A DNA stretch of 64,000 nt from Escherichia coli. GTDB lineage: Bacteria; Pseudomonadota; Gammaproteobacteria; Enterobacterales; Enterobacteriaceae. This document shows positions 1 through 64,000 of the stretch, in pieces. How positions within the stretch are numbered: position 1 is the stretch's first letter; each line of letters starts with the position of its first letter. The translations under genes and the position numbers were made by a program. The notes beneath the pieces were generated by a model, which did not search any database, was not told the DNA's origin, and saw nothing but the letters and a program-made list of their open reading frames with translations. The stretch is taken from assembly GCF_017348835.2 (NCBI RefSeq), contig NZ_CP071375.1; one strand, 5' to 3'.

Positions 1-952
1 TCAGTGTCAAAACCCGGTTTAAAGTAGCGCTACTCATTGGCGCATCGGAATCGTACCGCGAAGGAAGGATAAAATCAGAGCTACCGGCAAAGGTTTTGAG
101 AGCAATCATAATATCCATTGCCTGTCTGGAAAGAAAAACCAAATGTGGATTACGTCGTTTCATCCTTTCCTTTGGTATCGTCCATAATGCCTCACTAAAA
201 TTGATCTCGTTCCAGGTTGCGTTAGTAAGCTCACTTTTACGTACCATCGTTAACAGCAAAAGTTTAACCGCTGCTCTGATTGATGGCGTCGTTCCTACCC
301 GTTCCATGTACCGATACATCAGACCAATTTCAATTGGCGTCAATGCCCTGTCTCGAGGCTCAAATTTCGCTATGCTTGCAGGCCGTACCAGATCAGCAGG
401 ATTCTCCACCTTCTGACCGCGCTCAATAGCCCAGCGATAGACTTGCAATACAATCTCTCTGGCGTGTACAGCTGTCGCTGGTGCCCCTCTCTCGACAATG
501 TTATCGGTTAATGCGCGTAAGTCTTCATGTGTAATCTCACTAAGTTTCTGCTGGGCAAATTTTGACTTCAACTCCCTTTGATATACCGAACGCCGCATAT
601 CACGCGTCGATTCAGCCATTTGATAACCGCGTAACCATTTCTCAGTCCACGCACCAAAAGTCTCCGCATCTTTAATACGCGCTTTATCTCTGGCTTTTTC
701 CCTCGCAGGCGATATTCCACTGGCAACCATTTTTTTGGCTTCATTGAGCCGTTCACGCGCTTCTGCAAGCGTGATCCCTCCAACACCATAGCGGCCAAAA
801 ATAACAGTCTCCTGTCTTCCGTTTATTGAATAGTTATAACGAAATGAAATAGTTCCAGCCGGAGTGACCGCAACATACAGACCATCACGGTCATTAACTT
901 TATAGAGTTTCTCCTTCGGCTTAAGGTGACGCAGCCTGGTGTCAGTCAACAT
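1..952 (-). CDS. P4-type tyrosine integrase, 5' part only (start codon at 950-952; 3' end lies beyond base 1)
   Basis: Hand translation of the minus strand from 952 gives an open frame with no stop to base 1: MLTDTRLRHLKPKEKLYKVNDRDGLYVAVTPAGTISFRYNY..., matching the N-terminal arm-binding region of P4-like integrases. Not in the ORF track because the frame runs off the window. Confidence 0.75.
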   Translation of the reverse strand, partial: MLTDTRLRHLKPKEKLYKVNDRDGLYVAVTPAGTISFRYNYSINGRQETVIFGRYGVGGITLAEARERLNEAKKMVASGISPAREKARDKARIKDAETFGAWTEKWLRGYQMAESTRDMRRSVYQRELKSKFAQQKLSEITHEDLRALTDNIVERGAPATAVHAREIVLQVYRWAIERGQKVENPADLVRPASIAKFEPRDRALTPIEIGLMYRYMERVGTTPSIRAAVKLLLLTMVRKSELTNATWNEINFSEALWTIPKERMKRRNPHLVFLSRQAMDIMIALKTFAGSSDFILPSRYDSDAPMSSATLNRVLTL

Positions 953-1175
953 GGTTTATTGTTTTCCTTTATCAAAAATACCATGTTGTAAAAAATTCAG
1001 AAAAGTTGTTTAACTATCTGTTTTTAATTGAGTTATAAAAAAAATACCATAACTCAACCGAAATTTATCACATGGTACTTTTTCAAACCTGAATTCGAAA
1101 CCAGAGAGTACCATCAAAAATTCCATTGAAAAAACCGTGCTTCCCGTTGCTAACAGCTGCCAGAAAGTGCCAGAC

Positions 1176-1208
1176 ACAAAAACAAAAAAGCCCGCAGTTA
1201 CGCGGGCT
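1176..1208 (-). terminator. Rho-independent terminator of guaA
   Basis: GC hairpin agcccgcagttacgcgggct followed on the minus strand by a U-run, about 50 nt after the guaA stop. Confidence 0.7.
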
Positions 1209-1256
1209 TAGAGGTACTTTACTGCTTTTACGTGCAGGCTGTTGCCAGACGTTAAA

Positions 1257-2834
1257 TCATTCCCACTCAATGGTAGCCGGCGGCTTGCCGCTGATGTCAT
1301 ACACCACGCGGGAAATACCGTTCACTTCATTGATAATGCGGTTGGAAACGCGACCGAGGAAATCGTACGGCAGATGCGCCCAGTGTGCGGTCATAAAGTC
1401 GATGGTTTCGACAGCACGCAGAGAGACAACCCAGTCATACTTACGACCATCGCCCATTACGCCAACGGAACGTACTGGCAGGAAGACGGTGAACGCCTGG
1501 CTGACTTTGTCGTACAGGTCCGCTTTACGCAGTTCTTCAATGAAGATGGCGTCAGCACGGCGCAGCAGGTCACAATACTCTTTCTTCACTTCACCCAGAA
1601 CACGAACGCCGAGGCCTGGTCCCGGGAACGGGTGACGGTACAGCATGTCGTACGGTAGACCCAGCTCCAGACCAATCTTACGCACTTCGTCTTTGAACAG
1701 CTCTTTCAGCGGTTCAACCAGGCCCATCTTCATCTCTTTCGGCAGGCCGCCCACGTTGTGGTGAGATTTGATGACGTGTGCTTTACCGGTTGCAGACGCC
1801 GCAGATTCGATAACGTCAGGGTAGATGGTGCCCTGTGCCAGCCACTTCACGTCTTCCAGTTTCAGCGCTTCTTCATCGAATACTTCAACGAAAACGCGAC
1901 CGATGATTTTACGTTTTGCTTCCGGATCGTTTTCGCCAGCCAGCGCTGACAGGAAGCGATCTTCTGCCGGAACGTGAACAATGTTCAGACCAAAGTGATC
2001 GCCAAACATATCCAGAACCTGCTCTGCTTCGTTGAGACGCAGCAGGCCGTTGTCGACGAATACGCAAGTCAGGTTTTTACCGATAGCGCGGTGCAGCAGC
2101 ATTGCGGTTACGGAGGAATCCACACCACCAGAGAGGCCGAGGATGACTTTATCGTCGCCTACCTGCTCGCGGATGCGAGCTACAGCATCGTCGATAATTT
2201 TCGCTGGCGTCCACAGGGCTTCACACTGGCAGATATCACGCACAAAACGCTCCAGCATGCGCATACCCTGGCGGGTGTGAGTCACTTCCGGGTGGAACTG
2301 TACGCCATAGAAGCGTTTTTCTTCGTTAGCCATAATGGCAAACGGGCAGCTTTCGGTGCTGGCTACGGTGACGAAGTCGGACGGGATAGCGGTAACTTTA
2401 TCGCCGTGGCTCATCCAGACATCGAGCAGCGGTTTACCGTCTGCGGTCAGCGCATCTTCGATACCGCGAACCAGTGCGCTGTCGTTTACGACTTCAACCT
2501 GCGCGTAGCCAAATTCACGTTCGTTAGAGGCTTCAACGTGACCGCCCAACTGCATTGCCATGGTCTGCATGCCATAGCAAACGCCGAATACCGGTACGCC
2601 TGCTTCAAAGACATACTGCGGCGCACGCGGGCTGTTTTCTTCAGTAGTACTTTCCGGGCCGCCGGAAAGAATAATGCCGCTTGGATTGAAGTCACGAATT
2701 TGTGCTTCTGTCACATCCCACGCCCACAGTTCGCAGTAAACACCCAGCTCACGCACGCGGCGCGCAACCAGTTGAGTGTACTGAGAACCGAAGTCCAGAA
2801 TGAGGATGCGATGCTTATGAATGTTTTCCGTCAT
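1257..2834 (-). CDS. guaA: GMP synthase (glutamine-hydrolysing)
   Basis: 525-aa [25 protein letters not shown]... to ...PPATIEWE; glutamine amidotransferase plus ATP-pyrophosphatase layout. Confidence 0.97.
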
Positions 2835-2902
2835 TGACGCTTATTCCGAGGCAAGTGAAACAGATAATATAAATCGCCCGACATGAAGTCGGGCGAAGAG
2901 AA

Positions 2903-4369
2903 TCAGGAGCCCAGACGGTAGTTCGGGGACTCTTTAGTAATGGTCACGTCGTGAACGTGGCTTTCCTGAATGCCCGCACCGCTGATACGTACAAACTCCG
3001 CTTTAGTACGCAGTTCGTCGATAGTACCACAGCCGGTCAAACCCATACAGGAGCGCAGGCCGCCCATCTGCTGGTGAATGATCTCTTTCAGGCGACCTTT
3101 ATAAGCTACGCGACCTTCGATACCTTCCGGCACCAGTTTGTCGGCAGCGTTATCGCTCTGGAAATAACGGTCAGAGGAACCTTTGGACATCGCGCCCAGG
3201 GAACCCATACCACGGTAAGATTTGTAAGAACGGCCCTGGTAGAGTTCGATTTCACCCGGAGATTCTTCAGTACCCGCCAGCATGGAACCTACCATCACCG
3301 CGCTTGCGCCAGCGGCGATAGCTTTGGCGATGTCGCCGGAGAAGCGAATACCACCATCTGCGATAACCGGAATACCGGTGCCTTCCAAGGCTTCAACTGC
3401 GTCAGCAACGGCAGTGATCTGCGGAACACCTACGCCAGTAACGATACGAGTCGTACAGATAGAACCAGGGCCGATACCGACTTTAACCGCGCTGCAACCA
3501 GCTTCTGCCAGAGCGCGTGCACCTGCAGCTGTTGCCACGTTGCCGCCGATGATTTGCAGATCCGGATATTTAGCACGGGTTTCACGGATACGCTGCAAAA
3601 CGCCTTCTGAGTGACCGTGGGAGGAGTCGATCAGCAGAACGTCAACGCCAGCGGCAACCAGCGCGTCAACACGCTCTTCGTTACCCGCACCTGCGCCAAC
3701 TGCAGCACCAACACGCAGACGGCCTTGCTCGTCTTTACAGGCGTTCGGTTTACGTTCCGCTTTCTGGAAATCTTTCACGGTGATCATGCCGATCAGGTGG
3801 AATTCGTCATCAACCACCAGCGCTTTTTCAACGCGTTTTTCGTGCATTTTTGCCAGCACCACTTCACGGGCTTCACCTTCACGCACGGTGACCAGACGCT
3901 CTTTCGGCGTCATGTAAACGCTAACCGGCTGGTTCAGGTCGGTAACAAAACGCACGTCACGACCGGTGATAATACCCACCAGTTCGTTTTCTTCGGTAAC
4001 GACCGGATAGCCCGCAAAACCGTTACGCTCGGTCAGTTCTTTCACTTCGCGCAGCGTCGTGGTTGGCAGAACAGTCTGCGGATCAGTCACCACACCAGAT
4101 TCGTGTTTTTTCACACGGCGAACTTCTTCTGCCTGGCGTTCAATGGACATGTTTTTGTGGATAAAGCCGATACCGCCTTCCTGAGCCAGAGCAATAGCCA
4201 GGCGCGCTTCCGTTACGGTATCCATTGCTGCGGAAAGCATAGGGATATTCAGACGAATAGTTTTCGTCAGCTGGGTGCTGAGGTCAGCAGTATTCGGCAG
4301 AACGGTAGAATGAGCAGGAACGAGGAGAACGTCGTCAAACGTCAGAGCTTCTTTAGCGATACGTAGCAT
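2903..4369 (-). CDS. guaB: IMP dehydrogenase
   Basis: ORF track frame 2903..4438; start trimmed to [16 protein letters not shown] (488 aa). CBS domains and catalytic [11 protein letters not shown] loop present. Confidence 0.95.
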
Positions 4370-4500
4370 GGGCAATATCTCGACCAGAGTGGTTAATAAA
4401 TATTGCCGCGGCATTATACAGAGCGTAACCGATTGCATCTACCCCTTTTTGCAAAAAATGCTTGCTATCCCCGAAGGGCGGGTTACTATCGACTGAATAA

Positions 4501-5907
<1,407 letters not shown>

Positions 5908-5975
5908 GCCGGAAAAAAGGCGCCAGCATCGCATTAGGCAATAGCGCCCAGGCTACGCCAAATGCGCTCCCCTCG

Positions 5976-8900
5976 TCACTGGAAACAAGTAACCAGACCA
6001 GGTTTATTGGCTAACGTGATACAACAATCCTCTGTGCCAGTGCTCTCGTCCATCCCACACCGTTGAGAGGACAAGTAAGGGAAACTTGGCGAAGCTGGCC
6101 ATCCCAGCGAATTAAACACAGTATACAATGTCTCTAACTCATTGTATGTCGGTGCATTTTCTATATTTCCACACTGCTTCGAGATATCCCATTTGCTGGC
6201 ATCAGTAATATGCGCAGAAGCCCAGTTTTCGTAGTTAATAATCGGTGAGGATACGGGATTGGCCCCGGACGGTAATTCAGTTGTCAGTATCGGTCGATGT
6301 AATGTTTTTCCATTCACCACTGCCGTGTCTGCCATATGCCCCCAGAAGTGAGCAGAAGATACATTTGGGCTGGTCAATACGGTGAAAATAGTGTCCATCA
6401 TTGCAGTCACTGTTGGGTATTTATCCAGCGTTACCGTCAGCGGCATTTTATAACCCGGCGTATTGTCCTGACGAACAGTAAAGTTTGCCGTGCCGTCTGC
6501 CCCCGTCACGCCACTGATCTCGTTCCCACTAACCGCCAATAGGGTAGCCGCCCCCGATGATGGCTGGATGGTAATATCATCCATAGCCGCCACATCGCCA
6601 TATAGCGTCGCCCCACTATTACGCGGAGAGGCATCACCACGTCGCAGAGTAAACGCCACATTTGGCACAGGTTTCCCGGCGCTGTCTTTCACCGTCACGG
6701 TGACTGGCATTGCCTCGCCCTTCTTCACTTTCGCCGCCTGAGCGGTGGAGTCAAATGCCGTTGACGTCAGGGTGACGGTAGAAACCGTTGAGTGAGGGTG
6801 CACCAGGCACGCCTGGAAGGCGCGGCTTTTAGATACAGTCACAAGTTGACCTGTGTTGAAGTCAAATGATTCACAAGAATTCGCGCCCGCAGGACAATCT
6901 GCATTTGTCCACCACACATAGCTATTCTGTTTCACCGGCCAGCCAATCTCATTGACGATAGAGCCATTCGGATAGCGGTTGTATAAAGATTGAAGCTCAT
7001 CCAATGATGGATATCGTGCGCTTTCACAAGGGATAAGCTCCGGCAAATATCGCTGGGTAATATATGGCGCAGGCCAGCTTTCATTATTTATATTCACTTT
7101 AGTGAGCGAATAACCGCCACCGCTGGTTGCCCCCATTTCGGCCCACAGTTTCATCCGCTCAAACTGCGTTCCGTCTGCTGAGCTTACCGTTTCTGGCATA
7201 TGTCCCCAGAAGTTGGCTTTTGGCGTATCCGGGCTTGTTACTACGGTATACATCAGGTCGAGATCTGACTTTACCCCTGTTTCACGTGCAAGCGTCGCCG
7301 TAAACGGTGTTACCAGTCCCCAGGTATTATCCTGCGTAGCGGTTAACGTGATGATGCCATTACCGTCCGTAACCCCGTTCCAACTGGCGTTATCATCTGC
7401 AAATTTGTAATTGGCTTGCGCAACCGGCGTCAGGAACTGTAGCAGCAGATCATCTGCTGTCGAGCTTGTGAAATCACTCGGCGTGCGCACTTGTGCTGTC
7501 GCACGCGACAACCTGACGCTTTCATAGGCGGCAGGTCTGCCCGCATCATCCGTGACCTTGATAGTTAACGGTATTGATACGCCCTTCTTCGCCCATGCAG
7601 TCGGACGGTTGTCGTTGATGCCTGTTTTGTCCGCATTCAGCAACGTAGACGTCAACTCAATCGTCGTTGCCTCAGTGTGCGGGTCAACCAGGCAGAGCAT
7701 TAAATTGCCCGCCGTCGATGTTGTACTTTCGTTGCGGATAGCACCGCTCATCAGATCAAGCACCTGGTTATACCATGTTGAACTTGAAACAGTTTGGTCG
7801 TACGCCCACCAGTAATTACCTGCGTTAAGAGGCAGCCCCAAATCAGTTTCCAGCGCACCATTTGGATGGTCGTTGTAAAGCCCCATTAGCTCACTACTGA
7901 AGGGTTGATAAGGCGAAGTGCAGCCTGAGATCGAACTGTTCGCTTTGTTGGTTGCATCTGGTCGCGCCCAGTCTTCATTGTTGATATTAAAGGACGCAGT
8001 CCCGGACAACTCGGCCTTCAACTGTGGTCGCCTGAACGCGACGCCCGCGCTGCTGGTAAAGGTTTCCGGCATATGGCCCCAATAGTTAGCCTTCGGCGTA
8101 TCCGGGCTGGTGATCACTGTGAAAATCGCACTTAAAGATTGTGAAGCAATCGAACCATCGTCCAGTTTCGCCAACAACGGAATACGAACGCCATATCCTT
8201 TATGGAACTGATATACCGTCAACGTCGCCGTTCCGTCAGGCCCGGTAACACCATAAAAATCATCGCCCTCATTAATGATTGGCGTTTGATGATTGGATGA
8301 ATCCGTGATGTAAATTAATTTCGACTGGTAATCTGAACTTACTACATTCTGACGGCTAAGCGTCGCACCATGTTCCAGCAAGAAGGGTACATTACCCAGC
8401 AGATTTCCCTGCGCGTCGCGCGTTGTGACCTTAATGGTGATGAAATCATGATCAACTTCATAATTGGTTTTTGCTTTAACCCCCTGATTACCATCATAAA
8501 CCTGCGCTTGTTCAGAGGTTAACTCAATTGTGGCGACCTTCGGGTTAGCCGTTGTCTGGCAGGTTAAATACCCCCCTTTTGACTCCAGTACACTGCTGGT
8601 GCCATTACTCAGTTGCACACCAAGGTAATTACGATTACTTACGCTGGCACCATCGGCGGTGCTGGTGTCATAGACTTTTAATACTGGCCAGCCGTCTACA
8701 GCATGACCGCCCCAGCTTGTCGATAACGTGGTTAATGCATCTTTGGTCGGGATATTATCTGCGCCACAACCGTTATTTTTCGCATTCTTACTTGCCTGCG
8801 CTTCAGTAAACAGCGCCCAAATTTCGTTATCCTCTTCCGGGCTTTTACGTCCATTGCCGGGAGAACCACTCAGTTCTGAAAACAGGATCGGTCGCTTAAA

Positions 8901-11900
8901 CGTCAATCCTCCCGCTGTGAGTGTTTCTGGCATATGCCCCCACATTTTTGCCTTGTTAGTGTCAGGGCTGGTGACAACGGTAAAAATAGTGTCTAACGAT
9001 GCGTTTTTTGTTGGATCGGAATAGAGCGCAGCGGTAATTGCCGTTTTCGTGCCGTGAGTGTCCGGGCGGGTGATGGTGAGAATTTTGCTACCGTCACTCC
9101 CCGTTAACCCAGCGTATGCACTGGCAGTATCGTTAAGCGACATTTCATCTGACATTCCGGCATCCACCACGACCGGTGAAACGATCCCGTCACCGCTTCC
9201 TGCAATATGCTTTTCATTGCTACGGGTGTAACCATCGCCACGCTTCAGGGTAAAGGGCATTCCCGGCATCGGGTTACCCGCCGTATCTTTCACCGTGACT
9301 TTTACCTGTAGCGTTTCACCCTTTTTCAGTTTCGCTGCATTAAGCGTGCTATTCCACTGTGCCTGATCGACCACTTCCAGCGTAATGGTGCTGGCGGGTG
9401 GGTTAGCGTCCTTCAGGCAGGAGATATAAATTTCCGAGGAACTTGTTTGCACGTTTCCGTTATTCAGCCAAACCGCTGCAAAGTGCGGGACTTTATCGGT
9501 AGGCGTGCTACTCCAGTAAGGCTGGCGCTGAGTCGGCCAACCATGCTCAGTTTGAATCGCGTTATTACTGTTGGCGCGATAGAGCGCATCAAGCTGTGAC
9601 TGGCGTGGCACTTTATTGGCCTCACAACCGCCCACCGCGCTATTTTCGATCTCGGACTGATCGACGCGTAACCAGGTTTCATTATTTTCATCAAAGGGAC
9701 GCCCGGAACCGCTTACCTCCACCGCCAGTTTGGGGCGATTAAATGTAATAGAATCCACAGTTATCGTGTCATCCATGTGCCCCCACATTCTCGCTCCCAT
9801 CACATCCGGGCTGGTGGGAACCGTAAAGATTACATAGTAGTTAATGGTATTCGGCAGAACAGAATTAGGAGGCGTGACAACAAGTCGCGTTCTTAAGCCA
9901 ACGCCTTGTGGCTGCTCAACAACAACGGTTGCCTGCCCCTGTGCGTCTGTAATACCGGAGTAAACCATTGAGGATTGTGAGGTACCGTACTGCGTCCCAT
10001 TCAGGGTTATTGCGCCGTTACTGGGATCGGTAAACCCGGTTGCGCTTTCTTCACGGTCAAGACTGATATCTTTGGTAATAGTAAAAGCCGTGAACGGCAC
10101 CCGCTCGCCATTCAGAGCATTAACTGTGCGCACCGTCATGGTGATTTGTTCACCGACTTTCGCCCGTGCCAGGCTGCCCGAGGTAGTATCACGATCGGTT
10201 GTCACTTCAACCTTCGCCACCATCTCATTACCAGAGCACGAGAGATAGTTTTGTTTAAAACCGCTATAACTGTCGACGTTCCCTGTTCCGAGGTTTACCG
10301 ATGAATGCGTTGTCTGCTCCGCGGCAGTTAAATAGTCCTTTACTGCGGTTGGCCAGCCATACTCAGTCCCGATGATATTGCCAGGGTAAGCCGAATACAG
10401 ACTTTCCAGTGAGATCTCACGCGGTATATGCCCCGTGCCGCATTCTGCCTGCATACTGGTATTTTGATCGAATAACGCCCAGTCTTCGTTATTTTCCCGT
10501 ACTGTGCCTATTTCATGCGTGGTTTCAGCCGCCAGCAGCGGTCGTTTATATAAACTGCCAGCATCAATAATGCCGTGCATGTGGCCCCACATCCGCGCAT
10601 ATTCGCTGTCCGGACTGGTCACCACCGTAAAGACCACATCTTTGGCATCTTCAGCAGTGAAATTACTGCGCATTTTCGCCGTAATATGCGTTTTAACGCC
10701 TGCGCCGTCAGGCTGCGTCAGCAGCAGAGTTGCCTGACCATTGACGTCGGTCATTCCCTCATAATTATGATCATCTACCTTTTGCAGGTTGGTGCCGCCG
10801 GAAATTTGTACCGGATGCGCTTCCCACGCCGGATCGGTTTGATTTTTGCGGTTAACGCCGTCATCGAGATGCAGCGAGAAGTAGTAATAAGCCAGCGGCT
10901 GATTGTTATTTTTTTTATCGGTAATGGTCAGGCGTATCGTAGTGCTGTCACCGACCTCTGCCTTCGCGGCATTTATACTTTCATCAAAGTTACTGGGCGT
11001 GAGCACCAACTCTGGCTCAACATCGGGTTCTGCTTTATCCACACAGCTCACGATATACTTTGTACTGTCTGGTTTTTGCGCTTCGCTGCGGTTAGACACA
11101 TCAGCCGCGTGGTGCTGCCCGGTACTTCCTGCCAGAGATGACCAGTAATAATCACCCTGCATCGGCCAACCGGCGGTCTCCTGAATAGAGTTAGGGATCA
11201 CCGTAGCCAGCGCGCCAAACTGGCGCATGCCAGGCAAAATATCGCAGTGGTTATCTGCGCCACTCCAGGTGAAGGTCGACCAGGTTTCACCGTGATCGTT
11301 CACACTGCCATCTTCGTTATCAACTTCCGCCGCCAATTTCGGACGACTAAAGGTGTAATTCATGGCCGTCAGGGTTTCCGCCATATGGCCCCACATATTG
11401 GCCTGCGGGGCATCCGGGCTGGTGAGTACAGTAAATATCACCGCCGTTTCACTGGTTTGCGAGATGCCAGAAAGGCTGACCACCAGCGGCGTTTTGACAC
11501 CTGGACCATTGGGCTGCGTCACCGTGACGGTAGCTGCGCCATCAGCATTAGTCGTGCCCCGATACTCCGTTGCTGTGGTGGTGAGTTCAGTGGTATCAAG
11601 ATTGACAGGTGAGGTGTTATTCACCACTCCCTGGCGGTTTTCAGCATCTTTTCGTTTGATAACAAAAGGGATATTGCTCGCAATATTACCTTCACAATCT
11701 TGGGTGGTTACGGTTAAGGTGATTGAACCATCGACAGTAGTCTTTGCCGCTTGTAACGTATCGTCATAGCCACTGGCGCTAATTGTCACCAGGTCGCCCT
11801 GGGCGGGAGCAATATTCAGCGTCACTTTATGTTCAGCCAACGGCACCGTCCCCTGATTAGGCACACCAGTTAACGTGTAGAGGTAGAGTAAAGGTAGCGC

Positions 11901-12386
11901 TTCCTGCTCATTGATTCGCGGCCACGCCACCAAAGAACGCCCTGCCAGATTCTGCGCGCAGAAAGAGCGGTCCGGGCGCGGTTGTGGGCTGAGCGGCGTA
12001 TCTGGCGTCGCGGCATCCGTCCACACAAGAGATACAGCAGGAGGCGTCTGGTTTTGCCAGCCTAGCACGGGGGGATTAGAAAAAAGATCGCCTTCAGGAT
12101 CGTGAGGGTTAACCAGAATCATTCTCGCCGCTGTGTCATCAACACTGAATGCGCTGGGTTTTACAGATGCCTGAATGTCGTAGGTTTTGCTCGGATCAAG
12201 CTGAACGCTTCCCTGATAAACGGGTACGCTGGCGCTCTCTGCCCCGGGCACTGTGCCATTGATTGCGTCGGTCGAGATGCCAGTTTGTTGCCACTGGCCA
12301 CCTTTTAATACTGCCCCAACCTGAAAAGAGAGGAAGAGCAGAAAAACCGCCGTTATCGCTTTTATCAGTTTCAAAGTCCCGTCCAT
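5976..12386 (-). CDS. ratA: Giant repetitive secreted surface protein with seven Ig-like modules (RatA-like, CS54-island type)
   Basis: 2136-aa ORF with N-terminal signal peptide; an approx. 290-aa module recurs seven times, each ending in a T-V-(V/L)-T-S-P-D ... (M/F/Y)-W-G-H-M signature. Position next to sinI/sinH between xseA and yfgJ matches the Salmonella CS54 island. Confidence 0.7.
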
Positions 12387-12520
12387 GATTGAAACCTGCC
12401 CGTTTAAAGTTATTTTTTCACTTCAACCCACTTTGCTTAACGCTGGCTAAGCAAAGTGTGCGGAGAAGCACCATTCCCTTGCTGAAATGACCAGATTGTT
12501 GACAAAGTGCGCGTTATTCA

Positions 12521-12620
12521 TGCCGGATGCGGCGTTAACGCCTTATCCGACCTACAAAATCGTGCAAATTCAATACATTGCAGGAACCATGTAGGCCTGA
12601 TAAGCGAAGCACATCAGGCA
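12521..12620. repeat. REP elements (BIME-like pair)
   Basis: tgccggatgcggcgttaacgccttatccgacctac and inverted partner gtaggcctgataagcg...catcaggca match the E. coli REP consensus. Confidence 0.5.
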
Positions 12621-12676
12621 GTTTTGCCTTTGTCATCAATCTGACCATTCCCTTGCGGGAATGGTGCTGGTAAAGA

Positions 12677-13642
12677 TTATTTTCTCTGGTAATCGATGGA
12701 CAAACCGTAGCCCTGAACACCATCCGCGCCAAGGGTGAGGCCACCTTCGCTGTAGTCGAACGCAGTTTTCGCTTCGGCGTTGGTAACTGGGATAACCAGG
12801 TCGCTGTTGTTGTAGCTCGGGTTGACAATCCCACCGTTGGTACGCAGTTGCAGACTGGTACCGGTAAAGCGCCAGCGGTAGTTGTACTGGCTGGTAACCT
12901 CTTCGCCAGTGTCGTAGGAGCCGTTGCTGTTTTTATCTTTCCACAGCATGACCTGATAAGTGGTATTGGTTTTGAGTTTGGTTTCTTTGCCCAGCAGGTT
13001 GGTGTTAACACCCTGCTCATGAATGACAACTTTAACCGCATCGTCAAATACCGGACCTTCCGGAATATCATCGCTGTCAGAACCACCGCCCGCGTTGGTG
13101 GAGAGGTCTAACAGGATCAGTTGTTCTGCAACGTTAGGATCACCGGTCGTGGTGGTCGGGGTAATTTTCAAACCGATGTAGCGATCGGCATCCGCTGCGG
13201 CAATGGTATAGGTGTCACTGCCCGTTGTACCGATCTCTTTCGGATCACCCCCCGCCTGGTCGCTATAGCTCATCCATTGCAGCGTCGCTTTGGTTGCAGT
13301 GTTGTTGTCGTCAAGGTCGCCCTGGGTATCGCCAATGGCCCAGTTTGCAGTTAACTTGTCACCAATATGAAATTGCTTCTCGCCATCGGTTGAAGCAGAA
13401 CGTCCGCCACGATCAACGGTAATGGACACATGAGATTTATCGGCATCAGTCGTTTCTGACGCGCTACGGGTGATCCACGGCACGGTACCCTGAATCGTTC
13501 CGGTCGTTTGCGTCTCTGACTGCCACTGGCCCGCTCTAAGGTTGCCCTGCCCTTCTGCCATGGCGGCAGGCACTGCGCAGTACCCCGCTAAAGCCAGCGC
13601 CAGCGCGACTTTAGTCATCGGTCGCTTTAAATAGTGTTTCAT
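12677..13642 (-). CDS. sinI: Secreted protein, SinI-like (CS54-island type)
   Basis: 321-aa ORF with signal peptide MKHYLKRPMTKVALALALAGYCAVPAAMA; C-terminal approx. 90 aa are homologous to the C-terminus of the adjacent SinH-like protein. Confidence 0.6.
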   Translation of the reverse strand: MKHYLKRPMTKVALALALAGYCAVPAAMAEGQGNLRAGQWQSETQTTGTIQGTVPWITRSASETTDADKSHVSITVDRGGRSASTDGEKQFHIGDKLTANWAIGDTQGDLDDNNTATKATLQWMSYSDQAGGDPKEIGTTGSDTYTIAAADADRYIGLKITPTTTTGDPNVAEQLILLDLSTNAGGGSDSDDIPEGPVFDDAVKVVIHEQGVNTNLLGKETKLKTNTTYQVMLWKDKNSNGSYDTGEEVTSQYNYRWRFTGTSLQLRTNGGIVNPSYNNSDLVIPVTNAEAKTAFDYSEGGLTLGADGVQGYGLSIDYQRK

Positions 13643-13697
13643 TCAACTCTCTCCTTGATTAATTTCCAGCGGCTGGCCGATCGGCCATTACGCCGAT

Positions 13698-15878
13698 CTA
13701 GTGCTTGCTGTAAACCACACGTAATCCATACCCCTGCACGCCATCCTCTTTTTGGGCACCAAATTTCTGTACCGCTTCCTCGTTAGTGGCAGGGATGACA
13801 ATATCTTCATTACTGGTATTCGATTGCGCACCGGTGTAGCCATTGACGCTGTGTCCGGTAAATTCCCACTGGTAGTCGTATTGCGCCATTTCTTCTTCCG
13901 TCAGTTTTTCCGACTGCTGGAAAACGCCATCTTTGTTGACATCGCGCCACAGGACAAAACGATAGGCGTTATCAACAGGCAAATGCTCTTTCTCATTGCC
14001 GATAAGATTGATGGGGTTAGTCGCGGATACACGGTAGATAAAGGCATTAACATCGTTGCCCCCCGCGCCGAGGAAAGTCACATCGACATAGTTACTATCG
14101 TCATACGGTGCGGCCTTTGCTTTCCAGCGGAAGGTGCCGGGCAAAGTACTGGAGAGGGTGACGGTTCCTTTCTCTTTATCTTGCTTCGCGATAAAGACGC
14201 ACGGGTTATCGGTCGAGCAGGGTTTATTGGTGAGGGTGACTTTTTTATCCTGAGCATCGTAAAGCTGCGGACTCAGGCCATCTTCCGGCAGCGCATTACC
14301 GTTACGGTCAGTGTCATCACCAAAGCTATCGGTAACATCGAGATCCATCACCACGCCATCGACGCCATCCGCCTGAGCGCTGGCTTCATGACTGTGATTG
14401 TTTTCATCCGGCACATCCGCAATGTTGTTGACGATCAGTTCAATTTTGCGATCCTGCTGAACGGTGATTTCCACCACGCCGGAGTTTTGCCGGTTGCCTT
14501 TTTCATCTTCCAGAGCCAGACGCACGCGCCAGGTATTGAGTTTTTCCTGTTCGGCGGGATCAGAGCTGTACTGCCAGGCTGGCAGCACCAGATTCCAGTG
14601 GTTGTTGTTCCCTTCCGTGAGGGTATTTTCTTTGATAACCGGCATCACCAGAGTACGCGCAGCGTTGTTTCTCGCCTGCCAAGAGGCGACGACAATCTTA
14701 TAGTGATGATTGATTAGCGCATTGATTGTCCACTTACATTTTTCCAGCCCTACCGCAGCTTCGGGGGTGTCCTTGATGACACAATCCGGGTGTTCATTGG
14801 TGGCGTCAGCCTTCAGCCACAACGTAACGTCGAGAGGATCTTTTTCTTTATATTCCAGAACAATAAAATTATTGCGCTCAACAAAGTCATGGCGGCTGCC
14901 CATCAGCGAGTGAGCTGCTTTGACGTTATCGCTATTCAGTTGATCTTTTAGCGGAACACCGAACTGATAGTTAATCGTGGCGTTAACGCTAAGATCACTG
15001 TTATCTCCGGTACCTGCTTTATAATCCGTCCCGACCGTCAGTAACGGAACGGGTTGATAGTTCACGCCAAGCGTCACTGCATAGGGATCTTTTTCTAAAT
15101 TATCGGTGCCGAAGAGCGCCACTTCGTCACCATAATATTGCTCGAAAACAATTTTGCTCCCCAACTGAGGATAAGAAGGAAGCCTGGCTTCCGCCCGGAC
15201 ATCCCAGCCACGTGCGGGGCGTTCTAAATAGAAATCAAAATCTTTTGAATCTTTCCACTCTGAAAGCGGATGATAATAGTTACCAGAAAATTTTAAATAA
15301 TCCGTCCAGGCTTCTGTTCCCAAACCTAAACGGCGATGTCCGCGGGTGAAATCATAATCATAAAATATATTCCCCCCCAGAAGCCATTTATCAAAATTAT
15401 GTCTTACACCTAAACCTATATTACCTATCGTGCGTTCTTCTTTTCGTTGCGCAGAAAACTGACTGAAATAGACTGTGCTCTGATTGTCATACCAGGGGAC
15501 AAAATAGTCGATTGAACTGCCGTCCAGATCGCCACCCTGACCGATGGAAAGGTTAGAGCGAACTTTACCATAAGGAGAAAGCGCACCTTCGATATAAGAC
15601 TGTGCAGATGATGTGATTTGCCCTTGCAGATAGCTTCTCGCCTGGGATTCAAGAGCTTCTGGAGTCAGGTTCTCAAAGCCCTGCTGGGCGGACTCGGTAA
15701 CGTAATTGGCACCACGTTCCTTGAAAGATTTGCCTTTGTTACTTTGTTCCTCTTGTTGAGCCGTTTCGCTTGCCAGATCAGGTAATGAAGATTCGCTTTG
15801 CTTAATATTTATCTCCGGTGCCGCATAAGCAGCACCAGAAATAACGATTAGCGTTATATAGCGAATCCATCGCAGCAT
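13698..15878 (-). CDS. sinH: Intimin/invasin-family outer-membrane adhesin (inverse autotransporter), SinH-like
   Basis: 726-aa ORF with signal peptide; aromatic-rich N-terminal region typical of the intimin/invasin beta-barrel, then extracellular domains; AT-rich upstream region. Confidence 0.7.
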   Translation of the reverse strand: MLRWIRYITLIVISGAAYAAPEINIKQSESSLPDLASETAQQEEQSNKGKSFKERGANYVTESAQQGFENLTPEALESQARSYLQGQITSSAQSYIEGALSPYGKVRSNLSIGQGGDLDGSSIDYFVPWYDNQSTVYFSQFSAQRKEERTIGNIGLGVRHNFDKWLLGGNIFYDYDFTRGHRRLGLGTEAWTDYLKFSGNYYHPLSEWKDSKDFDFYLERPARGWDVRAEARLPSYPQLGSKIVFEQYYGDEVALFGTDNLEKDPYAVTLGVNYQPVPLLTVGTDYKAGTGDNSDLSVNATINYQFGVPLKDQLNSDNVKAAHSLMGSRHDFVERNNFIVLEYKEKDPLDVTLWLKADATNEHPDCVIKDTPEAAVGLEKCKWTINALINHHYKIVVASWQARNNAARTLVMPVIKENTLTEGNNNHWNLVLPAWQYSSDPAEQEKLNTWRVRLALEDEKGNRQNSGVVEITVQQDRKIELIVNNIADVPDENNHSHEASAQADGVDGVVMDLDVTDSFGDDTDRNGNALPEDGLSPQLYDAQDKKVTLTNKPCSTDNPCVFIAKQDKEKGTVTLSSTLPGTFRWKAKAAPYDDSNYVDVTFLGAGGNDVNAFIYRVSATNPINLIGNEKEHLPVDNAYRFVLWRDVNKDGVFQQSEKLTEEEMAQYDYQWEFTGHSVNGYTGAQSNTSNEDIVIPATNEEAVQKFGAQKEDGVQGYGLRVVYSKH

Positions 15879-16087
15879 GTTTTTCCCTGTGAAAATTTAA
15901 TTCTGAAATAATGTCTAATATTGTATTCCAGATAGCACAGGAACTGCACTCCATAAGTGCTAAATATAATCTTAAAATTATAAGAATGTGACTTTACACA
16001 TTTTTAATTAGTCGTTAATCTAATAGGAAAGAGATTATAATATTTATATTAGGAATATATAATGTGAAATCATATATTCCAGTGATA

Positions 16088-16303
16088 TTAAACAATGACA
16101 AATTCAATACGGGTTTTAGAAATTAAACCGTGACCATGCAGGCAGAAATAATCCACCGCACCACACGCTTTTAATACCTGCAACGGTTGGTGGCAGTCAG
16201 GACAAAGAGCCTGGACTATGAAATCTTTGTTACACGTTGCGCAGTGAGTAGCCTCGCCATTACGTTCGAGAGGGTTTTGGCAGATTGGGCAGCTGAGTTC
16301 CAT
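16088..16303 (-). CDS. yfgJ: Small zinc-ribbon protein YfgJ
   Basis: 71-aa ORF with two CxxC pairs (CPICQ...CATC; CPDC...CLHGH); conserved position upstream of der. Confidence 0.8.
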   Translation of the reverse strand: MELSCPICQNPLERNGEATHCATCNKDFIVQALCPDCHQPLQVLKACGAVDYFCLHGHGLISKTRIEFVIV

Positions 16304-16365
16304 AAATGATCCTCACATTTTTATGGGTTTCCCTCTCCATATGGAAAGGGAAACCAGATAAGTAA

Positions 16366-17838
16366 TTACTTACTTTTCTTGATATGCTTCATCAGGCGCT
16401 TACGCTTGCGCATCTGGGTCGGCGTCAGGGTGTTACGCTTATTCGCATACGGGTTTTCCCCTTCTTTGAACTGAATACGAATCGGCGTCCCCATCACATC
16501 CAGAGACTTGCGGAAATAGTTCATCAGATAACGCTTGTAGGAATCCGGCAGGTCTTTTACCTGGTTACCGTGAATCACCACAATCGGCGGGTTATAGCCA
16601 CCTGCGTGAGCATACTTCAGCTTCACACGACGACCACGTACCAGCGGCGGCTGGTGATCTTCAACTGCCATGGTCATAATACGTGTCAGCATAGACGTTC
16701 CCACACGACGGGTGGAGCTGTCATACGCTTCACGTACTGATTCAAACAAGTTACCAACACCACTGCCGTGCAAGGCAGAGATAAAGTGCACACGAGCAAA
16801 ATCGATAAAGCCCAGACGGAAGTCCAGCGTTTCTTTCACCTGCTCTTTCACTTCCTGACTCAGGCCATCCCACTTATTCACCACAATGACAAGTGAGCGC
16901 CCACTATTGAGAATAAAGCCCAGCAGCGAGAGATCCTGATCGGAAATACCTTCGCGCGCATCAATCACTAACATCACCACGTTGGCATCTTCAATGGCCT
17001 GCAACGTTTTGATTACGGAGAATTTCTCTACAGCATCGGTGATTTTGCCGCGTTTACGTACGCCAGCGGTGTCAATGAGCACATACTCACGTCCATCGCG
17101 TTCCATTGGGATGTAGATGCTGTCACGCGTCGTGCCAGGCATGTCGTAAACAACAACGCGCTCTTCACCAAGAATACGGTTAGTGAGTGTAGACTTACCT
17201 ACGTTCGGACGACCCACAATCGCCAGTTTGATCGGCAGACTTTGCGGGTCGAAGTCGTCTTCCTCTTCTTCTTCGCCGTTCTCTTCCGCTTCAAATTGCG
17301 CCCAGTATTCAGCGTCTTCGTCGACTTCCTCTTGCGGTGCGAGATCTTCCATCCACGGCAGCAGCACATGCTCCAGCAGACTTAATACGCCACGACCGTG
17401 AGACGCGGCGATCGGGTAGATTTCACCTAAACCAAGCGAGTAGAAATCAACCACTGCCTGATCGGGATCCAGACCGTCAGTTTTGTTTGCCACCAGGAAG
17501 GTCGGTTTTTCACGGGAGCGCAGATGTTTGGCAATCGCTTCATCTGCCGGCATCAGGCCCGCGCGCGCATCCACCATAAACAGTACGACGTCCGCTTCTT
17601 CAATCGCCAGCAGCGACTGTTCCGCCATGCGGGTTTCTACACCGTCTTCTGTGCCATCAATCCCGCCGGTATCAATACAGATAAACTCACGGCCTTCAAT
17701 TTCCGCACGACCGTACTTACGGTCACGAGTCAGACCCGGGAAATCCGCAACCAGCGCATCTCGGGTGCGAGTTAGACGGTTAAATAACGTGGATTTTCCT
17801 ACGTTAGGGCGCCCGACAAGCGCGACCACAGGTACCAT
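16366..17838 (-). CDS. der: Ribosome-associated GTPase Der (EngA), two GTPase domains
   Basis: ORF track 16366..17877; start trimmed to [22 protein letters not shown] (490 aa) with GAGG Shine-Dalgarno 8 nt upstream; two G1 motifs GRPNVGKS. Confidence 0.93.
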
Positions 17839-17955
17839 GTTTAAAGCCTCATTTTTATAAATCATCAGACAACGCACGCTATATTCGCGTCGTTGTTAAA
17901 AACAGGAAAACGGCCCCTGTCCAGGAGCCGTTTTCAAAGTGAACGACAGAGACGA

Positions 17956-19134
17956 TTAACGTGTAATAGAGTACACGGTTCCGTCTTTTGCCTGGATCAG
18001 CAGTTTGCCGTCAGCGGCAACCGGTTCAGTCTGGAAACCGGAACTATCAACTTTTTGCTGGGCAACGAAACGACCATCTTCGACGTTAATCCAGTGCAGA
18101 TAACCTTCACTGTCACCTACCACCAGGTTGCCATTATACAGCACCGGAGAAGTCAGCAGGCGATGCAACAGATCGCTTTGTGTCCACAGCGTAACGCCGC
18201 CATCAATGGTCAACGCCATCACCCTGTCATTTTGATCGACCAGATAGATGCGATTGCCGTCGACGATGAAATCATTCACCGAACCCAGTTCGCGTTTCCA
18301 CATAATCTGACCACTGCGCAGATCAAGCGCCGTCAGGTTACCATTATAGGCCAGCGCGAAAACAACGCCGTTAACAACGACGGGAGTCGTGTCAACATCG
18401 CTCAGACGGTCAATTTCGGTAGAACCGGTCGCCTGGGAAATACGCTGCTGCCAAATCATCTGGCCCTGTTCCATCAGCACTGCGCTGACGCGACCATTAT
18501 CGCCACCCACGACGGCCGCACCAAAAGCCGTTGCCGGCGCAGACTCGCCACGCAAAGAGAGCGAAGGCATATCGAGGTTAACTGTCCATTTGACAGCGCC
18601 GTCAGCTTCGTTCAGCGCTTGTAACTGACCGTTACTGGTGTGGATTAACACCAGACCGTCGCTGACCACCGGGCGCGAAAGTGCTTCACCCGCGACTTTA
18701 GTTTGCCATGCCACAGTACCATCGCTGGTATTCAGCGCGTAAACCTGCGCCTTTTCGCTGCCAATGTAGACATGTCCACCAGACACGGTCACACCGCCAG
18801 AAAGTAATGCAGGCTCTTTAGAGAACCAGCCATCTTTCTCGGCCAGGCTGACAGACCAGATTTCTTTGCCATCATCCGCATTCAGCGCTTTTACTAAACC
18901 AGCGCGGTCCGCTGCATAGACAACGTTGTCCGCCAGTGCCGGATGAAGATTGGAATAGAAGTTGCCAATGCCGCTACCAACGGAAGTGCTCCACGCCGTG
19001 GTCGGCGTAAACTGGTTTTCAACGGTTGGCAATGGGGACATCTTTACCACATCTTCTTCGCTGTTAAACAGCGAACAGCCGCTTAAAAGGGTAACGGAAA
19101 GCAGTCCTGGCAGCAGTAATTTACGCAATTGCAT
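17956..19134 (-). CDS. bamB: Outer-membrane protein assembly factor BamB (lipoprotein, beta-propeller)
   Basis: 392-aa ORF with lipobox LLSGC. Confidence 0.93.
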   Translation of the reverse strand: MQLRKLLLPGLLSVTLLSGCSLFNSEEDVVKMSPLPTVENQFTPTTAWSTSVGSGIGNFYSNLHPALADNVVYAADRAGLVKALNADDGKEIWSVSLAEKDGWFSKEPALLSGGVTVSGGHVYIGSEKAQVYALNTSDGTVAWQTKVAGEALSRPVVSDGLVLIHTSNGQLQALNEADGAVKWTVNLDMPSLSLRGESAPATAFGAAVVGGDNGRVSAVLMEQGQMIWQQRISQATGSTEIDRLSDVDTTPVVVNGVVFALAYNGNLTALDLRSGQIMWKRELGSVNDFIVDGNRIYLVDQNDRVMALTIDGGVTLWTQSDLLHRLLTSPVLYNGNLVVGDSEGYLHWINVEDGRFVAQQKVDSSGFQTEPVAADGKLLIQAKDGTVYSITR

Positions 19135-19144
19135 CGGGTCCCTC

Positions 19145-19765
19145 TCAGATGGACAAATTATTAATTTTCATCTGCATCATTTCGCTCAGTGCCGGAGTAA
19201 CATCGCTTTTCACGCCTGCTTCCCATGCACTACGCGCACCTTGCTTATCACCTTTGCTCAGCAATGCTTCACCACGCAGGTCGGCAACAATGGCAGCCCA
19301 CCCTTCACCTTTGATGGTATCAAGGGTTTTCAGCGCGGCATCAGCCTGCTTGAGCTGTACCTGAACGCGAGCAAGACGCAGATTTATCACGGCTTTGAGA
19401 TTTTCATCGCTCGTGTCTGCCAGCCCCTGTTGTAACTGGGCGGCAGCTTTCTCTAGTTCATTTTTGTCAACAAATTGCTGCGCAAGTTCCAAAGAAGCCA
19501 GCGCACCATAAGTATTTTTATTTTCAGCAGCAAATTTTTCCGCCGCCGGGATGCTATCCGGTTTGCCTTCGCTCACTGCGGTAACCGCATTTTGATAGGC
19601 AAGAGAAGCGGAGCGTGCAGAATCAACCTGATGGCTGTTCCAGTAGCGCCAGCCAATCAGTGCGCCAACGCCCAAAATCACCCCAACAGCCAGTGCTTTG
19701 CCATTTTCAGCAAAAAAGCGTTTAACCGCTTCTACCTGGTCGTTTTCGTTCTCGTAAATTTCCAC
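19145..19765 (-). CDS. yfgM: Membrane-anchored TPR-like protein YfgM
   Basis: 206-aa ORF with a single N-terminal transmembrane segment; conserved position between hisS and bamB. Confidence 0.85.
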   Translation of the reverse strand: MEIYENENDQVEAVKRFFAENGKALAVGVILGVGALIGWRYWNSHQVDSARSASLAYQNAVTAVSEGKPDSIPAAEKFAAENKNTYGALASLELAQQFVDKNELEKAAAQLQQGLADTSDENLKAVINLRLARVQVQLKQADAALKTLDTIKGEGWAAIVADLRGEALLSKGDKQGARSAWEAGVKSDVTPALSEMMQMKINNLSI

Positions 19766-19782
19766 GCTGTCCTTCTCCTTCC

Positions 19783-21057
19783 TTAACCCAGTAACGTGCG
19801 CAAATGCGCGGCTACGCTATCCTGCGCAACTGCCGTTTGCTCACCAGAGCGCAAATCCTTCACTACTGCTGTGCCGTTAGCCACTTCAGACTCACCCAGC
19901 ACCACAGCAACGCGGGCACCCCATTTATCAGCACGGGCAAACTGTTTCTTAAAGTTGCCGCCGCCGTGGTTGGTCATCAATTTCACGCCCGGTAATTCAT
20001 CACGCAGACGCTCAGCTAATGCCATAGCCGCAGATTGTGTATCAGCACCTGAAGCCACCAGGTATATATCGACAACAGGATCGGCTTTAAATTCCGGATT
20101 AACGGCCTGTACTAACAATACAAGACGTTCGAGGCCCATCGCAAAACCGACAGCCGGTGTTGCACGACCGCCCAGTTGTTCCACAAGACCGTCATAACGA
20201 CCGCCTGCACACACGGTGCCCTGGGAGCCGAGACTGTTAGTCACCCACTCGAAAACGGTACGGTTGTAGTAATCCAGACCACGCACCAGACGCTGGTTTA
20301 CGGTGTAAGCGATCCCCGCGCTCTCAAGCAGTTTGCACAGACCGGCAAAATGCTCACGAGATTCCTCGTCCAGATAATCACCTAATGCCGGAGCGTCGTT
20401 GAGAAGCGCCTGCACTTCCGGATTTTTTGAATCCAGCACGCGCAGCGGGTTAGTGTACATGCGGCGTTTGCAGTCTTCGTCCAGCTTTTCTTTATGCTGC
20501 TCAAGGAATGCCACCAGCGCATCGCGGTAATTGGCGCGTGCTTCCAGCGAACCGATAGAGTTCAGCTCAAGAGTTACGTGCTCGGAAATACCCAGCGCGC
20601 GCCACCAGCGGGCAGTGAGCATAATCAGTTCAGCGTCGATATCCGGACCTTGCAGACCGAAAACTTCGCAGCCCAACTGATGGAACTGACGATAACGCCC
20701 TTTCTGCGGACGCTCGTGACGGAACATCGGCCCGATATACCACAGACGCTGTTCCTGATTGTACAGAAGACCATGCTCGATGCCGGCGCGTACACAGCCC
20801 GCCGTCCCTTCAGGGCGCAGAGTCAGGCTGTCGCCATTGCGATCCTCAAAGGTGTACATCTCTTTTTCAACCACGTCGGTGACTTCACCAATCGCACGTT
20901 TGAATAGCGGGGTCTGCTCTACAATCGGCAAGCGGATTTCACTGTAACCGTAGCTGCCGAGCACGTTTTTCAGTGTGCCTTCAATGCGCTGCCAGATGGC
21001 CGTTTCGCCAGGCAGGTAATCGTTCATGCCGCGAATGGCTTGAATGTTTTTTGCCAC
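19783..21057 (-). CDS. hisS: Histidine--tRNA ligase
   Basis: 424-aa [21 protein letters not shown]...; class II aaRS motifs. Confidence 0.95.
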
Positions 21058-21061
21058 GTTT

Positions 21062-21160
21062 ATTCTCTTTCTGAATATAAAAATGAACCCTCAACGCTTC
21101 CCTCAATGTTTCGGGAGCCATGCGGGTTCAATCATACACGGGAAGCGAGGCGCTTCCCAT
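21062..21160 (-). ncRNA. sroE: Candidate SroE-type small RNA in the ispG-hisS intergenic region
   Basis: 110-bp spacer with a stable hairpin (gggaagcgaggcgcttccc); an sRNA is known at this position in E. coli. Boundaries approximate. Confidence 0.3.
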
Positions 21161-21167
21161 CACGTTA

Positions 21168-22286
21168 TTATTTTTCAACCTGCTGAACGTCAATTCGACG
21201 CGCTTCGTCCAGCTGACTGGCTTTCGCACGAATGCGTGCTTCCAGCTGGTCGATCATATCGTTGTTGTCCAGACGGTCTTTGCGCACGCCATCTTCATAG
21301 AGGCCGCTTTTCTTGTTGCCGCCGGTGACGCCGAGTGTAGAAACCAGCGCCTCACCTGGGCCATTCACCACGCAGCCGATAATCGAAACGTCCATCGGAG
21401 TGATGATATCTTCCAGGCGTTGCTCCAGCGCGTTAACCGTACCGATAACATCAAATTCCTGACGCGAACAGGTCGGGCAGGCGATGAAGTTGATCCCTCG
21501 CGAACGGATACGCAGCGATTTCAAAATATCGAAACCGACTTTGATCTCTTCGACCGGATCGGCCGCCAGTGATACGCGCAGCGTGTCGCCGATGCCTTCA
21601 GACAGCAGCAGACCTAAACCAATGGCGGATTTTACTGCCCCGCTGCGCGCGCCACCCGCTTCGGTGATCCCCAGATGCAGCGGCTGATCGATTTGTTTTG
21701 CCAGCAAACGATAAGACTCAACAGCGAGGAAGACGTCAGACGCTTTCACGCTGACTTTGAACTGATCGAAGTTCAGGCGATCGAGATGATCAACATGGCG
21801 CATGGCGGATTCCAGCAACGCCTGCGGCGTCGGTTCGCCATACTTTTCTTGCAGATCTTTTTCCAGCGATCCGGCGTTAACGCCAATACGGATCGGAATG
21901 TTTTTATCGCGCGCACAGTCAACCACCATGCGAATACGCTCTTCATTACCGATATTGCCGGGGTTAATACGCAGACAATCGACGCCGTATTCCGCTACTT
22001 TCAGCGCAATGCGATAGTCGAAGTGGATGTCAGCCACCAGCGGCACGTTAACCCGCTGTTTGATGAGTTTGAACGCTTCTGCCGCGTCCATCGTCGGTAC
22101 GGAGACACGGACGATATCAGCGCCAACGCGTTCCAGCGCCTTGATTTGATTGACCGTTGCTTCGACATCTGTCGTACGCGTATTGGTCATGGACTGTACG
22201 GCGATGGGAGCACCATCGCCAATCGGCACATTCCCAACGTAAATACGTGTTGATTTTCTACGTTGAATTGGAGCCTGGTTATGCAT
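21168..22286 (-). CDS. ispG: 4-hydroxy-3-methylbut-2-enyl diphosphate synthase (flavodoxin)
   Basis: 372-aa [39 protein letters not shown]...; C-terminal Cys ligands CPTC. Confidence 0.95.
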
Positions 22287-22312
22287 GAAAAATCTCCCGC
22301 GTTACCCGTCTG

Positions 22313-23326
22313 TTACTGCGCCGGTGATTGTTCGGCATTGAGGGTCAGACGCGCAACCTGGTTAGTTCTGATAAAACGACTCAGATCGACAGGTTTCCCT
22401 TGATACTGGATCTGTACTGCGGCTGGCGCACCAATTTTCAGTTTGTACGGTGCCTGGCCGGTTAAGTTCAAATTACCGTCTTTACGCTGCATACCGCTAA
22501 ACAATTTTTTACCGGTAGCATCAGTAACCTCCAGCCAACAATCGGCAGTAAAGTTCATCACCAGCGCATTCGGATCAGCCACCGGCGTGGTCACGCCAGC
22601 CTGATCGGTTGGCAACGGCGCAGCACCATCTGGCGTTGTTGCTGCCGTTGGTGCCGGGGTCGCGGCGGTATCAACATTTGCCTGCGAAGGCGAAACAACC
22701 GCATTCTGTTGCGGATCAACAGCTGGTGCTGGCGCAGTTACGGCAGGTGTTTGCGTGTTGGTTGCGGTAGTATCCACAGACGCTGGCGGCGTGGACGTTG
22801 TAGCCGGGTCTGTAGTTGTCGACGTATTTAACGGAACACTCTGCCCCTGCTCGCTATTACTGCTCAGTTCCGCCGAAGATTGATCGGCCATAGTGGTGAT
22901 CTCTTCCTGCTGAGCTTTGTGGTCTTGCCACCACCAGGCACCGCTCAGGCCGATAACCACAAACAACACCAGCCAGGTGAAGGTCATCAGCCAGCCGTCG
23001 CGTTTTTTGCGGCGTTTACCGAGAGAAAAACTCTGCATCGGCGCAACTTTTGCAGCCCGAAGTGGAGCCTGCTTTTCCAGCCCTGGCAGCAGTTCTTCTT
23101 CTGGAATATGTACCAGACGCGCATAAGAGCGGATATATCCGCGCAGGAATGTTGAAGCAAGATCGGCGGGTGCCTTATCTTCTTCAATGTCGCGTACCGT
23201 GGAAACCTTCAGGCAAAGTCGCTCGGCAACGGCCTGCTGACTAAGTCCTAGTTGTTCGCGAGCATTACGCAGGCGAGCGCCGGTAGTAAGTGCTTCATTT
23301 TGGTCGTGCGTGGCTTCAGTATTCAT
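22313..23326 (-). CDS. rodZ: Cytoskeleton protein RodZ
   Basis: 337-aa ORF; N-terminal helix-turn-helix, single transmembrane segment, Pro/Thr/Ala-rich periplasmic linker. Confidence 0.9.
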
Positions 23327-23569
23327 TCGCTGCAGGTACGTTTAAATGAGAATTGAGATGCCGGTGAACCATCATGCTCACCCACACCGCGAAACATCCG
23401 TTAAGTTAACCGTTATCATACAGTATAAGACCGTCTGTGTGCTCGTGACAAAGCCCACATTCACTAAGGCTAACTTACTGTTGCATCGTTACATACTGCC
23501 TTAAAGTCAGCAAAAACGCACCGTTAATATTGACCAGACAATTGCAACTTAATACTTCATTCATAAAAC

Positions 23570-23603
23570 ATTACGCCACGGTACATAAAGTAACCGTGGC
23601 GTA
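23570..23603 (-). terminator. Hairpin just downstream of rlmN (possible attenuator or terminator)
   Basis: Inverted repeat cgccacggt/accgtggcg directly after the rlmN stop; U-tract is weak. Confidence 0.35.
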
Positions 23604-23610
23604 ATGGCTA

Positions 23611-24765
23611 TCAGACCGCTTTAATGTCGATGGCTTCACCCTGCATCCGTTTACGCAGGGTACGTTTCGTACGGTCGATAACATCGCCCGCCAACTGACC
23701 ACAGGCAGCATCGATATCATCACCACGCGTTTTACGCACAATAGTGGTGAAACCGTAGCTCATCAGCACTTTTGAGAAACGGTCGATACGGCTGTTCGAA
23801 CTGCGTCCATACGGTGCGCCCGGGAACGGGTTCCACGGGATCAGGTTGATCTTACACGGCGTATCTTTCAACAGTTCCGCCAGTTGGTGAGCGTGTTCAG
23901 TGCCGTCGTTAACGTGGTCAAGCATCACGTATTCAATAGTGACTCGGCCTTGATTGGCGTTGGATTTCTCCAGATAACGGCGCACCGCAGCAAGGAACGT
24001 TTCGATATTGTACTTTTTGTTGATCGGCACAATTTCGTCACGAATTTCGTCGTTCGGCGCGTGCAGGGAAATTGCCAGCGCAACATCGATCATATCGCCC
24101 AGTTTATCCAGCGCTGGAACTACACCGGAAGTGGAAAGCGTCACGCGACGTTTAGACAGACCAAAACCGAAATCATCAAGCATGATTTCCATCGCCGGAA
24201 CGACGTTGTTCAGGTTGAGCAGCGGCTCGCCCATGCCCATCATCACTACGTTAGTGATCGGGCGCTGACCGGTGACTTTTGCTGCGCCGACGATTTTCGC
24301 CGCACGCCACACCTGGCCAATAATTTCCGATACCCGCAGGTTGCGGTTAAAGCCCTGCTGGGCGGTGGAACAGAATTTACACTCCAGCGCACACCCCACC
24401 TGCGAAGAGACGCAGAGCGTAGCGCGGTCGTCTTCCGGGATGTACACCGTTTCGACACGCTGGTCACCCACGGCAATCGCCCATTTAATGGTGCCGTCAG
24501 ATGAACGCTGTTCTTCAACCACTTCCGGTGCGCGGATTTCCGCCACCTCTTTCAGCTTGCCGCGCAACACTTTGTTGATGTCAGTCATCTCATCAAAATT
24601 GTCGCAGCAATAGTGATACATCCACTTCATCACCTGATCGGCGCGGAAGGGCTTTTCACCTAAATCTTTAAAAAACTCCCGCATCTGCTGACGATTGAGA
24701 TCCAGCAGGTTGATTTTTCCATCTTTGGTGGTGACGTTTTCAGGTGTGACTAATTGTTCAGACAT
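23611..24765 (-). CDS. rlmN: Dual-specificity RNA methyltransferase RlmN (radical SAM)
   Basis: 384-aa ORF; radical-SAM CxxxCxxC motif (CALECKFC). Confidence 0.95.
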
Positions 24766-24809
24766 ATGCTATTCCGGCCTCGTTATTACACGTTATGGCC
24801 CCTGGAGGG

Positions 24810-24856
24810 TTGAAAAAAGAAACGCCCCGGTGAGCGGCTGCTCGTCCGGGGGCGCT
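24810..24856 (-). terminator. Rho-independent terminator downstream of ndk
   Basis: GC-rich hairpin cgccccgg...ccgggggcg followed on the minus strand by ttcttttttca. Confidence 0.55.
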
Positions 24857-24914
24857 GCATTGTACAAATTCTGGCGCACGGATGCCACGTTTGCACGCGG
24901 CATTTACGAAATTA

Positions 24915-25346
24915 TTAACGGGTGCGCGGGCACACTTCACCTTCGCCGAAGAAATAAGCGATTTCGCGAGCGGCAGATTCGACGGAGTCAGAGCCGTGGG
25001 TACCGTTTTCGGTCAGGCTGTCAGCGTAATCAGCGCGCAGAGTACCGGCCAGTGCGTTTGCCGGATTGGTCGCGCCCAGCAGATCGCGGTGACGCTGAAC
25101 GGCGTTTTCACCTTCCAGCACGGAAACCACGATCGGGCCAGAGGTCATGAATTCAACCAGACCATCAAAGAACGGTTTTCCATCGTGTTCAGCATAAAAG
25201 CCACGAGCCTGTTCAACGGTCAGGTGCAGCATTTTGGTGCCGACAATTTTGAACCCTGCAGCTTCAAAGCGCGCAAAGATATTACCAATGACGTTTTTTG
25301 CTACCGCGTTCGGTTTGATAATGGAAAAAGTACGTTCAATAGCCAT
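24915..25346 (-). CDS. ndk: Nucleoside diphosphate kinase
   Basis: 143-aa [24 protein letters not shown]... Confidence 0.95.
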
Positions 25347-25486
25347 TTTTACCTCTGTAAATTGTTCTGTTGTTGTCTGTACCAGCGTACGAGATGGCGC
25401 GGATTATAATGAGCAACAGAGCCGTTGACTATTGATGAAGGTAACATTTTTTTAAAATAAAATGAGTTTTAGCAACAACTCGACTT

Positions 25487-26341
25487 TTATGGTGTTCTCA
25501 TCCCATAGCGATGACGTTGGCAATAAAGACAATTTTGCGCATTTTGCTGAAAAGTAAGAAAGGATTTTTGACAGGTTTTACAGACTTTGCGATTAGCATG
25601 AAGATTCACAATTTTTGCCGGTAGAATCGTCAATTCAACGGTCATTGCCTGATGAAAACAAACAGCAATACAATTTTGGCATCCGTTACACAAGGCATCA
25701 TTTATTTGTAAATGGCCTTCGTTAAGCGAAAAGACCTGTTGCTCGCAGGCCCGCCAGCATGCACCGCAAAGCTGACACTTTTGAGGATCCATCATCGGGC
25801 GAGCATCACTAATCTGGGGCCAAAAATAATGTAACCGACGTAATCCTGGTTGTATTTGTGTCATCTGAACATCCGCACGCTGCACATGGAACAAACGACG
25901 CCGGGAAACATTCACCTCACTGGTATGTGGAGATACCACAGACCAGCCTTCCTCGCCATATTGCCGTAAGCGTTCGTTTAACAGCAATAATGCGCGCTCC
26001 CATGCCTTCGCCTGACTCAGATCAATCGCGATCGCTGTGATCCCCTGCTCTTTATGCCATAGCAAAAGTTCTTCCAGCGTCGGCGCAATAGTGGTGAAAG
26101 GTGCGACCAGGGTGTGATTGCGAAAATAACGTAAAGGGGAATTAACGCCACGAATAGCCTCTTGCGGGCAAATAAACTGGCAAACCGCACACTCAATACA
26201 TTGTTCCGCGTCGACCGCTACGCCCTCTTCTGTCAGCGTTAGCGCCTGTGCCGGGCAAGCCTCGACACAGGCATGACATGTTGCAAAACGAAAGCGTTGG
26301 CGCGCGCATTCCGCGCCAATCGTTATGTTATGACTTAACAT
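25487..26341 (-). CDS. Poly-ferredoxin-like protein ([4Fe-4S] CxxCxxCxxxC motifs plus C-terminal CxxC...CxxC), last gene of the Dms-like operon
   Basis: 284-aa ORF with CIECAVCQFICP, CQLCGACWRAC, CNGCQNCIAVC and CKTC...CLYC; stop/start overlap with the upstream gene at 26341. Confidence 0.6.
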   Translation of the reverse strand: MLSHNITIGAECARQRFRFATCHACVEACPAQALTLTEEGVAVDAEQCIECAVCQFICPQEAIRGVNSPLRYFRNHTLVAPFTTIAPTLEELLLWHKEQGITAIAIDLSQAKAWERALLLLNERLRQYGEEGWSVVSPHTSEVNVSRRRLFHVQRADVQMTQIQPGLRRLHYFWPQISDARPMMDPQKCQLCGACWRACEQQVFSLNEGHLQINDALCNGCQNCIAVCFHQAMTVELTILPAKIVNLHANRKVCKTCQKSFLTFQQNAQNCLYCQRHRYGMRTP

Positions 26342-27162
26342 TAGCCGATACTAAAAAAGACAAAACGCAGCATAACTTCACTCCCCACTAGCATTACGCT
26401 ACCGAATAACGCCGCCGGGATATTCTTTTTACAACCACCGACAGCAAAGAACATCATCCCAATGACGGAAATTCCCCAGCTTAGTGTCAGTATGGGTTTT
26501 AACTGTCCCAGCATCGCTAATGGCGCATGTGGCAATGTGGCTATCTGCATCGCATTTGCCGTTAAATCCCCTATCCACAACGGCTGAACCAACAAGCGCA
26601 ACAGAACCAGGAGAGCGATCACCAATACGCATCCATTACGCAGGGCATCAATCTGCGGCAAAATTCCGCTAATACGAAACACGGCTACCAGCGCTGAACC
26701 GAGAATTCCCACTGTACCTAAGAACATAATCAGCGTGTTGTAATGCTGCCAGGTGATAATCGACGTATGGATGTAAACTTGCGCCATGCAGAAAACATCA
26801 ACAATCCCGACCACTGCCGCTAGCATAAGCAGGAGTTGCCAGCCGCCTTTGCGTAACATGACCAGTAATGTGGATAAACCCAATAGCGCCAGATACAGCG
26901 TACCAAAGATAATTTCCCGACTCAGCCATGAACTGGAAAAGTGACTTAGCGCATGCATCGCATTAAGTGGATAACCCAGGTGTAAGGTAGAAATCAGTAA
27001 CCCTACGGCCCCTGCCAAAAAAGCCAACAGTAATGGCGGCCGCATAACCGGGCGGGCGCTGGAGGTGATTAAAATATGACGATGAAGAAACGCCAGCCAC
27101 AGCGTCATACCGACCGATGCCTGTAACAACAGCGTAAAAGCCATTAACGGTAATTCATGCAT
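26341..27162 (-). CDS. DmsC-family membrane anchor subunit of a DMSO-reductase-type enzyme
   Basis: 273-aa polytopic membrane protein; N-terminus MHELPLMAFTLLLQ resembles the DmsC/YnfH start; overlaps the B-subunit stop by 8 nt. Confidence 0.65.
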   Translation of the reverse strand: MHELPLMAFTLLLQASVGMTLWLAFLHRHILITSSARPVMRPPLLLAFLAGAVGLLISTLHLGYPLNAMHALSHFSSSWLSREIIFGTLYLALLGLSTLLVMLRKGGWQLLLMLAAVVGIVDVFCMAQVYIHTSIITWQHYNTLIMFLGTVGILGSALVAVFRISGILPQIDALRNGCVLVIALLVLLRLLVQPLWIGDLTANAMQIATLPHAPLAMLGQLKPILTLSWGISVIGMMFFAVGGCKKNIPAALFGSVMLVGSEVMLRFVFFSIG

Positions 27163-27784
27163 GATGTGACGCCTCCTTTTCCGCGCCCTGATGCGGTTTA
27201 ATCACCAGATTTGGCTGCGTAATCGACGAATCAGGTAAACCTTTCACATCACTGACATCGCCATACTTTTCACGCAACTCATCAATAGGGCCGAACTTAA
27301 TCGCCCCCAACGGGCACGTTGCCACGCAAATGGGTTGTTCTCCTTTAGCTTGCAGATCAATACAGAAATCGCATTTCGACATCTGCCCGGTCTGCTCATT
27401 CATTTGCGGTGCGCCGTAAGGACAGGACCATGCGCAGTAACCGCAACCGACGCACTTATCAGTATTCACGCGCACAATACCGTCTCCGGGACGCTTATGC
27501 ATCGCCATCGTCGGGCAATTTTTGGTACAGATCGGATCCGCGCAATGGTTACAGGAAACAGAAAGGGTATAAGCAAAGACATTATGACTCACACCGCCCT
27601 CTCCAGTGGCGATAAAGCCACCGCCGTTCACTTCATACACGCGGCGAAAACGTCGCCCAACCTCAAGGTTGTTTTTGTCTTTACAGGCCACCTGACACGC
27701 TTTACAGCCAGAACAACGCGAAGAGTCAATAAAGAACCCTAATTGTTTGTCGCTGACAGATGCAAATTCTTTAAATTGGCTCAT
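27155..27784 (-). CDS. DmsB-family four-cluster [4Fe-4S] ferredoxin subunit
   Basis: 209-aa ORF with four Cys-cluster motifs (CKACQVAC, CNHCADPIC, CVGCGYCAWSC, CDFC...C); overlaps the A-subunit stop by 4 nt. Confidence 0.8.
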   Translation of the reverse strand: MSQFKEFASVSDKQLGFFIDSSRCSGCKACQVACKDKNNLEVGRRFRRVYEVNGGGFIATGEGGVSHNVFAYTLSVSCNHCADPICTKNCPTMAMHKRPGDGIVRVNTDKCVGCGYCAWSCPYGAPQMNEQTGQMSKCDFCIDLQAKGEQPICVATCPLGAIKFGPIDELREKYGDVSDVKGLPDSSITQPNLVIKPHQGAEKEASHHA

Positions 27785-30162
27785 GCTTTCTCAACCTCCA
27801 CCAGCATTGTTTGATGTGAATTCCCTTTCGCCAGCGCCGTAATGCGGGTCGAACTCAGTACATTGGCGCAGCCTCCGCGATCAATACCTTGTGCATCCGG
27901 TTGCCACCATGCCCCCGCCTGCATAGCAACTACGCCAGGGATGATACGGGGGGTTATTTCCACCGGGATAATGCTCACACCACGATCGTTATAAATTTTT
28001 ACGCTATCTCCTTCGACAATCCCGCGCTGTTTTGCATCTTGCGGATTCAGCCAGAGTTTTTGCGTCTGAACTTCTTGCAGCCACGGGTTAGCATACTGGG
28101 TGGAATTAGCACGGTTTTTCCCTTTCCAGGTGATGAGCTGCAACGGGTATTTCGCCGTCAGTTTATCTTCTGGCCCTTCAAAGGCAGGGACATAGTGCGA
28201 AAGCGCGGGAATTTCTGGATCTTGCATATCAAAAAGACGCTTAGAGAAGATCTCAATTTTGCCGGAAGGCGTCGGGAAAGGATTATTCTGCGGATCGCGA
28301 ATATTTGCTTCGAAAGCGATGTGCGGCGCGCTTTTGAAAAGATGTCGACGTGTTTTTTGCAGGGTCGCGAAGTCCGGCAAATTTTCATCCGGCATCGCCA
28401 GACGAGTTTGCTCCCAGATATGCTCGATCCATTGCTTCTCATCACGTCCTTGACTGAACTCGGCTTCGACACCCAGTTTTTTCGCCACGTCACGCAACCA
28501 GTCATAATCGGTGCGACGTTCAAACTCCGGCTCAATCAGTTTTTCTGACAGAATGAGATAGCTCGCCGTTCCCCATGTTTCGCCGATATTCCAGCGTTCC
28601 ATAAAGCTGGTTTCCGGCAGCAACACATCGGCATATTTCGCGCTCGGAGTCATGAACAGATCGCTGAGTACGATGAATTCTATTTTAGATTCGTCTTCAA
28701 GGAGCTTCGCGGCCTGGTGGACGTCCGGGTTCTGGTTCGCCAGATAATTACCTGCCAGTGAGAACAGCAGGCGGATATTACTGTCGAGTTTATCGACACC
28801 TTTAAGCCCATCTTGTGGCGTAACTTTAGAAGCATCATCCGCCGCCTGCATCCAGTTCATAATCGAGATTTTCGCTTGTACCGGATTTTCTGGCATATCT
28901 GGTCCAACGCAGAATTTACGATTAGAACTACCGCCATAACCTGCCGCCCAGCCACCTTTGATGCCGACGTTACCGGTAATCGAGGCCAGTAAAGTTGAAC
29001 CTCGGGCGGTGCGTTCGCCGCAAATATGTCGCTGCGGTCCCCATCCCTGAATCAACGCTGCGGGTTTCGTGTTGGCGTAATCACGGGCCAGTTGACGAAT
29101 AGTTTGCGCTGGAACGTGGGTAATTTTTTCTGCCCATTCCGGCGTTTTGTGTATCCCATCTTTTGCGCCAAAAAGGTAGGCAACCAACGATTCGTTGGCT
29201 GGTACGCCTTCCGGCATGGAGTTTTCATCAAAACCGAGAGTATATGTGTCGATAAATGTCTTATCATGGAGATTCTCGCTGATAATGACGTACATCATCG
29301 CGTCCATCAACGCATTGTCCGTGGTCGGCAACAGCGGGATCCACTGATCGGCAAGTGAAGATACGGTGTCGGAATAGCGCGGATCCACCACGATAAAACG
29401 TGTACCGTTTTGCTTCATTTTTTGAAAATAGTAATTGGTGTGACCGAATATGGTTTCCGTTGGGTTATGCCCCCAGAGAATCACCAGTTTGGTATCCAGA
29501 AGAGTATCCATCGAGTTACCGCTCGCGGCCACGCCATACGTGTAAGGCGTGGCCGCCGCAGTATTACCCAGACTAACTGAGTGATAATATTCAAGATAAC
29601 CACCGGTTAAATTTAACAGCCGACGCGCCATCGCATCGCCAGAAAATGTTCCACCAGAAACAGCCGTCCCGACATGGACATAACGTGAAGCCGGGCCATA
29701 TTGTTGCGTGATCCTTTTCAGGTTATCGGCAATTAAGGTCGTCGCCTCATCCCATGAAATACGCTCAAATTTCCCCTCGCCCCGTTTACCGACCCGTTTC
29801 ATCGGATATTTCAGGCGGTCTGGATGATAAACAAATTTACGATAGCCGCGACCACGAACACAGGCGCGCATAATCGGCATTTGTGGATCCAATTCGTTAT
29901 CGGGAAGCGTGGTAATTTGCGTCACCACACCGTCGCACATATGCGCCCGAATATCGCACTTACCACCGCAGTCAAATGTGCTACAGGTGGGCACGACTTT
30001 ATCAGCTACTGGAGCTGTAACTTCTGGCGACGCATCTGGGGATTGCGCCTTTGCGGTAGAAGAAATAAAAGGCAAAGTGATAAGCGCGGAAGTCGCTTGT
30101 AAAAAACTACGTCGTGATACTTGCGGAAATGTAATGCGTTCCTTTTCGTCTGGCGTATCCAT
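27781..30162 (-). CDS. Tat-exported molybdopterin oxidoreductase catalytic subunit (DMSO reductase family, DmsA/YnfE-like)
   Basis: 793-aa ORF with twin-arginine signal (SRRSFLQATSAL...AKA) and an N-terminal Cys cluster (CSTFDCGGKCDIRAHMCDG) typical of the FS0-binding region. Confidence 0.85.
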   Translation of the reverse strand: MDTPDEKERITFPQVSRRSFLQATSALITLPFISSTAKAQSPDASPEVTAPVADKVVPTCSTFDCGGKCDIRAHMCDGVVTQITTLPDNELDPQMPIMRACVRGRGYRKFVYHPDRLKYPMKRVGKRGEGKFERISWDEATTLIADNLKRITQQYGPASRYVHVGTAVSGGTFSGDAMARRLLNLTGGYLEYYHSVSLGNTAAATPYTYGVAASGNSMDTLLDTKLVILWGHNPTETIFGHTNYYFQKMKQNGTRFIVVDPRYSDTVSSLADQWIPLLPTTDNALMDAMMYVIISENLHDKTFIDTYTLGFDENSMPEGVPANESLVAYLFGAKDGIHKTPEWAEKITHVPAQTIRQLARDYANTKPAALIQGWGPQRHICGERTARGSTLLASITGNVGIKGGWAAGYGGSSNRKFCVGPDMPENPVQAKISIMNWMQAADDASKVTPQDGLKGVDKLDSNIRLLFSLAGNYLANQNPDVHQAAKLLEDESKIEFIVLSDLFMTPSAKYADVLLPETSFMERWNIGETWGTASYLILSEKLIEPEFERRTDYDWLRDVAKKLGVEAEFSQGRDEKQWIEHIWEQTRLAMPDENLPDFATLQKTRRHLFKSAPHIAFEANIRDPQNNPFPTPSGKIEIFSKRLFDMQDPEIPALSHYVPAFEGPEDKLTAKYPLQLITWKGKNRANSTQYANPWLQEVQTQKLWLNPQDAKQRGIVEGDSVKIYNDRGVSIIPVEITPRIIPGVVAMQAGAWWQPDAQGIDRGGCANVLSSTRITALAKGNSHQTMLVEVEKA

Positions 30163-30217
30163 CTTGCGTTCCCGAAAATGAAAAAATAAATATTCACGTA
30201 TTTATTCGAGAACAATG

Positions 30218-30231
30218 CTGATAACAATCAA
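30218..30231. promoter_or_regulatory. Candidate FNR/CRP-family box upstream of the Dms-like operon
   Basis: cTGATaacaATCAA matches the FNR consensus TTGAT-N4-ATCAA at 9 of 10 positions, centred about 62 bp upstream of the A-subunit start codon in an AT-rich spacer. Confidence 0.3.
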
Positions 30232-30325
30232 ATAATTAGTCGTTTAAAAAAACGTGAGATTATTAAATTATTAATGTATTCCAAATATAAATGCCATAAT
30301 TAGATTAATAAATATTTTGTATATT

Positions 30326-32638
30326 TCACTGAAATGAAAAATATACTGTCGCGATTTGCCCCACCTCATCCATCACCAGCAATTGATAATCGCCTTTATC
30401 CATCAAATGCAGGGTCACGTTGCGCCCGCGTTCAGTTAACGGTTCGCCATTCAGAAACCACCAGCGTTCACCTGCTCCTCCACTTGATTGCACCGGCAAA
30501 GTCGCTTCTGCTGCGCCCGGTAAACGTTTAATAATCGCGCCATCGCGAACGCCTGTCAGCTGCAGCGGGAGTTGTGCATGGTGACCGTATGGCGGGCAAA
30601 TTGTCGAGGCCGGTGGTAAGCGCACAGCGCGACGTTCTGATGCGGGCAACCAGGGTTCCAGCGGTAGCGGCCAGACATTTATCATTTCTTGTCGCGCTTG
30701 CGGGCAATCAGCGGCAACACGTTTGCCATTTTCATCCAGCCAGATGGGGAAACGAATGCCATTAATGCCTTCCTGCTCCGGCAGTAATAGAGTTGGCGGC
30801 TGACTCCTGTCCAGCAGCCAGGTTGCCAGGCGGCGGCGACAGTTACCGTCACCTTCCGGCAAAGACTGTCCGCCCGGCCAGCAGATAACGCCACGAGTGA
30901 CTGAGTTCGGGCGCGGGTCTTCCGGCAGATTAGCACTGCGCGACAGTAAGATATTATTGACCTGATTCAACAATGGTACGGCGCTGGCAAAACCAAACTG
31001 ACCAACAACGGGCGTGCCGTCCGGTCTGCCAGTCCAGATCCCAATGACATAGCGAGCGTTAACCCCAATCGCCCAGGCGTCACGATAGCCATAGCTGGTG
31101 CCCGTTTTCCATGCCAGTGGGGCGACGCGCGGCAAGGCACCATCCGGCAAGGGTTGCGCTTCATCAGCCATAATCCGGCGAATGATCCACGCAGCCCCCG
31201 ACGACATTAAAGGCCGTTCAAGCAGCGGATCGTCAGGCTGTAAGCGCAATTTGCCTGCCTTGCCGTGGCGAGCAAACGCGGTATACGCTGCCGCCATATC
31301 TTCCAGTTTTGCACCAGCGCCGCCGAGAATGAGCGAAAGATTCGGCGCCGCACCGTTGGGCAAATATAACGGCAATCCAACATTGCGTAACTTTGCCGCA
31401 AACCGTTTCGGTCCATAGGCTTCCAGTACCTGCACAGCAGGTAAATTCAGCGAGCGCACCAGCGCCTCGCTCATGCTGATCGGGCCATGAAAACCGCTAT
31501 CAAAGTTACCTGGTCGATAATCACCGGTGCGCCGGGGGACGTCTTGCAGCAGTGATGCCGGGTGGATCAAGCCTTCATCCAGCGCCAGACCATAAACAAA
31601 CGGTTTGAGCACCGATCCTGGCGATCGGATCGCATTGACCATATCAACATGACCAAAGCGTGAATCATCGTTGAGATCTACCGATCCCACCCAGCCGCGA
31701 ACACGCATATCGGTATGATCAACCACGATCATCGCCAGTGAGCTGCGCGGCGGCAATCGTCCTTTCCAGTTTTGCGCCAGTTCTTCCAGACGTCGCTGAA
31801 GCCCGGCATCCAGCGTAGTAACGATTTTGTCGCTTTTACTTTTACCGAGCATCATGCGCGAAAACAGCGGTGCCAGTTGCGGCATTTGTCGGGGTGCCAG
31901 CCAGATGGGTTCTTCCCTTGACTCTTTTACCTGCTCACGGGACCACACACCTTGCACGGCCATCCGTTCGAGCACTTTATTACGCGCGGCTTCGGCACGC
32001 TCCGGCCAACGATCCGGGCGAAGACGGCTGGGCGCTTGCGGCAAAACCGCCAGCATTGCCGCCTCGGAATAGCTTAAATTCGCAGGCGATTTTCCGAGAT
32101 AAGCCCAACTTGCCGCACCGATCCCCTGCAACGTACCGCCAAACGGAGCGCGGTTAAGATACAAGGTCAGAATTTCACGCTTAGACAAATGCCACTCCAG
32201 TTGCAACGCGCGCCAGAGCTGGCGAATTTTGCCGCCAAATGTTTTGGGGTGAGGATCAAGCAGACGAGCAACCTGCATAGTGAGCGTGCTGCCACCGGAA
32301 ATAACCCGTCCCGAAGTGAAATCTTGCCATGCTGCGCGCGCCACCGAGAATGGATTCACCCCAGGATGCTTCCAGAACCAGCGATCTTCATAATTGATCA
32401 GCGCTTCAAGGTAACGTGGAGAAACATCTTCGATTGTTACAGGATAACGCCAGATGCCGTCAGCATCGGCGAAGCGCCAGAGCGGCGTACCATCCTGCGC
32501 CACGACCACTCGTGCGGGATTGACTTCATGCAGCGGTAGAGGCCAGAGTTTATCTGCTCCCCACGCTGCAAGAAAAAGGAGAAATGGCGCAGCTGCCAGC
32601 GTTATCCAGCAGCCGCGTTTGGTTAACAAGCGAGGCAT
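30326..32638 (-). CDS. pbpC: Penicillin-binding protein 1C (transglycosylase/transpeptidase)
   Basis: 770-aa ORF; abuts the upstream yfhM stop. Confidence 0.93.
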   Translation of the reverse strand: MPRLLTKRGCWITLAAAPFLLFLAAWGADKLWPLPLHEVNPARVVVAQDGTPLWRFADADGIWRYPVTIEDVSPRYLEALINYEDRWFWKHPGVNPFSVARAAWQDFTSGRVISGGSTLTMQVARLLDPHPKTFGGKIRQLWRALQLEWHLSKREILTLYLNRAPFGGTLQGIGAASWAYLGKSPANLSYSEAAMLAVLPQAPSRLRPDRWPERAEAARNKVLERMAVQGVWSREQVKESREEPIWLAPRQMPQLAPLFSRMMLGKSKSDKIVTTLDAGLQRRLEELAQNWKGRLPPRSSLAMIVVDHTDMRVRGWVGSVDLNDDSRFGHVDMVNAIRSPGSVLKPFVYGLALDEGLIHPASLLQDVPRRTGDYRPGNFDSGFHGPISMSEALVRSLNLPAVQVLEAYGPKRFAAKLRNVGLPLYLPNGAAPNLSLILGGAGAKLEDMAAAYTAFARHGKAGKLRLQPDDPLLERPLMSSGAAWIIRRIMADEAQPLPDGALPRVAPLAWKTGTSYGYRDAWAIGVNARYVIGIWTGRPDGTPVVGQFGFASAVPLLNQVNNILLSRSANLPEDPRPNSVTRGVICWPGGQSLPEGDGNCRRRLATWLLDRSQPPTLLLPEQEGINGIRFPIWLDENGKRVAADCPQARQEMINVWPLPLEPWLPASERRAVRLPPASTICPPYGHHAQLPLQLTGVRDGAIIKRLPGAAEATLPVQSSGGAGERWWFLNGEPLTERGRNVTLHLMDKGDYQLLVMDEVGQIATVYFSFQ

Positions 32639-35600
32639 TTACGGTCTGACAATCAGCAAATCTTCAGCCGCGCCGGTCGCCCGCCATTGGGGAACATACA
32701 TTGATTCCACCATCGGTTGCGGTACCTGATACGTTCCCGGCGTCACCGCCCGCGCCAGATACACCAGCGTTACCGGTTGGTATTCATCAACGGCAACCGC
32801 CGCCACAAAGCGATCGTCACGGAACTCAATGTGCTTAATACTCGCCTGCTGCATCTGGTTCAGTAAGTTCTGCACTTCGCCACCACTTTGCTCCAGGCTG
32901 GCGCTACCGTTCGCCAGATTCTGGTTTTCCAGTTCCAGACCCGCAGGCAGCAGATCCACGACCAACGCATCCGGCACGCTGTTACTGGCTTTTACCTGCA
33001 ACCAGACCAGCACCAGATCGCCGCTACGTAACGAGTCCAGCGATTTGCTCTTACCATCAGTACCAAGAATATGACGCTCAATTTGCAGCACATTGTTCGC
33101 CGGTAAAGGTGCGGATTGCGGATAACCGCTGGCATCCACACGCAGCCATAACGGCTGCTCGCCACTGTTGGTCACCTGCAAGGTGGCAAGTTGATCGCTA
33201 TTCAGATTGCTGTTTTGCGCTTTCTCGCCTGTCAGCGGCTCAGTTGAGAAAGAGGTTTGCGCCTGCCATTTACCTGGTAAATCCTGAATCGTACGGGCAG
33301 CCAGGAACAACGCGTTACTTTCCTGCGTCGATAGCCAGCGTTCACCAAACGCCTGCTGCGAAAGTGTGTTCAGCAAAGTGTACTGCTCATCGGGTAGCAG
33401 TTTATTTTCTTCCAGCAAGGAGAGCATTAACGCGTTGTCGCGCAGTGGACTACCGTAATCACCCAGCCATATCCGCTCATCACTATTTCTCGGCGTTTTC
33501 AGCGCCAGCACAATCGCTTCTTCACCACGCGTTGCATCACCCATGGTTTTCAGCGCAACGCCAAGTTGCAGCAGCGGTAAACCAGAAGCGGCATCTGCAC
33601 GATGCTCCCAGATTTCACGCAGCGCACCCAACGGAGCCTTTTGCTGACGGGCCAACACCAGCGCAGCGTAAGACTGTACGGCGAATTTACTGGCTTTGAG
33701 ATTATCCGCGTACGGGATCGACATCATGCCCGGATCTTGTAAATAGCGCAGCAGACGCTCATTACCCCGGTTAATGGCGTCTGTCGGCACGCTGTAACCC
33801 TGTTCGCCTGCGCGGACCAGGAAATCCATCACGTAAGCCGTCAGCCAGTACTCTTCGTCACCGTTTTTATCCCACAGCGCAAAGCCGCCGTTATCACGTT
33901 GCATTTGCAGCAAACGGGAAATGCCGATATCGACCGATGCACGGCGTTTCTCATCACTGTCGCCTTTGATGCCCAACGCCTGCAGTTGGGCTGCGTTGGT
34001 ATAAAGTGACGGGAACAGGCCGCTGGCGGTTTGCTCAAGACAGCCGTACGGATACGCTTTTAACTCTTTGATATAACGTGCGATGTTCAGCGGTGGTTTG
34101 CCGCTCAACAACAATTGCCCTTCCAGCGTAACAGGCGAGAAGTTTTGCAATCCATCCGCCGGAATCGCCCATGTCTCACCAGGCTGTAACGCCGTACCGT
34201 AATTAACCGTTTGTGCCGGGAACGCCGGACGGACGCCGATTTTCCACTGCTTATGCTGATCGGCAACGGTTTCACCCGGTAACGCTAACCCGCTAATGGT
34301 GGCCTGAATTTCTCCATCGCCATAACCCGGCAATGCTCGCACCGGGATAAACAGCGTAGTACGCACACCTGGCGCTAATTCAACGGCTGCGGGTGAATCG
34401 CTGACCAGTTCAAGCAAACCACTGGCGGTCAGGGCAACGTTCAGTTTTTGCGGTTTATCGGTAAGATTAGTGATATCCAGCGTCAGACGCGAGGTATCGC
34501 CACTCGCCATAAAGCGCGGCATGTTCAGTTCAGCAATCACCGGTGCGGCAACTATCACTTTGCTTTCGTTGCTACCGAAGTCATCTGCCGTCCAGGCTTG
34601 CGCCATGACGCGCAATTCACCGTTAAAATCGCCAATCGGCAGTGTAACCGAGCCTTCGCCCTGTTCGTTGAGCGTTACCGGCAGCGCCTGCTGCGCGACA
34701 ATATTGACGTGATTGACCGGCGGTTTACCACCACGTTTCAGCTCATCACCATCGCCACCGAAACGCAGAGCTGCCAGACGCCCCTGACCTTCAATAACCT
34801 GACCGTAAATATCGTAAATGTCCGCGCCATAGCGTTTCTGACCAAAGAACGCCTGCCACGGATCTGGCGTGACGTAGTCAGTAATATTCAGCACACCACT
34901 ATCAACGGCAGACACCAGCACATTCACCTGTTTAGGCTTCTCGCCATTTTTAGTGCTGGCTTTAATTTTCACGGTTAATGGTTGATTGGGACGCATTTTT
35001 GCTGGTGTTTCCAGCGCCAGATCGAGGCGACGGTTTTCATCACCAAGCGGCAGATGCAACACACCAACCGCGCGTTTTGGCGTCGCGGAGCGAGATTTAT
35101 CGCCAGGACGCACCACCAGCGTACTCAAATAAAGATCATGACGATGCCAGGTTTTATCGACCGGAATCGTCAGATCCAGCCCTTGAGCCGGAACATCAAT
35201 CTCTTGCCACCACAGCGGCCCTTCACTGGACTCGACCATCGCATAACCTTTACCCGCCGTTGGCGCGGCAATATGCAACTTAATGGTGTCGCCTGGGCGA
35301 TAACTGGCTTTATCCAGTTTCATCGTGACACGGTCGGGTCGCACGACACCGCTCCCGTCGCTGTTGTCCTGCCAGCTATAGCCAGCCCAGAAACGCACAC
35401 TACTGACCGCTTCATTCGGCGCTTTGACTTCCAGACGATAAGCGCCCCACTCTACCGGGAAACTGACCTTGCCGGTTTCGTCCGCTTTCAGATCCAGAGT
35501 TTGTTCATTTTCAATCAGATCTTTTTGATCAAACTGTGATTGCCAGCCTTCATCTTCTGACCAGTTCCAGTAGTAATCGCGGCGTTCGCGAATCAGGCGC

Positions 35601-37600
35601 ACCTGCAAGCCCGACACGGCTTTTTTCACGCCTTGCGCATCGCTATAAACGATGTCAAAAGCGGCGTTACTGCCTTCATCAACAATGGGCTGTTTCACCG
35701 TGCTGTCAGTGCGATAATCGTAAACCGATTTCGAGGCGAACTGCGGACGGAGCCCCGGCAATGCATCGGCAGGCCAGATAGCCTGCTCAGCGCGGCGCGT
35801 CACCGGGCGACCGCCCGATTCCAGCAAACTGCCCTGGAAAATAACCTGCAAAGGGGAATGCGTTTCCTTCCACTGGCTTTCTGTAGAAACTTCGCCGCGC
35901 CCTTTATCATCCAGCGTCAACTGAACTTCATCCAGCGTGCGGGAAAGGTTTTCGGCAGCTATATCGCCGAATTCAAAACCAGGTAAGGCTGACACAGCCT
36001 CACGCAGTGGGCGCAGGAAAAGTTGCCCTTGCAAAGTATTACCATTAGCAGGCGCACCGTACAGGTAGTATCCCACCACGGAGAATTTCACTTCATCATT
36101 CGGCGTAAGCGGGGTTTTCTCACCGGTCAGATTCAGCGCCATACGCTCTGGCATAAAATCTTCGACGTGGAAATCCCACATCCGATACTGGTTATCGCCC
36201 GTGTTAGCACGAATATGCCACATACCGGTTGCCGCATTGCTATCGAGTGGCCAGGTAAAGTGGTAGAGGCCATTTTCCGGCTGACTAACGACGCTCCTGA
36301 GTACCTGCCCATCGGGTTTAATCACGTCTAACTTGATGGGTTGATTGGGCAACGCTTTACCGTCTGCATCACGCAGCAAACCATTGAGGATGACCGTTTC
36401 TCCCGGGCGATAAAGATCGCGCGGGCCAAACATGAAAAACTGTTTGCTATAGCCTGGCGCACCTGCAATGTTAAATTCTGCTAAGTCCAGCGCCGGAAGT
36501 TTTAAATCGAGTAGCGTTGTCTGACCGTCTTTACGTGCCAGCAGTAATGCCGCATTTTTATCATTTTCCAGCTGCACATGCCCCTGAGCGTCACTGGTTG
36601 CCTGAGTCAGAGTCTGCCCTTTCTCATTTAATAAAGAGACTTCAATTCCTTGCTGGGCCGCGCCGTTTTCCAGACTTTGGGTAAAGATATCCAGACGATT
36701 GTGATAACGGTGAGCTGAAACGCCGATATCACTTAACGTAAACAGCGTCGCGGGATTACTGTAATCGTAACGTCCAGCCTGATTCATCACAGCCAGATAC
36801 ACGCCCGCCTGCTGAAGCGGTTTGATATCGCCCAGCGGCAGCAATAATTTTTCACGGGTGTTACGCGCAGGATTGAGATCAAACCGTCCGGTGTAGACCA
36901 GATCCGCCATCTGCAGCAGTTTGTCTGACTGCCAGTTCGCCAGCGAATTGCGGTATTCCCATTGGCTAATGAATGCTGGCAGAGATTCTGGCTTAACGCG
37001 GAAGAAGTTAACATCGACATTATTAACGTTGAGCGCCATTACCGGCAGCCCTTCAACGACTTTACCAGGCAGCAGCGAACCACGGCTGGCAAAACCGACG
37101 CTGGGTTGGATGTCGCGGGTAGTTATAGTTTTTTCGTAATCTTTACTGAAGGTTGCGTTGTTGAGTGCTTTGACCTCCTTGCCAATAGTAACGATCAAAT
37201 CACGTTTCGGTTCGAGGTGGCGTAAACGCAGCTCTTTAAGATTATCTGACAGCTCCCAGGCACCATCCACTTTGCCGCTTTTTTTATCGACGACATGAAT
37301 AACGCGTGAGAAATCCTGATCCGGGTCGAGAGGGATGGAGAACGTCAGCACCAGCGTGGCTGCACCATCAAGTTGGACTTCAGAGAGATCCAGCAATGTC
37401 AGCGCCTTACCGGCACTCTGTTGTGCCAGTTTTTGTCGCTCTGGCGCGGAGAGTTTTGCTGAACTCGCGTTTTCTGAAGAGGCCGCTTTAGTAACTTCAG
37501 AAGGCGCATCTTTTTTCACCGCTGTTGGCGCGTTATCGTTGTTGTCGCACCCTGCCAGCGCCAGCATTAGCATGCAGGCGGCTACGCGTAACTTTTTCAT
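32639..37600 (-). CDS. yfhM: Alpha-2-macroglobulin family lipoprotein
   Basis: 1653-aa ORF with lipobox LALAGC; operon partner of pbpC. Confidence 0.93.
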   Translation of the reverse strand: MKKLRVAACMLMLALAGCDNNDNAPTAVKKDAPSEVTKAASSENASSAKLSAPERQKLAQQSAGKALTLLDLSEVQLDGAATLVLTFSIPLDPDQDFSRVIHVVDKKSGKVDGAWELSDNLKELRLRHLEPKRDLIVTIGKEVKALNNATFSKDYEKTITTRDIQPSVGFASRGSLLPGKVVEGLPVMALNVNNVDVNFFRVKPESLPAFISQWEYRNSLANWQSDKLLQMADLVYTGRFDLNPARNTREKLLLPLGDIKPLQQAGVYLAVMNQAGRYDYSNPATLFTLSDIGVSAHRYHNRLDIFTQSLENGAAQQGIEVSLLNEKGQTLTQATSDAQGHVQLENDKNAALLLARKDGQTTLLDLKLPALDLAEFNIAGAPGYSKQFFMFGPRDLYRPGETVILNGLLRDADGKALPNQPIKLDVIKPDGQVLRSVVSQPENGLYHFTWPLDSNAATGMWHIRANTGDNQYRMWDFHVEDFMPERMALNLTGEKTPLTPNDEVKFSVVGYYLYGAPANGNTLQGQLFLRPLREAVSALPGFEFGDIAAENLSRTLDEVQLTLDDKGRGEVSTESQWKETHSPLQVIFQGSLLESGGRPVTRRAEQAIWPADALPGLRPQFASKSVYDYRTDSTVKQPIVDEGSNAAFDIVYSDAQGVKKAVSGLQVRLIRERRDYYWNWSEDEGWQSQFDQKDLIENEQTLDLKADETGKVSFPVEWGAYRLEVKAPNEAVSSVRFWAGYSWQDNSDGSGVVRPDRVTMKLDKASYRPGDTIKLHIAAPTAGKGYAMVESSEGPLWWQEIDVPAQGLDLTIPVDKTWHRHDLYLSTLVVRPGDKSRSATPKRAVGVLHLPLGDENRRLDLALETPAKMRPNQPLTVKIKASTKNGEKPKQVNVLVSAVDSGVLNITDYVTPDPWQAFFGQKRYGADIYDIYGQVIEGQGRLAALRFGGDGDELKRGGKPPVNHVNIVAQQALPVTLNEQGEGSVTLPIGDFNGELRVMAQAWTADDFGSNESKVIVAAPVIAELNMPRFMASGDTSRLTLDITNLTDKPQKLNVALTASGLLELVSDSPAAVELAPGVRTTLFIPVRALPGYGDGEIQATISGLALPGETVADQHKQWKIGVRPAFPAQTVNYGTALQPGETWAIPADGLQNFSPVTLEGQLLLSGKPPLNIARYIKELKAYPYGCLEQTASGLFPSLYTNAAQLQALGIKGDSDEKRRASVDIGISRLLQMQRDNGGFALWDKNGDEEYWLTAYVMDFLVRAGEQGYSVPTDAINRGNERLLRYLQDPGMMSIPYADNLKASKFAVQSYAALVLARQQKAPLGALREIWEHRADAASGLPLLQLGVALKTMGDATRGEEAIVLALKTPRNSDERIWLGDYGSPLRDNALMLSLLEENKLLPDEQYTLLNTLSQQAFGERWLSTQESNALFLAARTIQDLPGKWQAQTSFSTEPLTGEKAQNSNLNSDQLATLQVTNSGEQPLWLRVDASGYPQSAPLPANNVLQIERHILGTDGKSKSLDSLRSGDLVLVWLQVKASNSVPDALVVDLLPAGLELENQNLANGSASLEQSGGEVQNLLNQMQQASIKHIEFRDDRFVAAVAVDEYQPVTLVYLARAVTPGTYQVPQPMVESMYVPQWRATGAAEDLLIVRP

Positions 37601-37806
37601 TTTTCATCCCTGCCACAATGGCCCGTTAGCAACGTCGAATAATTATTATGCGTGAGAATTTACGTTATGTAATTCAGTATCACGCCCATACAATCCGAAT
37701 TTTAGTGAGAATTGTGGCTCAGACAGCCAAATCAGCCTCTTTTGCTTGTCGCTTTTCACTAAACATCCGACAATTTAGCCTAACCCCGGCAAAAATGGAG
37801 ATGCCT

Positions 37807-38652
37807 ATGTCCACGACATGGTTTGTAGGAGCCGACTGGCTCGCCGAACATATTGATGACCCGGAAATTCAGATTATCGATGCCCGCATGGCGTCGCCTG
37901 GACAGGAAGATCGTAACGTTGCTCAGGAGTATCTGAATGGACATATTCCCGGCGCAGTGTTTTTTGATATCGAAGCGCTTTCTGATCACACTTCCCCGCT
38001 TCCGCACATGCTGCCGCGCCCGGAAACGTTCGCCGTGGCGATGCGTGAATTAGGCGTTAACCAGGATAAGCACCTGATTGTCTATGACGAAGGTAATCTT
38101 TTCTCAGCCCCACGAGCATGGTGGATGCTGCGCACCTTTGGTGTAGAGAAAGTGTCGATTCTGGGGGGTGGACTTGCAGGCTGGCAGCGCGATGATCTTT
38201 TGTTAGAAGAAGGTGCAGTAGAGCTGCCGGAAGGAGAGTTTAACGCCGCGTTTAATCCTGAAGCAGTGGTGAAAGTAACCGATGTGTTATTGGCAAGCCA
38301 TGAAAATACGGCGCAAATTATTGATGCCCGCCCGGCTGCACGTTTTAACGCAGAAGTTGATGAACCTCGCCCAGGTTTACGTCGCGGACATATTCCCGGT
38401 GCATTGAACGTTCCGTGGACGGAACTGGTGCGCGAAGGCGAACTAAAAACGACCGATGAACTGGATGCGATATTTTTTGGTCGCGGCGTCAGCTACGACA
38501 AACCAATTATCGTCAGCTGCGGCTCTGGTGTAACGGCAGCCGTGGTTTTGTTAGCACTCGCGACGCTGGATGTGCCAAACGTGAAACTGTACGACGGCGC
38601 ATGGAGTGAATGGGGCGCGCGGGCAGATTTACCGGTTGAGCCAGTGAAATAA
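37807..38652 (+). CDS. sseA: 3-mercaptopyruvate sulfurtransferase (tandem rhodanese domains)
   Basis: ORF track 37648..38652; start trimmed to MSTTWFVGADWLAEH (281 aa) with GGAG Shine-Dalgarno; active-site CGSGVTA. Confidence 0.9.
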   Translation: MSTTWFVGADWLAEHIDDPEIQIIDARMASPGQEDRNVAQEYLNGHIPGAVFFDIEALSDHTSPLPHMLPRPETFAVAMRELGVNQDKHLIVYDEGNLFSAPRAWWMLRTFGVEKVSILGGGLAGWQRDDLLLEEGAVELPEGEFNAAFNPEAVVKVTDVLLASHENTAQIIDARPAARFNAEVDEPRPGLRRGHIPGALNVPWTELVREGELKTTDELDAIFFGRGVSYDKPIIVSCGSGVTAAVVLLALATLDVPNVKLYDGAWSEWGARADLPVEPVK

Positions 38653-38667
38653 GTATTTTACAGGCAA

Positions 38668-38698
38668 TAAAAAACCGCCGAATTTGGCGGTTTTTTAT
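38668..38698 (+). terminator. Bidirectional rho-independent terminator after sseA
   Basis: aaaaaaccgccgaatttggcggtttttt: hairpin flanked by an A-run and a T-run, usable from either strand. Confidence 0.7.
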
Positions 38699-38994
38699 TG
38701 CTGGTCTGGTTCGCGGCCTTTCCAGCAGGTTGACTTGTGTTGCCGGAGCAACGCAGGCACCCCACAGTGTTGAAATACTCTCTTTTATGCCTGGCTGTGT
38801 CAAGATAATAAACAGAGTAATTATTCAAACATGAGAGTATTATTCTTAATGGCCCTTTTCGCCGTCTCGCAAACGGGCGATGGCTTTAGGAAAGGATGTT
38901 CCATGACCGTAAATACAGGCACCCCACAGTGCTTGCTATCGCGGCAATATCGCCAGTGGTGCTGTCGTGATGCGGTCTTCGCATGGACCGCACA

Positions 38995-39120
38995 ATGAAG
39001 ATACGGTGCTTCTGTATCGTACTTATTGTTTCTGGTGCGCTGTTAACCGAGGTAAATAATAACCTGAGTCTCTCCGGCGACAATTTACTGGTGGTTAACA
39101 ACCTTCAGAGCAGCAAGTAA
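38995..39120 (+). CDS. Small hydrophobic protein, candidate type I toxin (RyfA/TimP-like), copy 1
   Basis: 41-codon ORF MKIRCFCIVLIVSGALLTEVNNNLSLSGDNLLVVNNLQSSK followed directly by a terminator; an in-frame ATG 12 nt upstream is an alternative start. Confidence 0.45.
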   Translation: MKIRCFCIVLIVSGALLTEVNNNLSLSGDNLLVVNNLQSSK

Positions 39121-39152
39121 GCCCGAATGCCGCCCTTTGGGGCGGCATATTT
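39121..39152 (+). terminator. Rho-independent terminator of toxin transcript 1
   Basis: gcccgaatgccgccctttggggcggcat followed by attttag. Confidence 0.5.
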
Positions 39153-39156
39153 TAGA

Positions 39157-39237
39157 TTATCCGATTCTGTTTAAAGTCACGCAAAAAACCACCCCAGCGA
39201 CGTTCATAGAATGGCGCAATATGTTCGATATTAAAAT
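39157..39237 (-). pseudogene. Duplicated 3' fragment of sseB (about 26 codons)
   Basis: Minus-strand translation ...IEHIAPFYERRWGGFLRDFKQNRI* matches the SseB C-terminus; homology to 39830..39907 stops abruptly at 39237. Confidence 0.55.
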
Positions 39238-39351
39238 GACCTGGCTTATTAGTCCGAATTCAGACAAATATAAACAAATCCCGCTCAATATTAAAAATAC
39301 TAACCGGTAAAAGATATTACTTAAACATGTAAATTCACTTTCTTTAAGCAA

Positions 39352-39907
39352 CAAAAAACCGCCAAAATCAGGCGGTTATTTGTTGCCGGTTTGGTTCGCG
39401 GCCTCTCCAGCAGGTTGTATTACCGTAGTAATGCAAGCGCGTCTCAGCGGAGACAATACTCGCCAGTAACTCTCTTTTTGTCAAGTAAAAGAGAGTTATT
39501 ATTGTTCTGTTAGTGTATTATCCACTGCGGCCCTTTCCGCCGTCTCGCAAGCGGGCGCTGGCTTAAGGAAAGGATGTTCCGCGACCGTTAGAGCAAGCGC
39601 GTCTCAGCGCTTGCTATCGCGGCAATATCGCCAGTGGTGCTGTCGTGATGCGGTCTTCGCATGGACCGCACAATGAAGATACGGTGCTTCTGTATCGTAC
39701 TTATTGTTTCTGGTGCGCTGTTAACCGAGGTAAATAATAACCTGAGTCTCTCCGGAAACAATTTACTGGTGGTTAACAACCTTCAGAACAGCAGGTAAGC
39801 CCGAATGCCGCCCTTTGGGGCGGCATATTTTAGATTATCCGGTTCTGTTTAAAGTCACGCAAAAAACCACCCCAGCGACGTTCATAGAACGGCGCAATAT
39901 GTTCGGT
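39352..39907. repeat. Tandem repeat unit 2 of the ryfA-type small-toxin locus (approx. 556 bp)
   Basis: Begins with a terminator-like hairpin aaaaaaccgccaaaatcaggcgg and runs into the real sseB 3' end. Confidence 0.7.
39673..39798 (+). CDS. Small hydrophobic protein, candidate type I toxin (RyfA/TimP-like), copy 2
   Basis: 41-codon ORF MKIRCFCIVLIVSGALLTEVNNNLSLSGNNLLVVNNLQNSR; three substitutions relative to copy 1. Confidence 0.45.
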   Translation: MKIRCFCIVLIVSGALLTEVNNNLSLSGNNLLVVNNLQNSR

Positions 39908-40606
39908 AATAAAGTGGCTAATTCCTTTTTCCCCTTTTTTCACCTGACAAATATCGATTGGTTCATCGCCAGGTAATGTATCGGTCGCTACACTTCCCGC
40001 CACCTGAATAATTTCTTCGATATCACCATCGGCTTCAATGCCAATAAGTAAATTAGGCTGTGCCTCTTCATTCTCTTTAATTGAACAAATAAAAGCACGC
40101 TTCACAGGCTTAATGGTTTTAAATAAGGTGGTGAGTGAATCAATCATTTGTGCTGGCGGCTCTGCGACTTCCGATAATATCAGCGATTCACCGCCTTCCA
40201 GGATTTCCTGGCTGCTCAGCGGATTTCCCTCTTCACCAATCAACAAACTGATTTCACGCGGCATAAATTCTTTACCGGTCGGCAGTTTGGCATTAAGGAA
40301 GAGCGTTTCGCCAAGGGTCATCTCAAACAATGTGCGAACGGGCATTACGACAAATGCCTGTTCGTCTTCAACCGCCTGTTGAAGTGCTTCTAACGAGGTA
40401 AAAAAAGGAATGACGCTGGTGCCGTCTTCTTTTTCCCAGTGCTGTAAATCAAGCGCGCCATCTTCAACCACAGCCTCGCCCTGCGCCGCCGTACCAGGCA
40501 CCCAGACGGTGGATTCCAGTAGAGTACGGAAAAAGGCCGGGCGGTGCGCCGGTTCGGTTGCTGCTTTTTCCAGCAGGTCTTCAAGTTCATTTTTTGTTTC
40601 GGACAT
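39830..40606 (-). CDS. sseB: Enhanced serine sensitivity protein SseB
   Basis: ORF track 39830..40615; start trimmed to MSETKNELEDLLEKAATEPAHRPAFF (258 aa). Confidence 0.88.
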   Translation of the reverse strand: MSETKNELEDLLEKAATEPAHRPAFFRTLLESTVWVPGTAAQGEAVVEDGALDLQHWEKEDGTSVIPFFTSLEALQQAVEDEQAFVVMPVRTLFEMTLGETLFLNAKLPTGKEFMPREISLLIGEEGNPLSSQEILEGGESLILSEVAEPPAQMIDSLTTLFKTIKPVKRAFICSIKENEEAQPNLLIGIEADGDIEEIIQVAGSVATDTLPGDEPIDICQVKKGEKGISHFITEHIAPFYERRWGGFLRDFKQNRII

Positions 40607-40640
40607 AAGAACCACAATTCATTCAACGTTCGGGGCACAA

Positions 40641-40745
<105 letters not shown>

Positions 40746-40748
40746 AGT

Positions 40749-42032
40749 TTACGCCGTTAACAGATTAGCAATCGTGCGCACACCAAGTCCCGTAGCACCC
40801 GCAGACCACTGTTCAACCGGCGCTTTACGGTAAGTCGCCGAGCAGTCGATATGCAGCCAGCCTTGCTGATAGTTCTCAACAAAGTGCGACAGGAAGCCCG
40901 CCGCCGTGCTCGCGCCTGCCGGATACGCCGCGCTTCCGGTATTGTTCAGTTCGGCAAAGTTAGACGGCAGCTGGCTGCGGTGGAACTCCGCCAGCGGCAG
41001 ACGCCAGAATGGTTCGTTCTCTTGTGAGGCACTCGCCAGCAAACGACCGGCAAGCGCATCGTCAAAACTGAACAACGCGTGATAATCATTACCCAGCGCA
41101 GTTTTCGCCGCCCCGGTGAGGGTCGCCGCATCAATGATCAGTTCCGGTTTCTGCGCACTGGCATCAATCAGACCATCGGCCAGCACCAGACGCCCTTCGG
41201 CATCAGTGTTCATCACTTCAACTTTTTTACCGTTGCGATAGGTGATGATATCGCCCAGCTTGAACGCATTGCCGCTAATCAGGTTATCCGCACAGCAGAG
41301 GAACAGCTTCACGCGCTTGTTCAGTCCGCGCGTAATGGCAAATGCCAGCGCCCCGGTAACCGTTGCCGCGCCGCCCATGTCCGACTTCATCGAGTCCATA
41401 AACGCAGTCTGTTTGATGCTGTAGCCGCCGGAGTCAAAAGTGATACCTTTACCTACCAGGCACGCGTACACTGGCGCTTCTTTATCGCCAGTTGGATTGT
41501 AATCCAGCGCCAGCAATACCGGAGAACGTTCTGAACCGCGTCCGACGGTGTGCAGCCCCATATAACCTTGCTCACGCAGATCTTCGCCTTTGGTGATCCG
41601 ATAAGTCACACGATCGCCTGCGACGTTGCTGATCAGATCAACAGCACGCTGTGCCAGTTGCGATGGCCCCAGCTCTTCCGCCGGTGCGTTGATGGTGTCA
41701 CGCACCCAGTCGATGATCATCAGGCGGTTATCCAGTTCCTGGCGCTGGGCATCGTCCAGATCCGGCCACTCCACTTTACGCGTGCCTTTCGGGGCTTTGT
41801 AACCTTGCCAGAATGCCCAGCAGCGATCCGCATCCCAGCCTTCACCGCTTAACTGAACATGCTTGATGCCCAGGCCGTCAATCTTGCGCGCCGCACGCTG
41901 GATCAGCCCCAGATCGTCTGCCCCGTTCAAATGCAGGGTAATGCCGTCATTATTAATGCTGTAAGTTGCTTTTTCTCCCCAGCGCGCGTCGGCAGGTTGG
42001 GTAGAGAGGGTAATCTTCATCGCTTCTGTCAT
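40749..42032 (-). CDS. pepB: Peptidase B (M17 leucyl aminopeptidase family)
   Basis: ORF track 40749..42119; start trimmed to [22 protein letters not shown] (427 aa). Confidence 0.93.
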
Positions 42033-42209
42033 TTTAGTTATCCTTCTTTGTAAAAGGGCCGCCAGTTGGCAGCCCCAGGATTTTTCCGCTAAATGATTCG
42101 CGTTGCAGGAAGGCGGCAAGTGAGTGAAGCCCCAGGAGCATAGATAACTATGTGACTGGGGTGAACGAGCGCAGCCAACGCATCTGCGGCGTGAAGCATG
42201 ACGCGGAAA

Positions 42210-42410
42210 TTATTCGGCTTCGTCCAGCCAGACTAACAAAATCGCTTCGAGGATTTTCTCGTTGGATGCCTGCGGGTCGTCGTCGAAATCTTCCAGATCG
42301 CAAATCCACTGATGCATATCGGTGAATCGAACCGTTTTCGGATCAAGATCGGGATACGCATCGTACAGTGCTTCGCCAATTTCGCGGCTATCGGTCCACT
42401 TAAGTCCCAT
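42210..42410 (-). CDS. iscX: Fe-S assembly protein IscX
   Basis: 66-aa acidic [27 protein letters not shown]... Confidence 0.9.
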
Positions 42411-42421
42411 ACTAACCTCTG

Positions 42422-42757
42422 TTAATGCTCACGCGCATGGTTGATAGTGTAACGCGGGATTTCGACCACTAAATCTTCGTCGGTGACGCGCGCCTGGCAG
42501 CTTAAACGGCTTTCCGGCTCCAGTCCCCAGGCTTTGTCCAGCATGTCGTCTTCCTGCTCTGAGCTTTCCGGCAGTGAGTCAAAACCTTCACGAACGATGC
42601 AGTGGCAGGTGGTGCAAGCACAGGATTTTTCACAGGCGTGTTCAATCTCGATACCGTTACGCAGAGCTGCGTCGAGAATGGTTTCACCGCTATTAGCTTC
42701 CAGAACAGCGCCATCAGGGCAGAGATCCTGATGAGGCAAAATAACAATCTTTGGCAT
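42422..42757 (-). CDS. fdx: [2Fe-2S] ferredoxin of the isc operon
   Basis: 111-aa ORF with Cys ligands ([12 protein letters not shown] ... C). Confidence 0.93.
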
Positions 42758-42758
42758 A

Positions 42759-44609
42759 TTAAACCTCGTCCACGGAATGGCCTTTCAGCGCACGACGAAC
42801 CGACTGGTCCATGCGGCGAGCGGCGAAATCCTGGGTTTGTTTGTCTACGTTTTTAATCGCTTGTTCGATGGCGTCAACGTCATCGCCCTGCGCCACTTCA
42901 CTCAGGTGAGCGGCAGCATCGTCAATGACCTGACGTTCTGCGGCGCTTAACAGCGCGGCATCAGCAACCAGCGCGCCGTGCAGACTTTCCAGCACACGCG
43001 CCGCTTCTACTTTTTGTTCTGCCAGCATTCGGGCTTTTACGTCCTGCTCGGCATAGCTCATTGAGTCTTTGATCATCGAAGCGATTTCGCTATCGGTCAG
43101 ACCGTAAGACGGTTTGACCTGAATAGACGCCTCAACGCCGGTGGATTTCTCCATCGCCGTCACGCTCAAAAGACCGTCGGCATCGACCTGGAACGTCACG
43201 CGAATATGCGCACCGCCAGCCGGTAGCGCCGGAATACCACGCAGCGCAAAACGCGCCAGTGAGCGGCAGTCCTGCACCAGTTCGCGCTCACCCTGCATTA
43301 CATGGATAGACATCGCCGTCTGACCATCTTTAAAGGTGGTGAAATCCTGAGCGCGGGCCACCGGAATAGTGGTATTACGCGGAATCACTTTCTCCACCAG
43401 GCCGCCCATCGTTTCGAGGCCCAGCGACAGTGGGATCACATCAAGCAACAGCATTTCGCTGTCTGGCTTGTTACCCACCAGAATATCCGCCTGAATCGCC
43501 GCGCCAATAGCGACGACTTTATCCGGGTCGATGGAAGTCAGCGGTGGACGACCGAAAAATTCGCCTACCCGTTCACGCACCAGCGGCACGCGAGTAGAAC
43601 CGCCCACCATCACCACTTCCAGTACTTCGTCAGCCTCAACACCCGCATCTTTCAGCGCGCGACGACAGGCCAGTAAGGTTCGTTTTACCAGTGGCGCGAT
43701 CAGTTCATTGAATTGTTCACGGCTGATTTCGCCCTGCCAGCCCGCAACGTTAACGGTCACGGAGTCCGCATCGCTCAGCGCGATTTTGGCTGCAATGGCG
43801 GCATCCAGCAGTTCACGCTGAACGCGGTTATCGCTACGATCAGGAATGCCCGCCTGCTCGCGAATGTAATCCGCCAGCAGATGGTCGAAATCATCGCCGC
43901 CGAGCGCGGAATCACCGCCGGTTGCCAGCACTTCAAACACGCCGCGACTTAAGCGCAGAATGGAAATATCAAACGTCCCGCCACCGAGGTCATAAACGGC
44001 GATCACGCCTTCCTGACCGGAATCCAGCCCGTAGGCGATAGCCGCAGCGGTCGGTTCGTTAAGTAAGCGCAGGACGTGAAGGCCCGCCAGACGCGCCGCG
44101 TCTTTGGTGCCCTGACGCTGGGCATCGTCAAAGTACGCCGGAACGGTGATAACTACACCATCCAGCTCGCCTGCCAGGGCTTCAGTTGCCCGCGCCGCCA
44201 GTGCTTTGAGGATGTCCGCAGAAACGCGCACCGGGTTCAGCAGCCCCGCCGCCGTTTCAATCATCGGCAGGCCGTTTTCGCTGGCCTGGAATTGATAAGG
44301 CAGATGCGGATAGCGTTGCTGGATATCAGCCAGCGAGCGTCCCATCAGGCGTTTAACAGAACTAATTGTGTTGGCGGTATCGAGCGCTGCATTAGTACGC
44401 GCGTCATAACCCACCGAATGCCCTTGCTGTTGATAGTGAACAACAGATGGCAGCAGGTGACGGCCTTCATGGTCGGCTAACGTTTCGGCCTGACCGCTGC
44501 GCACTGTCGCCACCAGCGAGTTGGTTGTGCCCAGGTCAATACCGGCCGCCAGACGACGCTGATGCGGCGCAGCACTCAAACCAGGTTCACTAATTTGTAA
44601 TAAGGCCAT
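42759..44609 (-). CDS. hscA: Hsp70-type Fe-S cluster chaperone HscA
   Basis: ORF track 42759..44663; start trimmed to MALLQISEP (616 aa); Hsp70 signature IDLGTTNS. Confidence 0.93.
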
Positions 44610-44625
44610 GTTTAGCTTCCAGAAA

Positions 44626-45141
44626 TTAAAAATCGAGCAGTTTTTCTTCGAGTTGTTCGGCACTGCTTCGCAGTTTATCGAGAAAACGCAGCTTACGCAC
44701 GGTATCCGCCGCCGCGTCCCACGTCTCGTTGTCTAACTGTTCAACCATCAACTGATGGCGGGTATCAAACATCTTTTTCACACGTTTGATAAAGCTTTCC
44801 AGCCGCGCTTCATCTTTCGCCTGTTCGATCTCGTCCAGCTCTTCGCGCAGCTCCAACTGTTCCATCAGGAACGCGGTGTCGCGCACAGTATGCTGCTCGC
44901 TGGCGAGATCAAAGCCGTGCAAAGAAAGCAAATATTCCGCGCGCATTAACGGATGACGCAGCGTTTGCCAGGCCTGGTTAATGGTTGCAGATTGCTGTAC
45001 GGCGGCGAGTTGTTCCGCCTGGCTTCCGCTGGCGAATTTATCAGGATGATACTGACGTTGTAGATCCTGAAAACGCAGGCTCAGCGCCTGGGTATCGAGT
45101 TGATAACGGGCAGGCAAGCCAAAGAGGGTGAAGTAATCCAT
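44626..45141 (-). CDS. hscB: J-domain co-chaperone HscB
   Basis: 171-aa ORF with HPD motif (QRQYHPDKF). Confidence 0.93.
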
Positions 45142-45236
45142 AACATTCTCAGGGCTGCGATCCGCCGCGATAACGGCGAATCAGGTAAAACAAACCCCAC
45201 ACGCAGGCGACCACGGTGGGGTTATCGGTATGCGCA

Positions 45237-45560
45237 TCAAACGTGGAAGCTTTCGCCGCAACCACACTCATCTTTAACGTTCGGGTTGGTGAATTTAAAC
45301 CCTTCGTTCAGGCCTTCTTTTACGAAGTCCAGCTGCGTACCGTCCAGAAATTGCAGGCTTTTGCCATCGACCACGACTTTCACGCCTTTGTCTTCAAACA
45401 CGATGTCTTCCGGCGTCGGTTCGTCAACAAATTCCAGTACATAAGCCATACCTGAACATCCGGAGGTTCTCACGCCCAGACGCAGGCCAAACCCTTTGCC
45501 GCGGTTAGCCAGAAAGGTATTTACTCGCGCTGCTGCACTGTCGCTCAGTGTAATCGACAT
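45237..45560 (-). CDS. iscA: Fe-S cluster insertion protein IscA
   Basis: Start trimmed to [13 protein letters not shown] (107 aa); C-terminal CGCGESF. Confidence 0.93.
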
Positions 45561-45576
45561 AACCAAACCTCAACTC

Positions 45577-45963
45577 TTATTTTGCTTCACGTTTGCTTTT
45601 ATAGTCCGCAATGGCGGCTTTGATCGCGTCTTCTGCCAGAATAGAACAGTGAATTTTCACCGGCGGCAGTTCAAGTTCTTCAGCAATATCGGTGTTTTTG
45701 ATCGCCTGCGCTTCGTCGAGAGACTTCCCTTTCACCCATTCGGTGACCAGGGAGCTGGAAGCGATAGCGGAACCGCAGCCGTAAGTTTTAAAACGCGCGT
45801 CTTCAATGATACCTTCATCGTTGACTTTAATCTGCAACTTCATTACGTCGCCACAGGCCGGTGCACCCACCATGCCGCTGCCGACGTTCTCGTCGTTGTT
45901 GTCAAAGGAACCCACGTTACGCGGATTCTCGTAATGGTCGATAACTTTTTCGCTGTAAGCCAT
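45577..45963 (-). CDS. iscU: Fe-S cluster scaffold IscU
   Basis: 128-aa ORF MAYSEKVIDHYENPRNVGSF... with LPPVK motif. Confidence 0.95.
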   Translation of the reverse strand: MAYSEKVIDHYENPRNVGSFDNNDENVGSGMVGAPACGDVMKLQIKVNDEGIIEDARFKTYGCGSAIASSSLVTEWVKGKSLDEAQAIKNTDIAEELELPPVKIHCSILAEDAIKAAIADYKSKREAK

Positions 45964-45990
45964 TATAAATTCTCCTGATTCCGATACCGA

Positions 45991-47205
45991 TTAATGATGA
46001 GCCCATTCGATGCTGTTCAGATCCACGCCCTGCTTGTACATTTCCCACAGCGGAGAAAGGTCACGCAGACGACCGATGGATTTACGAACTAACTCGATGG
46101 TGTAGTCGATCTCTTCTTCAGTAGTAAAACGACCTAAAGAGAAACGGATAGAGCTATGTGCCAGCTCGTCGTTCAGCCCCAGCGCGCGCAGCACGTAGGA
46201 CGGTTCGAGGCTTGCCGACGTACAGGCGGAGCCGGAAGAAACCGCGAGGTCTTTCAGCGCCATAATCAGCGACTCACCTTCAACGTAGTTGAAGCTGACG
46301 TTGAGAATGTTCGGCGCACCGTGTTCCAGGTCACCGTTCAGGTAAACTTCTTCGATATCTTTGATGCCGTTCCACAGACGGTTACGCAGGCCGCGCAGAC
46401 GTTCCATCTCGGTCGCCATCTCTTCTTTTGCGATGCGATAGGCTTCGCCCATTCCGACGATCTGGTGAACAGGCAGAGTGCCGGAACGCATACCGCGCTC
46501 ATGACCACCGCCGTGCATTTGCGCTTCGATGCGTACGCGCGGTTTACGACGCACATACAGCGCACCGATACCTTTCGGGCCATAGATTTTGTGACCGGAG
46601 AAAGACATCAGGTCAACTTTCAACTGGCTCAGGTCGATAGGCAGTTTGCCCACGCTCTGGGTTGCATCAACGTGATAGATAATGCCACGAGCACGGCACA
46701 TTTCGCCGATAGCCGCGATATCCTGCACCACGCCGATTTCGTTATTCACGTGCATGATAGAAACGAGGATGGTGTCGTCACGCATCGCCGCTTCGAGTTC
46801 TTTCAGGTCGATAATACCGTTACGCTGCGGTGCCAGGTAGGTGACTTCGAAACCTTCGCGCTCCAGCTGACGGCAGGTATCCAGTACCGCTTTGTGTTCG
46901 GTTTTACTGGTGATGATGTGCTTGCCTTTTTTCTGATAAAAGTTGGCTGCACCTTTGATCGCCAGGTTGTCAGATTCGGTTGCACCAGAGGTAAAGACGA
47001 TTTCACGCGGATCAGCGCCGACCAGATCGGCAATCTGATTACGGGCGATATCTACCGCTTCTTCAGCCTGCCAGCCGAAACGGTGAGAACGGGAGGCCGG
47101 GTTACCAAAGGTTCCGTCCATCGTCATAAACTGCATCATTTTCTCGGCAACACGCGGGTCCACCGGCGTGGTTGCGGAGTAGTCGAGATAAATCGGTAAT
47201 TTCAT
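45991..47205 (-). CDS. iscS: Cysteine desulfurase IscS
   Basis: ORF track 45991..47229; start trimmed to [14 protein letters not shown] (404 aa); PLP-lysine motif [12 protein letters not shown]. Confidence 0.95.
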
Positions 47206-47320
47206 TGCTCTATAAACTCCGTACATCACTCAATGCAAGGAACCAGGCTACCGGCTGGATGTACGACCGTGTTTACGGAGCGCGATACGCTCCGGCCTGA
47301 TTCTGAATACTTTTTATCTT

Positions 47321-47809
47321 TTATGCGCGCAACTTAACGTCGATCGCGTCTTGTGTGCGGGTGCGTGGCGCGTCGTGAGTATGCTGACGTCCAGACACAT
47401 CCAGCACTTCCTGATTATTAACCAGTTCGCCTAAAGTAATGTTGTTGAGAAAACCGGTGAGACGGTCGCTCAAATCACGCCACAGCGCGTGGGTCAGGCA
47501 TTTATCGCCGCCCTGGCAGCCGCCTTTACCCTGACAACGGGTGGCATCTACAGATTCGTCAACGGCGCTAATCACTTCGCCAACGGCGATGCTGCTGGCA
47601 TCTTTGCCTAACAGATAACCACCGCCTGGTCCACGTACGCTGGAAACCAGACCATTTTTACGCAGACGGGAAAACAGTTGTTCCAGATAAGAAAGGGAAA
47701 TTCCCTGACGTTCGGAAATATCAGCCAACGGTACCGGGCCCGCTTCAGAGTTGAGCGCAACGTCAAGCATTGCGGTCACGGCATAGCGCCCTTTAGATGT
47801 CAGTCTCAT
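47321..47809 (-). CDS. iscR: Rrf2-family Fe-S regulator IscR
   Basis: 162-aa [22 protein letters not shown]... Confidence 0.95.
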
Positions 47810-47887
47810 GTCTTACTTCACCTCAAACTCGCCCCTGCCCGGGGTTTTTTATTGTAAAAGTGGGGGTATTGCATAGCAGGGTCAAGT

Positions 47888-47946
47888 CTGACATTCCCGA
47901 GTAAATTGGTCAACTATTTACTTGACTGATTTAGTCGGGTATTTAA
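47888..47946 (-). promoter_or_regulatory. iscR promoter with IscR operator sites
   Basis: Minus-strand sequence atacccgactaaatcagtcaagtaaatagttgaccaatttactcgggaatg matches the IscR type-1 operators I recall for this promoter. Confidence 0.55.
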
Positions 47947-47984
47947 CCTTCAGTGCCATTTTTTTATCGTGGCGTTTGTACCTG

Positions 47985-48072
47985 TTGTCGGATGCGGTGT
48001 GAACACCTTATCCGACCTGGGATTCCGTGCACTTACAGGCCTGATAAGACGCGTTAAGCGTCGCATCAGGCA
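47985..48072. repeat. REP elements
   Basis: gtcggatgcggtgtgaacaccttatccgacc ... aggcctgataagacgcgttaagcgtcgcatcaggc. Confidence 0.5.
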
Positions 48073-48079
48073 ACCACTG

Positions 48080-48820
48080 TTATTCTGCCTTGTTACCTTT
48101 ATTCTGCTGCTCAATAGAAGCCAGAATCCCGCGCAGGATATTCAATTCCTGGCTTTCCGGGCGCGCACGGGTAAACAGACGGCGCAATTTATTCATCACC
48201 TGCCCCGGATGGTTTTCACGGATAAAACCGGTTGCCAGCAGCGTTTGTTCCAGATGACCATAAAAACGCTCCAGATCATCGACCAGCGGATACGGCGTCT
48301 CTTCATGCTCGACCTGCTCGCCATTTTCCTGAGTTGCCAGCCAGGCCATACGCACTTCATAGGCAATAACCTGAACCGCCATCGCCAGGTTCAGCGAGCT
48401 GTATTCAGGGTTTGCCGCAATCGCGACATGATAATGACACTTCTGCAACTCTTCATTGGTCAGGCCGACACGTTCGCGACCAAACACCAGCGCCACCGGG
48501 GTATTTGCCGCTTCAGCGACGCTTTTCAGACCGCATTCGCGCGGGTCGAGCATCGGCCACGGCAGCGTGCGGGAACGTGCGCTGGTGCCCACCACCAGGC
48601 TACAACCGGCTAACGCTTCGTCGAGCGTATCGACGATGTGAGCATTACCAATCACATCGCTGGCCCCCGCCGCCAGGGCAATCGCCTGGGAGTCAGGTTT
48701 CACCAGTGGATTAACCAGCCACAGATTGGTTAATCCCATTGTTTTCATGGCACGGGCAACAGAACCCATATTGCCGGTGTGTGACGTCTCCACCAGCACA
48801 ATTCGAATATTTTGCAGCAT
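48080..48820 (-). CDS. trmJ: tRNA (cytidine/uridine-2'-O-)-methyltransferase TrmJ
   Basis: 246-aa [33 protein letters not shown] (SpoU family). Confidence 0.93.
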
Positions 48821-48938
48821 TGTCTTTCTTCGTCTAAAGATTATTCGCGCATCTTATCATAAAACGAAGACAGATGCCGATCTCGCTGCTATACTCTGCG
48901 CCGTTTTCCCGTTCTTTAACATCCAGTGAGAGAGACCG

Positions 48939-49742
48939 ATGCATCCGATGCTGAACATCGCCGTGCGCGCAGCGCGCAAGGCGGGTAATTTAATTGCCAA
49001 AAACTATGAAACCCCGGACGCTGTAGAAGCGAGCCAGAAAGGCAGTAACGATTTCGTGACCAACGTAGATAAAGCTGCCGAAGCGGTGATTATCGACACG
49101 ATTCGTAAATCTTACCCACAGCACACCATCATCACCGAAGAAAGCGGTGAACTTGAAGGTACTGATCAGGATGTTCAATGGGTTATCGATCCACTGGATG
49201 GCACTACCAACTTTATCAAACGTCTGCCGCACTTCGCGGTATCTATCGCCGTTCGTATCAAAGGCCGCACCGAAGTTGCTGTCGTATACGATCCTATGCG
49301 TAACGAACTGTTTACCGCCACTCGCGGTCAGGGCGCACAGCTGAACGGCTACCGTCTGCGCGGCAGCACCGCTCGCGATCTCGACGGTACTATTCTGGCG
49401 ACCGGCTTCCCGTTCAAAGCAAAACAGTACGCCACTACCTACATCAACATCGTCGGCAAACTGTTCAACGAATGTGCAGACTTCCGTCGTACCGGTTCTG
49501 CGGCGCTGGATCTGGCTTACGTCGCTGCGGGTCGTGTTGACGGTTTCTTTGAAATCGGTCTGCGCCCGTGGGACTTCGCTGCAGGCGAGCTGCTGGTTCG
49601 TGAAGCGGGCGGCATCGTCAGCGACTTCACCGGTGGTCATAACTACATGCTGACCGGTAACATCGTTGCTGGTAACCCGCGCGTTGTTAAAGCCATGCTG
49701 GCGAACATGCGTGACGAGTTAAGCGACGCTCTGAAGCGTTAA
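48939..49742 (+). CDS. suhB: Inositol monophosphatase SuhB
   Basis: 267-aa ORF MHPMLNIAVRAARKAGNLIAKNYE...; motif WVIDPLDGTTNF. Confidence 0.95.
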   Translation: MHPMLNIAVRAARKAGNLIAKNYETPDAVEASQKGSNDFVTNVDKAAEAVIIDTIRKSYPQHTIITEESGELEGTDQDVQWVIDPLDGTTNFIKRLPHFAVSIAVRIKGRTEVAVVYDPMRNELFTATRGQGAQLNGYRLRGSTARDLDGTILATGFPFKAKQYATTYINIVGKLFNECADFRRTGSAALDLAYVAAGRVDGFFEIGLRPWDFAAGELLVREAGGIVSDFTGGHNYMLTGNIVAGNPRVVKAMLANMRDELSDALKR

Positions 49743-49886
49743 TGACTCAGGCGGGTGATATCACTCACCCGCCCCCGCCTTTCAGGCGCTATTCCGAAAT
49801 ACTTCCTCACCGCTTTACTTTCTTTCGTCACTCTCCCACCATCTTTCCCCGATTAATGGATGATAAAGAAGTCGCAAGGAAAGGTT

Positions 49887-50741
49887 ATGGCGCTGCCAGT
49901 GAACAAACGCGTTCTCAAAATTCTGTTTATTCTCTTTGTTGTTGCCTTCTGCGTTTATTTAGTGCCGCGCGTTGCCATCAACTTCTTCTATTATCCTGAC
50001 GATAAAATTTACGGTCCCGACCCCTGGTCGGCGGAATCCGTCGAATTTACGGCTAAGGACGGTACTCGTCTGCAAGGCTGGTTTATTCCTTCTTCGACGG
50101 GCCCTGCTGACAACGCCATCGCAACCATCATTCATGCTCACGGCAATGCCGGAAATATGTCCGCCCACTGGCCGCTGGTCAGTTGGTTACCCGAGCGTAA
50201 TTTCAACGTTTTTATGTTTGATTATCGCGGGTTTGGTAAATCAAAAGGCACGCCGTCCCAGGCCGGATTGCTGGACGATACGCAAAGCGCCATCAATGTG
50301 GTGCGCCATCGCAGTGATGTAAACCCACAACGGCTGGTGCTGTTCGGGCAGAGTATTGGCGGGGCGAATATTCTTGCTGTTATTGGTCAGGGTGATCGTG
50401 AAGGCATACGTGCGGTGATCCTCGACTCCACATTTGCCTCTTATGCAACCATCGCCAACCAGATGATCCCCGGCAGTGGCTACTTACTTGATGAGAGTTA
50501 CAGCGGCGAAAATTACATCGCCAGCGTCAGCCCGATCCCGCTTTTACTCATTCACGGTAAAGCTGATCACGTTATCCCATGGCAGCACAGCGAAAAGTTG
50601 TATAGCCTGGCAAAAGAGCCAAAACGGTTGATCCTAATCCCGGATGGCGAACACATTGATGCTTTTTCCGATCGTCACGGCGATGTTTATCGCGAACAGA
50701 TGGTGGACTTTATCCTTAGCGCGTTGAATCCGCAGAACTAA
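49887..50741 (+). CDS. yfhR: Alpha/beta-hydrolase (peptidase S9 family) YfhR
   Basis: ORF track 49860..50741; MALPVNKRVLKILF (284 aa) chosen as start, the upstream ATG at 49860 is possible; nucleophile motif GQSIGG. Confidence 0.8.
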   Translation: MALPVNKRVLKILFILFVVAFCVYLVPRVAINFFYYPDDKIYGPDPWSAESVEFTAKDGTRLQGWFIPSSTGPADNAIATIIHAHGNAGNMSAHWPLVSWLPERNFNVFMFDYRGFGKSKGTPSQAGLLDDTQSAINVVRHRSDVNPQRLVLFGQSIGGANILAVIGQGDREGIRAVILDSTFASYATIANQMIPGSGYLLDESYSGENYIASVSPIPLLLIHGKADHVIPWQHSEKLYSLAKEPKRLILIPDGEHIDAFSDRHGDVYREQMVDFILSALNPQN

Positions 50742-50931
50742 CCCATGATCGCTAGCACGATAATCATTCACAAAACCACCTTAAGACATGCTAATCCACT
50801 GGTCAGAACAGTTTAAGATGAGAAAAATTCTGTGACGCTTGCCAACATTTCTGATGATTAGCATTCCCTTCGCCATTTCCCTGAGCAAACTTTAGCTATT
50901 CTTATCAATTATGCTTATGGGAGATCTACAG

Positions 50932-52212
50932 ATGATGCCTACGCTTGCTCCACCATCTGTCCTTTCGGCTCCCCAGCGCCGCTGCCAGATCTTGCTGACG
51001 CTCTTTCAGCCGGGGTTGACCGCCACCATGGCAACCTTCAGCGAGCTTAATGGTGTGGATGATGATATTGCCAGTCTTGATATCAGCGAAACAGGACGGG
51101 AGATCCTGCGCTATCATCAACTCACACTGACGACTGGTTATGACGGTAGCTACCGGGTTGAAGGTACAGTGCTTAACCAACGTTTGTGTTTATTTCACTG
51201 GCTACGACGTGGTTTCCGTCTGTGTCCGTCATTTATTACCAGCCAATTCACCCCCGCCCTGAAGAGTGAACTGAAGCGGCGCGGAATTGCGCGTAACTTT
51301 TACGACGATACCAATCTACAAGCGTTAGTGAATCTCTGCTCCCGACGGCTGCAAAAACGCTTTGAATCGCGCGATATTCATTTCCTGTGTCTGTATCTGC
51401 AATATTGTTTGCTGCAGCACCACGCTGGAATTACGCCTCAGTTTAATCCGCTCCAACGTCGCTGGGCGGAATCCTGCCTTGAATTTCAGGTAGCGCAGGA
51501 AATTGGACGCCACTGGCAGCGTCGGGCGCTCCAGCCTGTACCACCTGATGAGCCACTGTTTATGGCACTACTTTTTTCCATGTTGCGGGTTCCCGATCCA
51601 TTGCGGGATGCGCATCAGCGGGACAGACAATTGCGTCAGTCTATCAAACGTCTGGTAAACCATTTTCGTGAGCTGGGAAATGTTCGTTTTTATGATGAAC
51701 AGGGGTTATGCGATCAGCTTTATACCCACCTCGCCCAGGCGTTAAATCGCAGTTTGTTTGCCATCGGTATTGATAATACCCTGCCGGAAGAGTTCGCCAG
51801 ACTGTACCCACGCCTGGTGCGCACCACCCGCGCGGCGCTGGCCGGATTTGAAAGTGAATACGGCGTCCATCTTTCTGATGAGGAAAGTGGTCTGGTCGCG
51901 GTGATTTTCGGTGCCTGGCTAATGCAGGAAAACGATCTGCATGAAAAACAGATTATTCTACTGACCGGGAATGATAGCGAGCGAGAAGCGCAGATTGAGC
52001 AGCAGTTACGTGAACTAACGTTACTACCGCTCAACATTAAACATATGTCGGTAAAGGCATTTTTGCAGACAGGCGCTCCGCGCGGCGCGGCACTGATTAT
52101 TGCGCCTTACACCATGCCGTTACCGCTCTTTTCACCACCGCTGATCTATACGGACCTGACGCTGACAACACATCAACAGGAGCAGATCCGCAAAATGCTC
52201 GAATCAGCATGA
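50932..52212 (+). CDS. csiE: Stationary-phase-inducible protein CsiE
   Basis: ORF track 50911..52212; start trimmed to MMPTLAPPSVL (426 aa) with GGAGA Shine-Dalgarno. Confidence 0.85.
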   Translation: MMPTLAPPSVLSAPQRRCQILLTLFQPGLTATMATFSELNGVDDDIASLDISETGREILRYHQLTLTTGYDGSYRVEGTVLNQRLCLFHWLRRGFRLCPSFITSQFTPALKSELKRRGIARNFYDDTNLQALVNLCSRRLQKRFESRDIHFLCLYLQYCLLQHHAGITPQFNPLQRRWAESCLEFQVAQEIGRHWQRRALQPVPPDEPLFMALLFSMLRVPDPLRDAHQRDRQLRQSIKRLVNHFRELGNVRFYDEQGLCDQLYTHLAQALNRSLFAIGIDNTLPEEFARLYPRLVRTTRAALAGFESEYGVHLSDEESGLVAVIFGAWLMQENDLHEKQIILLTGNDSEREAQIEQQLRELTLLPLNIKHMSVKAFLQTGAPRGAALIIAPYTMPLPLFSPPLIYTDLTLTTHQQEQIRKMLESA

Positions 52213-53343
52213 GGGAACAACTTTCGGGCGCAAAAACATTGCCGGAAGCGCCACCAGCGCCATCACCCAGAACACGCCGTGGCCCAGATATTGATACAGG
52301 AAACCGGCGAAAACGGTCATGATAGCGATACTGCCGCCCATCGCGACGGCAGAGTAAACCGCCTGTAAACGGATGACTTCGCTACCCTGGCGAGCAGCAA
52401 TATAACGCATGGCGGCCAGGTGGCAGACCGTGAAGGTGCCGCAATGCAGAATTTGCACCACTATCAACCACGGCAACGCCGTAGTTGCTCCCATAATGCC
52501 CCAGCGCACTACGCCGCAAATCGCTGAGATCAACAGCATATCGCGTGCACTACAACGGCGGAAAAGTTTATTACTCAGTGCAAAGATAATGACTTCCGCC
52601 ACCACGCCCAGCGACCACAAATACCCCACCGCCGAGGCCGAGTAGCCAGCTGCCTGCCAGTAAATGGCGCTAAAACCGTAATAGGCCGCATGCGCCCCCT
52701 GCAATAAACAAACGCAGGCCAGAAAGCGCCAGTTCTGCCGAACCAGCGCCAACCACGCTGACCAACCGGTGCTCTCCTGTTGGCGGCTTGCCCCTTGTGG
52801 CTGAATCGTCGGACGGATGAGAAAGCCGAGCAGCATGGATGCCACGCCCAACGTCAACAGCACGAGGATCACCCGATAATCAAACATAGTGACCAGTTTG
52901 CCCGTCAGCGCCGAGCCAATGACAAACGCCACCGAGCCCCACAGTCGCACTTTGCCGTAATCAAGCGGGAACTGCTTTTGCCACGTATTCGCCAGTGCAT
53001 CGGTCAACGGTACCAGCGGTGAGAAAAAGAGATTAAAGCCAATCATCACCAGCATCAACCACGCTACGTGCGCCCCCGCCCAGAAGGCGACAGCAAAGAG
53101 AAGTGTCAGCAGTGCCAGCACGCGCAAGGCGGAAATCAGGCGAGAAGGATCGCTGACTCGGGGCGCGATGAGCAAACTCCCGAGAAAACGGGCAACCAGA
53201 CCTGCCCCCAATAACAGGCCGATGGTTTCTGGCGTTAAACCAATCCCTTTAAGCCAGACGCTCCAGAAAGGTAGAAAAATGCCGTAACTAAAAAAGTATG
53301 TGAAATAGCCGAGCGCCAACCAGCGCGTGGATTGCAAAACCAT
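52204..53343 (-). CDS. hcaT: MFS transporter HcaT (3-phenylpropionate transport, putative)
   Basis: 379-aa polytopic membrane ORF. Confidence 0.88.
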   Translation of the reverse strand: MVLQSTRWLALGYFTYFFSYGIFLPFWSVWLKGIGLTPETIGLLLGAGLVARFLGSLLIAPRVSDPSRLISALRVLALLTLLFAVAFWAGAHVAWLMLVMIGFNLFFSPLVPLTDALANTWQKQFPLDYGKVRLWGSVAFVIGSALTGKLVTMFDYRVILVLLTLGVASMLLGFLIRPTIQPQGASRQQESTGWSAWLALVRQNWRFLACVCLLQGAHAAYYGFSAIYWQAAGYSASAVGYLWSLGVVAEVIIFALSNKLFRRCSARDMLLISAICGVVRWGIMGATTALPWLIVVQILHCGTFTVCHLAAMRYIAARQGSEVIRLQAVYSAVAMGGSIAIMTVFAGFLYQYLGHGVFWVMALVALPAMFLRPKVVPSC

Positions 53344-53502
53344 GAGTCCCTCCCGTCAGGAGGCGTTAGTCTGGAGTTAATCGAATGTTGGTGCAAGTTG
53401 AAAAATAAGAATATTCGAGCCTGCTTCCCGATGTCTGTAACGCCAGTTCACAAGCACTCAAAAACTGCGATCCGTGACGCATGTTGCAAAGATAATGCGT
53501 AA

Positions 53503-54393
53503 TTATGCCGTTACGCTTGCCAAACGTTCCTGCACAATGGCGATGAAATCGCGTAATGCCGGCTTCATCTCCCCTTTCTTCCACGCCATCAGTAAAGCAA
53601 TGGAAGGCACATTTCCGGCAATGGGACGAAAAACAACCTGCCCGGTATTAAAATTATTCATATAACCGGGTATCAAAGTGACGCCCAGCCCCATGCTCAC
53701 CAGATTCATGGTCACCAGAATATTCGTTGCCACCTGGACGATATTTGGCTGGCTGTTTTCTTGTGCAAACCACGCTTTAACGATCGGCGCAAGCGAACCG
53801 GAATACGCCGGATCGGTACTGACGAAATTCACGCCATCCAGTTGCGCGGCGGTGATCTCTTTTTCATGTGCTAAAGGGTGATCAACCGGTAACACCACCA
53901 CTAATGGTTCGTCAAAAAGCTCCAGATAATCAATCTCCGGGCTATAAACAGGATGGCGCATTAAGCCGACGTCGAGTTCACCACGGCGAATTTTTTCCTC
54001 CTGTTGCGTGGTGATTAAACTCACCAGCTCAATCAAGGTGTCTGGCTGTCTGAGACGAAACATCGGTAATACTTTTGGCAGTAAATTCACTTCCGCCGAT
54101 GGCACAAAGCCAATGGTTAATTGTCTGTCTTCCTGAACAATTTTCCGCGCCCGTAATTTGGCATTTTCCGCTTGTTCGAGGATTGCCAGCGCGTCCTGGA
54201 GAAAACATTCTCCCGCCGCCGTCAACGCGACTTTGCGCTTATCCCTCACCAGTAACGGAACACCGACACAGTTTTCAAGATCGCGGATCTGGCTGCTTAA
54301 CGAAGGCTGTGAGGTATGCAGTTTTTCCGCCGCACGGGTAAAGTTCAGTGCCTGCGCCACTGCGACGAAATAGCGTAAATGCCGTAGTTCCAT
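53503..54393 (-). CDS. hcaR: LysR-type transcriptional activator of the hca operon
   Basis: ORF track 53503..54486; start trimmed to MELRHLRYFVAVAQ (296 aa). Confidence 0.9.
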   Translation of the reverse strand: MELRHLRYFVAVAQALNFTRAAEKLHTSQPSLSSQIRDLENCVGVPLLVRDKRKVALTAAGECFLQDALAILEQAENAKLRARKIVQEDRQLTIGFVPSAEVNLLPKVLPMFRLRQPDTLIELVSLITTQQEEKIRRGELDVGLMRHPVYSPEIDYLELFDEPLVVVLPVDHPLAHEKEITAAQLDGVNFVSTDPAYSGSLAPIVKAWFAQENSQPNIVQVATNILVTMNLVSMGLGVTLIPGYMNNFNTGQVVFRPIAGNVPSIALLMAWKKGEMKPALRDFIAIVQERLASVTA

Positions 54394-56404
<2,011 letters not shown>

Positions 56405-56405
<1 letters not shown>

Positions 56406-56725
56406 TGAATCGAATTTATGCGTGTCCCGTTGCGGATGTGCCGGAGGGTGAGGCTCTCCGGATCGATGCCTCGCCCGTTATCGCCCTGTTCAACGTCGGC
56501 GGCGAGTTTTATGCCATTAATGATCGTTGCAGTCATGGTAATGCGTCGATGTCAGAAGGGTATCTGGAAGATGACGCCACGGTGGAATGCCCACTGCACG
56601 CCGCCAGTTTTTGCCTGAAAACGGGCAAAGCGTTATGCCTGCCCGCCACCGATCCGCTAACCACTTATCCAGTACACGTTGAAGGTGGTGACATCTTCAT
56701 CGACTTACCGGAGGCGCAGCCATGA
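56405..56725 (+). CDS. hcaC: Rieske ferredoxin component
   Basis: 106-aa ORF with CSHG...CPLH. Confidence 0.93.
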
Positions 56726-57534
56726 GCGATTTATATAACGAATCCATTTTTATTACCGGCGGCGGATCGGGATTAGGGCTGGCGCTGGTCGAGCGATTTA
56801 TCGAAGAAGGCGCGCAGGTTGCCACGCTGGAACTGTCGGCGGCAAAAGTCGCCAGTCTGCGTCAGCGATTTGGCGAACATATTCTGGCGGTGGAAGGTAA
56901 CGTGACCTGTTATGCCGATTATCAACGCGCGGTCGATCAGATCCTGACTCGTTCCGGCAAGCTGGATTGTTTTATCGGCAATGCGGGCATCTGGGATCAC
57001 AATGCCTCACTGGTTAATACTCCCGCAGAGACGCTGGAAACCGGCTTCCACGAGCTGTTTAACGTCAACGTACTCGGTTACCTGCTGGGCGCAAAAGCCT
57101 GCGCTCCGGCGTTAATCGCCAGTGAAGGCAGCATGATTTTCACACTGTCAAATGCCGCCTGGTATCCTGGCGGCGGTGGCCCGCTGTACACCGCCAGTAA
57201 ACATGCCGCAACCGGACTTATTCGCCAACTGGCTTATGAACTGGCACCGAAAGTGCGGGTGAATGGCGTCGGCCCGTGTGGTATGGCCAGCGACCTGCGC
57301 GGCCCACAGGCGCTCGGGCAAAGTGAAACCTCGATAATGCAGTCTCTGACGCCGGAGAAAATTGCCGCCATTTTACCGCTGCAATTTTTCCCCCAACCGG
57401 CGGATTTTACGGGTCCGTATGTGATGTTGGCATCGCGGCGCAATAATCGCGCATTAAGCGGTGTGATGATCAACGCTGATGCGGGTTTAGCGATTCGCGG
57501 CATTCGCCACGTAGCGGCTGGGCTGGATCTTTAA
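56722..57534 (+). CDS. hcaB: cis-dihydrodiol dehydrogenase (SDR family)
   Basis: 270-aa ORF with TGGGSGLG nucleotide-binding motif. Confidence 0.93.
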
Positions 57535-58746
<1,212 letters not shown>

Positions 58747-58842
58747 CCAGGATAATTAGCGAATATCTCAACGCCTGGGGCGTGGCGAGGTACCAAAGTG
58801 TGTATTACGTTTAAATCACATTATCTTGCAAAGGGATTGGTT

Positions 58843-59265
58843 ATGAACACACTACGTTATTTTGATTTTGGTGCTGCCCACCCCGTTTTGTTATTAATTG
58901 CCCGTATCGCCGTGGTCTTAATTTTCATTATTTTTGGTTTTCCCAAAATGATGGGCTTTGACGGTACGGTCCAATATATGGCCTCGCTGGGCGCGCCGAT
59001 GCCGATGCTGGCAGCGATTATTGCGGTAGTTATGGAAGTGCCCGCCGCGATATTAATCGTGCTTGGCTTTTTCACCCGTCCGCTGGCGGTGCTGTTTATT
59101 TTCTACACGCTGGGTACGGCGGTGATTGGTCACCATTACTGGGATATGACCGGCGATGCGGTTGGGCCAAATATGATTAATTTCTGGAAGAATGTCAGTA
59201 TCGCTGGCGCGTTCTTGCTATTGGCAATTACCGGGCCGGGGGCAATTTCTCTCGATCGGCGTTAG
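58843..59265 (+). CDS. yphA: DoxX-family inner-membrane protein YphA
   Basis: ORF track 58798..59265; start trimmed to [10 protein letters not shown] (140 aa). Confidence 0.8.
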
Positions 59266-59269
59266 GAAA

Positions 59270-59305
59270 GATGCCGGATGCGGCGTGAACGCCTTATCCG
59301 GCATT
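59270..59305. repeat. REP element
   Basis: gatgccggatgcggcgtgaacgccttatccggca. Confidence 0.5.
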
Positions 59306-59312
59306 TTATAAA

Positions 59313-60185
59313 TTACAGCCACTCTACCCGCAACGACATCTCTGAGGTTGTTGATTCCCCCGGCGCAAGCGCAATGAGGTCACCCCCTTCCGGGCGATGA
59401 TGGTCATCCGGCGCATGGCTCATCGGCTCCAGACAGAAGAAATCAAACGCATATCCTTTATCAAACGCCGGGTCGGAAACAAAGATGAAATAACACGGTG
59501 CAGGTGGCGTCGTTTCTATGATGATGGCATAACCCTCCTGCGGCTGCTCGATGCGGGCCTGACCATTCCATCCGGCAAAACCATTGTTCACCCACTGGCG
59601 CGGCAACGGCGCGAGCTGGTTAAAATCCAGTTCCTGCGGTAGCGGCTCGCAAAACTCACCCGCCAGCCACTGCTCCCGCTCCAGCCAGTAACCGCTCGCC
59701 TGTGCCTGAATCCGTGTTTGTGGTGACAACGGAAAATAAGGATGCCAGCCGGTACCAAATGGCAGCGTCTCTGCCCCTTGATTGGTGACAGAGAGCGTCA
59801 CCGTCAGCGTATCCGCCGTTAAATGAAACGTCTGGCTTACCCGATAGTGATAAACACCGCTGCGATGTTCATACACCAGACACAAGCTATCATCATTGCG
59901 CGAGACACATTGCCACTGCCCCAGCCAGCCGTCGCCGTGCAGATAATGCGCATCCCATTCAACATTCGGTTGCAGTTGATACTCACGCCCCTGCCAGACA
60001 AAATGATTGCCGCTCACCCGGTTTGCAAACGGCACCAGCGGAAAACAGGAGGCATCGGTTGCCACACCGATTTTTTTACCAGGACGTAAGAGCGGCGTCG
60101 TATCACGCCAGAAACCTTCGATGACACCGCCCTGGTCAGAGACTTCCAGCTTTAGCGGCCCGTGAGATAAGGTATAGATGGTCAT
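59313..60185 (-). CDS. yphB: Aldose 1-epimerase-family protein YphB
   Basis: 290-aa ORF. Confidence 0.85.
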   Translation of the reverse strand: MTIYTLSHGPLKLEVSDQGGVIEGFWRDTTPLLRPGKKIGVATDASCFPLVPFANRVSGNHFVWQGREYQLQPNVEWDAHYLHGDGWLGQWQCVSRNDDSLCLVYEHRSGVYHYRVSQTFHLTADTLTVTLSVTNQGAETLPFGTGWHPYFPLSPQTRIQAQASGYWLEREQWLAGEFCEPLPQELDFNQLAPLPRQWVNNGFAGWNGQARIEQPQEGYAIIIETTPPAPCYFIFVSDPAFDKGYAFDFFCLEPMSHAPDDHHRPEGGDLIALAPGESTTSEMSLRVEWL

Positions 60186-60196
60186 CCGCTAACTCC

Positions 60197-61258
60197 TTAA
60201 TCCGGGAAGTTAATCACAACTTTCCCGCATTTGCCGCTCGCCATCAGCGCATAGGCATCACCTGCCTGTTCCAGCGTGAAGCGATGGGTAATGGCGTTAC
60301 GCGGCCACAGTTTCCAGTCAGTCAAATCGTGGGCGCATTTTTCCATATGGAACAAACTGGTCACCCAGGAGCCAATAATCCGCCGTTGATGGTGCATCAG
60401 GTCGGCGCTAACCTCGAACTCTACTTTTCCGGTTTCACCAATGTAAACCACCCGCCCCCAGTCAGCAGTGGATTGCAGTGCCAGCAAGCGACCTGCGGCA
60501 TTACCTGAACAATCAAGAGCAACATCCGCGCCACCGTGGGTAAGTTCAGCAATTATCTGCGGCAGACCTTCGGTGGTCGCTAAATAGCCGTGATCCATCA
60601 CCCCTAACTGTTTTGCCATCGCCAGACGTTCCGGCAGCATATCAACGCCGATGATCCGTTTTGCACCGCGACCTTTCGCCAGCATCATCGCCATCATGCC
60701 GACCGGCCCCAGACCGACCACCAGCACGTTATCGCTGCCGGAAACTTCGCCGCGCAAAATCCCTTCATAGGCCGTGCCAACGCCGCAACTGATAAACGCA
60801 CCATCTTCGTAGCTCAGCGCATCCGGCAGGAGGATCAGATCTTTTTCTTCCGCCAGCAGATATTCGGCATGACCGCCGTCACGCTGCCAGCCGTAAGCCG
60901 CTTTTCCTTTGCCAGTACAAGAGATAGGAAAGCCGCGGCGGCAGTTCGGGCAAAAACCACAGCCAGAAATGTGATACACCAGCACGCGATCACCCTCTTT
61001 AAAATGGCGACAGCCTTGCCCCATCGCCACAATTTGCCCGCACGGCTCATGACCGTTGATAAAGCCCTGGTATAACGGTTTATCGGGCGCCGCCGCCGTG
61101 GCGCGGTGTTGATGGTAGATATAGTGGACATCGCTTCCGCAAATCCCGGAGGATTTCATTTTGATCAGTACCTGGTTAATCCCCGGCGTCGGCACCGCAA
61201 CTTCCCGCAGATCGACGGTCGAATTTCCTGGTAAATAAGCTGCCAGCATCGTTTTCAT
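60197..61258 (-). CDS. yphC: Zinc-dependent alcohol dehydrogenase-family oxidoreductase YphC
   Basis: ORF track 60197..61291; start trimmed to MKTMLAAY (353 aa); zinc ligands GHEPCG, NAD motif GLGPVG. Confidence 0.85.
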   Translation of the reverse strand: MKTMLAAYLPGNSTVDLREVAVPTPGINQVLIKMKSSGICGSDVHYIYHQHRATAAAPDKPLYQGFINGHEPCGQIVAMGQGCRHFKEGDRVLVYHISGCGFCPNCRRGFPISCTGKGKAAYGWQRDGGHAEYLLAEEKDLILLPDALSYEDGAFISCGVGTAYEGILRGEVSGSDNVLVVGLGPVGMMAMMLAKGRGAKRIIGVDMLPERLAMAKQLGVMDHGYLATTEGLPQIIAELTHGGADVALDCSGNAAGRLLALQSTADWGRVVYIGETGKVEFEVSADLMHHQRRIIGSWVTSLFHMEKCAHDLTDWKLWPRNAITHRFTLEQAGDAYALMASGKCGKVVINFPD

Positions 61259-61323
61259 AAATCCCTCATTAACAATACGATTAATTTTCATCCCTGCCGC
61301 ACCCGCGCCAGGGGCGTTAAGGT

Positions 61324-62322
61324 TTAGCGTTTCGCTTTACTGCTACGCTGGGTCAGCAAGATATTCGCCAGCACCGCCACCACGATGATGACGCCGCGCA
61401 CCACCTGCTGGAAAAAGGAGTTAATCCCGAGCAGCACCAGACCGTTACCGATTAGCGTAATCACCAGTACGCCAAGCAGCGTACCGAACAACGAGCCGCG
61501 ACCACCGGAAAGCGCCGTACCGCCAACCACGACTGCGGCGATGACGTCAAACTCCAGACCGTTTGCGGCACCTGCGTTACCAGAACCGAGGCGCGCCGCC
61601 AACAAAATGCCGGTCACCGCCGCTAATAATCCCGAAAGGGTAAAGATAAGAATGCGTACCCGACGAACGTTAATACCGCACAACTGCGCCGCCGTGGCAT
61701 TACCGCCAACGGCAAAAACCGAGCGCCCGAAGGCGGTTTTGCGGCTGATGAACACAAACAGCGCAAACAGCACCATCATGATCAGCGCGGATACCGGCAC
61801 ACCGAGAAATTGTCCGCCCAGCCAGTCCAGCACCTCGTTTTCGTCAATCGGCACTGGCAGTGCGTTGGTCATAAACAGCCCCATTCCGCGCAGGGCGCTC
61901 CACAGCCCCAGTGTGGCAACGAAACTTGGTACGTTAAACACGCCGCGCAGCACCCCGGCCAGCGTTCCCATCAGCGCGCCTAACAGCAACACCAGCAGAC
62001 ACGCCACCGCCAGCGGAACTTCAAATTGCAGCAAAAATGCCAGGCACACCGAGACAAAAGCCACCATAGGCCCAACGCTGACATCAATTTCACCGGAGAT
62101 AATAATCAGCGTCATCGCCCAGGCGGCAATCCCAATGGTGGCGGCATCGCGCAGCACGTTCATCTGGTTATTCAATGAGATAAAGCCAGGCGCGTTCAGG
62201 GAGAAGACCAGATAAAGAATGGCAATCACCACCAGCAAACCGATCTCATTAATATGGCGACTGACAAATTGTTTGAGCGAGACGCTCTTGCCCTGCGGCA
62301 ATGGTAATGACGAAGCAGACAT
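61324..62322 (-). CDS. yphD: ABC sugar transporter permease YphD
   Basis: 332-aa polytopic ORF. Confidence 0.85.
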   Translation of the reverse strand: MSASSLPLPQGKSVSLKQFVSRHINEIGLLVVIAILYLVFSLNAPGFISLNNQMNVLRDAATIGIAAWAMTLIIISGEIDVSVGPMVAFVSVCLAFLLQFEVPLAVACLLVLLLGALMGTLAGVLRGVFNVPSFVATLGLWSALRGMGLFMTNALPVPIDENEVLDWLGGQFLGVPVSALIMMVLFALFVFISRKTAFGRSVFAVGGNATAAQLCGINVRRVRILIFTLSGLLAAVTGILLAARLGSGNAGAANGLEFDVIAAVVVGGTALSGGRGSLFGTLLGVLVITLIGNGLVLLGINSFFQQVVRGVIIVVAVLANILLTQRSSKAKR

Positions 62323-62346
62323 CTTCAGGTTCCTCGGTAAAATTCA

Positions 62347-63858
62347 TCAATGCACAGACAGAATGGCGGACATCAGCTCATCCACATTGACCGGAGCGTG
62401 AAACTCCTGCGAGAACGTGCCGTGCTGTAATAACAGGATGCGGTCACACACCAGCGGCAACTCCTCCACTTCACTGGAGATAAACACCACGCTTTTTCCT
62501 TCGGCAGCCAGCTCACGGACAATACGGTAAATCTGCTGTTTGGCTTCGATATCGACGCCGCGCGTTGGCTCGTCGAGCAACAAAATCTGGCTGGCGGCAT
62601 AGACCCAACGACCGATCACTACTTTTTGCTGATTGCCGCCAGAAAGCGTGCCGATGGGCGTTTCGCTACTGGCGGCCTTGACCGTCATCCGCTGCATCAC
62701 TTCTTCGGTCAGGCGGCGGATGGTGGACCATTGCAGCACACCGTTGGCGCTGATTTTTTGCCGATTGGTCAGCACTGTATTTTCGTCAACGCCCAACCAG
62801 GGAATGATCCCCGCTTCTTTGCGGTTTTCTGGCGTATAGCCAATGCCGCGTTTCAGCATGTCGCCGTAATCGGGGCGCGTGATTTTCTCGCCGTTGATAA
62901 CAATTTCGCCCTGTTCATACGTCTCCAGCCCAACAATCGCCTTCAGCAATTCACTGCGCCCTGCCCCCAGCAGACCAGCAATGCCGAGCACTTCGCCACG
63001 ACGTAGCGTAAAACTGATATCCTCCAGCTTGGGCTTATGGCGTAACGCACGGACTTCCAGCACGGCCTGATCCACAATTTCCTGAGGTGCAACCGGCGCA
63101 ATATCAACGTGATCGCGCCCTAGCATTAGCGACACAATATGATGCGTGGAAGTGTTTTCGAGCATCACATCGCCAGCCACCTGCCCGTCGCGCATAACGG
63201 TGGCACAGGAGGCAATGCGGCGAATTTCTTCCATCCGGTGGCTGACATAAATCACCGCCACGCCCAGTGCCGACATCTTTTTCACCGCGCTGATCACCAG
63301 TTCAACTTCCGCACTGGCAAGCGAACTGGTAGGTTCATCAAGAATGACCACGCGCGGCTCGCCCTTCATCACCCGCGCAATTTCCACCAGCTGCTTTTGC
63401 GCCGGGCTTAGTGTTGAAACAAGTTGTTCAGGACTAACGTCAACGCCCAACGCCTGTAAGCAACGTTGGGCATCCTGCGCCATTTGCAGGTAATCAATCA
63501 TGCCGTTGCGGCGGGGCCACTGACCGAGGCAGAGGTTTTCCGCCACCGTCAGCCCTTCCACCAGACTTAACTCCTGATAAACCGCGCGTACCCCCAGTTC
63601 AGCGGCACGGCGAGTCAGCGTAGCTTCGTCGCCTTCCAGTCGCGTCTCGCCAATCCAGATATCACCGCTATCCGGACGTTCGCTACCGGTAAGCATTCGA
63701 ATGAGGGTCGATTTGCCCGCGCCGTTTTTGCCTAACAGCGCACGAACTTCGCCTTTATTGAGCGTGAAGTTAACGTTATCCAACGCAACGACGCCGGGAT
63801 AACGCTTATTTCCTGCCACCACTTTTGCTACCGGGACTGCCTCTGTTGCCGTGAACAT
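62347..63858 (-). CDS. yphE: ABC sugar transporter ATP-binding protein YphE (two ATPase domains)
   Basis: 503-aa ORF with two Walker A motifs (GKNGAGKS; GLLGAGRS) and LSGGNQQK signature. Confidence 0.88.
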   Translation of the reverse strand: MFTATEAVPVAKVVAGNKRYPGVVALDNVNFTLNKGEVRALLGKNGAGKSTLIRMLTGSERPDSGDIWIGETRLEGDEATLTRRAAELGVRAVYQELSLVEGLTVAENLCLGQWPRRNGMIDYLQMAQDAQRCLQALGVDVSPEQLVSTLSPAQKQLVEIARVMKGEPRVVILDEPTSSLASAEVELVISAVKKMSALGVAVIYVSHRMEEIRRIASCATVMRDGQVAGDVMLENTSTHHIVSLMLGRDHVDIAPVAPQEIVDQAVLEVRALRHKPKLEDISFTLRRGEVLGIAGLLGAGRSELLKAIVGLETYEQGEIVINGEKITRPDYGDMLKRGIGYTPENRKEAGIIPWLGVDENTVLTNRQKISANGVLQWSTIRRLTEEVMQRMTVKAASSETPIGTLSGGNQQKVVIGRWVYAASQILLLDEPTRGVDIEAKQQIYRIVRELAAEGKSVVFISSEVEELPLVCDRILLLQHGTFSQEFHAPVNVDELMSAILSVH

Positions 63859-63880
63859 AGGGACCTCTGCGAATCAGCGA

Positions 63881-64000
63881 TTAGGGCAGACCATCAACGT
63901 GCGTTGCCAGCCACTGTTTACCGTCTTCCGTTTTGGTATAGAGATCGATTGGCACCTGAATCACTTTTTCACCGTCGGCTTGTTTATTGATAACCTTCAA
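63881..64000 (-). CDS. yphF: ABC transporter periplasmic binding protein YphF, 3' end only
   Basis: Minus-strand frame open from the window edge to TAA at 63881-63883 (...DGKQWLATHVDGLP*); position matches yphF. Confidence 0.6.
   Translation of the reverse strand: MKVINKQADGEKVIQVPIDLYTKTEDGKQWLATHVDGLP

Follow-up and report, generated by a model that had tools for sequence, protein, structure and literature searches.

The very AT-rich spacer upstream of sinH in Escherichia coli as a putative H-NS-bound and LeuO-responsive control region

SinH is a fitness factor of ExPEC and a vaccine candidate (PMC9937491), and sinH is reportedly up-regulated during human UTI, as cited in the same article. 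In strain SMS-3-5, the corresponding protein, IatB, was undetectable in LB or M9 at 28, 37, and 42 degrees C (Goh et al. 2019, PMC6714894). Screening of approximately 30,000 transposon mutants carrying an iatB-lacZ fusion yielded 12 up-mutants, and all 12 insertions were positioned to drive leuO; no hns insertion was recovered in this up-regulation screen (PMC6714894). Supplying LeuO from a plasmid increased the iatB transcript approximately 15-fold in SMS-3-5, with the protein still undetectable (PMC6714894). As IatB was not detected despite overexpression of LeuO, another layer of control exists. A report of sinH derepression in an hns mutant was not found in our literature search.

Occupancy data are available for the UPEC strain CFT073, for which H-NS and StpA were mapped by ChIP-seq (Hustmyer et al. 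2022, PMC9765446, Data set S1 sheet 1E) and expressed as per-gene averages on a scale of 0-1 with a cut-off of 0.07. For sinH, values of 0.116 (H-NS) and 0.100 (StpA) were obtained, and the gene was bound in the wild type and also upon mutation of either rfaH or stpA (PMC9765446). The highest H-NS value at the locus, 0.407, was that of c3032 (216 nt), together with a StpA value of 0.367 (PMC9765446). According to the CFT073 annotation, c3032 is the zinc-ribbon gene located directly upstream of the 208-bp, 24.5% GC spacer that precedes sinH. This gene kept its bound score when hns, or both hns and stpA, were mutated, and the class still bound in hns stpA was ascribed by the authors to highest-affinity sites held by the paralogue Hfp (PMC9765446). 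In genome order, the list of H-NS-bound genes reads c3022, yfgG, yfgH, sinH, c3032, and yphF (PMC9765446), from which it follows that sinI, the giant adhesin gene, xseA, and der were not scored as bound; poorly read-covered genes were excluded from that study, which could apply to the repeat-rich adhesin gene. More generally, AT content was found to be the best predictor of H-NS binding, Salmonella genes bound by H-NS were AT-rich along their whole length, and not all AT-rich promoters were regulated by H-NS (Lucchini 2006).

The stretch of E. coli DNA analysed here, which will be referred to as the window, comprises 64,000 nucleotides and shows 2 mismatches in 64 kb to E. coli PE164 (pig, China). 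It contains a sinH island with the following genes and neighbours:

5976-12386, minus strand: RatA-like giant repeat adhesin gene, 2136 aa, the last gene of the island
12677-13642, minus strand: sinI, the partner protein gene downstream of sinH (NCBIfam partner_SinI, 419.8 bits)
[quoted passage not shown]
15879-16087, minus strand: yfgJ-sinH intergenic spacer, the putative sinH regulatory/promoter region, 209 bp, 24.9% GC
16088-16303, minus strand: yfgJ-like zinc-ribbon gene, 71 aa, homologue of CFT073 c3032, directly upstream of the spacer
16366-17877: der, followed by the yfgJ-like zinc-ribbon gene

The bounds of the spacer are exact, extending from the stop codon of the zinc-ribbon ORF to the ATG of sinH, with both genes on the minus strand. 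The sinH product matched NCBIfam NF033423 (inverse_SinH equivalog) over its full length with 1481 bits compared to a cut-off of 999, and the gene is annotated as sinH in strain PE164. For the RatA-like gene, NCBIfam PRK15316 gave 3237 bits, which is below the curated cut-off, and the annotation in PE164 is 'adhesion domain-containing protein'. A match to the sRNA ES036 (CssrF) covering the full 43-nt model (Rfam 52.4 bits, gathering score 37.6) was located at 12556-12598 on the plus strand; it falls within the 290 bp that separate sinI from the RatA-like gene and is oriented against the operon.

Outside the island, several further features of the window were observed. Two full copies of the ryfA RNA are present at 38849-39153 and 39527-39831 on the plus strand (317 and 311 bits) and enclose a match to IS128 RNA; the annotation here also includes two small-toxin genes, timP, and a partial pseudogene of sseB. 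The toxin/sRNA locus is thus present as a tandem duplication, compared to a single copy in K-12 and CFT073. The first position of the window falls within a tyrosine recombinase/integrase gene (1-952) with an adjacent spacer of 35.9% GC (953-1256). In PE164, a hypothetical gene and one for a LuxR-family regulator come after the integrase gene, and this cluster adjoins guaA; as it is without counterpart in the K-12 region, another island borders guaA. At ~62325-63858, the PE164 annotation gives yphE, which encodes the ATP-binding protein of a sugar ABC transporter, as a pseudogene with a frameshift.

A preliminary description of this DNA had characterised the 209 bp upstream of sinH as far more AT-rich than the flanking core genes, with several A/T tracts. 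The base composition clearly bears out the AT-richness: the spacer has a GC content of 24.9% compared to 52.1% for the whole window, the lowest value of any 209-bp window (23.4%) is reached at 15895-16103, and a GC content equal to or below that of the spacer occurs in only 0.06% of all 209-bp windows. The GC trough is sharp, with 20% at 15950-16100 and values of 44-50% again within 100 bp on each side. The flanking genes are core-like only on the yfgJ/der side, as sinH, which forms the other flank, is accessory. The window has 28 annotated intergenic regions measuring 50 bp or more, with a mean GC content of 44.4%, and only the sinH spacer and the region 30163-30325 fall below 30%; the next lowest after these two outliers has 34.8%. 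The region 30163-30325 (163 bp, 22.1% GC), the only other extremely AT-rich spacer of the window, precedes a four-gene operon of the DMSO/selenate-reductase family (~25487-30162, minus strand), which is inserted between ndk and pbpC relative to K-12. Like the sinH island, this operon is an accessory cluster whose promoter region is very AT-rich.

The A/T tracts are no more frequent than the base composition predicts. Four runs of at least four A or T were observed in the spacer compared to 5.0 expected from composition, and 31 TpA steps compared to 29.5, so that, by these counts, the tracts appear to contribute nothing beyond AT-richness. Exact TATAAT hexamers are enriched, with five on both strands compared to 1.2-1.5 expected (P ~0.01), and promoter-dense AT-rich DNA is the kind known to be covered by H-NS. 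The sequence tCGATAAATT, which is reportedly a high-affinity nucleation motif for H-NS, has 76 matches in the window when up to 2 mismatches are allowed, none of which lies in 15879-16087. The genes of the island are of native and not foreign base composition, with 48.1% GC for sinH, 53.4% for sinI, and 51.2% for the RatA-like gene, and 44-58% for 300-bp windows across the island. Measured against the properties of H-NS targets, the spacer is thus markedly more AT-rich than the genome and the sinH spacer locus belongs to accessory, horizontally exchanged DNA, but AT-richness does not extend through regulatory and structural regions (Lucchini 2006), the bodies of sinH, sinI, and the RatA-like gene not being AT-rich.

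For comparison, 21 yfgJ-sinH spacers were collected from E. coli, E. whittamii, E. albertii, cryptic Escherichia, Salmonella, Citrobacter, Pseudocitrobacter, and Superficieibacter. The compared spacers are 192-234 bp long with 22-31% GC, compared to 47-55% GC in the sinH coding regions. The main Salmonella spacer type has 345 bp and 34% GC overall because of approximately 100 bp of GC-rich sequence after yfgJ. This extra sequence is REP-like and lies directly after yfgJ (positions 2156-2260 of locus L031 in our set), and the Escherichia spacers are without it. The conservation of length and composition across several genera argues for a maintained regulatory feature rather than mere donor composition. 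The window spacer is ~63% identical to that of CFT073 and ~64% to that of SMS-3-5. Relative to the B2-type allele, it is 64% identical (distal half 59%, proximal half 68%), and the four-fold degenerate sites of sinH are 47.5% identical in the same comparison. The following elements were recognised in the spacer:

16052-16080, minus strand: AT-rich 12-bp hairpin (inverted repeat) right after the yfgJ stop, a possible weak terminator
16040-16058, no strand assigned: candidate LeuO-core-like palindrome ATATTCC-N5-TAAATAT, matching ATATTCA-N5-TGAATAT at 12/14 positions
15960-15977, minus strand: conserved 18-nt block TTTTAAGATTATATTTAG (consensus TTTTAGGAATTYATTTAG), found by cross-lineage comparison
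15920-15925, minus strand: predicted -10 hexamer TACAAT, 34 nt downstream of the 18-nt block
15884-15888, minus strand: Shine-Dalgarno-like AGGGA, 5 nt before the sinH ATG

What is new here is the conservation across genera, as judged by comparative analysis, of spacer length and composition together with three predicted elements, namely the palindrome, the 18-nt block, and the -10 hexamer. The 18-nt block showed 128/162 identities to nine distant lineages (shuffle mean 111.6, shuffle maximum 118) and is the sole site in the window at up to 3 mismatches. It is located ~80-85 nt before the sinH ATG in most loci, Salmonella included, and is also found in Citrobacter, Pseudocitrobacter, and other Escherichia. 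A hexamer of the TAnAAT type follows 33-34 nt downstream of the block in ~15/19 loci. The comparative analysis revealed no recognisable -35 at the conserved TACAAT -10, and transcription of sinH is predicted to start near 15913. The Shine-Dalgarno-like element is kept as CACAGGGAAA in the Escherichia alleles. A generic sigma-70 scan (-10/-35) yielded 2 sites in the spacer compared to 2.5 expected; the matches at 16068-16039 and 15992-15963 did not exceed chance, the second one moreover not being conserved as a -10 in other genera. The 18-nt block was compared by eye with the consensus sequences of a sigma-E -35, an RcsAB-box, and an Lrp site, and none of these assignments is proposed, as the resemblance was partial and inconsistent across lineages.

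The palindrome lies ~136 bp upstream of the predicted transcription start. The core ATATTCA-N5-TGAATAT used for comparison was reconstructed here from the K-12 cas and leuO regulatory regions, guided by the description in PMC6698644. The 12/14 match in the window has a probability of P = 0.003 relative to shuffles of the spacer, the pattern being AT-rich like its surroundings. In 13/16 lineages compared, the palindrome is located 140-177 nt before the ATG, and that of Citrobacter MGH106 matches the core at 14/14 positions. Summed over the 16 lineages, the score amounted to 170 compared to 141.6 +/- 3.3 for shuffles (maximum 153) and 144.6 +/- 7.0 for control palindromes with a permuted half-site (best 161). 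No good LeuO-core-like palindrome was detected at the equivalent position in Salmonella, where the best match is 8/14.

The hairpin at the end of yfgJ has a predicted fold of -12.5 kcal/mol (z = -3.2) and overlaps the LeuO-like palindrome; no T-run follows, and the terminator scan called no intrinsic terminator after yfgJ. No RNA family reached the Rfam gathering score in the spacer, a permissive search giving only a meaningless 9.7-bit match. Five small ORFs of 20-50 aa overlap the spacer, none of which was supported. Good folding was predicted for the 82 nt that precede the sinH ATG (z = -4.0). A leader RNA or anti-Shine-Dalgarno structure is nevertheless not proposed, as folding 8 Escherichia alleles to a consensus gave a weak structure (-5.4 kcal/mol with 2 compensatory pairs), which extends across the predicted -10.

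The spacer together with sinH is present in 1742/5426 complete E. coli genomes. The allele of the window was found with at least 99% identity in 43-44 genomes, and most sinH-bearing genomes carry the B2-type allele (~76%). The spacer is missing in K-12, in which xseA and yfgJ share 4 nt at their stop codons. K-12-type genomes align to the window only from 16087 rightwards, which together with the xseA/yfgJ overlap demonstrates that the whole 209 bp are confined to sinH-bearing genomes. Outside the island, the window is 98-100% identical to K-12. The tract diverging from K-12 is wider than the island, reaching from ~5000 inside xseA to ~16700 inside der: identity drops from 95% to 77% at the 3′ end of xseA, amounts to 57-79% for yfgJ DNA and to 88-93% for the last ~330 bp of der, and is 99-100% in the flanks of the tract. 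The closest SinH proteins are those of cryptic-clade Escherichia, E. sp. E1V33 (99%) and E. whittamii (97%). The gradation of the divergent flanks into 99-100% identity with K-12 and the relationship of SinH to the cryptic clade suggest that the segment was imported by homologous recombination of its flanks from a divergent Escherichia lineage. The yfgJ zinc-ribbon gene always adjoins sinH across the genera examined and diverges in step with it. The allele in the window is highly divergent, its product being 64% identical in amino acids to K-12 YfgJ, compared to 99% for E1V33, 81% for B2-type E. coli, and 58-71% for other genera. By these comparisons, yfgJ does not behave like an ordinary core gene but like a component of the variable segment.

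Published data on related strains make it likely that H-NS binds this spacer. It had been proposed as a probable target of H-NS, to be checked against ChIP data, and both sinH (0.116) and c3032 (0.407) are bound above the cut-off of 0.07 in the CFT073 homologue; these values refer to a homologous allele with a spacer ~63% identical, and on the other side the window spacer contains no high-affinity motif. Silencing of the island under laboratory conditions, which had also been anticipated, agrees with the silent and LeuO-induced iatB of SMS-3-5 but does not extend readily to the island as a whole, as sinI and the giant adhesin gene are missing from the CFT073 list of bound genes. The term xenogeneic overstates the case because the genes have native composition, H-NS is not found on sinI and the adhesin gene, and the spacer is conserved across genera.

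We consider it probable, though well short of certain, that the spacer is the control region of the sinH-sinI(-ratA-like) operon, occupied by H-NS and StpA, with LeuO acting as counter-silencer. The operon would be transcribed from a predicted weak sigma-70 promoter with a good TACAAT -10, no -35, and the 18-nt block, embedded in ~200 bp of 75-80% AT DNA. H-NS and StpA, the occupancy of which was demonstrated in CFT073, would hold transcription low in ordinary culture. LeuO, which was demonstrated to induce transcription in SMS-3-5, would open the promoter, probably via the predicted site at the 16040-16058 palindrome; alternatively, another host-induced factor might do so by acting at the 18-nt block. 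Judging from the CFT073 bound-gene list, binding of H-NS would be local to the spacer and its immediate flanks and not island-wide. The native GC content of the island and the unbound sinI and adhesin gene argue for such promoter-local binding and against classic silencing of AT-rich foreign genes. Speaking against this explanation, the CFT073 sinH occupancy of 0.116 is barely above the cut-off of 0.07, and occupancy alone is not repression.

The main rival to silencing by H-NS is a promoter limited by its activator, either LeuO at the palindrome or another factor at the block, on which H-NS occupancy would be incidental to the AT-richness and exert little control. Such a promoter would be consistent with the missing -35, with a conserved block of constant spacing that is placed like a class I activator site or an UP element, and with a LeuO-core-like palindrome conserved in position. 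The SMS-3-5 screen, which gave only leuO-activating insertions and no hns insertion (PMC6714894), and the observation that H-NS does not regulate all AT-rich promoters (Lucchini 2006) point in the same direction. However, H-NS and StpA are physically present on the CFT073 locus, with a high signal next to the spacer (PMC9765446). We regard an activator-limited promoter with idle H-NS as rather unlikely. The missing hns insertions in a colour screen are weak evidence, because hns mutants grow poorly and StpA could partly compensate.

The remaining two alternatives would deprive the spacer of a role in sinH control or assign its AT-richness to the history of the island. That the low GC content merely reflects GC-to-AT mutation bias in unconstrained DNA, or a terminator/insulator for the der-yfgJ transcript, might be read from the strong divergence of the spacer between alleles (~63% identity), from A/T tracts and TpA steps at composition expectation, and from the AT-rich hairpin after the yfgJ stop codon. 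Yet this hairpin lacks a T-run and was not called by the terminator scan, the mean GC content of other intergenic regions in this genome is 44%, and spacer identity (64%) exceeds that of the sinH four-fold degenerate sites (47.5%). Moreover, spacer length, low GC content, and the three elements have been retained in Escherichia, Salmonella, Citrobacter, Pseudocitrobacter, and Superficieibacter, so that we think an absence of regulatory meaning very improbable. The spacer is located exactly at the boundary with K-12-type sequence, as would be expected for the integration scar or attachment site of a mobile island at an AT-rich junction, but the island has no integrase, tRNA gene, or flanking direct repeat, and the same junction, spacer, and yfgJ neighbour recur in several genera. 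As the divergent tract from within xseA to within der also fits homologous exchange and not site-specific insertion, we give an integration scar hardly any credence.

Returning to a spacer controlled by H-NS/StpA and LeuO, this extremely AT-rich promoter region is of a well-understood, known type, and existing data largely explain it. A compact AT-rich module occupied by H-NS/StpA and responsive to LeuO would account for the absence of SinH in laboratory culture, and the comparison provides precise candidate sites in the form of the palindrome (16040-16058), the block (15960-15977), and the -10 (15920-15925). Binding of H-NS at sinH would then not depend on a compositionally foreign island. 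It is conceivable, albeit tentative, that the 18-nt block is the site of a chromosomally conserved putative activator that switches on SinH in the host. If this holds true, the LeuO-like palindrome ~80 bp further upstream would serve to clear H-NS, and sinH would represent a two-step switch of counter-silencing followed by activation, making the in-vivo signal for a vaccine-candidate adhesin directly testable.

The gene fdeC (eaeH), encoding an E. coli inverse autotransporter, is reportedly regulated by H-NS and temperature (Easton et al. 2014); its product belongs to the same protein family as SinH, and it occupies a different locus. The cas (casA) and leuO promoters of K-12 are AT-rich, silenced by H-NS, and activated by LeuO, being silent in culture and induced by ectopic LeuO (PMC6698644). 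The window palindrome resembles, at 12/14 positions, the ATATTCA-N5-TGAATAT common to the cas and leuO regulatory regions. LeuO and H-NS have been footprinted at both K-12 loci (PMC6698644), whereas the sinH site is predicted from the sequence. The sinH locus of Salmonella enterica, on a CS54-type island, shares the order yfgJ-sinH-sinI-adhesin with the window, and its spacer has an AT-rich core of 12-24% GC in which the block TTTTAGGAATATATTTAG is located 82 nt before the ATG and a TATAAT 33 nt downstream of the block. It differs by its 345-bp spacer with ~100 bp of GC-rich sequence after yfgJ and by a palindrome of 8/14 at best. CFT073 carries the B2-type allele, the spacer of which shares 63% identity with that of the window, and its locus is undiscussed in PMC9765446; the gene order is the same, however, and the spacer has 208 bp and 24.5% GC. 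The iatB locus of SMS-3-5 represents a different allele with ~64% spacer identity and a degenerate 18-nt block. Nevertheless, it agrees with the window in the succession of der, the zinc-ribbon gene, a 209-bp spacer, sinH, sinI, and the giant adhesin gene, and its spacer likewise combines 24% GC with a TACAAT -10.

Follow-up and report, generated by a model that had tools for sequence, protein, structure and literature searches.

The 110-nt spacer between ispG and hisS in the Escherichia coli sequence analysed here (a stretch of 64,000 nt, hereafter the window) is an already known element, annotated as the small RNA gene sroE. The locus is probably a compact junction in which three ordinary signals overlap, and the SroE RNA is then mainly a stable by-product. 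One signal is a stable hairpin (H1) just after the ispG stop codon, which would cap the ispG message. Another is the hisS promoter, with a putative weak −35 element in H1, a TATGAT box in the linker that follows and a start at G21123. The remaining one is a second hairpin (H2) with its U tract, which is terminator-like and has its 5′ arm upstream of the hisS start. The features concerned are given here in window coordinates, which equal those of NC_000913.3 minus 2619518.

19783..21057, minus strand: hisS coding sequence (b2514), with a GTG start (open reading frame list and K-12 annotation)
21055..21069, minus strand: hisS ribosome-binding region AAGAGAAUAAAC with the GTG start codon (21057..21055), conserved as AGAGAA-N5-GTG
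21077..21083, minus strand: U tract UUUUUAU, directly 3′ of H2 (from the sequence)
21077..21168, minus strand: sroE small RNA gene (b4761), 92 nt (NC_000913.3 ncRNA 2640595..2640686)
21084..21130, minus strand: hairpin H2, a 7-bp base UGAACCC/GGGUUCA around an interrupted interior
21123, minus strand: G, primary start site of hisS-yfgM-bamB, equal to SroE nt 46 and the first base 3′ of the H2 5′ arm
21131..21136, minus strand: −10 box TATGAT of the hisS promoter, in the unpaired linker that separates H1 from H2; identical in all 22 aligned Enterobacteriaceae rows
21140..21158, minus strand: hairpin H1, GGGAAGCG-CCU-CGCUUCCC (minimum free energy fold and inverted repeat), with weaker pairs extending to 21133..21164
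21155..21160, minus strand: putative weak −35-like hexamer ATGGGA (3/6 matches), 18 nt upstream of the −10 box and overlapping the H1 5′ arm, recognized from the sequence
21168..22286, minus strand: ispG (gcpE) coding sequence (b2515), with its stop codon TAA at 21170..21168 (open reading frame list and K-12 annotation)

The spacer occupies positions 21058..21167 between two open reading frames that are both encoded on the minus strand. The surrounding sequence is that of E. coli K-12: 310 nt centred on the spacer are 100% identical to MG1655, and this stretch is present in all but one of 5426 complete E. coli genomes (5425). A 146-nt segment covering the spacer, used as a second query, gave one copy per genome at no less than 95% identity, again in 5425/5426. 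The initial annotation had placed SroE in this spacer, and the location is borne out: the aligned sequence is identical to the annotated K-12 sroE, the coordinates are the same, and Rfam model RF00371 (sroE) matches over its full length (model positions 1–92 of 92, at 21077–21168 on the minus strand) with 116.6 bits against a gathering score of 51. Between 20900 and 21350, sroE is the sole Rfam family matching at E ≤ 1. The sroE gene overlaps ispG by a single nucleotide, the final A of the stop codon TAA. Vogel and colleagues reportedly gave the primary description of SroE in 2003, as a discrete transcript of ~90 nt.

Rfam also matched other RNAs elsewhere in the window. Two full-length ryfA matches at 38849–39153 and 39527–39831 (plus strand; 317 and 311 bits) flank a match to the IS128 RNA at 39185–39395 (plus strand; 227 bits); the ryfA region is tandemly duplicated. 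The iscR stability element was matched at 47207–47316 (minus strand; 128.9 bits) and the ES036/CssrF sRNA at 12556–12598 (plus strand; 52.4 bits).

The 92-nt SroE folds at −40.1 kcal/mol (z = −4.73), and none of 200 dinucleotide shuffles folds as well. Its minimum free energy fold contains two hairpins, H1 (nt 11–29) and H2 (nt 39–85, window 21130..21084). The hairpin string quoted by the initial annotation, gggaagcgaggcgcttccc, is found on the plus strand at 21140–21158 and corresponds to H1, which on the transcribed minus strand reads GGGAAGCGCCUCGCUUCCC and forms an 8-bp stem with a 3-nt loop. That annotation left the transcribed strand unstated, and it missed the larger second hairpin at 21084–21130 with its U tract as well as the hisS start in the middle of sroE. 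H1 begins nine bases past the ispG stop codon, and its string occurs once in the 64-kb window, against 0 occurrences expected from shuffles. H2 folded alone gives −21.7 kcal/mol (z = −3.79). The annotated 3′ end of SroE (21077) lies 7 nt beyond the H2 stem, and the Shine-Dalgarno-like AAGAGAA and the GTG of hisS follow within 20 nt.

The sequence GGGAAGCG occurs twice on the sroE RNA strand, as the H1 5′ arm and again inside H2. The H1 3′ arm, CGCUUCCC, could pair instead with the H2 interior, an attenuator-like alternative that is found in Escherichia only; the segments concerned lie at window positions 21095–21102, 21140–21147 and 21151–21158. It would comprise 8 nt in K-12 and 7 nt in another E. 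coli and in E. albertii, because of a G-to-C difference at window position 21102. Two small open reading frames were considered and set aside, namely a 10-codon frame in the spacer (AUG-AUU-GAA...) and a 46-codon frame 2 nt past the hisS start site; neither has a ribosome-binding site or is conserved beyond Escherichia and Citrobacter.

The start at G21123 is supported by two independent datasets, both obtained with methods that select 5′-triphosphate ends. The SMRT-Cappable-seq operon listing places the start of the hisS-yfgM-bamB operon at 2640641, which is window position 21123. TEX-enriched 5′ RACE reported a start at 2638663 in older coordinates, the same base, preceded by ...CCCGTGTATGATTGAACCCG; its authors assigned this start to sroE, 45 nt inside the gene. 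TATGAT ends 8 nt upstream of the mapped G, within the 6–8 nt expected of a sigma-70 −10 element, and the −35-like position reads TTGGGA in several relatives. A scan of the window for consensus promoters and terminators called neither the hisS promoter nor H2, the former because its −35 element is weak (3/6), the latter because its stem is long and interrupted and its loop exceeds the limit of the scan. With the primary hisS start midway along sroE, the 3′ half of SroE doubles as hisS 5′ UTR. The leader made from this promoter (66 nt plus the beginning of hisS) is not unusually structured (z = −0.22).

Other transcripts cross the whole spacer. RegulonDB, as quoted in the SMRT-Cappable-seq listing, has hisS as its own operon, and the same listing reports the read-through variants ispG-hisS-yfgM and rodZ-ispG-hisS. 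A published primary start inside ispG, at window position 21434 on the minus strand, lies 377 nt upstream of the hisS GTG, and a transcript begun there would cross all of sroE. At the 5′ end of SroE (21168), the TEX-enriched dataset lists no start site and the consensus scan found no promoter-like site upstream; the end is probably processed. A candidate promoter picked out by eye inside ispG, TTGACG-17-TAATAA, was rejected: the T that should close its −10 hexamer is missing, the hexamer itself contains the annotated 5′ end, and no start has been mapped there. The Cappable-seq supplements of 2016 hold no entry for the spacer region, and a literature search on ispG or hisS promoters and on an ispG 3′ UTR sRNA yielded nothing useful.

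The initial annotation regarded the spacer as consistent with an sRNA derived from a 3′ UTR. The identity of the RNA stands and such an origin is plausible: the 5′ end abuts the ispG stop codon and has no mapped primary start, and rodZ and ispG transcripts cross the spacer. It is limited by the primary hisS start at 21123, mid-sroE, and by curated Term-seq data that list no 3′ end at the 3′ end of SroE.

As to that 3′ end, H2 followed by UUUUUAU has the form of an intrinsic terminator, a G+C-rich hairpin directly before a U tract. Curated Term-seq data, which cover three growth conditions, list no 3′ end at 2640500–2640799, hence none at SroE nt 92. SMRT-Cappable-seq also selects long RNAs, and none of the operon variants examined from its listing ends between ispG and hisS. 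Because neither the curated Term-seq data nor these operon variants have a 3′ end here, H2 is not a strong terminator in the tested conditions, in which termination at it is at most partial, and SroE is probably not abundant. Published Term-seq does contain strong RNA 3′ ends inside both flanking genes and none in the spacer; those in hisS are at window positions 20916 and 20765 (minus strand), 141 and 292 nt into the gene, and those in ispG at 21729 and 21561 (minus strand).

These parts would fit together as follows in the compact junction that we favour. Transcripts from rodZ, ispG or ispG-internal promoters would carry both H1 and H2, and only these could yield SroE. Transcripts from the hisS promoter lack half of H2, because the start lies just past its 5′ arm; they would be unable to form the terminator and would have a short, weakly structured leader of 66 nt. 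H2 and the U tract may then serve as a partial terminator or as a 3′-protective hairpin that is seen solely by ispG-derived transcripts. A fraction of the read-through RNA would be ended or trimmed 7 nt past H2, and its 5′ end would arise by cleavage within AU-rich sequence at the ispG stop codon, leaving the hairpin-bounded, 92-nt SroE, which would accumulate chiefly as a by-product.

The pattern of conservation follows the same parts. We compared the hisS loci of 80 species, in all of which (80/80) ispG is directly upstream. Of 23 Enterobacteriaceae species, 19 have an RF00371 hit at gathering score between these two genes; no sampled family outside the Enterobacteriaceae has one. Across 21 Enterobacteriaceae species, column identity is 92–96% in the H1 arms, 57% in the H1 loop, 99% in the linker with TATGAT, 96% in the H2 base arms and 38% in the H2 interior, the least conserved segment; third codon positions of the flanking genes, for comparison, show 62–83% identity. 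The H2 interior varies in sequence and in length (19–49 nt), yet it always forms a hairpin, and in Enterobacter, with a 19-nt interior, H2 is scored as a canonical terminator. The scanned Enterobacteriaceae have a U run of 5–8 nt whose distance to the hisS GTG is 19–23 nt, in most cases 21 nt; the exception is one that has no run of four T. The hisS start is GTG in 75 of the 80 species, including Vibrionaceae, and AGAGAA-N5 precedes it in most Enterobacterales. We infer that most of the strong conservation of sroE is explained by the hisS promoter and the terminator-like hairpin. A covariation test on 22 Enterobacteriaceae spacers gave values no better than shuffles and was uninformative, as neither stem shows more than minimal variation. 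Selection on H1 as a hairpin is favoured indirectly: the 3′ arm of H1 falls within the promoter spacer, a segment with normally little constraint on its sequence, yet this arm is conserved and the loop is not.

Outside the Enterobacteriaceae, the spacer is 13–60 nt long in Vibrionaceae, in bee-gut genera (Gilliamella, Schmidhempelia, Zophobihabitans) and in some Erwiniaceae, and mostly 80–150 nt in other Enterobacterales. In 22 species of five other families, from the genera Rahnella, Yersinia, Serratia, Hafnia, Edwardsiella, Brenneria, Pectobacterium, Dickeya, Photorhabdus, Proteus, Morganella, Arsenophonus and Budvicia, a hairpin follows soon after the ispG stop codon and a near-consensus sigma-70 promoter is predicted. 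The post-ispG hairpin bears a U run in the Photorhabdus/Proteus/Morganella/Arsenophonus group. The predicted promoter is TTGAAn-18-TATAAT in most of these species, usually ~35 nt before the hisS GTG; the corresponding position in Enterobacteriaceae reads GCGYTGAGGG, which suggests that the hisS promoter may have moved during evolution. In Rahnella, Serratia plymuthica, Pectobacterium, Dickeya, Hafnia and Edwardsiella, a long-range stem (GAACCCGA/UCGGGUUC, or a shorter one such as CCCGAUU/AAUCGGG) followed by a U run encloses this promoter, and the predicted start falls in the 3′ arm. Thus, as far as can be read from these sequences, a hairpin and U run that only upstream-initiated transcripts could complete appears to recur with the promoter placed differently.

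Four spacers carry insertions of ~100–300 nt. These lie in the H1 loop in Pseudocitrobacter, inside H2 in Klebsiella sp. BIGb0407, in the spacer of Yersinia thracica and in Photorhabdus caribbeanensis, where the insertion splits the TATAAT box; the flanking hairpin arms are kept. The inserted sequences resemble the enterobacterial ERIC repeat.

A more specific version of the compact junction, which we put forward tentatively as a possibility, is a promoter nested in a terminator, such that the same DNA would stop or process ispG transcripts, releasing SroE, while transcripts from the hisS promoter, lacking one arm of the H2 stem, escape. Such a design would be kept across Enterobacterales despite the shift of the promoter. 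In Enterobacteriaceae the −10 box is placed just before the H2 5′ arm, and in several Yersiniaceae, Pectobacteriaceae and Hafniaceae species the predicted TTGAAn-18-TATAAT is placed just before the 3′ arm, inside the hairpin.

Other explanations assign the element a regulatory role or a repetitive origin. SroE could be an Hfq-dependent trans-acting sRNA from the ispG 3′ UTR, released by RNase E and pairing through the linker GUGUAUGAUU or the H2 loop, an account that we find somewhat unlikely. SroE is among the 26 sRNAs that RIL-seq found associated with Hfq in E. coli starved of nitrogen for 24 h, a reported association that counts against a purely by-product status and fits a regulator better. 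Its hairpin with a U-rich 3′ end is the kind of module that Hfq usually binds, conservation of the element extends across Enterobacteriaceae, and one study detected SroE under all of its nutrient conditions. However, nine of ten predicted targets failed to bind SroE in vitro and the tenth, ligB mRNA, bound weakly; overexpression gave no biofilm, motility, curli or fimbriae phenotype; and mutation of hfq in Klebsiella changed SroE only −1.75-fold. That the linker is invariant can be put down to the −10 box in it, which belongs to a start mapped by experiment, and no curated Term-seq 3′ end is listed for the RNA. Counts of sroE in RNA-seq data do not prove a discrete sRNA, because of the overlap with the hisS 5′ UTR. 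A trans role of SroE may exist but is unproven. It and the junction model could both hold, as the arrangement of promoter and terminator leaves room for such a role as a further function.

It is improbable that the element is instead a cis-acting hisS leader, a T-box or attenuator that senses tRNA-His charging, as hypothesized by Barquist et al. 2013. The position of sroE, always directly upstream of hisS, is what such a leader would require, as is the resemblance of H2 and its U tract to an attenuator-type terminator, and in Escherichia the H1 3′ arm has its alternative partner inside H2. But that pairing is confined to Escherichia, and the main hisS leader starts past the H2 5′ arm, so that it lacks H1 altogether and H2 in part, and it is unstructured; what it does retain of the element is the poorly conserved H2 interior. 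No T-box or other cis-regulatory Rfam family was matched at E ≤ 1 in 20900–21350 or at gathering score in 60 related loci, and a search for a leader peptide rich in His codons found none. The element was also scored as required in Salmonella transposon libraries, a status that can be put down to disruption of the promoter of the essential hisS. A REP-type repetitive extragenic palindrome is more improbable still. RepRanger, a palindrome-finding tool, lists sroE as containing a REP, and both H1 and H2 are palindromic. Against this, there is one copy in the 64-kb window even when 3 mismatches are allowed, and one place per genome in the 5425 E. coli genomes, although short copies that have diverged would escape megablast, which requires an exact 28-nt word match. 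The position between ispG and hisS is fixed in all Enterobacteriaceae examined, and the true mobile repeats, which are ERIC-like, are separate insertions into the spacer in a few species.

These results bear mainly on how this locus is annotated. An sRNA listed with unknown function in K-12 and in Rfam overlaps the promoter and the 5′ UTR of the essential gene hisS, and the unpaired segment that it conserves best is the −10 box of that gene. Expression of hisS confounds RNA-seq counts of "SroE", its "essentiality" in transposon data and the phenotypes of its deletion. Target predictions that take the linker as a seed are suspect, and deletions of sroE must spare the hisS promoter. If the nested arrangement of promoter and terminator is true, the locus would be a neat case in nature of termination governed by the site at which transcription began.

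Compared with the entry for sroE (b4761, RF00371), the element described here has the same locus, sequence, coordinates, neighbours and strand; the annotation omits the hisS primary start at nt 46. CpxQ, SroC, SdhX and NarS are processed sRNAs derived from 3′ UTRs. SroE is like them in an annotated 5′ end right after a stop codon with no mapped start site of its own, in an annotated 3′ end at a hairpin and U tract and in its reported Hfq association. In contrast to them, it has no validated target, phenotype or curated Term-seq 3′ end; the next gene lies only 20 nt further on in the same orientation, which puts its "terminator" in an operon-like junction, and the unpaired stretch that it conserves is a −10 box, not a proven seed. 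Like the T-box leaders of aminoacyl-tRNA synthetase genes, sroE is a structured RNA upstream of a synthetase gene with a terminator-like end; unlike them, it does not match the T-box model and the main hisS transcript starts inside it. For E. coli, SMRT-Cappable-seq described "TSS-dependent read-through" at partial intrinsic terminators between co-directional genes. The sroE hairpin and U tract, which are crossed by some transcripts, resemble these terminators, and start-site-dependent behaviour is expected of them. In sroE, however, the second start lies inside the terminator-like hairpin itself, and the predicted difference between the two kinds of transcript would follow directly from the lost arm of the stem.

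What the first reader, a model, noticed from the sequence alone, without database searches (positions are those of the whole stretch)
25487..30162. Extra DmsABC-type molybdoenzyme operon with a fourth poly-ferredoxin gene, inserted between ndk and pbpC
ndk and pbpC are neighbours in K-12 as I recall it. Here four overlapping, translationally coupled genes intervene: a Tat-signal molybdopterin catalytic subunit (793 aa), a four-cluster ferredoxin (209 aa), a DmsC-like anchor (273 aa) and a 284-aa protein with three full CxxCxxCxxxC motifs plus a C-terminal CxxC...CxxC pair. The fourth gene has no counterpart in dmsABC. The substrate of this paralogous anaerobic reductase is not evident from sequence.
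Basis: partly seen in the sequence, partly recalled or inferred. Interest (0 to 1): 0.6.

Follow-up and report, generated by a model that had tools for sequence, protein, structure and literature searches.

The report
Known extra DmsABC-type operon, unnamed ferredoxin
This is the E. coli copy of an anaerobic membrane reductase operon already annotated in O157:H7 and studied in Salmonella (STM2530-2527, "psr1"), inherited rather than inserted; its fourth gene belongs to a widespread, unnamed family of helper ferredoxins.

Summary
Four overlapping minus-strand genes at 25487-30162 encode a Tat-signal DmsA/YnfE-family catalytic subunit, a four-cluster DmsB, a DmsC anchor and a 284-aa polyferredoxin. 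They lie between ndk and pbpC, which are adjacent in K-12.

The interpretation needs correcting. The operon is accessory in E. coli: 380 of 5426 complete genomes carry it, mostly O157:H7 and O55:H7. But the same four genes occupy the same pbpC-ndk slot in Salmonella, Enterobacter, Lelliottia and other genera. It is therefore an old enterobacterial locus that most E. coli probably lost, not an insertion.

It is the counterpart of Salmonella STM2530-2527. That enzyme is not needed for DMSO respiration, and a 2025 preprint calls it a periplasmic sulfate reductase ("psr1"). I consider the substrate unsettled. A conserved FNR box upstream predicts anaerobic induction.

The fourth gene does have counterparts outside E. 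coli dmsABC. It belongs to an uncurated family with 20 invariant cysteines and a conserved internal twin-arginine-like motif. In every informative context the family sat in a cluster with a molybdoenzyme catalytic gene, usually beside a DmsD/TorD-type chaperone gene. I infer a NapF-like cytoplasmic maturation role.

The operon is already known. The fourth-gene family is the only fresh lead.

The parts
27781..30162 (-). Catalytic subunit A (793 aa). Tat signal, FS0 motif C60-x4-C-x3-C...C, Ser197 as predicted Mo ligand. Counterpart of Salmonella STM2530 / STM14_3103 ('Psr1A').
   Evidence: ORF. (TIGR02166 1127 bits; below the DmsA, YnfE and YnfF-specific cutoffs). (Ser197 aligns with the Mo-ligand Ser of Rhodobacter DMSO reductase). 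(FS0 spacing). (83-84% identity to the Salmonella arizonae/diarizonae gene at the same locus).
27155..27784 (-). Electron-transfer subunit B (209 aa) with four [4Fe-4S] Cys groups. No signal peptide, so presumably co-exported with A as in DmsAB (inference).
   Evidence: TIGR02951 265.8 bits, cutoff 214.1. (four Cys groups). (58% identity to DmsB and YnfG).
26341..27162 (-). DmsC-type membrane anchor and quinol-oxidising subunit (273 aa, about 8 TM helices).
   Evidence: Pfam DmsC 3.6e-23, full length. (hydropathy). (33-34% identity to DmsC and YnfH).
25487..26341 (-). Fourth gene: 284-aa polyferredoxin. Domain order: N-terminal 2x[4Fe-4S] domain with an atypical first motif, a small alpha/beta middle domain (ELLLWH...N122), a linker with the internal Tat-like motif S146-R-R-R-L-F151, a second 2x[4Fe-4S] domain, and a C-terminal 4-Cys ribbon. 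No signal peptide and no TM segment.
   Evidence: only generic Fer4 matches. (20 invariant Cys; RR motif 95-97% conserved across 58 sequences). (AF2 pLDDT 93, dipping at residues 141-160). (no solved structure with this architecture). (no strongly hydrophobic segment).
30218..30231 (-). FNR-box-like site TTGATTGTTATCAG, one mismatch to TTGAT-N4-ATCAA, centred about 62 nt upstream of the A start codon.
   Evidence: one of four 1-mismatch sites in 64 kb. (sites with 0-2 mismatches at the equivalent position upstream of A in all eight orthologous loci examined, perfect in both Salmonella loci and in Enterobacter). PMC12636705 lists STM14_3103 among the loci most activated by FNR.
30163..30325 (-). 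AT-rich pbpC-to-A intergenic region (window 30000-30499 has GC 0.40) that holds the operon promoter.
   Evidence: The sigma-70 consensus scan found nothing above background here.
25479..30325 (.). The 4.85-kb segment present here and absent from K-12-type genomes, where 16 bp stand in its place. The last 8 codons of pbpC (30326-30349) also differ between the two alleles.
   Evidence: every operon-less genome in the 27 sampled rows matches only query 1-132, i.e. 25347-25478. (junction sequences). (the pbpC 3' 150 nt are 90.7% identical to K-12, against about 98.7% elsewhere).

Best explanation
The segment is the E. coli copy of an old enterobacterial operon, counterpart of Salmonella STM2530-2527 / STM14_3103-3100 ('psr1').

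Enzyme (shown by sequence): an FNR-type promoter precedes four translationally coupled genes. A carries a Tat signal, an FS0 [4Fe-4S] site with the unusual C-x4-C-x3-C spacing, and a Ser-ligated Mo-bisPGD site. B is a four-cluster ferredoxin. C is a haem-less DmsC-type quinol-oxidising anchor.

Enzyme (inferred from DmsABC): A and B are loaded with cofactors in the cytoplasm, exported together by Tat, and docked on C at the periplasmic face. Quinol electrons then pass C -> B -> FS0 -> Mo to an acceptor. The acceptor is not DMSO or methionine sulfoxide, according to Salmonella genetics. One preprint claims it is sulfate, but this is not settled.

Fourth protein (inferred): it is not part of that electron wire. 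It is a cytoplasmic accessory factor comparable in role to NapF. It would help load or proofread Fe-S clusters of the A/B precursor before export, and it may use its conserved internal twin-arginine-like peptide to dock on a signal-peptide-binding chaperone (DmsD/TorD type) or on the Tat receptor.

History (inferred): most E. coli lost the operon by a deletion between ndk and pbpC. The O157:H7/O55:H7 lineage and scattered other strains keep it.
For: Correspondence to the Salmonella operon and ancestry:
- The same A-B-C-D order lies between pbpC and ndk in six other genera.
- A and B are 83-89% identical to those copies, against 77-82% for the flanking pbpC.
- The C-x4-C-x3-C FS0 motif is the one PMC12636705 reports for the Psr1A clade.
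- A's 43% identity to DmsA equals the value reported for STM2530.
- There are no mobility genes in the segment.
- Every operon-less genome in the 27 sampled rows shows the same ndk-side boundary.

Regulation:
- The FNR box is conserved in all eight orthologous loci examined.
- FNR activation of the Salmonella gene is reported in PMC12636705.

Enzyme type: family models pass their cutoffs for A and B, Pfam DmsC matches C, and the Mo-ligand Ser aligns.

Accessory role of D:
- In 8 of 8 informative non-enterobacterial contexts, D relatives lie in a cluster with a Mo-bisPGD A gene. Seven of the eight also show a called four-cluster B gene. The partner varies: DmsC in L015, L017 and L022, NrfD in L019, and multihaem cytochromes or none in L020, L021, L026 and L027.
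- In 7 of those 8, a NarJ/TorD/DmsD-family chaperone gene is within two genes of D. In L019 a TatA/E gene follows D directly.
- D has no signal peptide and no TM segment.
- The DmsC-type anchor has no haem and no known cytoplasmic redox site (established knowledge of DmsABC and PsrABC).
- The S-R-R-x-[LFW]-[LF] motif is 91-97% conserved across sequences averaging 27% identity, and it lies in a lower-confidence linker.
- E. coli NapF also has four Cys motifs, a non-exporting SRRGIL motif, and an atypical dicluster domain that aligns with D's N-terminal domain (hhalign probability 96.6%).
- NapF is cytoplasmic, binds NapA, and is needed for NapA Fe-S assembly in Rhodobacter sphaeroides (PMC10609526).
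- The Salmonella ABC genes alone on a plasmid were reported to complement (PMC12636705). This fits a helper rather than an obligatory subunit.
Against: - No experiment bears on D, so its location, partners and metal content are all inferred.
- DmsB also lacks a signal peptide and is exported by riding with DmsA, so 'no signal peptide' does not prove that D stays in the cytoplasm.
- D overlaps C by one base and is co-translated like a structural subunit.
- The enterobacterial operon has no chaperone gene of its own.
- Similarity to NapF is confined to ferredoxin modules, and the NapF family model was not among the listed matches. The NapF analogy is therefore about role, not membership.
- D evolves fast (about 39% identity between E. 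coli and Salmonella), which could also mean weak constraint.
- The direction of the indel inside E. coli was not tested on a strain phylogeny.
- I did not hold the S. Typhimurium sequence. The link to STM2530-2527 rests on subsp. arizonae and diarizonae loci, AFDB hits in subsp. enterica, and matching published descriptions.
Confidence: 0.6

Rival explanations
1. The fourth protein is a true electron-transfer subunit of a four-subunit enzyme. It would either be co-exported with A-B and extend the Fe-S wire to a periplasmic partner or substrate site, or sit at the cytoplasmic face and link the complex to a cytoplasmic donor or acceptor.
For: It has sixteen cysteines for four [4Fe-4S] clusters plus a four-Cys site, all invariant. 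It is translationally coupled to C. Its nearest sequence and fold matches are electron-wire polyferredoxins such as FwdF, MvhB and HycF. DmsB shows that a signal-less Fe-S protein can be exported by riding with A.
Against: Its gene neighbours are the A gene (and usually B) and the maturation genes, while the membrane partner changes among DmsC, NrfD, cytochromes or none. DmsC/PsrC-type anchors have no haem or cytoplasmic redox site to connect to (established knowledge). E. coli DmsABC and YnfFGH function without such a subunit. ABC alone was reported to complement in Salmonella. The conserved Tat-like peptide is unexplained by a pure wire role.
Confidence: 0.2
2. The operon is a horizontally acquired island inserted between ndk and pbpC in some E. 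coli lineages.
For: Only 7% of complete E. coli genomes carry it. Its GC content is slightly lower than the flanks (0.48-0.50 against 0.53-0.56). PMC12636705 infers repeated lateral transfer of psr clusters at deeper branches.
Against: The same position and gene order occur in six other enterobacterial genera and in two cryptic Escherichia species. Divergence matches the flanking pbpC. There is no integrase, transposase or IS-type ORF and no tRNA gene at the site. I did not run a repeat search at the junctions. The ndk-side flank is 131/132 identical to K-12. Every operon-less genome in the 27 sampled rows shares one boundary, as expected of a single deletion allele.
Confidence: 0.1
3. The enzyme is a periplasmic, ATP-independent sulfate reductase that reduces sulfate to sulfite at the FS0 cluster without using molybdenum, as claimed for the Salmonella counterpart Psr1.
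For: PMC12636705 reports four things. Membranes lacking all four dmsA paralogs lose benzyl-viologen:sulfate activity. Single paralogs restore part of it. psr1 mutants make less H2S. The Mo-ligand Ser is dispensable. The window protein shares the Psr1A-type C-x4-C-x3-C FS0 motif.
Against: The report is an unreviewed preprint, and the mechanistic EPR and moa work was done on Psr3, not Psr1. From established thermodynamics (my own knowledge), the sulfate/sulfite couple is near -516 mV. That is why known pathways first activate sulfate to APS, and direct reduction by menaquinol (about -74 mV) would be strongly uphill. The Mo site, the Ser ligand and the pterin-binding domains are fully conserved here, which argues that Mo chemistry is under selection. 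Nothing in the sequence identifies sulfate as the substrate.
Confidence: 0.25

Closest known systems
Salmonella enterica STM2530-STM2527 (STM14_3103-3100; 'psr1' in PMC12636705)
   Same: Same four genes in the same order at the same pbpC-ndk locus. Identity to the S. arizonae/diarizonae copies is A 83-84%, B 86-87%, C about 52%, D about 39%. Same C-x4-C-x3-C FS0 motif, conserved Ser ligand, and an FNR box upstream.
   Different: The E. coli copy is present in only about 7% of complete genomes. C and D are strongly diverged. No experimental data exist for the E. coli copy. The published work ignores the fourth gene.
E. coli DmsABC and YnfEFGH-DmsD
   Same: Tat-exported, Ser-ligated Mo-bisPGD A subunit with FS0, a four-cluster B, and an eight-helix haem-less C anchor. 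A and B pass the shared family models.
   Different: A is only 40-43% identical and falls below the DmsA, YnfE and YnfF-specific cutoffs. FS0 spacing is x4 rather than x3. Loops are missing near the active-site funnel. There is no chaperone gene in the operon, and there is an extra polyferredoxin gene. The Salmonella counterpart does not support DMSO or methionine sulfoxide respiration.
NapF, the cytoplasmic Fe-S accessory protein of periplasmic nitrate reductase
   Same: Four [4Fe-4S] Cys motifs, one with a long first spacing. A twin-arginine-like motif with no hydrophobic region after it (NapF SRRGIL; D SRRRLF). Encoded with a Tat-exported Mo-bisPGD enzyme, often near the signal-binding chaperone (PMC10609526).
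   Different: D is 284 aa against 164 aa. The domain order differs, with the RR motif internal rather than N-terminal. D has an extra alpha/beta middle domain and a C-terminal 4-Cys ribbon. Sequence similarity is limited to ferredoxin modules, and the NapF model was not among the listed matches.
Shewanella oneidensis DmsH and Haemophilus influenzae DmsE (accessory genes of dms operons)
   Same: Both are encoded at the end of dms operons next to a TorD/DmsD-type chaperone. DmsH is predicted to be cytoplasmic, and its deletion lowers DMSO and iodate reduction (PMC11302344). DmsE is described as a NapF homologue (PMC8340005). Family members with an A-B-fdx-chaperone layout occur in Paraferrimonas, and a Gallibacterium (Pasteurellaceae) relative appears among the fold matches.
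   Different: Homology of DmsH or DmsE to this family was not tested because I could not obtain their sequences. These are leads only.

Membership tests
DMSO/selenate-family reductase complex (DmsABC type) | A subunit passes the family model TIGR02166 | tested here: met
   1127.4 bits against a cutoff of 777.7, full length.
DMSO/selenate-family reductase complex (DmsABC type) | Twin-arginine signal peptide on A | tested here: met
   VSRRSFLQATSALITLPFISSTAKAQ at the N-terminus.
DMSO/selenate-family reductase complex (DmsABC type) | FS0 [4Fe-4S] Cys group and Ser ligand to Mo | tested here: met
   C60-x4-C65-x3-C69...C (the spacing variant of the Psr1A clade). Ser197 aligns with the Mo-ligand Ser of Rhodobacter DMSO reductase and with the DmsA/YnfE/YnfF Ser.
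DMSO/selenate-family reductase complex (DmsABC type) | Four-cluster B subunit and DmsC-type anchor | tested here: met
   TIGR02951 265.8 bits against 214.1. Four Cys groups. Pfam DmsC 3.6e-23. About 8 TM helices.
DmsA, YnfE or YnfF proper (specific enzymes) | Score above the curated enzyme-specific cutoffs | tested here: not met
   NF011566 DmsA 708 against 1600. YnfF 692 against 1650. YnfE 667 against 1675. Identity 40-43%.
DmsA, YnfE or YnfF proper (specific enzymes) | DMSO or selenate reductase activity | not testable with these tools
   The Salmonella counterpart is not required for DMSO or methionine sulfoxide respiration.
Salmonella STM2530-2527 / psr1 operon (orthology) | Same locus, same gene order, high identity of A and B | tested here: met
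   pbpC-A-B-C-D-ndk in S. enterica subsp. arizonae and diarizonae. A 83-84%, B 86-87%. Subsp. enterica homologues of D appear in AFDB. The LT2/14028s sequence itself was not held.
Salmonella STM2530-2527 / psr1 operon (orthology) | Psr1A-type FS0 motif C-x4-C-x3-C and FNR control | tested here: met
   Motif present as described in PMC12636705. Conserved FNR box.
Salmonella STM2530-2527 / psr1 operon (orthology) | Periplasmic sulfate reductase activity | not testable with these tools
   Claimed only in a preprint, and the mechanistic work was done on a paralogue.
NapF family | Match to the curated NapF model, or NapF-like length and order | tested here: not met
   NapF was not among the best 25 families listed for the whole protein or for its three parts. 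BLASTP against E. coli NapF gives only 28 bits over one motif. RefSeq names it a generic '4Fe-4S dicluster domain-containing protein'.
NapF family | Four [4Fe-4S] motifs plus a non-exporting twin-arginine-like motif, encoded with a Tat-exported Mo enzyme | tested here: met
   The motif is internal here, whereas it is N-terminal in NapF.
NapF family | Cytoplasmic location and binding to the catalytic subunit | not testable with these tools
   No signal peptide or TM segment. No interaction data.
Redox enzyme maturation proteins (DmsD/TorD/NarJ, PF02613) | Pfam Nitrate_red_del domain in the fourth protein | tested here: not met
   Only Fer4-type domains were found. The middle domain matches no NCBIfam model.
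Horizontally inserted genomic island | Mobility genes, a tRNA target, or clearly foreign composition, and absence from related genera at that site | tested here: not met
   No integrase- or transposase-like ORF. GC 0.48-0.50 against 0.53-0.56 in the flanks. The locus is syntenic in six other genera. Flanking repeats were not searched.

The most novel reading that the evidence does not exclude
The fourth gene defines a widespread, uncurated family of cytoplasmic polyferredoxins dedicated to Tat-exported Mo-bisPGD enzymes. Members occur in Enterobacterales, Vibrionaceae, Ferrimonadaceae, Pasteurellaceae and Bacillaceae, with longer forms in Alphaproteobacteria. Their conserved internal twin-arginine mimic would dock on the signal-peptide chaperone or the Tat receptor, coupling Fe-S (FS0) loading to export proofreading. 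That would be a second, NapF-independent solution to the same problem.
Probability: 0.3. Interest if true: 0.6.

Novelty: already known. Interest (0 to 1): 0.3.

Why it matters
The operon itself is not new. It is annotated in hundreds of RefSeq E. coli genomes, including O157:H7, and its Salmonella counterpart has been studied in two preprints.

Three points are still useful.

1. E. coli O157:H7 and a minority of other strains carry the enzyme that a 2025 preprint calls a virulence-linked 'periplasmic sulfate reductase'. E. coli strains with and without the operon could therefore serve as natural controls for testing that unusual claim.

2. The presence/absence pattern is most simply a loss, not a gain. 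This changes how the locus should be read in pan-genome studies.

3. The published work leaves out the fourth gene. Here it turns out to belong to a conserved family whose gene neighbourhoods and internal Tat-like motif point to a maturation role, and that role is directly testable.

Tried and rejected
- Direct homology of the fourth protein to NapF. BLASTP found only single ferredoxin motifs, and the NapF model was not among the listed NCBIfam matches. hhalign aligned only one dicluster domain. I kept NapF as an analogy and rejected membership.
- A chaperone (PF02613) or any named domain in its middle part. None was found.
- Linking the family to Shewanella DmsH. The word-indexed searches gave no Shewanella sequence. 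The profile search was swamped by generic ferredoxins, and the Paraferrimonas query returned only itself. This remains untested.
- A literature search by EDL933/Sakai locus tags returned only unrelated papers.
- The sigma-70 and terminator consensus scans were at background level and were not used.
- A correlation between the polyferredoxin and the unusual C-x4-C FS0 spacing was rejected. Associated A subunits carry C-x4-C, C-x3-C, H-x3-C and C-x3-C-x3-H variants.
- A clean deletion junction with flanking direct repeats: I saw none when reading the junction sequences, though I did not run a repeat search. The alleles differ by 16 bp against 4.85 kb, plus 24 diverged bases at the pbpC end.

Full report
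OBSERVATION

They overlap by 4, 8 and 1 nt, so translational coupling is plausible.

- A begins with a twin-arginine signal (VSRRSFLQ...AKAQ). It passes the DMSO/selenate-family A-subunit model (TIGR02166, 1127 bits, cutoff 777.7). It falls far below the DmsA, YnfE and YnfF-specific cutoffs.
- B passes the DmsB model and has four Cys groups.
- C matches Pfam DmsC over its full length and has about eight hydrophobic helices.
- D has only generic 4Fe-4S ferredoxin matches.
- ndk and pbpC are adjacent in K-12 MG1655, 148 bp apart.

DISTRIBUTION AND ORIGIN

The full operon is present in 379-380 of 5426 complete E. coli genomes, always on the chromosome and always at this site. Roughly three quarters of the sampled carriers are O157:H7-type genomes. 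O55:H7 and scattered animal and human isolates make up the rest. The operon is intact in O157:H7 strain Xuzhou21. Within E. coli it is therefore accessory.

A scan of one genome per species found the same A-B-C-D genes between pbpC and ndk in several other taxa:
- Salmonella enterica subsp. arizonae and diarizonae
- Enterobacter, Lelliottia, Huaxiibacter and Pseudocitrobacter
- two cryptic Escherichia species

Identity to the window is 83% for A and 86-89% for B, against 77-82% for the flanking pbpC. The segment contains no integrase, transposase or IS-type ORF. Its GC content is only slightly below that of the flanks.

Every operon-less genome in the 27 sampled rows matches the window up to the same base (25478) on the ndk side. 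In those genomes 16 bp replace the 4.85 kb. The last eight pbpC codons also differ between the alleles, and pbpC divergence rises toward the junction.

The simplest reading is an ancestral enterobacterial locus that most E. coli lost through one old deletion allele, not an insertion. I did not test this on a strain tree.

IDENTITY WITH A STUDIED SALMONELLA OPERON

Position, gene order and the fourth gene match the description of STM2530-STM2527 in bioRxiv 10.1101/2022.11.29.517730. That paper also gives 43% identity to E. coli DmsA, the same value I find for the window protein. [quoted passage not shown] Typhi and S. Paratyphi A.

A Research Square preprint of October 2025 (PMC12636705) renames STM14_3103 (the same gene) psr1A. 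It makes these claims:
- psr1A and two paralogues are periplasmic, ATP-independent sulfate reductases acting at the FS0 cluster without molybdenum.
- The genes are among the loci most activated by FNR.
- The Psr1A clade has a C-x4-C-x3-C FS0 motif.

I found that motif independently in the window protein, in Salmonella, and in two more distant relatives.

A one-mismatch FNR box (TTGATTGTTATCAG, 30218-30231) lies about 62 nt upstream of the A start codon. Boxes with 0-2 mismatches sit at the equivalent place in all eight orthologous loci examined. Anaerobic, FNR-dependent expression is therefore well supported.

The predicted Mo-ligand serine (Ser197) and the pterin-binding domains are conserved.

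On the substrate, the Salmonella genetics argue against DMSO and methionine sulfoxide. The sulfate claim is unreviewed, and its mechanistic work was done on a paralogue. From established thermodynamics (my own knowledge), the sulfate/sulfite couple lies near -516 mV, far below menaquinol, which is why known pathways first activate sulfate. I therefore treat the substrate as open.

THE FOURTH GENE

Family size. A profile search of 1.84 billion representative proteins found 76 clusters at E<1e-30. Most were full-length relatives of 280-310 aa, and there is also a 330-360 aa form.

Taxonomic spread. Fold search in AFDB found full-length relatives in Salmonella, Enterobacter, Citrobacter rodentium, Rahnella, Hafnia, Proteus, Providencia, Morganella, Cronobacter, many Bacillaceae and Gallibacterium. 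All are named only 'ferredoxin' or '4Fe-4S protein'.

Conserved features across 58 diverse members with mean identity 27%:
- All 20 cysteines are invariant. Four groups could bind four [4Fe-4S] clusters, the first with an atypical C-x9-CxxCxxxC spacing. The remaining four form a C-terminal CxxC...CxxC site.
- The next most conserved features are an ELL motif, an invariant Asn in a small middle domain, and an internal S-R-R-x-[L/F/W]-[L/F] motif.
- In that motif the R/K-R positions are 95-97% conserved and the hydrophobic pair 91-95%.
- The motif matches the Tat consensus SRRxFLK, but it lies at residues 146-151 and no hydrophobic stretch follows it.

Structure. AlphaFold2 gives a confident model (pLDDT 93, pTM 0.89). 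Confidence dips exactly around the motif. No solved structure shares the architecture, only the ferredoxin modules.

GENE NEIGHBOURHOODS

Ten relatives were looked up. Two lay on contigs too short to be informative. The other eight each lay in a cluster with a molybdopterin catalytic gene, and seven of the eight also had a called four-cluster B gene. The partner varied:
- A-B-DmsC-fdx (L017)
- fdx, radical SAM, chaperone, A-B-DmsC (L015)
- A-B-NrfD, chaperone, fdx, TatA/E (L019)
- A-B-fdx, chaperone (L021, Paraferrimonas)
- A-B-DmsC-fdx, chaperone (L022)
- multihaem cytochrome, A-B, chaperone, cytochrome c, fdx (L020, L026)
- multihaem cytochrome, A, chaperone, fdx, with no intact B gene called (L027)

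A NarJ/TorD/DmsD-family chaperone gene lay within two genes of the ferredoxin in seven of the eight. The associated catalytic subunits are as little as 27-33% identical to the window's A and carry different FS0 variants. The family therefore tracks the catalytic gene and its maturation genes, not one enzyme type or one anchor.

MECHANISM PROPOSED FOR D

D has no signal peptide and no membrane segment. DmsC/PsrC-type anchors have no haem or cytoplasmic redox site (established knowledge). I therefore infer that D is a cytoplasmic accessory protein with a role like that of NapF.

NapF is a cytoplasmic four-cluster protein that binds NapA. In Rhodobacter sphaeroides it is needed to assemble NapA's Fe-S cluster (PMC10609526; PMC3712460 and PMC4159696). 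E. coli NapF also carries a non-exporting SRRGIL motif. Its atypical dicluster domain aligns with D's N-terminal domain (hhalign probability 96.6%).

D is not a NapF family member, however. BLAST similarity is limited to single motifs, the NapF model was not among the listed matches, the domain order differs, and D has two extra domains.

The idea that the internal Tat-like peptide docks on the signal-binding chaperone or on TatBC is speculation. It is consistent with the motif's conservation and with the gene neighbourhoods.

Two literature leads were not tested. Shewanella DmsH is cytoplasmic, lies next to the TorD-like DmsG, and its deletion lowers DMSO and iodate reduction (PMC11302344). 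Haemophilus DmsE is described as 'NapF-like' (PMC8340005). I could not obtain either sequence.

RIVALS

- A structural electron-wire role for D remains possible. DmsB shows that a signal-less Fe-S protein can be co-exported, and D is translationally coupled to C.
- Horizontal insertion is unlikely, given the synteny across genera.
- The sulfate-reductase claim concerns the substrate, not the architecture. It needs biochemical confirmation.

OTHER OBSERVATIONS

An unexplained feature is the steep identity gradient along the operon: A about 83%, B about 87%, C about 52% and D about 39% between E. coli and Salmonella. The same gradient holds between all genera compared.

VERDICT

The 'insertion' and 'no counterpart' readings are not supported. 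The operon is already known and annotated, and its counterpart has been studied. The substrate is still not convincingly established. The only fresh element is the family-level picture of the fourth gene, which is testable.

Noticed in passing
window 38849-39831 (+): Two full-length ryfA RNA matches (38849-39153 and 39527-39831) with an IS128 sRNA match between them (39185-39395). This looks like a duplicated small-RNA locus.
   Followed up: no
window 30326-30475 (pbpC 3' end): PbpC ends ...GQIATVYFSFQ here but ...GQIATVKFVMQ in K-12-type genomes. The terminal 150 nt of pbpC are only 90.7% identical to K-12, against about 98.7% over most of the gene. This suggests two old haplotypes around the indel.
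   Followed up: partly
L005 (Pseudocitrobacter faecalis), A gene about 4100-6540: The catalytic-subunit ORF is only 457 aa, and only residues 332-792 align. It may be a pseudogene. Frameshifts are also reported for S. Typhi and S. Paratyphi A in the bioRxiv paper.
   Followed up: no
AFDB entry K8A6I6 (Cronobacter condimenti 1330): A 560-aa protein annotated as 'DMSO reductase chain C' is a DmsC plus polyferredoxin fusion. A separate 282-aa polyferredoxin from the same strain also exists (P0221). This is probably a frameshift or an annotation artefact at the 1-nt gene overlap.
   Followed up: no
L020, L026, L027 (A subunits, N-terminal 90 aa): Catalytic subunits of the multihaem-cytochrome-linked clusters read SCAHNCGSRH. 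A histidine stands where DmsA-type enzymes have the third FS0 cysteine.
   Followed up: no
L015 6634-7974: A 446-aa radical-SAM gene sits between the polyferredoxin gene and the NarJ/TorD-type chaperone gene, upstream of an A-B-DmsC cluster.
   Followed up: no
E. coli ZF8-1 (hit H90) and UniProt Q8XAA2 (O157:H7): Strain ZF8-1 keeps only 37% of gene D, a partial deletion. The old O157:H7 annotation Q8XAA2 gives D as 192 aa, which misses the conserved N-terminal dicluster domain. RefSeq now calls it 284 aa.
   Followed up: partly
window 25403-25431 (-): The best sigma-70-like match in the region (TAGTCA-17-TATAAT, 10 of 12) lies in the 132-bp stretch shared with K-12, upstream of ndk. No terminator-like site was found between gene D and ndk, so read-through from the operon into ndk is possible.
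   Followed up: no

What the first reader, a model, noticed from the sequence alone, without database searches (positions are those of the whole stretch)
25487..26341. Unusual 284-aa multi-cluster ferredoxin with zinc-ribbon-like tail attached to the Dms-like operon
Its stop overlaps the anchor-subunit start, so it is co-translated with the reductase, yet canonical DmsABC needs no fourth redox subunit. The mix of ferredoxin motifs and a CxxC-x14-CxxC tail could indicate a dedicated electron donor, a maturation factor or a redox-sensing regulator.
Basis: inference. Interest (0 to 1): 0.45.

Follow-up and report, generated by a model that had tools for sequence, protein, structure and literature searches.

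The report
Conserved iron-sulfur helper of DMSO-type reductases
The last gene of an accessory E. coli DMSO-reductase-like operon encodes a conserved, uncharacterised cytoplasmic iron-sulfur protein that most likely helps assemble the exported enzyme, rather than being a decayed remnant or a subunit of the working enzyme.

Summary
The ORF is real: window 26341→25487, minus strand, 284 aa, 20 Cys. Its ATG overlaps the stop of the DmsC-like gene (TAATG), so it is the fourth and last gene of dmsA'B'C'-fer. The tail spacing is CxxC-x13-CxxC, not x14.

It is functional: dN/dS is 0.12-0.19, and all 20 Cys are invariant in 52 homologues down to 22% identity.

The architecture is a di-cluster ferredoxin domain, a ~115-aa α/β domain with no Pfam or PDB match, a flexible loop carrying a conserved twin-arginine-like motif (SRRRLF), a second di-cluster ferredoxin domain, and a Cys4 zinc-ribbon-like tail. 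The AlphaFold model has pLDDT 92.

In 15 neighbourhoods outside Escherichia, plus 8 further Enterobacterales genome loci, the gene lies beside a Mo-bisPGD catalytic subunit (Tat motif found wherever examined) and a four-cluster subunit. A TorD/DmsD-type chaperone gene is adjacent in 10 of the 15. The membrane or electron-input module varies (DmsC, NrfD, multihaem cytochrome, or none).

This favours a cytoplasmic, NapF-like maturation factor (confidence ~0.55) over an electron donor or a regulator. It is not a NapF-family member. I rate it a new variant of a known kind, of moderate interest.

The parts
30218..30231 (-). FNR-type box TTGATTGTTATCAG (1 mismatch to TTGAT-N4-ATCAA), starting 69 nt upstream of the dmsA-like ATG; candidate anaerobic promoter element of the operon
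   Evidence: Pattern search in the 163-nt pbpC/dmsA' intergenic region. This is a consensus match only; function was not tested.
27781..30162 (-). dmsA-like catalytic subunit (793 aa, Mo-bisPGD) with an N-terminal twin-arginine signal (VSRRSFLQ...AKAQ)
   Evidence: TIGR02166 dmsA_ynfE 1127 bits, above the 777.7 cutoff. It scores below the DmsA, YnfE and YnfF equivalog cutoffs. Pfam Molybdopterin and Molydop_binding. N-terminus shown.
27155..27784 (-). dmsB-like four-cluster iron-sulfur subunit (209 aa); overlaps dmsA' by 4 nt
   Evidence: TIGR02951 DMSO_dmsB 265.8 bits, above the 214.1 cutoff; PF13247 Fer4_11.
26341..27162 (-). dmsC-like membrane anchor (273 aa); overlaps dmsB' by 8 nt
   Evidence: PF04976 DmsC, 83 bits over residues 1-270.
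25487..26341 (-). The finding: a 284-aa cytoplasmic multi-cluster Fe-S protein and fourth, last gene of the operon. Its ATG shares one base with the dmsC' stop (TAATG).
   Evidence: ORF list, sequence and junction. RefSeq WP_000948591, named '4Fe-4S dicluster domain-containing protein'. dN/dS 0.12-0.19. AF2 pLDDT 92.3, pTM 0.89.
26144..26320 (-). N-terminal 2x[4Fe-4S]-type ferredoxin domain (residues ~8-66). Motif 1 is atypical (C12-x9-C-x2-C-x3-CP); motif 2 is canonical.
   Evidence: Pfam Fer4_7 residues 22-62 and Fer4 residues 42-64. hhalign aligns it to NapF residues 93-158, including NapF's C-x7-C-x2-C-x3-C motif.
25802..26143 (-). Middle α/β domain (residues ~67-180) with the conserved E-L-L-x-W-H motif, N121 and L124; no described family
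   Evidence: Conservation in A1 and A2. β-α-β-α-β secondary structure at pLDDT >90. No Pfam hit and no PDB sequence hit. No fold match beyond the ferredoxin modules.
25889..25906 (-). Internal twin-arginine-like motif S146-R-R-R-L-F151 in the only flexible loop of the model
   Evidence: Alignment column counts: R 43/52 (+6 K), R 50/52, L/F/W 49/52, F/L 47/52. The motif is present in all tiers, with many perfect S/T-R-R-x-F-L-K examples. Loop pLDDT is 58. Tat-signal HMMs are the only recurring hit on isolated loops, but weakly (5/40) and not for the E. coli loop.
25622..25801 (-). Second 2x[4Fe-4S]-type ferredoxin domain (residues ~181-240), two CxxCxxCxxxC motifs
   Evidence: Pfam Fer4_21 residues 184-229 and Fer4_10 residues 183-228; Cys positions.
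25487..25621 (-). C-terminal Cys4 tail (residues 241-284 plus stop): C254-x2-C257-x13-C271-x2-C274, then H277 and G280-M281-R282; zinc-ribbon or rubredoxin-like knuckles
   Evidence: All four Cys are invariant in A2. F, H and GM are invariant in tier 1. β-hairpins at pLDDT ~96. The metal identity was not testable.

Best explanation
The ORF encodes a soluble cytoplasmic ~32-kDa iron-sulfur protein. It has two 2x[4Fe-4S]-type ferredoxin domains (four cluster sites), a previously undescribed α/β middle domain, an exposed loop with a twin-arginine-like motif, and a Cys4 zinc-ribbon-like tail.

It is the E. coli member of a conserved family. The family is always encoded with a DmsA/DmsB-type molybdoenzyme pair whose catalytic subunit carries a twin-arginine export signal, and usually next to a TorD/DmsD-type chaperone gene.

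The most likely role is that of an accessory factor rather than a subunit of the mature enzyme. It would act in the cytoplasm on the DmsA'B' precursor before Tat export. It might supply or insert Fe-S clusters, or keep the cofactors reduced, as proposed for NapF with the periplasmic nitrate reductase.

Shown here:
- the gene is intact, under purifying selection and overlaps its neighbours (consistent with translational coupling);
- its domain architecture;
- its family and the family's genomic associations.

Inferred:
- cytoplasmic location (no signal peptide or transmembrane segment);
- binding to the precursor;
- the chemistry performed.
For: 1. Real and functional. dN/dS is 0.12-0.19, close to dmsC' at 0.13. 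All 20 Cys are invariant in 52 sequences at 22-72% identity. The AF2 model is confident and compact (pLDDT 92.3, pTM 0.89).
2. Location. There is no N-terminal signal, and the maximum 19-residue hydropathy is 1.42. DmsA' carries SRRSFLQ...AKAQ.
3. Association. In 15 neighbourhoods outside Escherichia the gene is adjacent to a Mo-bisPGD A subunit plus a Fer4_11 B subunit. Eight further Enterobacterales genome loci show the same A-B-C-fer order. A PF02613 chaperone gene is adjacent in 10 of the 15. The third component is DmsC, NrfD, a multihaem cytochrome c, or absent (Paraferrimonas A-B-fer-TorD). One operon ends with tatA, and one places fer with a radical-SAM gene and the chaperone ahead of the structural genes.
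4. All 20 cognate A subunits examined carry a twin-arginine motif.
5. NapF-like features. It has four Cys4 motifs, one with a distant first Cys as in NapF motif 3. hhalign gives 96.5% probability to NapF residues 93-158. It has an RR motif, as NapF has at its N-terminus.
6. Literature precedent. NapF is cytoplasmic, binds NapA and is needed for NapA Fe-S assembly in R. sphaeroides (review PMC10609526). In the H. influenzae dmsABCDE operon, DmsE is described as a NapF homologue and called a chaperone (PMC8340005). Shewanella DmsH follows the TorD-like DmsG, is predicted cytoplasmic, and its deletion strongly impairs DMSO growth and iodate reduction (PMC11302344).
7. It evolves fast, like an accessory protein. 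It is 33-44% identical across Enterobacterales, against 77-88% for DmsA'/DmsB'.
Against: - There is no experimental datum for this protein or any proven homologue.
- It fails the NapF family model (best score to any NCBIfam model is 50 bits; the napF cutoff is 102). The similarity to NapF is confined to one ferredoxin module.
- NapF's own mechanism is unsettled, and its loss has only marginal effects in E. coli.
- In tier 1 the gene overlaps dmsC by one base, and its divergence tracks that of DmsC. That would also fit a DmsC-docked subunit.
- Four clusters in a compact protein are what an electron wire looks like.
- The E. coli island has no chaperone gene of its own.
Confidence: 0.55

Rival explanations
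1. It is a cytoplasmic electron-transfer subunit. The four-cluster protein would dock on the cytoplasmic face of DmsC and pass electrons between a cytoplasmic donor or acceptor and the quinone site.
For: Four [4Fe-4S]-type motifs in a compact fold. The closest sequence and fold matches are electron-wire polyferredoxins: MvhB, FwdF and HycF. There is a one-base overlap with dmsC in tier 1. DmsC and the ferredoxin diverge at similar rates.
Against: The catalytic A/B pair is exported (Tat motif in all 20 cognate A subunits). From established knowledge, E. coli-type DmsC carries no haem or other cofactor that could relay electrons from a cytoplasmic Fe-S protein. The family also occurs with NrfD anchors, with periplasmic multihaem cytochromes, and with no anchor gene. 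It clusters with the chaperone gene instead.
Confidence: 0.15
2. It is a Tat-targeting or proofreading adaptor. The exposed internal twin-arginine loop would bind whatever reads Tat motifs (the TorD/DmsD-type chaperone or TatBC). The Fe-S clusters would report cofactor or redox status, gating export of DmsA'B'.
For: The S/T-R-R-x-F/L-F/L motif is conserved in all tiers (R in 50/52 sequences) and lies in the only flexible loop. Tat-signal HMMs are the only recurring hit on isolated loops. The gene is frequently next to PF02613 chaperone genes and once next to tatA. NapF also has a non-exporting RR motif.
Against: The HMM support is weak (5/40) and absent for the E. coli loop. No hydrophobic h-region follows the motif. 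The loop does not resemble the cognate DmsA Tat motif more than non-cognate ones (3.36 vs 3.37 identities of 13). The arginines could instead serve a structural or cofactor-binding role.
Confidence: 0.15
3. It is a redox- or oxygen-sensing transcriptional or post-transcriptional regulator of the operon, using Fe-S clusters as the sensor and the zinc-ribbon tail for nucleic-acid binding.
For: It has oxygen-labile cluster motifs and a C-terminal CxxC...CxxC knuckle, a fold that binds nucleic acids in some proteins.
Against: No helix-turn-helix or other DNA-binding family was detected. The gene is strictly linked to the structural and chaperone genes in very different regulatory contexts, including loci with their own AraC, two-component or sigma-54 regulators. 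An FNR-type box already accounts for a possible anaerobic control.
Confidence: 0.04
4. It is a non-functional fused remnant or a spurious ORF.
For: The Shine-Dalgarno sequence is weak or absent, and GC3 (0.44) is lower than in neighbouring genes.
Against: The reading frame is intact in 378 E. coli genomes. dN/dS is 0.12-0.19. The full-length family is conserved from Enterobacterales to Bacillaceae and Chromatiales with every Cys invariant. The model is high-confidence.
Confidence: 0.01

Closest known systems
NapF (ferredoxin-type accessory protein of the periplasmic nitrate reductase, E. coli b2208, 164 aa)
   Same: It has four Cys4 [4Fe-4S]-type motifs, one with a distant first Cys (NapF C102-x7-C-x2-C-x3-C against C12-x9-C-x2-C-x3-C here). 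It has an RR motif that does not direct export. It is encoded in the operon of a Tat-exported Mo-bisPGD enzyme. It is expected to be cytoplasmic. hhalign gives 96.5% probability over one di-cluster module.
   Different: This protein is 284 aa against 164 aa. Its two di-cluster domains are split by a ~115-aa α/β domain that NapF lacks. Its RR motif is internal, not N-terminal. It has an extra Cys4 tail. It scores far below the NapF model cutoff. It is associated with DmsAB-type enzymes and TorD-type chaperones rather than NapA and NapD.
Salmonella Typhimurium STM2527 (fourth gene of STM2530-2527)
   Same: It has the same four-gene operon at the same pbpC/ndk site. S. enterica counterparts are ~39-40% identical with the same architecture. 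The fourth gene is noted in bioRxiv 10.1101/2022.11.29.517730.
   Different: It is also uncharacterised. STM2530 alone gave no DMSO-dependent growth. The LT2 sequence itself was not examined here; subspecies arizonae and diarizonae were.
Shewanella oneidensis DmsH (dmsEFABGH) and its paralogue SO_4361
   Same: It occupies the same operon slot, after DmsA, DmsB and the TorD-like DmsG. It is predicted cytoplasmic. Deletion strongly reduces DMSO growth and iodate reduction, and the defect is complementable (PMC11302344). Tier-3 loci have an analogous layout: cytochrome, A, B, chaperone, ferredoxin.
   Different: Sequence homology was not tested because the DmsH sequence was not obtainable. No Shewanella entry surfaced in the searches.
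Haemophilus influenzae DmsE (dmsABCDE)
   Same: It is a co-transcribed extra gene of a DmsABC operon, next to dmsD. Its authors describe it as a NapF homologue and chaperone (PMC8340005).
   Different: That role is inferred, not tested. No Pasteurellaceae member appeared in this family, so it is probably a short true NapF-type protein.
Polyferredoxins MvhB and FwdF, and HycF
   Same: These are the best sequence and fold matches, through repeated 2x[4Fe-4S] modules.
FdhE (rubredoxin-type accessory protein of Tat-exported formate dehydrogenases)
   Same: It is conceptually similar: a cytoplasmic CxxC-rich accessory protein for a Tat-exported molybdoenzyme.
   Different: There is no detectable homology (hhalign probability 1.6%).

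Membership tests
Bacterial 2x[4Fe-4S] ferredoxin domain (Pfam Fer4 / Fer4_7 / Fer4_21) | Score above the Pfam gathering threshold; paired CxxCxxCxxxC(P) motifs | tested here: met
   Fer4 46.5 bits (cutoff 21.1), Fer4_7 46.3 (27) and Fer4_21 37.1 (35), with stretches in both halves. Three canonical motifs and one variant motif.
NapF (NCBIfam TIGR00402) | Whole-protein score at or above the curated cutoff (102.2 bits) | tested here: not met
   The best score of the query to any NCBIfam model is 50.2 bits, and napF is not among the top 25. Relatives P0111 and P0040 score 52.4 and 38.5 bits to napF.
NapF (NCBIfam TIGR00402) | Four Cys4 cluster motifs in a ~160-aa protein with no other domains, and an N-terminal RR motif | tested here: not met
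   Four motifs are present. However, the protein is 284 aa with an inserted ~115-aa domain and a Cys4 tail, and the RR motif is at residues 146-151 rather than the N-terminus.
NapF (functional class) | Cytoplasmic location, physical interaction with the catalytic subunit precursor, and a requirement for its Fe-S assembly or activity | not testable with these tools
   The sequence shows only the absence of a signal peptide or transmembrane segment. The rest needs fractionation, two-hybrid assays and mutant enzymology.
DmsB / four-cluster subunit (TIGR02951, PF13247 Fer4_11) | Match to Fer4_11 or the DMSO_dmsB model | tested here: not met
   Neither family is listed for the query: Fer4_11 is absent from its 10 Pfam hits and DMSO_dmsB from the top 25 NCBIfam hits. 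The neighbouring dmsB' matches both strongly.
TorD/DmsD/NarJ redox-enzyme maturation chaperones (PF02613) | Match to the Nitrate_red_del family | tested here: not met
   There is no hit. In relatives, PF02613 proteins are separate neighbouring genes.
FdhE | Homology to E. coli FdhE and its paired rubredoxin-type CxxC sites | tested here: not met
   hhalign probability is 1.6%.
Tat (twin-arginine) signal peptide | S/T-R-R-x-F-L-K consensus | tested here: met
   The query has SRRRLF. The family consensus is SRRxLF or SRRxFF, with perfect S/T-R-R-x-F-L-K in many members.
Tat (twin-arginine) signal peptide | N-terminal position, followed by a hydrophobic h-region and a cleavage site; recognised by TAT_signal models | tested here: not met
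   The motif is internal (residue 146 of 284) and is followed by polar sequence. Pfam TAT_signal hits only 5 of 40 isolated loops (best E 0.011) and not the query.
Zinc-ribbon / rubredoxin-like Cys4 knuckle | Two CxxC pairs separated by ~10-20 residues on β-hairpins, binding one metal ion | tested here: inconclusive
   C254xxC-x13-C271xxC is invariant across the family, and β-hairpins are predicted at high confidence.
The family itself (DmsAB-associated 'split' ferredoxin, unnamed) | Di-cluster Fd + middle domain + RR loop + di-cluster Fd + Cys4 tail, encoded beside a Tat-dependent Mo-bisPGD A/B pair | tested here: met
   A1, A2 and A3 alignments, the exhaustive search (76 representatives at E≤1e-30) and 15 neighbourhoods (and the context calls).

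The most novel reading that the evidence does not exclude
The family is an unrecognised class of Tat-substrate assembly factor. Its conserved internal twin-arginine loop would act as a short linear motif that docks onto the TorD/DmsD-type chaperone or the TatBC receptor. This would physically couple Fe-S and cofactor loading of the DmsA'B' precursor to release for export, a cofactor-status checkpoint built from a signal-peptide mimic.
Probability: 0.18. Interest if true: 0.7.

Novelty: new variant of a known kind. Interest (0 to 1): 0.45.

Why it matters
Many Enterobacterales carry this third DMSO-reductase-type enzyme, whose substrate is unknown. They include Salmonella enterica and about 7% of complete E. 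coli genomes, among them O55:H7.

In Salmonella, supplying the catalytic subunit alone (STM2530) did not restore DMSO-dependent growth. A dedicated maturation factor encoded in the same operon may be one reason such enzymes cannot be reconstituted from the catalytic subunit alone.

More generally, the family marks DmsAB-type reductases in Proteobacteria and Firmicutes and comes with clear handles for experiment: the RR loop, the Cys4 tail and an undescribed middle domain. It offers a second, structurally distinct system besides NapF for asking how Fe-S proteins take part in the pre-export assembly of Tat-dependent molybdoenzymes, which the field's own review lists as unresolved. It would also be a practical co-expression partner for heterologous production of these reductases.

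Tried and rejected
1. FdhE-like tail: hhalign probability 1.6%. Rejected.
3. Middle domain alone: no Pfam or PDB sequence hit.
4. Locus-specific mimicry of the partner's Tat motif by the RR loop: no signal (3.36 vs 3.37 identities of 13).
5. Tat-signal HMMs on isolated loops: only weak, minority hits.
6. GC-rich hairpin 22 nt into the ORF, flagged by the terminator scan: not significant (z = -1.26).
7. No intrinsic terminator was found between the ORF and ndk.
8. Testing whether Shewanella DmsH or Haemophilus DmsE belong to the family: no sequence was reachable. Named-homologue searches and cluster look-ups returned only generic names and no Shewanella or Pasteurellaceae entries. Gralnick 2006 is not held.
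9. Literature search by guessed O157 locus tags returned only irrelevant hits.
10. The retron paper mentions STM2530 only as a mutant allele.
A1 was used instead.
Full report
**1. What is in the sequence**

The window is E. coli chromosome: the ORF is 100% identical to that of strains PE164 and F2_81, and the flanking gene order is E. coli. On the minus strand it carries bamB, yfgM, hisS, ispG, rodZ, rlmN and ndk, then a four-gene island, then pbpC.

The island has four overlapping genes.
- A DmsA/YnfE-type Mo-bisPGD catalytic subunit at 30162→27781. It scores 1127 bits to TIGR02166, but below the DmsA, YnfE and YnfF equivalog cutoffs.
- A DmsB-type four-cluster subunit at 27784→27155.
- A DmsC anchor at 27162→26341.
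- The ORF in question at 26341→25487.

The overlaps are 4, 8 and 1 nt. The ORF's ATG shares one base with the dmsC' stop (GGCTAATG). This is the last gene, followed by 140 nt and the ndk promoter region.

The protein has 284 aa and 20 Cys, arranged as follows:
- four ferredoxin-type motifs, the first atypical (C12-x9-C-x2-C-x3-CP);

**2. It is a real, constrained gene**

The island is present in 380 of 5,426 complete E. coli genomes, and the ORF is full-length in 378. RefSeq calls it only "4Fe-4S dicluster domain-containing protein".

Against Escherichia sp. alleles, dN/dS is 0.12-0.19. That compares with 0.13 for dmsC' and about 0.055 for dmsA' and dmsB'. The "fused pseudogene remnant" refutation fails.

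**3. The family**

A word-indexed search found about 285-aa homologues in Citrobacter and unnamed enterobacteria. An exhaustive profile search of 1.84 billion representatives gave 76 proteins at E≤1e-30. They fall into tiers.
- **Tier 1:** Enterobacterales, about 285 aa, with a tail ending H-x2-G-M-R. It includes Salmonella enterica at ~39-40% identity.
- **Tier 2:** Vibrio, Photobacterium, Paraferrimonas, Bacillaceae and Brevibacillus, about 300 aa.
- **Tier 3:** Chromatiales, Kiloniellales, Competibacter and Sedimenticola, 330-365 aa, with a tail ending LFQVLD.

All 20 Cys are invariant in a 52-sequence alignment at 22-72% identity. Tier 3 adds four more invariant Cys in the middle domain. 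Every source name is generic.

**4. Structure**

With the 52-sequence alignment, AlphaFold2 gives pLDDT 92.3 and pTM 0.89. The model has five parts:
- a di-cluster ferredoxin domain;
- a β-α-β-α-β middle domain (residues ~67-180) with the conserved ELLxWH, N121 and L124;
- one flexible loop (pLDDT 58);
- a second di-cluster domain;
- a β-hairpin Cys4 tail.

**5. An unexpected motif**

The flexible loop carries S146-R-R-R-L-F. In the alignment the two arginine columns are R in 43/52 (plus 6 K) and 50/52 sequences. They are followed by L/F/W in 49/52 and F/L in 47/52.

The motif recurs in all tiers. Many examples are a perfect Tat consensus, such as SLSRRNFLKQA and TMTRRNFLRKA.

It is internal and is not followed by a hydrophobic stretch, so it is not a signal peptide. 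On isolated loops, Tat-signal HMMs are the only recurring hit, but weakly (5/40) and not for the E. coli loop. The loop does not resemble its own partner's Tat motif more than other loci's.

E. coli NapF has a comparable non-exporting SRRGIL at its N-terminus. NapF also has a C-x7-C-x2-C-x3-C motif like this protein's motif 1. hhalign aligns the N-terminal domain to NapF residues 93-158 at 96.5% probability.

**6. Genomic association**

Fifteen neighbourhoods outside Escherichia were read. Eight further Enterobacterales genome loci show the same A-B-C-fer order, as do the three Escherichia loci that match the window itself.

In every case the gene is adjacent to a Mo-bisPGD A subunit plus a Fer4_11 B subunit. 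All 20 A subunits examined have an N-terminal twin-arginine motif. A TorD/DmsD-family (PF02613) gene is adjacent in 10 of the 15 neighbourhoods.

The third component varies:
- DmsC in tier 1, Vibrio, Rahnella and a Citrobacter plasmid;
- NrfD in Mesobacillus and L008, where tatA follows;
- a periplasmic multihaem cytochrome in tier 3;
- nothing in Paraferrimonas (A-B-fer-TorD).

In L021 the gene lies with a radical-SAM gene and the chaperone, upstream of the structural genes.

Within Enterobacterales, DmsA' and DmsB' are 77-88% identical to the E. coli proteins. DmsC' is only 41-54% identical and the ferredoxin 33-44%.

**7. Mechanism**

The protein has no signal peptide or membrane segment, and its constant partners are exported. 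An Fe-S protein that stays in the cytoplasm cannot wire electrons to a periplasmic enzyme through a cofactor-less DmsC. That DmsC lacks cofactors is established knowledge for E. coli DmsC. The family also persists where the anchor is different or absent.

The most economical reading is an accessory factor acting on the precursor before export. Published precedents are of three kinds.
- NapF is cytoplasmic, binds NapA, and is required for NapA Fe-S assembly in R. sphaeroides (review PMC10609526).
- H. influenzae DmsE is described as a NapF homologue and chaperone (PMC8340005).
- Shewanella DmsH follows the TorD-like DmsG and is predicted cytoplasmic. ΔdmsH gives OD 0.25 against 1.26 for wild type on DMSO and 35.6% iodate reduction, and the defect is complementable (PMC11302344).

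I could not obtain the DmsH or DmsE sequences, so these are functional analogies rather than proven homologies. I put 0.55 on the maturation-factor reading. The chemistry (cluster donation or reductive poise) and the role of the RR loop remain inferred.

**8. Rivals**
- A DmsC-docked electron-transfer subunit (0.15). It is supported by the polyferredoxin look and the overlap with dmsC, and contradicted by topology and anchor variability.
- A Tat-proofreading adaptor using the RR loop (0.15). It is attractive but only weakly supported.
- A redox regulator (0.04). No DNA-binding domain was found.
- A remnant (0.01). This is refuted.

**9. Comparison and novelty**

The protein works most like NapF but fails the NapF family test. 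Its best score to any NCBIfam model is 50 bits against a napF cutoff of 102. Its size and domain content also differ, and its RR motif is internal.

It is not DmsB-type, not a TorD-type chaperone, and not FdhE-like.

The family has a distinctive architecture and is uncharacterised, while the concept already has precedent. I therefore class it as a new variant of a known kind and give it moderate interest (0.45). The internal Tat-like motif is the feature most worth an experiment.

Noticed in passing
window 30218-30231 (minus strand): An FNR-type box, TTGATTGTTATCAG (1 mismatch to TTGAT-N4-ATCAA), starts 69 nt upstream of the dmsA-like start codon, in a very AT-rich 163-nt intergenic region. 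It suggests anaerobic control of the island.
   Followed up: partly
window 25487-30162; loci L011-L017: The four-gene island is accessory in E. coli (380 of 5,426 complete genomes). It sits at the identical pbpC/ndk site in Salmonella enterica subsp. arizonae and diarizonae, Enterobacter, Lelliottia, Huaxiibacter and Pseudocitrobacter. That looks like an ancestral locus lost from most E. coli rather than a recent insertion.
   Followed up: partly
window 25487-30162 against L002, L004, L011-L018: Divergence steps sharply along the operon. DmsA' is 77-84% and DmsB' 82-88% identical, but DmsC' is 41-54% and the ferredoxin 33-44%, even between Escherichia and Salmonella. These are unusually fast-evolving proteins for these genera. 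GC3 of the ferredoxin gene (0.44) is also lower than in its neighbours.
   Followed up: partly
alignment A3 (tier-3 relatives, e.g. L007 8001-9077, L022 5366-6409): Tier-3 family members (330-365 aa) carry four additional invariant cysteines inside the middle domain: C96, C110, C137 and C140 of P0111. This hints at a further metal or cluster site that the E. coli protein lacks.
   Followed up: no
L021 5750-12728: In this metagenomic locus the ferredoxin gene is followed by a 446-aa radical-SAM/Fer4_12 gene and the TorD-like gene. All three lie upstream of the Mo subunit, FeS subunit and DmsC. This is a block of accessory genes that may point to an extra maturation step.
   Followed up: no
L027 (Citrobacter freundii plasmid NZ_CP099223.1) and L028 (Rahnella aquatilis HX2 plasmid PRA1): A TorD-Mo-FeS-DmsC-ferredoxin module lies between IS26 and ISKpn26 on a 53-kb IncFIB plasmid. 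A-B-C-ferredoxin operons sit on Rahnella megaplasmids, where the gene is annotated 'polyferredoxin'. The module is therefore sometimes plasmid-borne.
   Followed up: partly
L011 ~4900-7540 (Pseudocitrobacter faecalis DSM 27453): The dmsA-like gene appears frameshifted: the longest open stretches are 372 aa in one frame and 469 aa in another. The downstream B, C and ferredoxin genes look intact. This may be a pseudogene or an assembly error.
   Followed up: no
L020 (Mesobacillus jeotgali CP025025.1) 4660-6852 and 8001-8915: Here the ferredoxin gene is divergently transcribed from the TorD-Mo-FeS-NrfD operon. Its internal loop PKLSRRGFFTKLS is nearly identical to the Tat motif of its own catalytic subunit, TKLSRRGFIKASA (9 of 13), although no such trend holds across loci.
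   Followed up: partly
window 27781-30162: The catalytic subunit meets the DmsA/YnfE subfamily model but falls far below the specific DmsA, YnfE and YnfF cutoffs. Its Salmonella counterpart STM2530 did not support DMSO-dependent growth. The physiological substrate of this reductase is unknown.
   Followed up: no

What the first reader, a model, noticed from the sequence alone, without database searches (positions are those of the whole stretch)
30163..30325. AT-rich control region of the Dms-like operon with a candidate FNR box
The 163-bp spacer between pbpC and the catalytic subunit is strongly AT-rich and contains cTGATaacaATCAA (30218-30231), a 9/10 match to the FNR consensus centred about 62 bp upstream of the start codon. 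That would fit anaerobic induction.
Basis: partly seen in the sequence, partly recalled or inferred. Interest (0 to 1): 0.35.

Follow-up and report, generated by a model that had tools for sequence, protein, structure and literature searches.

The report
Conserved FNR promoter of a DmsA-like operon
The short AT-rich gap in front of a strain-variable E. coli reductase operon holds a binding site for the oxygen-sensing regulator FNR that relatives conserve at the same position, so the operon is very probably switched on without oxygen; this is an ordinary kind of switch, not yet shown by experiment in E. coli.

Summary
The window is E. coli. The 163-bp gap (30163-30325, 22% GC) between pbpC and a Tat-exported DMSO/selenate-family reductase gene contains CTGATAACAATCAA (30218-30231), which matches the FNR consensus at 9 of 10 positions and is centred 62.5 bp before the ATG.

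On its own the match is weak evidence (P about 0.03 in composition-matched shuffles). Comparison with relatives makes it strong. Of 63 orthologous loci, 44 have exactly one box with at most one mismatch, always in the same 49-nt interval and nowhere else in 600 nt upstream. A conserved -10-like hexamer (GAATAT, 30195-30190) follows the box by 21-22 nt. That spacing is the class II (-41.5) geometry of K-12 dmsA P1.

A 2025 preprint, citing a 2007 microarray study, lists the Salmonella counterpart I take to be the orthologue (STM2530/STM14_3103) among the loci most activated by FNR.

Verdict: a new member of a known kind and of modest interest. No transcription start or FNR binding was tested.

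One extra feature emerged. An inverted repeat brackets the -10 and covers the ribosome-binding site. Its sequence varies between genera with complementarity kept in most. It occurs almost only where pbpC reads into the operon. It may block translation of read-through transcripts; this is inference.

The parts
30163..30325 (-). Intergenic spacer between the pbpC stop and the start of the DmsA-like gene. It is 163 bp and 22% G+C. All of it lies inside the strain-variable segment that K-12 lacks.
30218..30231 (-). FNR box TTGATTGTTATCAG (coding strand), 9 of 10 matches to TTGAT-N4-ATCAA. Its centre at 30224.5 is 62.5 bp upstream of the ATG and at about -41.5 from the predicted transcription start.
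   Evidence: Conserved position in orthologues:
30190..30195 (-). -10-like hexamer GAATAT, 22 nt downstream of the box. It aligns with GAGAAT or GAAAAT in other genera. The A at hexamer positions 2, 4 and 5 is nearly invariant and the T at position 6 is invariant; E. coli has T at position 4.
   Evidence: Same spacing as K-12 dmsA P1 (box, 21 nt, TAATAC):
30181..30185 (-). Predicted transcription start, inferred from the box at -41.5 and the -10 hexamer at -12 to -7. It has not been mapped. It would give a 5' untranslated region of about 20 nt.
   Evidence: inference
30205..30214 (-). Inverted-repeat arm 1, TGTTCTCGAA. It lies between the FNR box and the -10 hexamer, so it is upstream of the predicted start.
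30167..30176 (-). Inverted-repeat arm 2, TTCGGGAACG. It contains the Shine-Dalgarno-like GGGAA (30173-30169). It pairs with arm 1 over 10 bp, two of them G.U, with a duplex energy of -12.6 kcal/mol.
27781..30162 (-). Catalytic A subunit of the DMSO/selenate reductase family, 793 aa. It has a twin-arginine signal (SRRSFL) and the cluster motif C-x4-C-x3-C. It is 42% identical to K-12 DmsA.
27155..27784 (-). Iron-sulfur B subunit (TIGR02951, 266 bits, cut-off 214).
26341..27162 (-). Membrane anchor subunit. RefSeq calls it a DmsC-family anchor; it had no NCBIfam match here.
25487..26341 (-). Fourth gene of the operon, a 4Fe-4S dicluster domain protein of 284 aa.
30326..32638 (-). pbpC, the co-directional upstream gene. 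No terminator-like site was found between it and the DmsA-like gene.

Best explanation
The promoter-proximal part of the spacer is a simple class II FNR-dependent promoter for a four-gene reductase operon of the DMSO/selenate family. This operon is the E. coli counterpart of Salmonella STM2530-2527. I take it to be the orthologue, but I did not compare the sequences directly.

Proposed mechanism: under anoxia, dimeric [4Fe-4S]-FNR binds TTGATTGTTATCAG (30231-30218). From about -41.5 it recruits RNA polymerase to a promoter that has no -35 element and only a weak -10 (GAATAT, 30195-30190). Transcription then starts near 30183 and gives a leader of about 20 nt that carries the ribosome-binding site GGGAA.

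Shown here: the box, its conservation at a fixed position, the conserved -10-like hexamer at class II spacing, and the gene identities.

Inferred: the transcription start, FNR binding, and activation in E. coli.

A secondary, more tentative element is an inverted repeat. Its arm 1 (30214-30205) lies upstream of the predicted start, and its arm 2 (30176-30167) covers the ribosome-binding site. The two arms could pair only in transcripts that read through from pbpC. Pairing would hide the ribosome-binding site, so that only FNR-initiated transcripts are translated.
For: The box is a 9 of 10 match at the stated place.

Conservation of the box:
- In 63 orthologous loci anchored on the C-x-TFDCGG codon, 44 have exactly one box with at most 1 mismatch. 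All lie 227-275 nt upstream of the anchor, and none lies elsewhere in 600 nt.
- Perfect boxes occur in Salmonella arizonae and diarizonae, Enterobacter, Citrobacter, Leclercia, Siccibacter, Franconibacter, Budvicia, Morganella and Proteus, although the flanking sequences are not alignable.
- In a 20-sequence alignment, TTGA and TC of the box are invariant. A -10-like nAnAAT lies 21-22 nt downstream.

Promoter geometry:
- K-12 dmsA P1 shows box, 21 nt, then TAATAC. It is listed with its FNR site at -41.5, and activated promoters cluster at -40.5 to -42.5 (PMC3688515).
- No sigma-70 -35/-10 pair is found in the spacer, as expected for an activator-dependent promoter.
- In some Enterobacter species pbpC ends only 22 bp before the box, so the box plus core promoter is the only conserved control DNA.

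Other support:
- The box, -10 and ribosome-binding site are identical in O157:H7, and 378 E. coli genomes carry the spacer at 95% identity or more.
- Salmonella STM14_3103 is reported as strongly FNR-activated (PMC12636705, citing Fink 2007).

Inverted repeat:
- The arm 1/arm 2 duplex beats arm-1 shuffles in E. coli (p = 0.003) and in most pbpC-linked loci, with z from -2 to -9.8.
- The arm sequences differ between genera while staying complementary.
- A fixed-register count gives 57-60% of cells paired, against 35-48% for shifted registers, and 0 of 500 shuffles reach this.
- The stem appears in both the minimum-energy and centroid folds.
Against: No transcription start, FNR binding or expression data exist for E. 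coli.

The Escherichia box is the weakest in the group: 1 mismatch here and 2 in Escherichia sp. MOD1-EC7003, against 0 in most other genera. Its -10 hexamer (GAATAT) also departs from the group consensus. Decay of the promoter is therefore possible in a species where only 7% of complete genomes keep the operon.

The spacer is 22% G+C. Many good FNR sites in AT-rich DNA are silent in vivo because H-NS, IHF or Fis mask them (PMC3688515).

The evidence for Salmonella FNR dependence is second-hand, because the primary paper could not be read. The same preprint also reports aerobic expression.

For the inverted repeat:
- Whole-fold z-scores in E. coli are only -1.3 and -1.8.
- Sense and antisense duplex energies do not differ (p = 0.59), so the strand and the RNA nature of the structure are unresolved.
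- The association with a co-directional pbpC is confounded by phylogeny, because the pbpC-linked loci form one clade.
- Three pbpC-linked loci lack the repeat.
Confidence: 0.75

Rival explanations
1. The box is a real sequence match but has no effect in E. coli. It could be a chance or decaying word, or a site kept silent by nucleoid proteins such as H-NS on this 22% G+C DNA. The operon would then be expressed from read-through or from another signal.
For: Alone the match has P of about 0.03, and the window count is 4 against 2.1 expected. The Escherichia boxes and -10 are the most degenerate of the group. Only about 7% of genomes keep the operon. Myers 2013 found about 90% of the predicted FNR sites that lacked a ChIP peak to be occupied by H-NS, IHF or Fis. 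The bioRxiv study found no anaerobic DMSO phenotype for STM2530 and raised non-expression as one possibility.
Against: The box, -10 and ribosome-binding site are identical between strain PE164-like genomes and O157:H7. They are at least 95% conserved in 378 genomes. A 9 of 10 box equals the quality of the validated dmsA P1 box TTGATaccgAACAA. Positional conservation across genera argues for function in the family.
Confidence: 0.13
2. The site is used by FNR but not as a class II activator. Either it is a class I-type site at about -62 for a start at or next to the ATG, or it is a roadblock or repressor site acting on transcripts that come from pbpC or from the distal AT-rich DNA.
For: The box centre is 62.5 bp from the ATG, close to the class I position -61.5 if the mRNA were leaderless. 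No terminator separates pbpC from the operon.
Against: A conserved ribosome-binding site and a conserved -10-like hexamer at class II spacing argue against a leaderless start. Repression of an anaerobic-type reductase by FNR would contradict the reported activation of the Salmonella orthologue.
Confidence: 0.06
3. The palindrome is a CRP site, or a site for another CRP/FNR-family protein, rather than an FNR site.
For: CRP and FNR sites are related 5-bp inverted repeats. The promoter-proximal half-site here is CTGAT, which is neither the FNR type (TTGAT) nor the CRP type (GTGA).
Against: By eye, the match to TGTGA-N6-TCACA is only about 7 of 10. The T that distinguishes FNR sites (TTGA) from CRP sites (GTGA) is invariant in the distal half-site in 20 of 20 aligned orthologues. 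Most orthologues carry perfect TTGAT-N4-ATCAA. The discriminating role of that base is established knowledge recalled from memory.
Confidence: 0.03
4. The inverted repeat around the -10 is not an RNA element that hides the ribosome-binding site. It could be a DNA-level palindrome or simply a feature inherited within one clade, with no role in translation.
For: Sense and antisense energies are equal. Overall fold z-scores in E. coli are modest. The loci that have the repeat are each other's closest relatives. Fixed-register pairing is only 57-60%.
Against: The arm sequences change between genera with complementarity kept. Examples are CGTTCC/GGAACG, GGGTCC/GGACCC, TTCCTG/CAGGAA and CCTCG/CGAGG, which a protein-binding site would not do. 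15 of 18 pbpC-linked loci have the repeat, against 1 of 27 loci with a divergent upstream gene. Superficieibacter electus has a terminator-like hairpin after pbpC and lacks the repeat.
Confidence: 0.55

Closest known systems
E. coli K-12 dmsABC P1 promoter (class II FNR-activated, site at -41.5)
   Same: Both have a 9 of 10 FNR box (dmsA: TTGATaccgAACAA). Both have 21-22 nt between the box and a weak -10 hexamer, and neither has a -35 element. Both drive a Tat-exported molybdoenzyme operon of the same family.
   Different: The leader here is about 20 nt, against about 150 nt at dmsA. Simple pattern scans found no NarL heptamers and no conserved ModE-like site. The catalytic subunit is only 42% identical to DmsA and scores below the DmsA, YnfE and YnfF equivalog cut-offs. 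The operon has a fourth gene and is present in only about 7% of complete E. coli genomes.
Salmonella enterica STM2530-2527 (STM14_3103-3100; 'psr1' in preprint PMC12636705)
   Same: Both are four-gene operons. The same position downstream of pbpC is seen in S. enterica subsp. arizonae and diarizonae. Identity to E. coli DmsA is 42% here against 43% reported. The cluster motif is C-x4-C-x3-C. A perfect FNR box, TTGATAAATATCAA, sits at the same distance from the ATG. STM14_3103 is reported as strongly FNR-activated.
   Different: The Escherichia box has one mismatch. The proposed sulfate-reductase activity comes from an unreviewed preprint and was not assessed here.
IS10 'fold-back inhibition' (protection of the transposase gene from outside promoters; Davis, Simons and Kleckner 1985, recalled from memory and not found in the library)
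   Same: In both, an inverted repeat has its 5' arm upstream of the gene's own transcription start and its 3' arm over the ribosome-binding site. Only transcripts that start outside can form the hairpin, and those are not translated.
   Different: Here the context is a respiratory operon downstream of a housekeeping gene, not a transposon. The structure is only predicted. Neither its strand nor its effect has been tested.

Membership tests
Class II FNR-activated promoter | Inverted repeat matching TTGAT-N4-ATCAA | tested here: met
   TTGATTGTTATCAG matches at 9 of 10 positions. The validated dmsA P1 box in K-12 is also 9 of 10.
Class II FNR-activated promoter | Box placed one -35-equivalent upstream of a -10 element (site centre about -41.5) | tested here: met
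   22 nt separate the box from GAATAT, and 21-22 nt in 20 orthologues that carry a conserved nAnAAT. dmsA P1 has 21 nt. Activated promoters cluster at -40.5 to -42.5.
Class II FNR-activated promoter | Mapped transcription start that puts the site at -41.5 | not testable with these tools
   No 5' end data were available. The start near 30183 is inferred.
Class II FNR-activated promoter | FNR binding, and fnr- and oxygen-dependent expression | not testable with these tools
   The only support is second-hand. [quoted passage not shown] The primary paper is not held.
Class II FNR-activated promoter | Site conserved in orthologous promoters (phylogenetic footprint) | tested here: met
   44 of 63 loci have one box with at most 1 mismatch in a 49-nt interval, and none elsewhere in 600 nt. 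TTGA and TC are invariant.
DMSO/selenate reductase family operon (DmsABC type) | A subunit above the TIGR02166 cut-off, with a twin-arginine signal | tested here: met
   1127 bits against a cut-off of 778. SRRSFL lies at residues 16-21.
DMSO/selenate reductase family operon (DmsABC type) | B subunit above the TIGR02951 cut-off | tested here: met
   265.8 bits against a cut-off of 214.1.
DmsA proper, or YnfE/YnfF (equivalog level) | Score above the curated equivalog cut-offs | tested here: not met
   NF011566 scores 708 (cut-off 1600), YnfF 692 (cut-off 1650) and YnfE 667 (cut-off 1675). Identity to K-12 DmsA is 42%.
STM2530 / 'Psr1A' orthologous group | C-x4-C-x3-C cluster motif, four-gene operon, position downstream of pbpC | tested here: met
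   CSTFDCGGKC is present. The four genes are confirmed. pbpC lies upstream in the Salmonella subspecies loci L008 and L011. The motif is described in PMC12636705.
STM2530 / 'Psr1A' orthologous group | Direct high identity to the serovar Typhimurium protein | not tested
The closest Salmonella loci obtained are 84% identical.
Fold-back inhibition of read-through transcripts | 5' arm upstream of the gene's own start, 3' arm over the ribosome-binding site, complementarity maintained in evolution | tested here: inconclusive
   The geometry is met if the start is near 30183. Complementarity is significant in 15 of 18 pbpC-linked loci. Against this, the strand is unresolved, fixed-register pairing is 57-60%, and phylogeny is a confounder.
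Fold-back inhibition of read-through transcripts | Read-through transcripts exist and are poorly translated | not testable with these tools
   Only the absence of a terminator-like site after pbpC is shown.

The most novel reading that the evidence does not exclude
The FNR promoter sits inside a hairpin whose sequence varies between genera while staying complementary. One arm lies between the FNR box and the -10 hexamer, and the other covers the ribosome-binding site. Transcripts that read through from the constitutive yfhM-pbpC genes would fold and hide the ribosome-binding site. Transcripts started by FNR inside the loop would lack the upstream arm and be translated. This would be a chromosomal, metabolic-operon counterpart of IS10 fold-back inhibition. 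It would make synthesis of the enzyme strictly dependent on FNR even though no terminator follows the upstream gene.
Probability: 0.35. Interest if true: 0.5.

Novelty: new member of a known kind. Interest (0 to 1): 0.3.

Why it matters
The result assigns a concrete, testable control element to an operon whose expression conditions are still described as unknown for its Salmonella counterpart (bioRxiv 10.1101/2022.11.29.517730). The operon is carried by E. coli O157:H7 and O55:H7 but not by K-12, so the K-12 FNR regulon maps could not have seen it.

It predicts which bases to mutate and where the mRNA should start. If the read-through-blocking hairpin is real, it would show one way a gene inserted behind a housekeeping gene, with no terminator between them, can keep tight conditional expression.

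Beyond that, the finding is an ordinary FNR site.

Tried and rejected
- **Terminator and promoter scan of 29900-30600.** It found no terminator and no sigma-70 -35/-10 pair in the spacer.
- **Rfam scan of the region at E up to 1.** No match.
- **Pattern scans for NarL heptamers, ModE-like TATAT-N6-8-TAYAT and IHF consensus in 20 orthologous upstream regions.** There were only scattered hits and none was conserved. The single E. coli TATAT-N6-TACAT is not shared even by Escherichia sp. E1V33.
- **RNAalifold on the plain MAFFT alignment.** It found only the palindromic FNR box itself. The arms of the larger repeat are not in homologous columns across lineages.
- **A covariance model of box plus hairpin.** It recovered only the 23 close loci and did not improve pairing.
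- **Sense versus antisense duplex energies, to decide the strand of the repeat.** No difference.
- **The repeat finder.** It did not list the arm pair, which is only 8 of 10 Watson-Crick with short exact runs. It listed many AT-rich repeats that I regard as low-complexity noise.
- **Literature.** Fink 2007 is not held. Searches with guessed O157 locus tags, which I could not verify as the right tags for these genes, found nothing relevant. No paper using 'fold-back inhibition' was found.
- **CRP-site reading.** Rejected on the invariant T of TTGA.

Full report
**What is in the window**

The window is Escherichia coli; the stretch tested (25400-32700) is 100% identical to strain PE164. Around the finding all genes run on the minus strand:
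- yfhM: 32639-37600
- pbpC: 30326-32638 (NF008414, 1562 bits)
- A subunit of the DMSO/selenate reductase family: 27781-30162 (TIGR02166, 1127 bits, cut-off 778; twin-arginine signal SRRSFL)
- B subunit: 27155-27784 (TIGR02951)
- membrane anchor: 26341-27162
- 4Fe-4S dicluster protein: 25487-26341
- ndk: 24915-25346

The A subunit falls well below the equivalog cut-offs for DmsA, YnfE and YnfF. It is 42% identical to K-12 DmsA. 'Dms-like' is therefore the right level of naming.

The four reductase genes and the whole spacer are strain-variable. Only 379-380 of 5426 complete E. coli genomes carry them, among them O157:H7 and O55:H7. K-12 has pbpC followed directly by ndk. Divergence from K-12 begins inside the last six codons of pbpC and ends about 110 bp before ndk.

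**Checking the observation**

CTGATAACAATCAA lies at 30218-30231, which reads TTGATTGTTATCAG on the coding strand. It matches TTGAT-N4-ATCAA at 9 of 10 positions and is centred 62.5 bp before the ATG at 30162. The spacer 30163-30325 is 163 bp and 22% G+C, against 52% for the window.

By itself the match is weak evidence. The window has 4 such words against 2.09 expected. In composition-matched shuffles of the spacer, 2.8% contain one.

**Comparative evidence**

A scan of one genome per species returned 80 loci that encode proteins 68-99% identical to the A subunit. I anchored each locus on the conserved C-x-TFDCGG codon. Of 63 loci, 44 contain exactly one FNR box with at most one mismatch in the 600 nt upstream. 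Every one of these lies 227-275 nt from the anchor, and there is none anywhere else. At the window's background rate, about one hit would be expected in all that sequence.

Perfect boxes occur in Salmonella enterica subsp. arizonae and diarizonae, several Enterobacter species, Citrobacter youngae, Leclercia, Siccibacter, Franconibacter, Budvicia, Morganella and Proteus. The surrounding DNA in these loci cannot be aligned.

In an alignment of 20 Enterobacteriaceae promoters, the invariant columns upstream of the start codon are TTGA and TC of the box, the final T of a -10-like hexamer, and one T in the T-rich stretch after it. The invariant T before GA is the base that distinguishes FNR sites from CRP sites; that role is established knowledge recalled from memory.

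The hexamer reads GAGAAT or GAAAAT in most genera and GAATAT (30195-30190) in E. coli. It lies 21-22 nt after the box.

The K-12 dmsA P1 promoter read here has TTGATaccgAACAA, then 21 nt, then TAATAC. It is catalogued with its FNR site at -41.5, and activated FNR promoters cluster at -40.5 to -42.5 (Myers 2013, PMC3688515). No sigma-70 -35/-10 pair is detectable in the spacer, which is typical of an activator-dependent promoter.

In Enterobacter hormaechei and its relatives, pbpC ends only 22 bp before the box. The distal 94 bp of the E. coli spacer is therefore not a conserved part of the control region. Scans for NarL, ModE and IHF motifs found nothing conserved there.

**Literature**

The Salmonella counterpart is STM2530-2527 (STM14_3103-3100). 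I take it to be the orthologue on four grounds:
- the four-gene organisation
- the position next to pbpC in the two Salmonella subspecies loci
- 42% identity to DmsA here against 43% reported
- the C-x4-C-x3-C cluster motif that a 2025 preprint assigns to this clade

I did not compare with the serovar Typhimurium sequence directly.

A 2022 bioRxiv study found no DMSO-dependent phenotype for STM2530. It states that its substrate and the conditions that activate its expression remain to be determined.

The 2025 preprint (PMC12636705) says STM14_3103 is among the loci most activated by FNR, citing the Fink 2007 microarray study. It renames the gene psr1A, for periplasmic sulfate reductase. I could not read Fink 2007, and I did not evaluate the enzymology claim. 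I found nothing on the E. coli copies.

**Mechanism proposed**

Under anoxia, FNR binds 30231-30218 and activates a class II promoter whose -10 is GAATAT. Transcription starts near 30183, giving a leader of about 20 nt with the ribosome-binding site GGGAA (30173-30169) six bases before the ATG.

The box, its conservation, the spacing and the gene content are shown here. The start site, FNR binding and regulation in E. coli are inferred.

There are three caveats:
- The Escherichia box and -10 hexamer are the most degenerate in the group.
- The operon has been lost from most E. coli genomes.
- AT-rich DNA of this kind is often covered by H-NS, which masks many good FNR sites in vivo.

**An additional feature: an inverted repeat around the -10**

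While aligning the promoters I noticed an inverted repeat that brackets the -10 hexamer. In E. coli, TGTTCTCGAA (30214-30205) lies between the box and the -10. It can pair with TTCGGGAACG (30176-30167), which contains the ribosome-binding site. The pairing is 10 bp, two of them G.U, with an energy of -12.6 kcal/mol. Only 0.3% of arm-1 shuffles do as well. The stem appears in the minimum-energy and centroid folds of both 68-nt and 161-nt transcripts.

In other genera the arms differ in sequence but stay complementary:
- Enterobacter wuhouensis: 16 bp, -27 kcal/mol, TGCTCGTTCCTTCAAA with TTTGAAGGAACGAGCA
- Enterobacter sp. RIT418: GGGTCC with GGACCC
- Escherichia sp. MOD1-EC7003: TTCCTGAA with TTCAGGAA
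- Citrobacter youngae: CCTCG with CGAGG

Strong complementarity (z of -2 or lower) is found in 15 of 18 loci where pbpC lies upstream in the same direction. It is found in only 1 of 27 loci whose upstream gene is divergent. Superficieibacter electus has a terminator-like hairpin after pbpC and lacks the repeat. No terminator-like site follows pbpC in the window.

Arm 1 lies upstream of the predicted FNR-dependent start. The hairpin could therefore form only in transcripts that read through from pbpC, where it would hide the ribosome-binding site. This is the logic of IS10 fold-back inhibition, which I recall from memory.

Several points weigh against this reading:
- The whole-fold z-scores in E. 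coli are modest (-1.3 and -1.8).
- A fixed-register count gives only 57-60% of cells paired, although this is above all shifted registers and all 500 shuffles.
- Sense and antisense energies do not differ.
- The pbpC-linked loci form one clade, so the association is not phylogenetically independent.

I rate this reading at about 0.35.

**Verdict**

This is a predicted class II FNR promoter of a familiar type, in front of an under-studied, strain-variable reductase operon. It is a new member of a known kind and of modest interest (0.3). The possible read-through-blocking hairpin is the only unusual element.

Noticed in passing
window 25455-30343: The four reductase genes plus the whole spacer form a segment that K-12 lacks. 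Divergence from K-12 starts inside the last six codons of pbpC, giving C-termini ...ATVYFSFQ here and ...ATVKFVMQ in K-12. It ends at TTGTTGCTAAAAC upstream of ndk. The segment is present in about 380 of 5426 complete E. coli genomes, including O157:H7 and O55:H7. The same pbpC-linked position in Salmonella, Enterobacter, Lelliottia and Superficieibacter suggests ancestral presence with loss in most E. coli lineages.
   Followed up: partly
L084 (E. coli strain 4FM, NZ_CM137007.1) 2288-2985; corresponds to about window 30205-30213: An IS1A element is inserted between the FNR box and the -10-like hexamer, inside repeat arm 1. This separates the box from the core promoter and is a natural promoter disruption.
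   Followed up: partly
window 30167-30176 and 30205-30214; loci L003-L014, L031, L073, L080, L082: An inverted repeat brackets the -10 hexamer and covers the ribosome-binding site. Its sequence varies between genera while staying complementary. It is found almost only where pbpC is the co-directional upstream gene.
   Followed up: yes
window 30245-30258 and 30194-30203 / 30248-30257: A small palindrome, CGTTTTTTTAAACG (coding strand), lies about 20 bp upstream of the FNR box. A 10-nt, 90% complementary pair (TCACGTATTT / AAAAACGTGA) encloses the box. Many other AT-rich inverted repeats occur in the spacer and are probably low-complexity noise.
   Followed up: no
window 32777-32790, 44430-44443, 63987-64000: Three further words lie within one mismatch of the FNR consensus. 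The first is inside yfhM. The total count in the window is not above chance.
   Followed up: no
L021 and L022: The contig labelled Chryseobacterium sp. 18061 (L022) gives the same values in every measure as the Citrobacter sp. 18056 contig (L021). It is probably a contaminated or mislabelled assembly.
   Followed up: no
window 27781-30162 (residues 60-69 of the protein): The catalytic subunit has the cluster motif C-x4-C-x3-C (CSTFDCGGKC), whereas K-12 DmsA has C-x3-C-x3-C. A 2025 preprint (PMC12636705) assigns the first type to a 'Psr1A' clade and claims molybdenum-independent periplasmic sulfate reduction for it. That claim is unreviewed and was not assessed here.
   Followed up: partly
L006 (Superficieibacter electus), about 100-200 nt upstream of the FNR box: A terminator-like hairpin, AAAAACAGG-N12-CCTGTTTTT, follows pbpC. 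This locus lacks the arm 1/arm 2 complementarity. It has instead a local hairpin (GCTTTCAT / ATGAAGC) over the ribosome-binding site.
   Followed up: no
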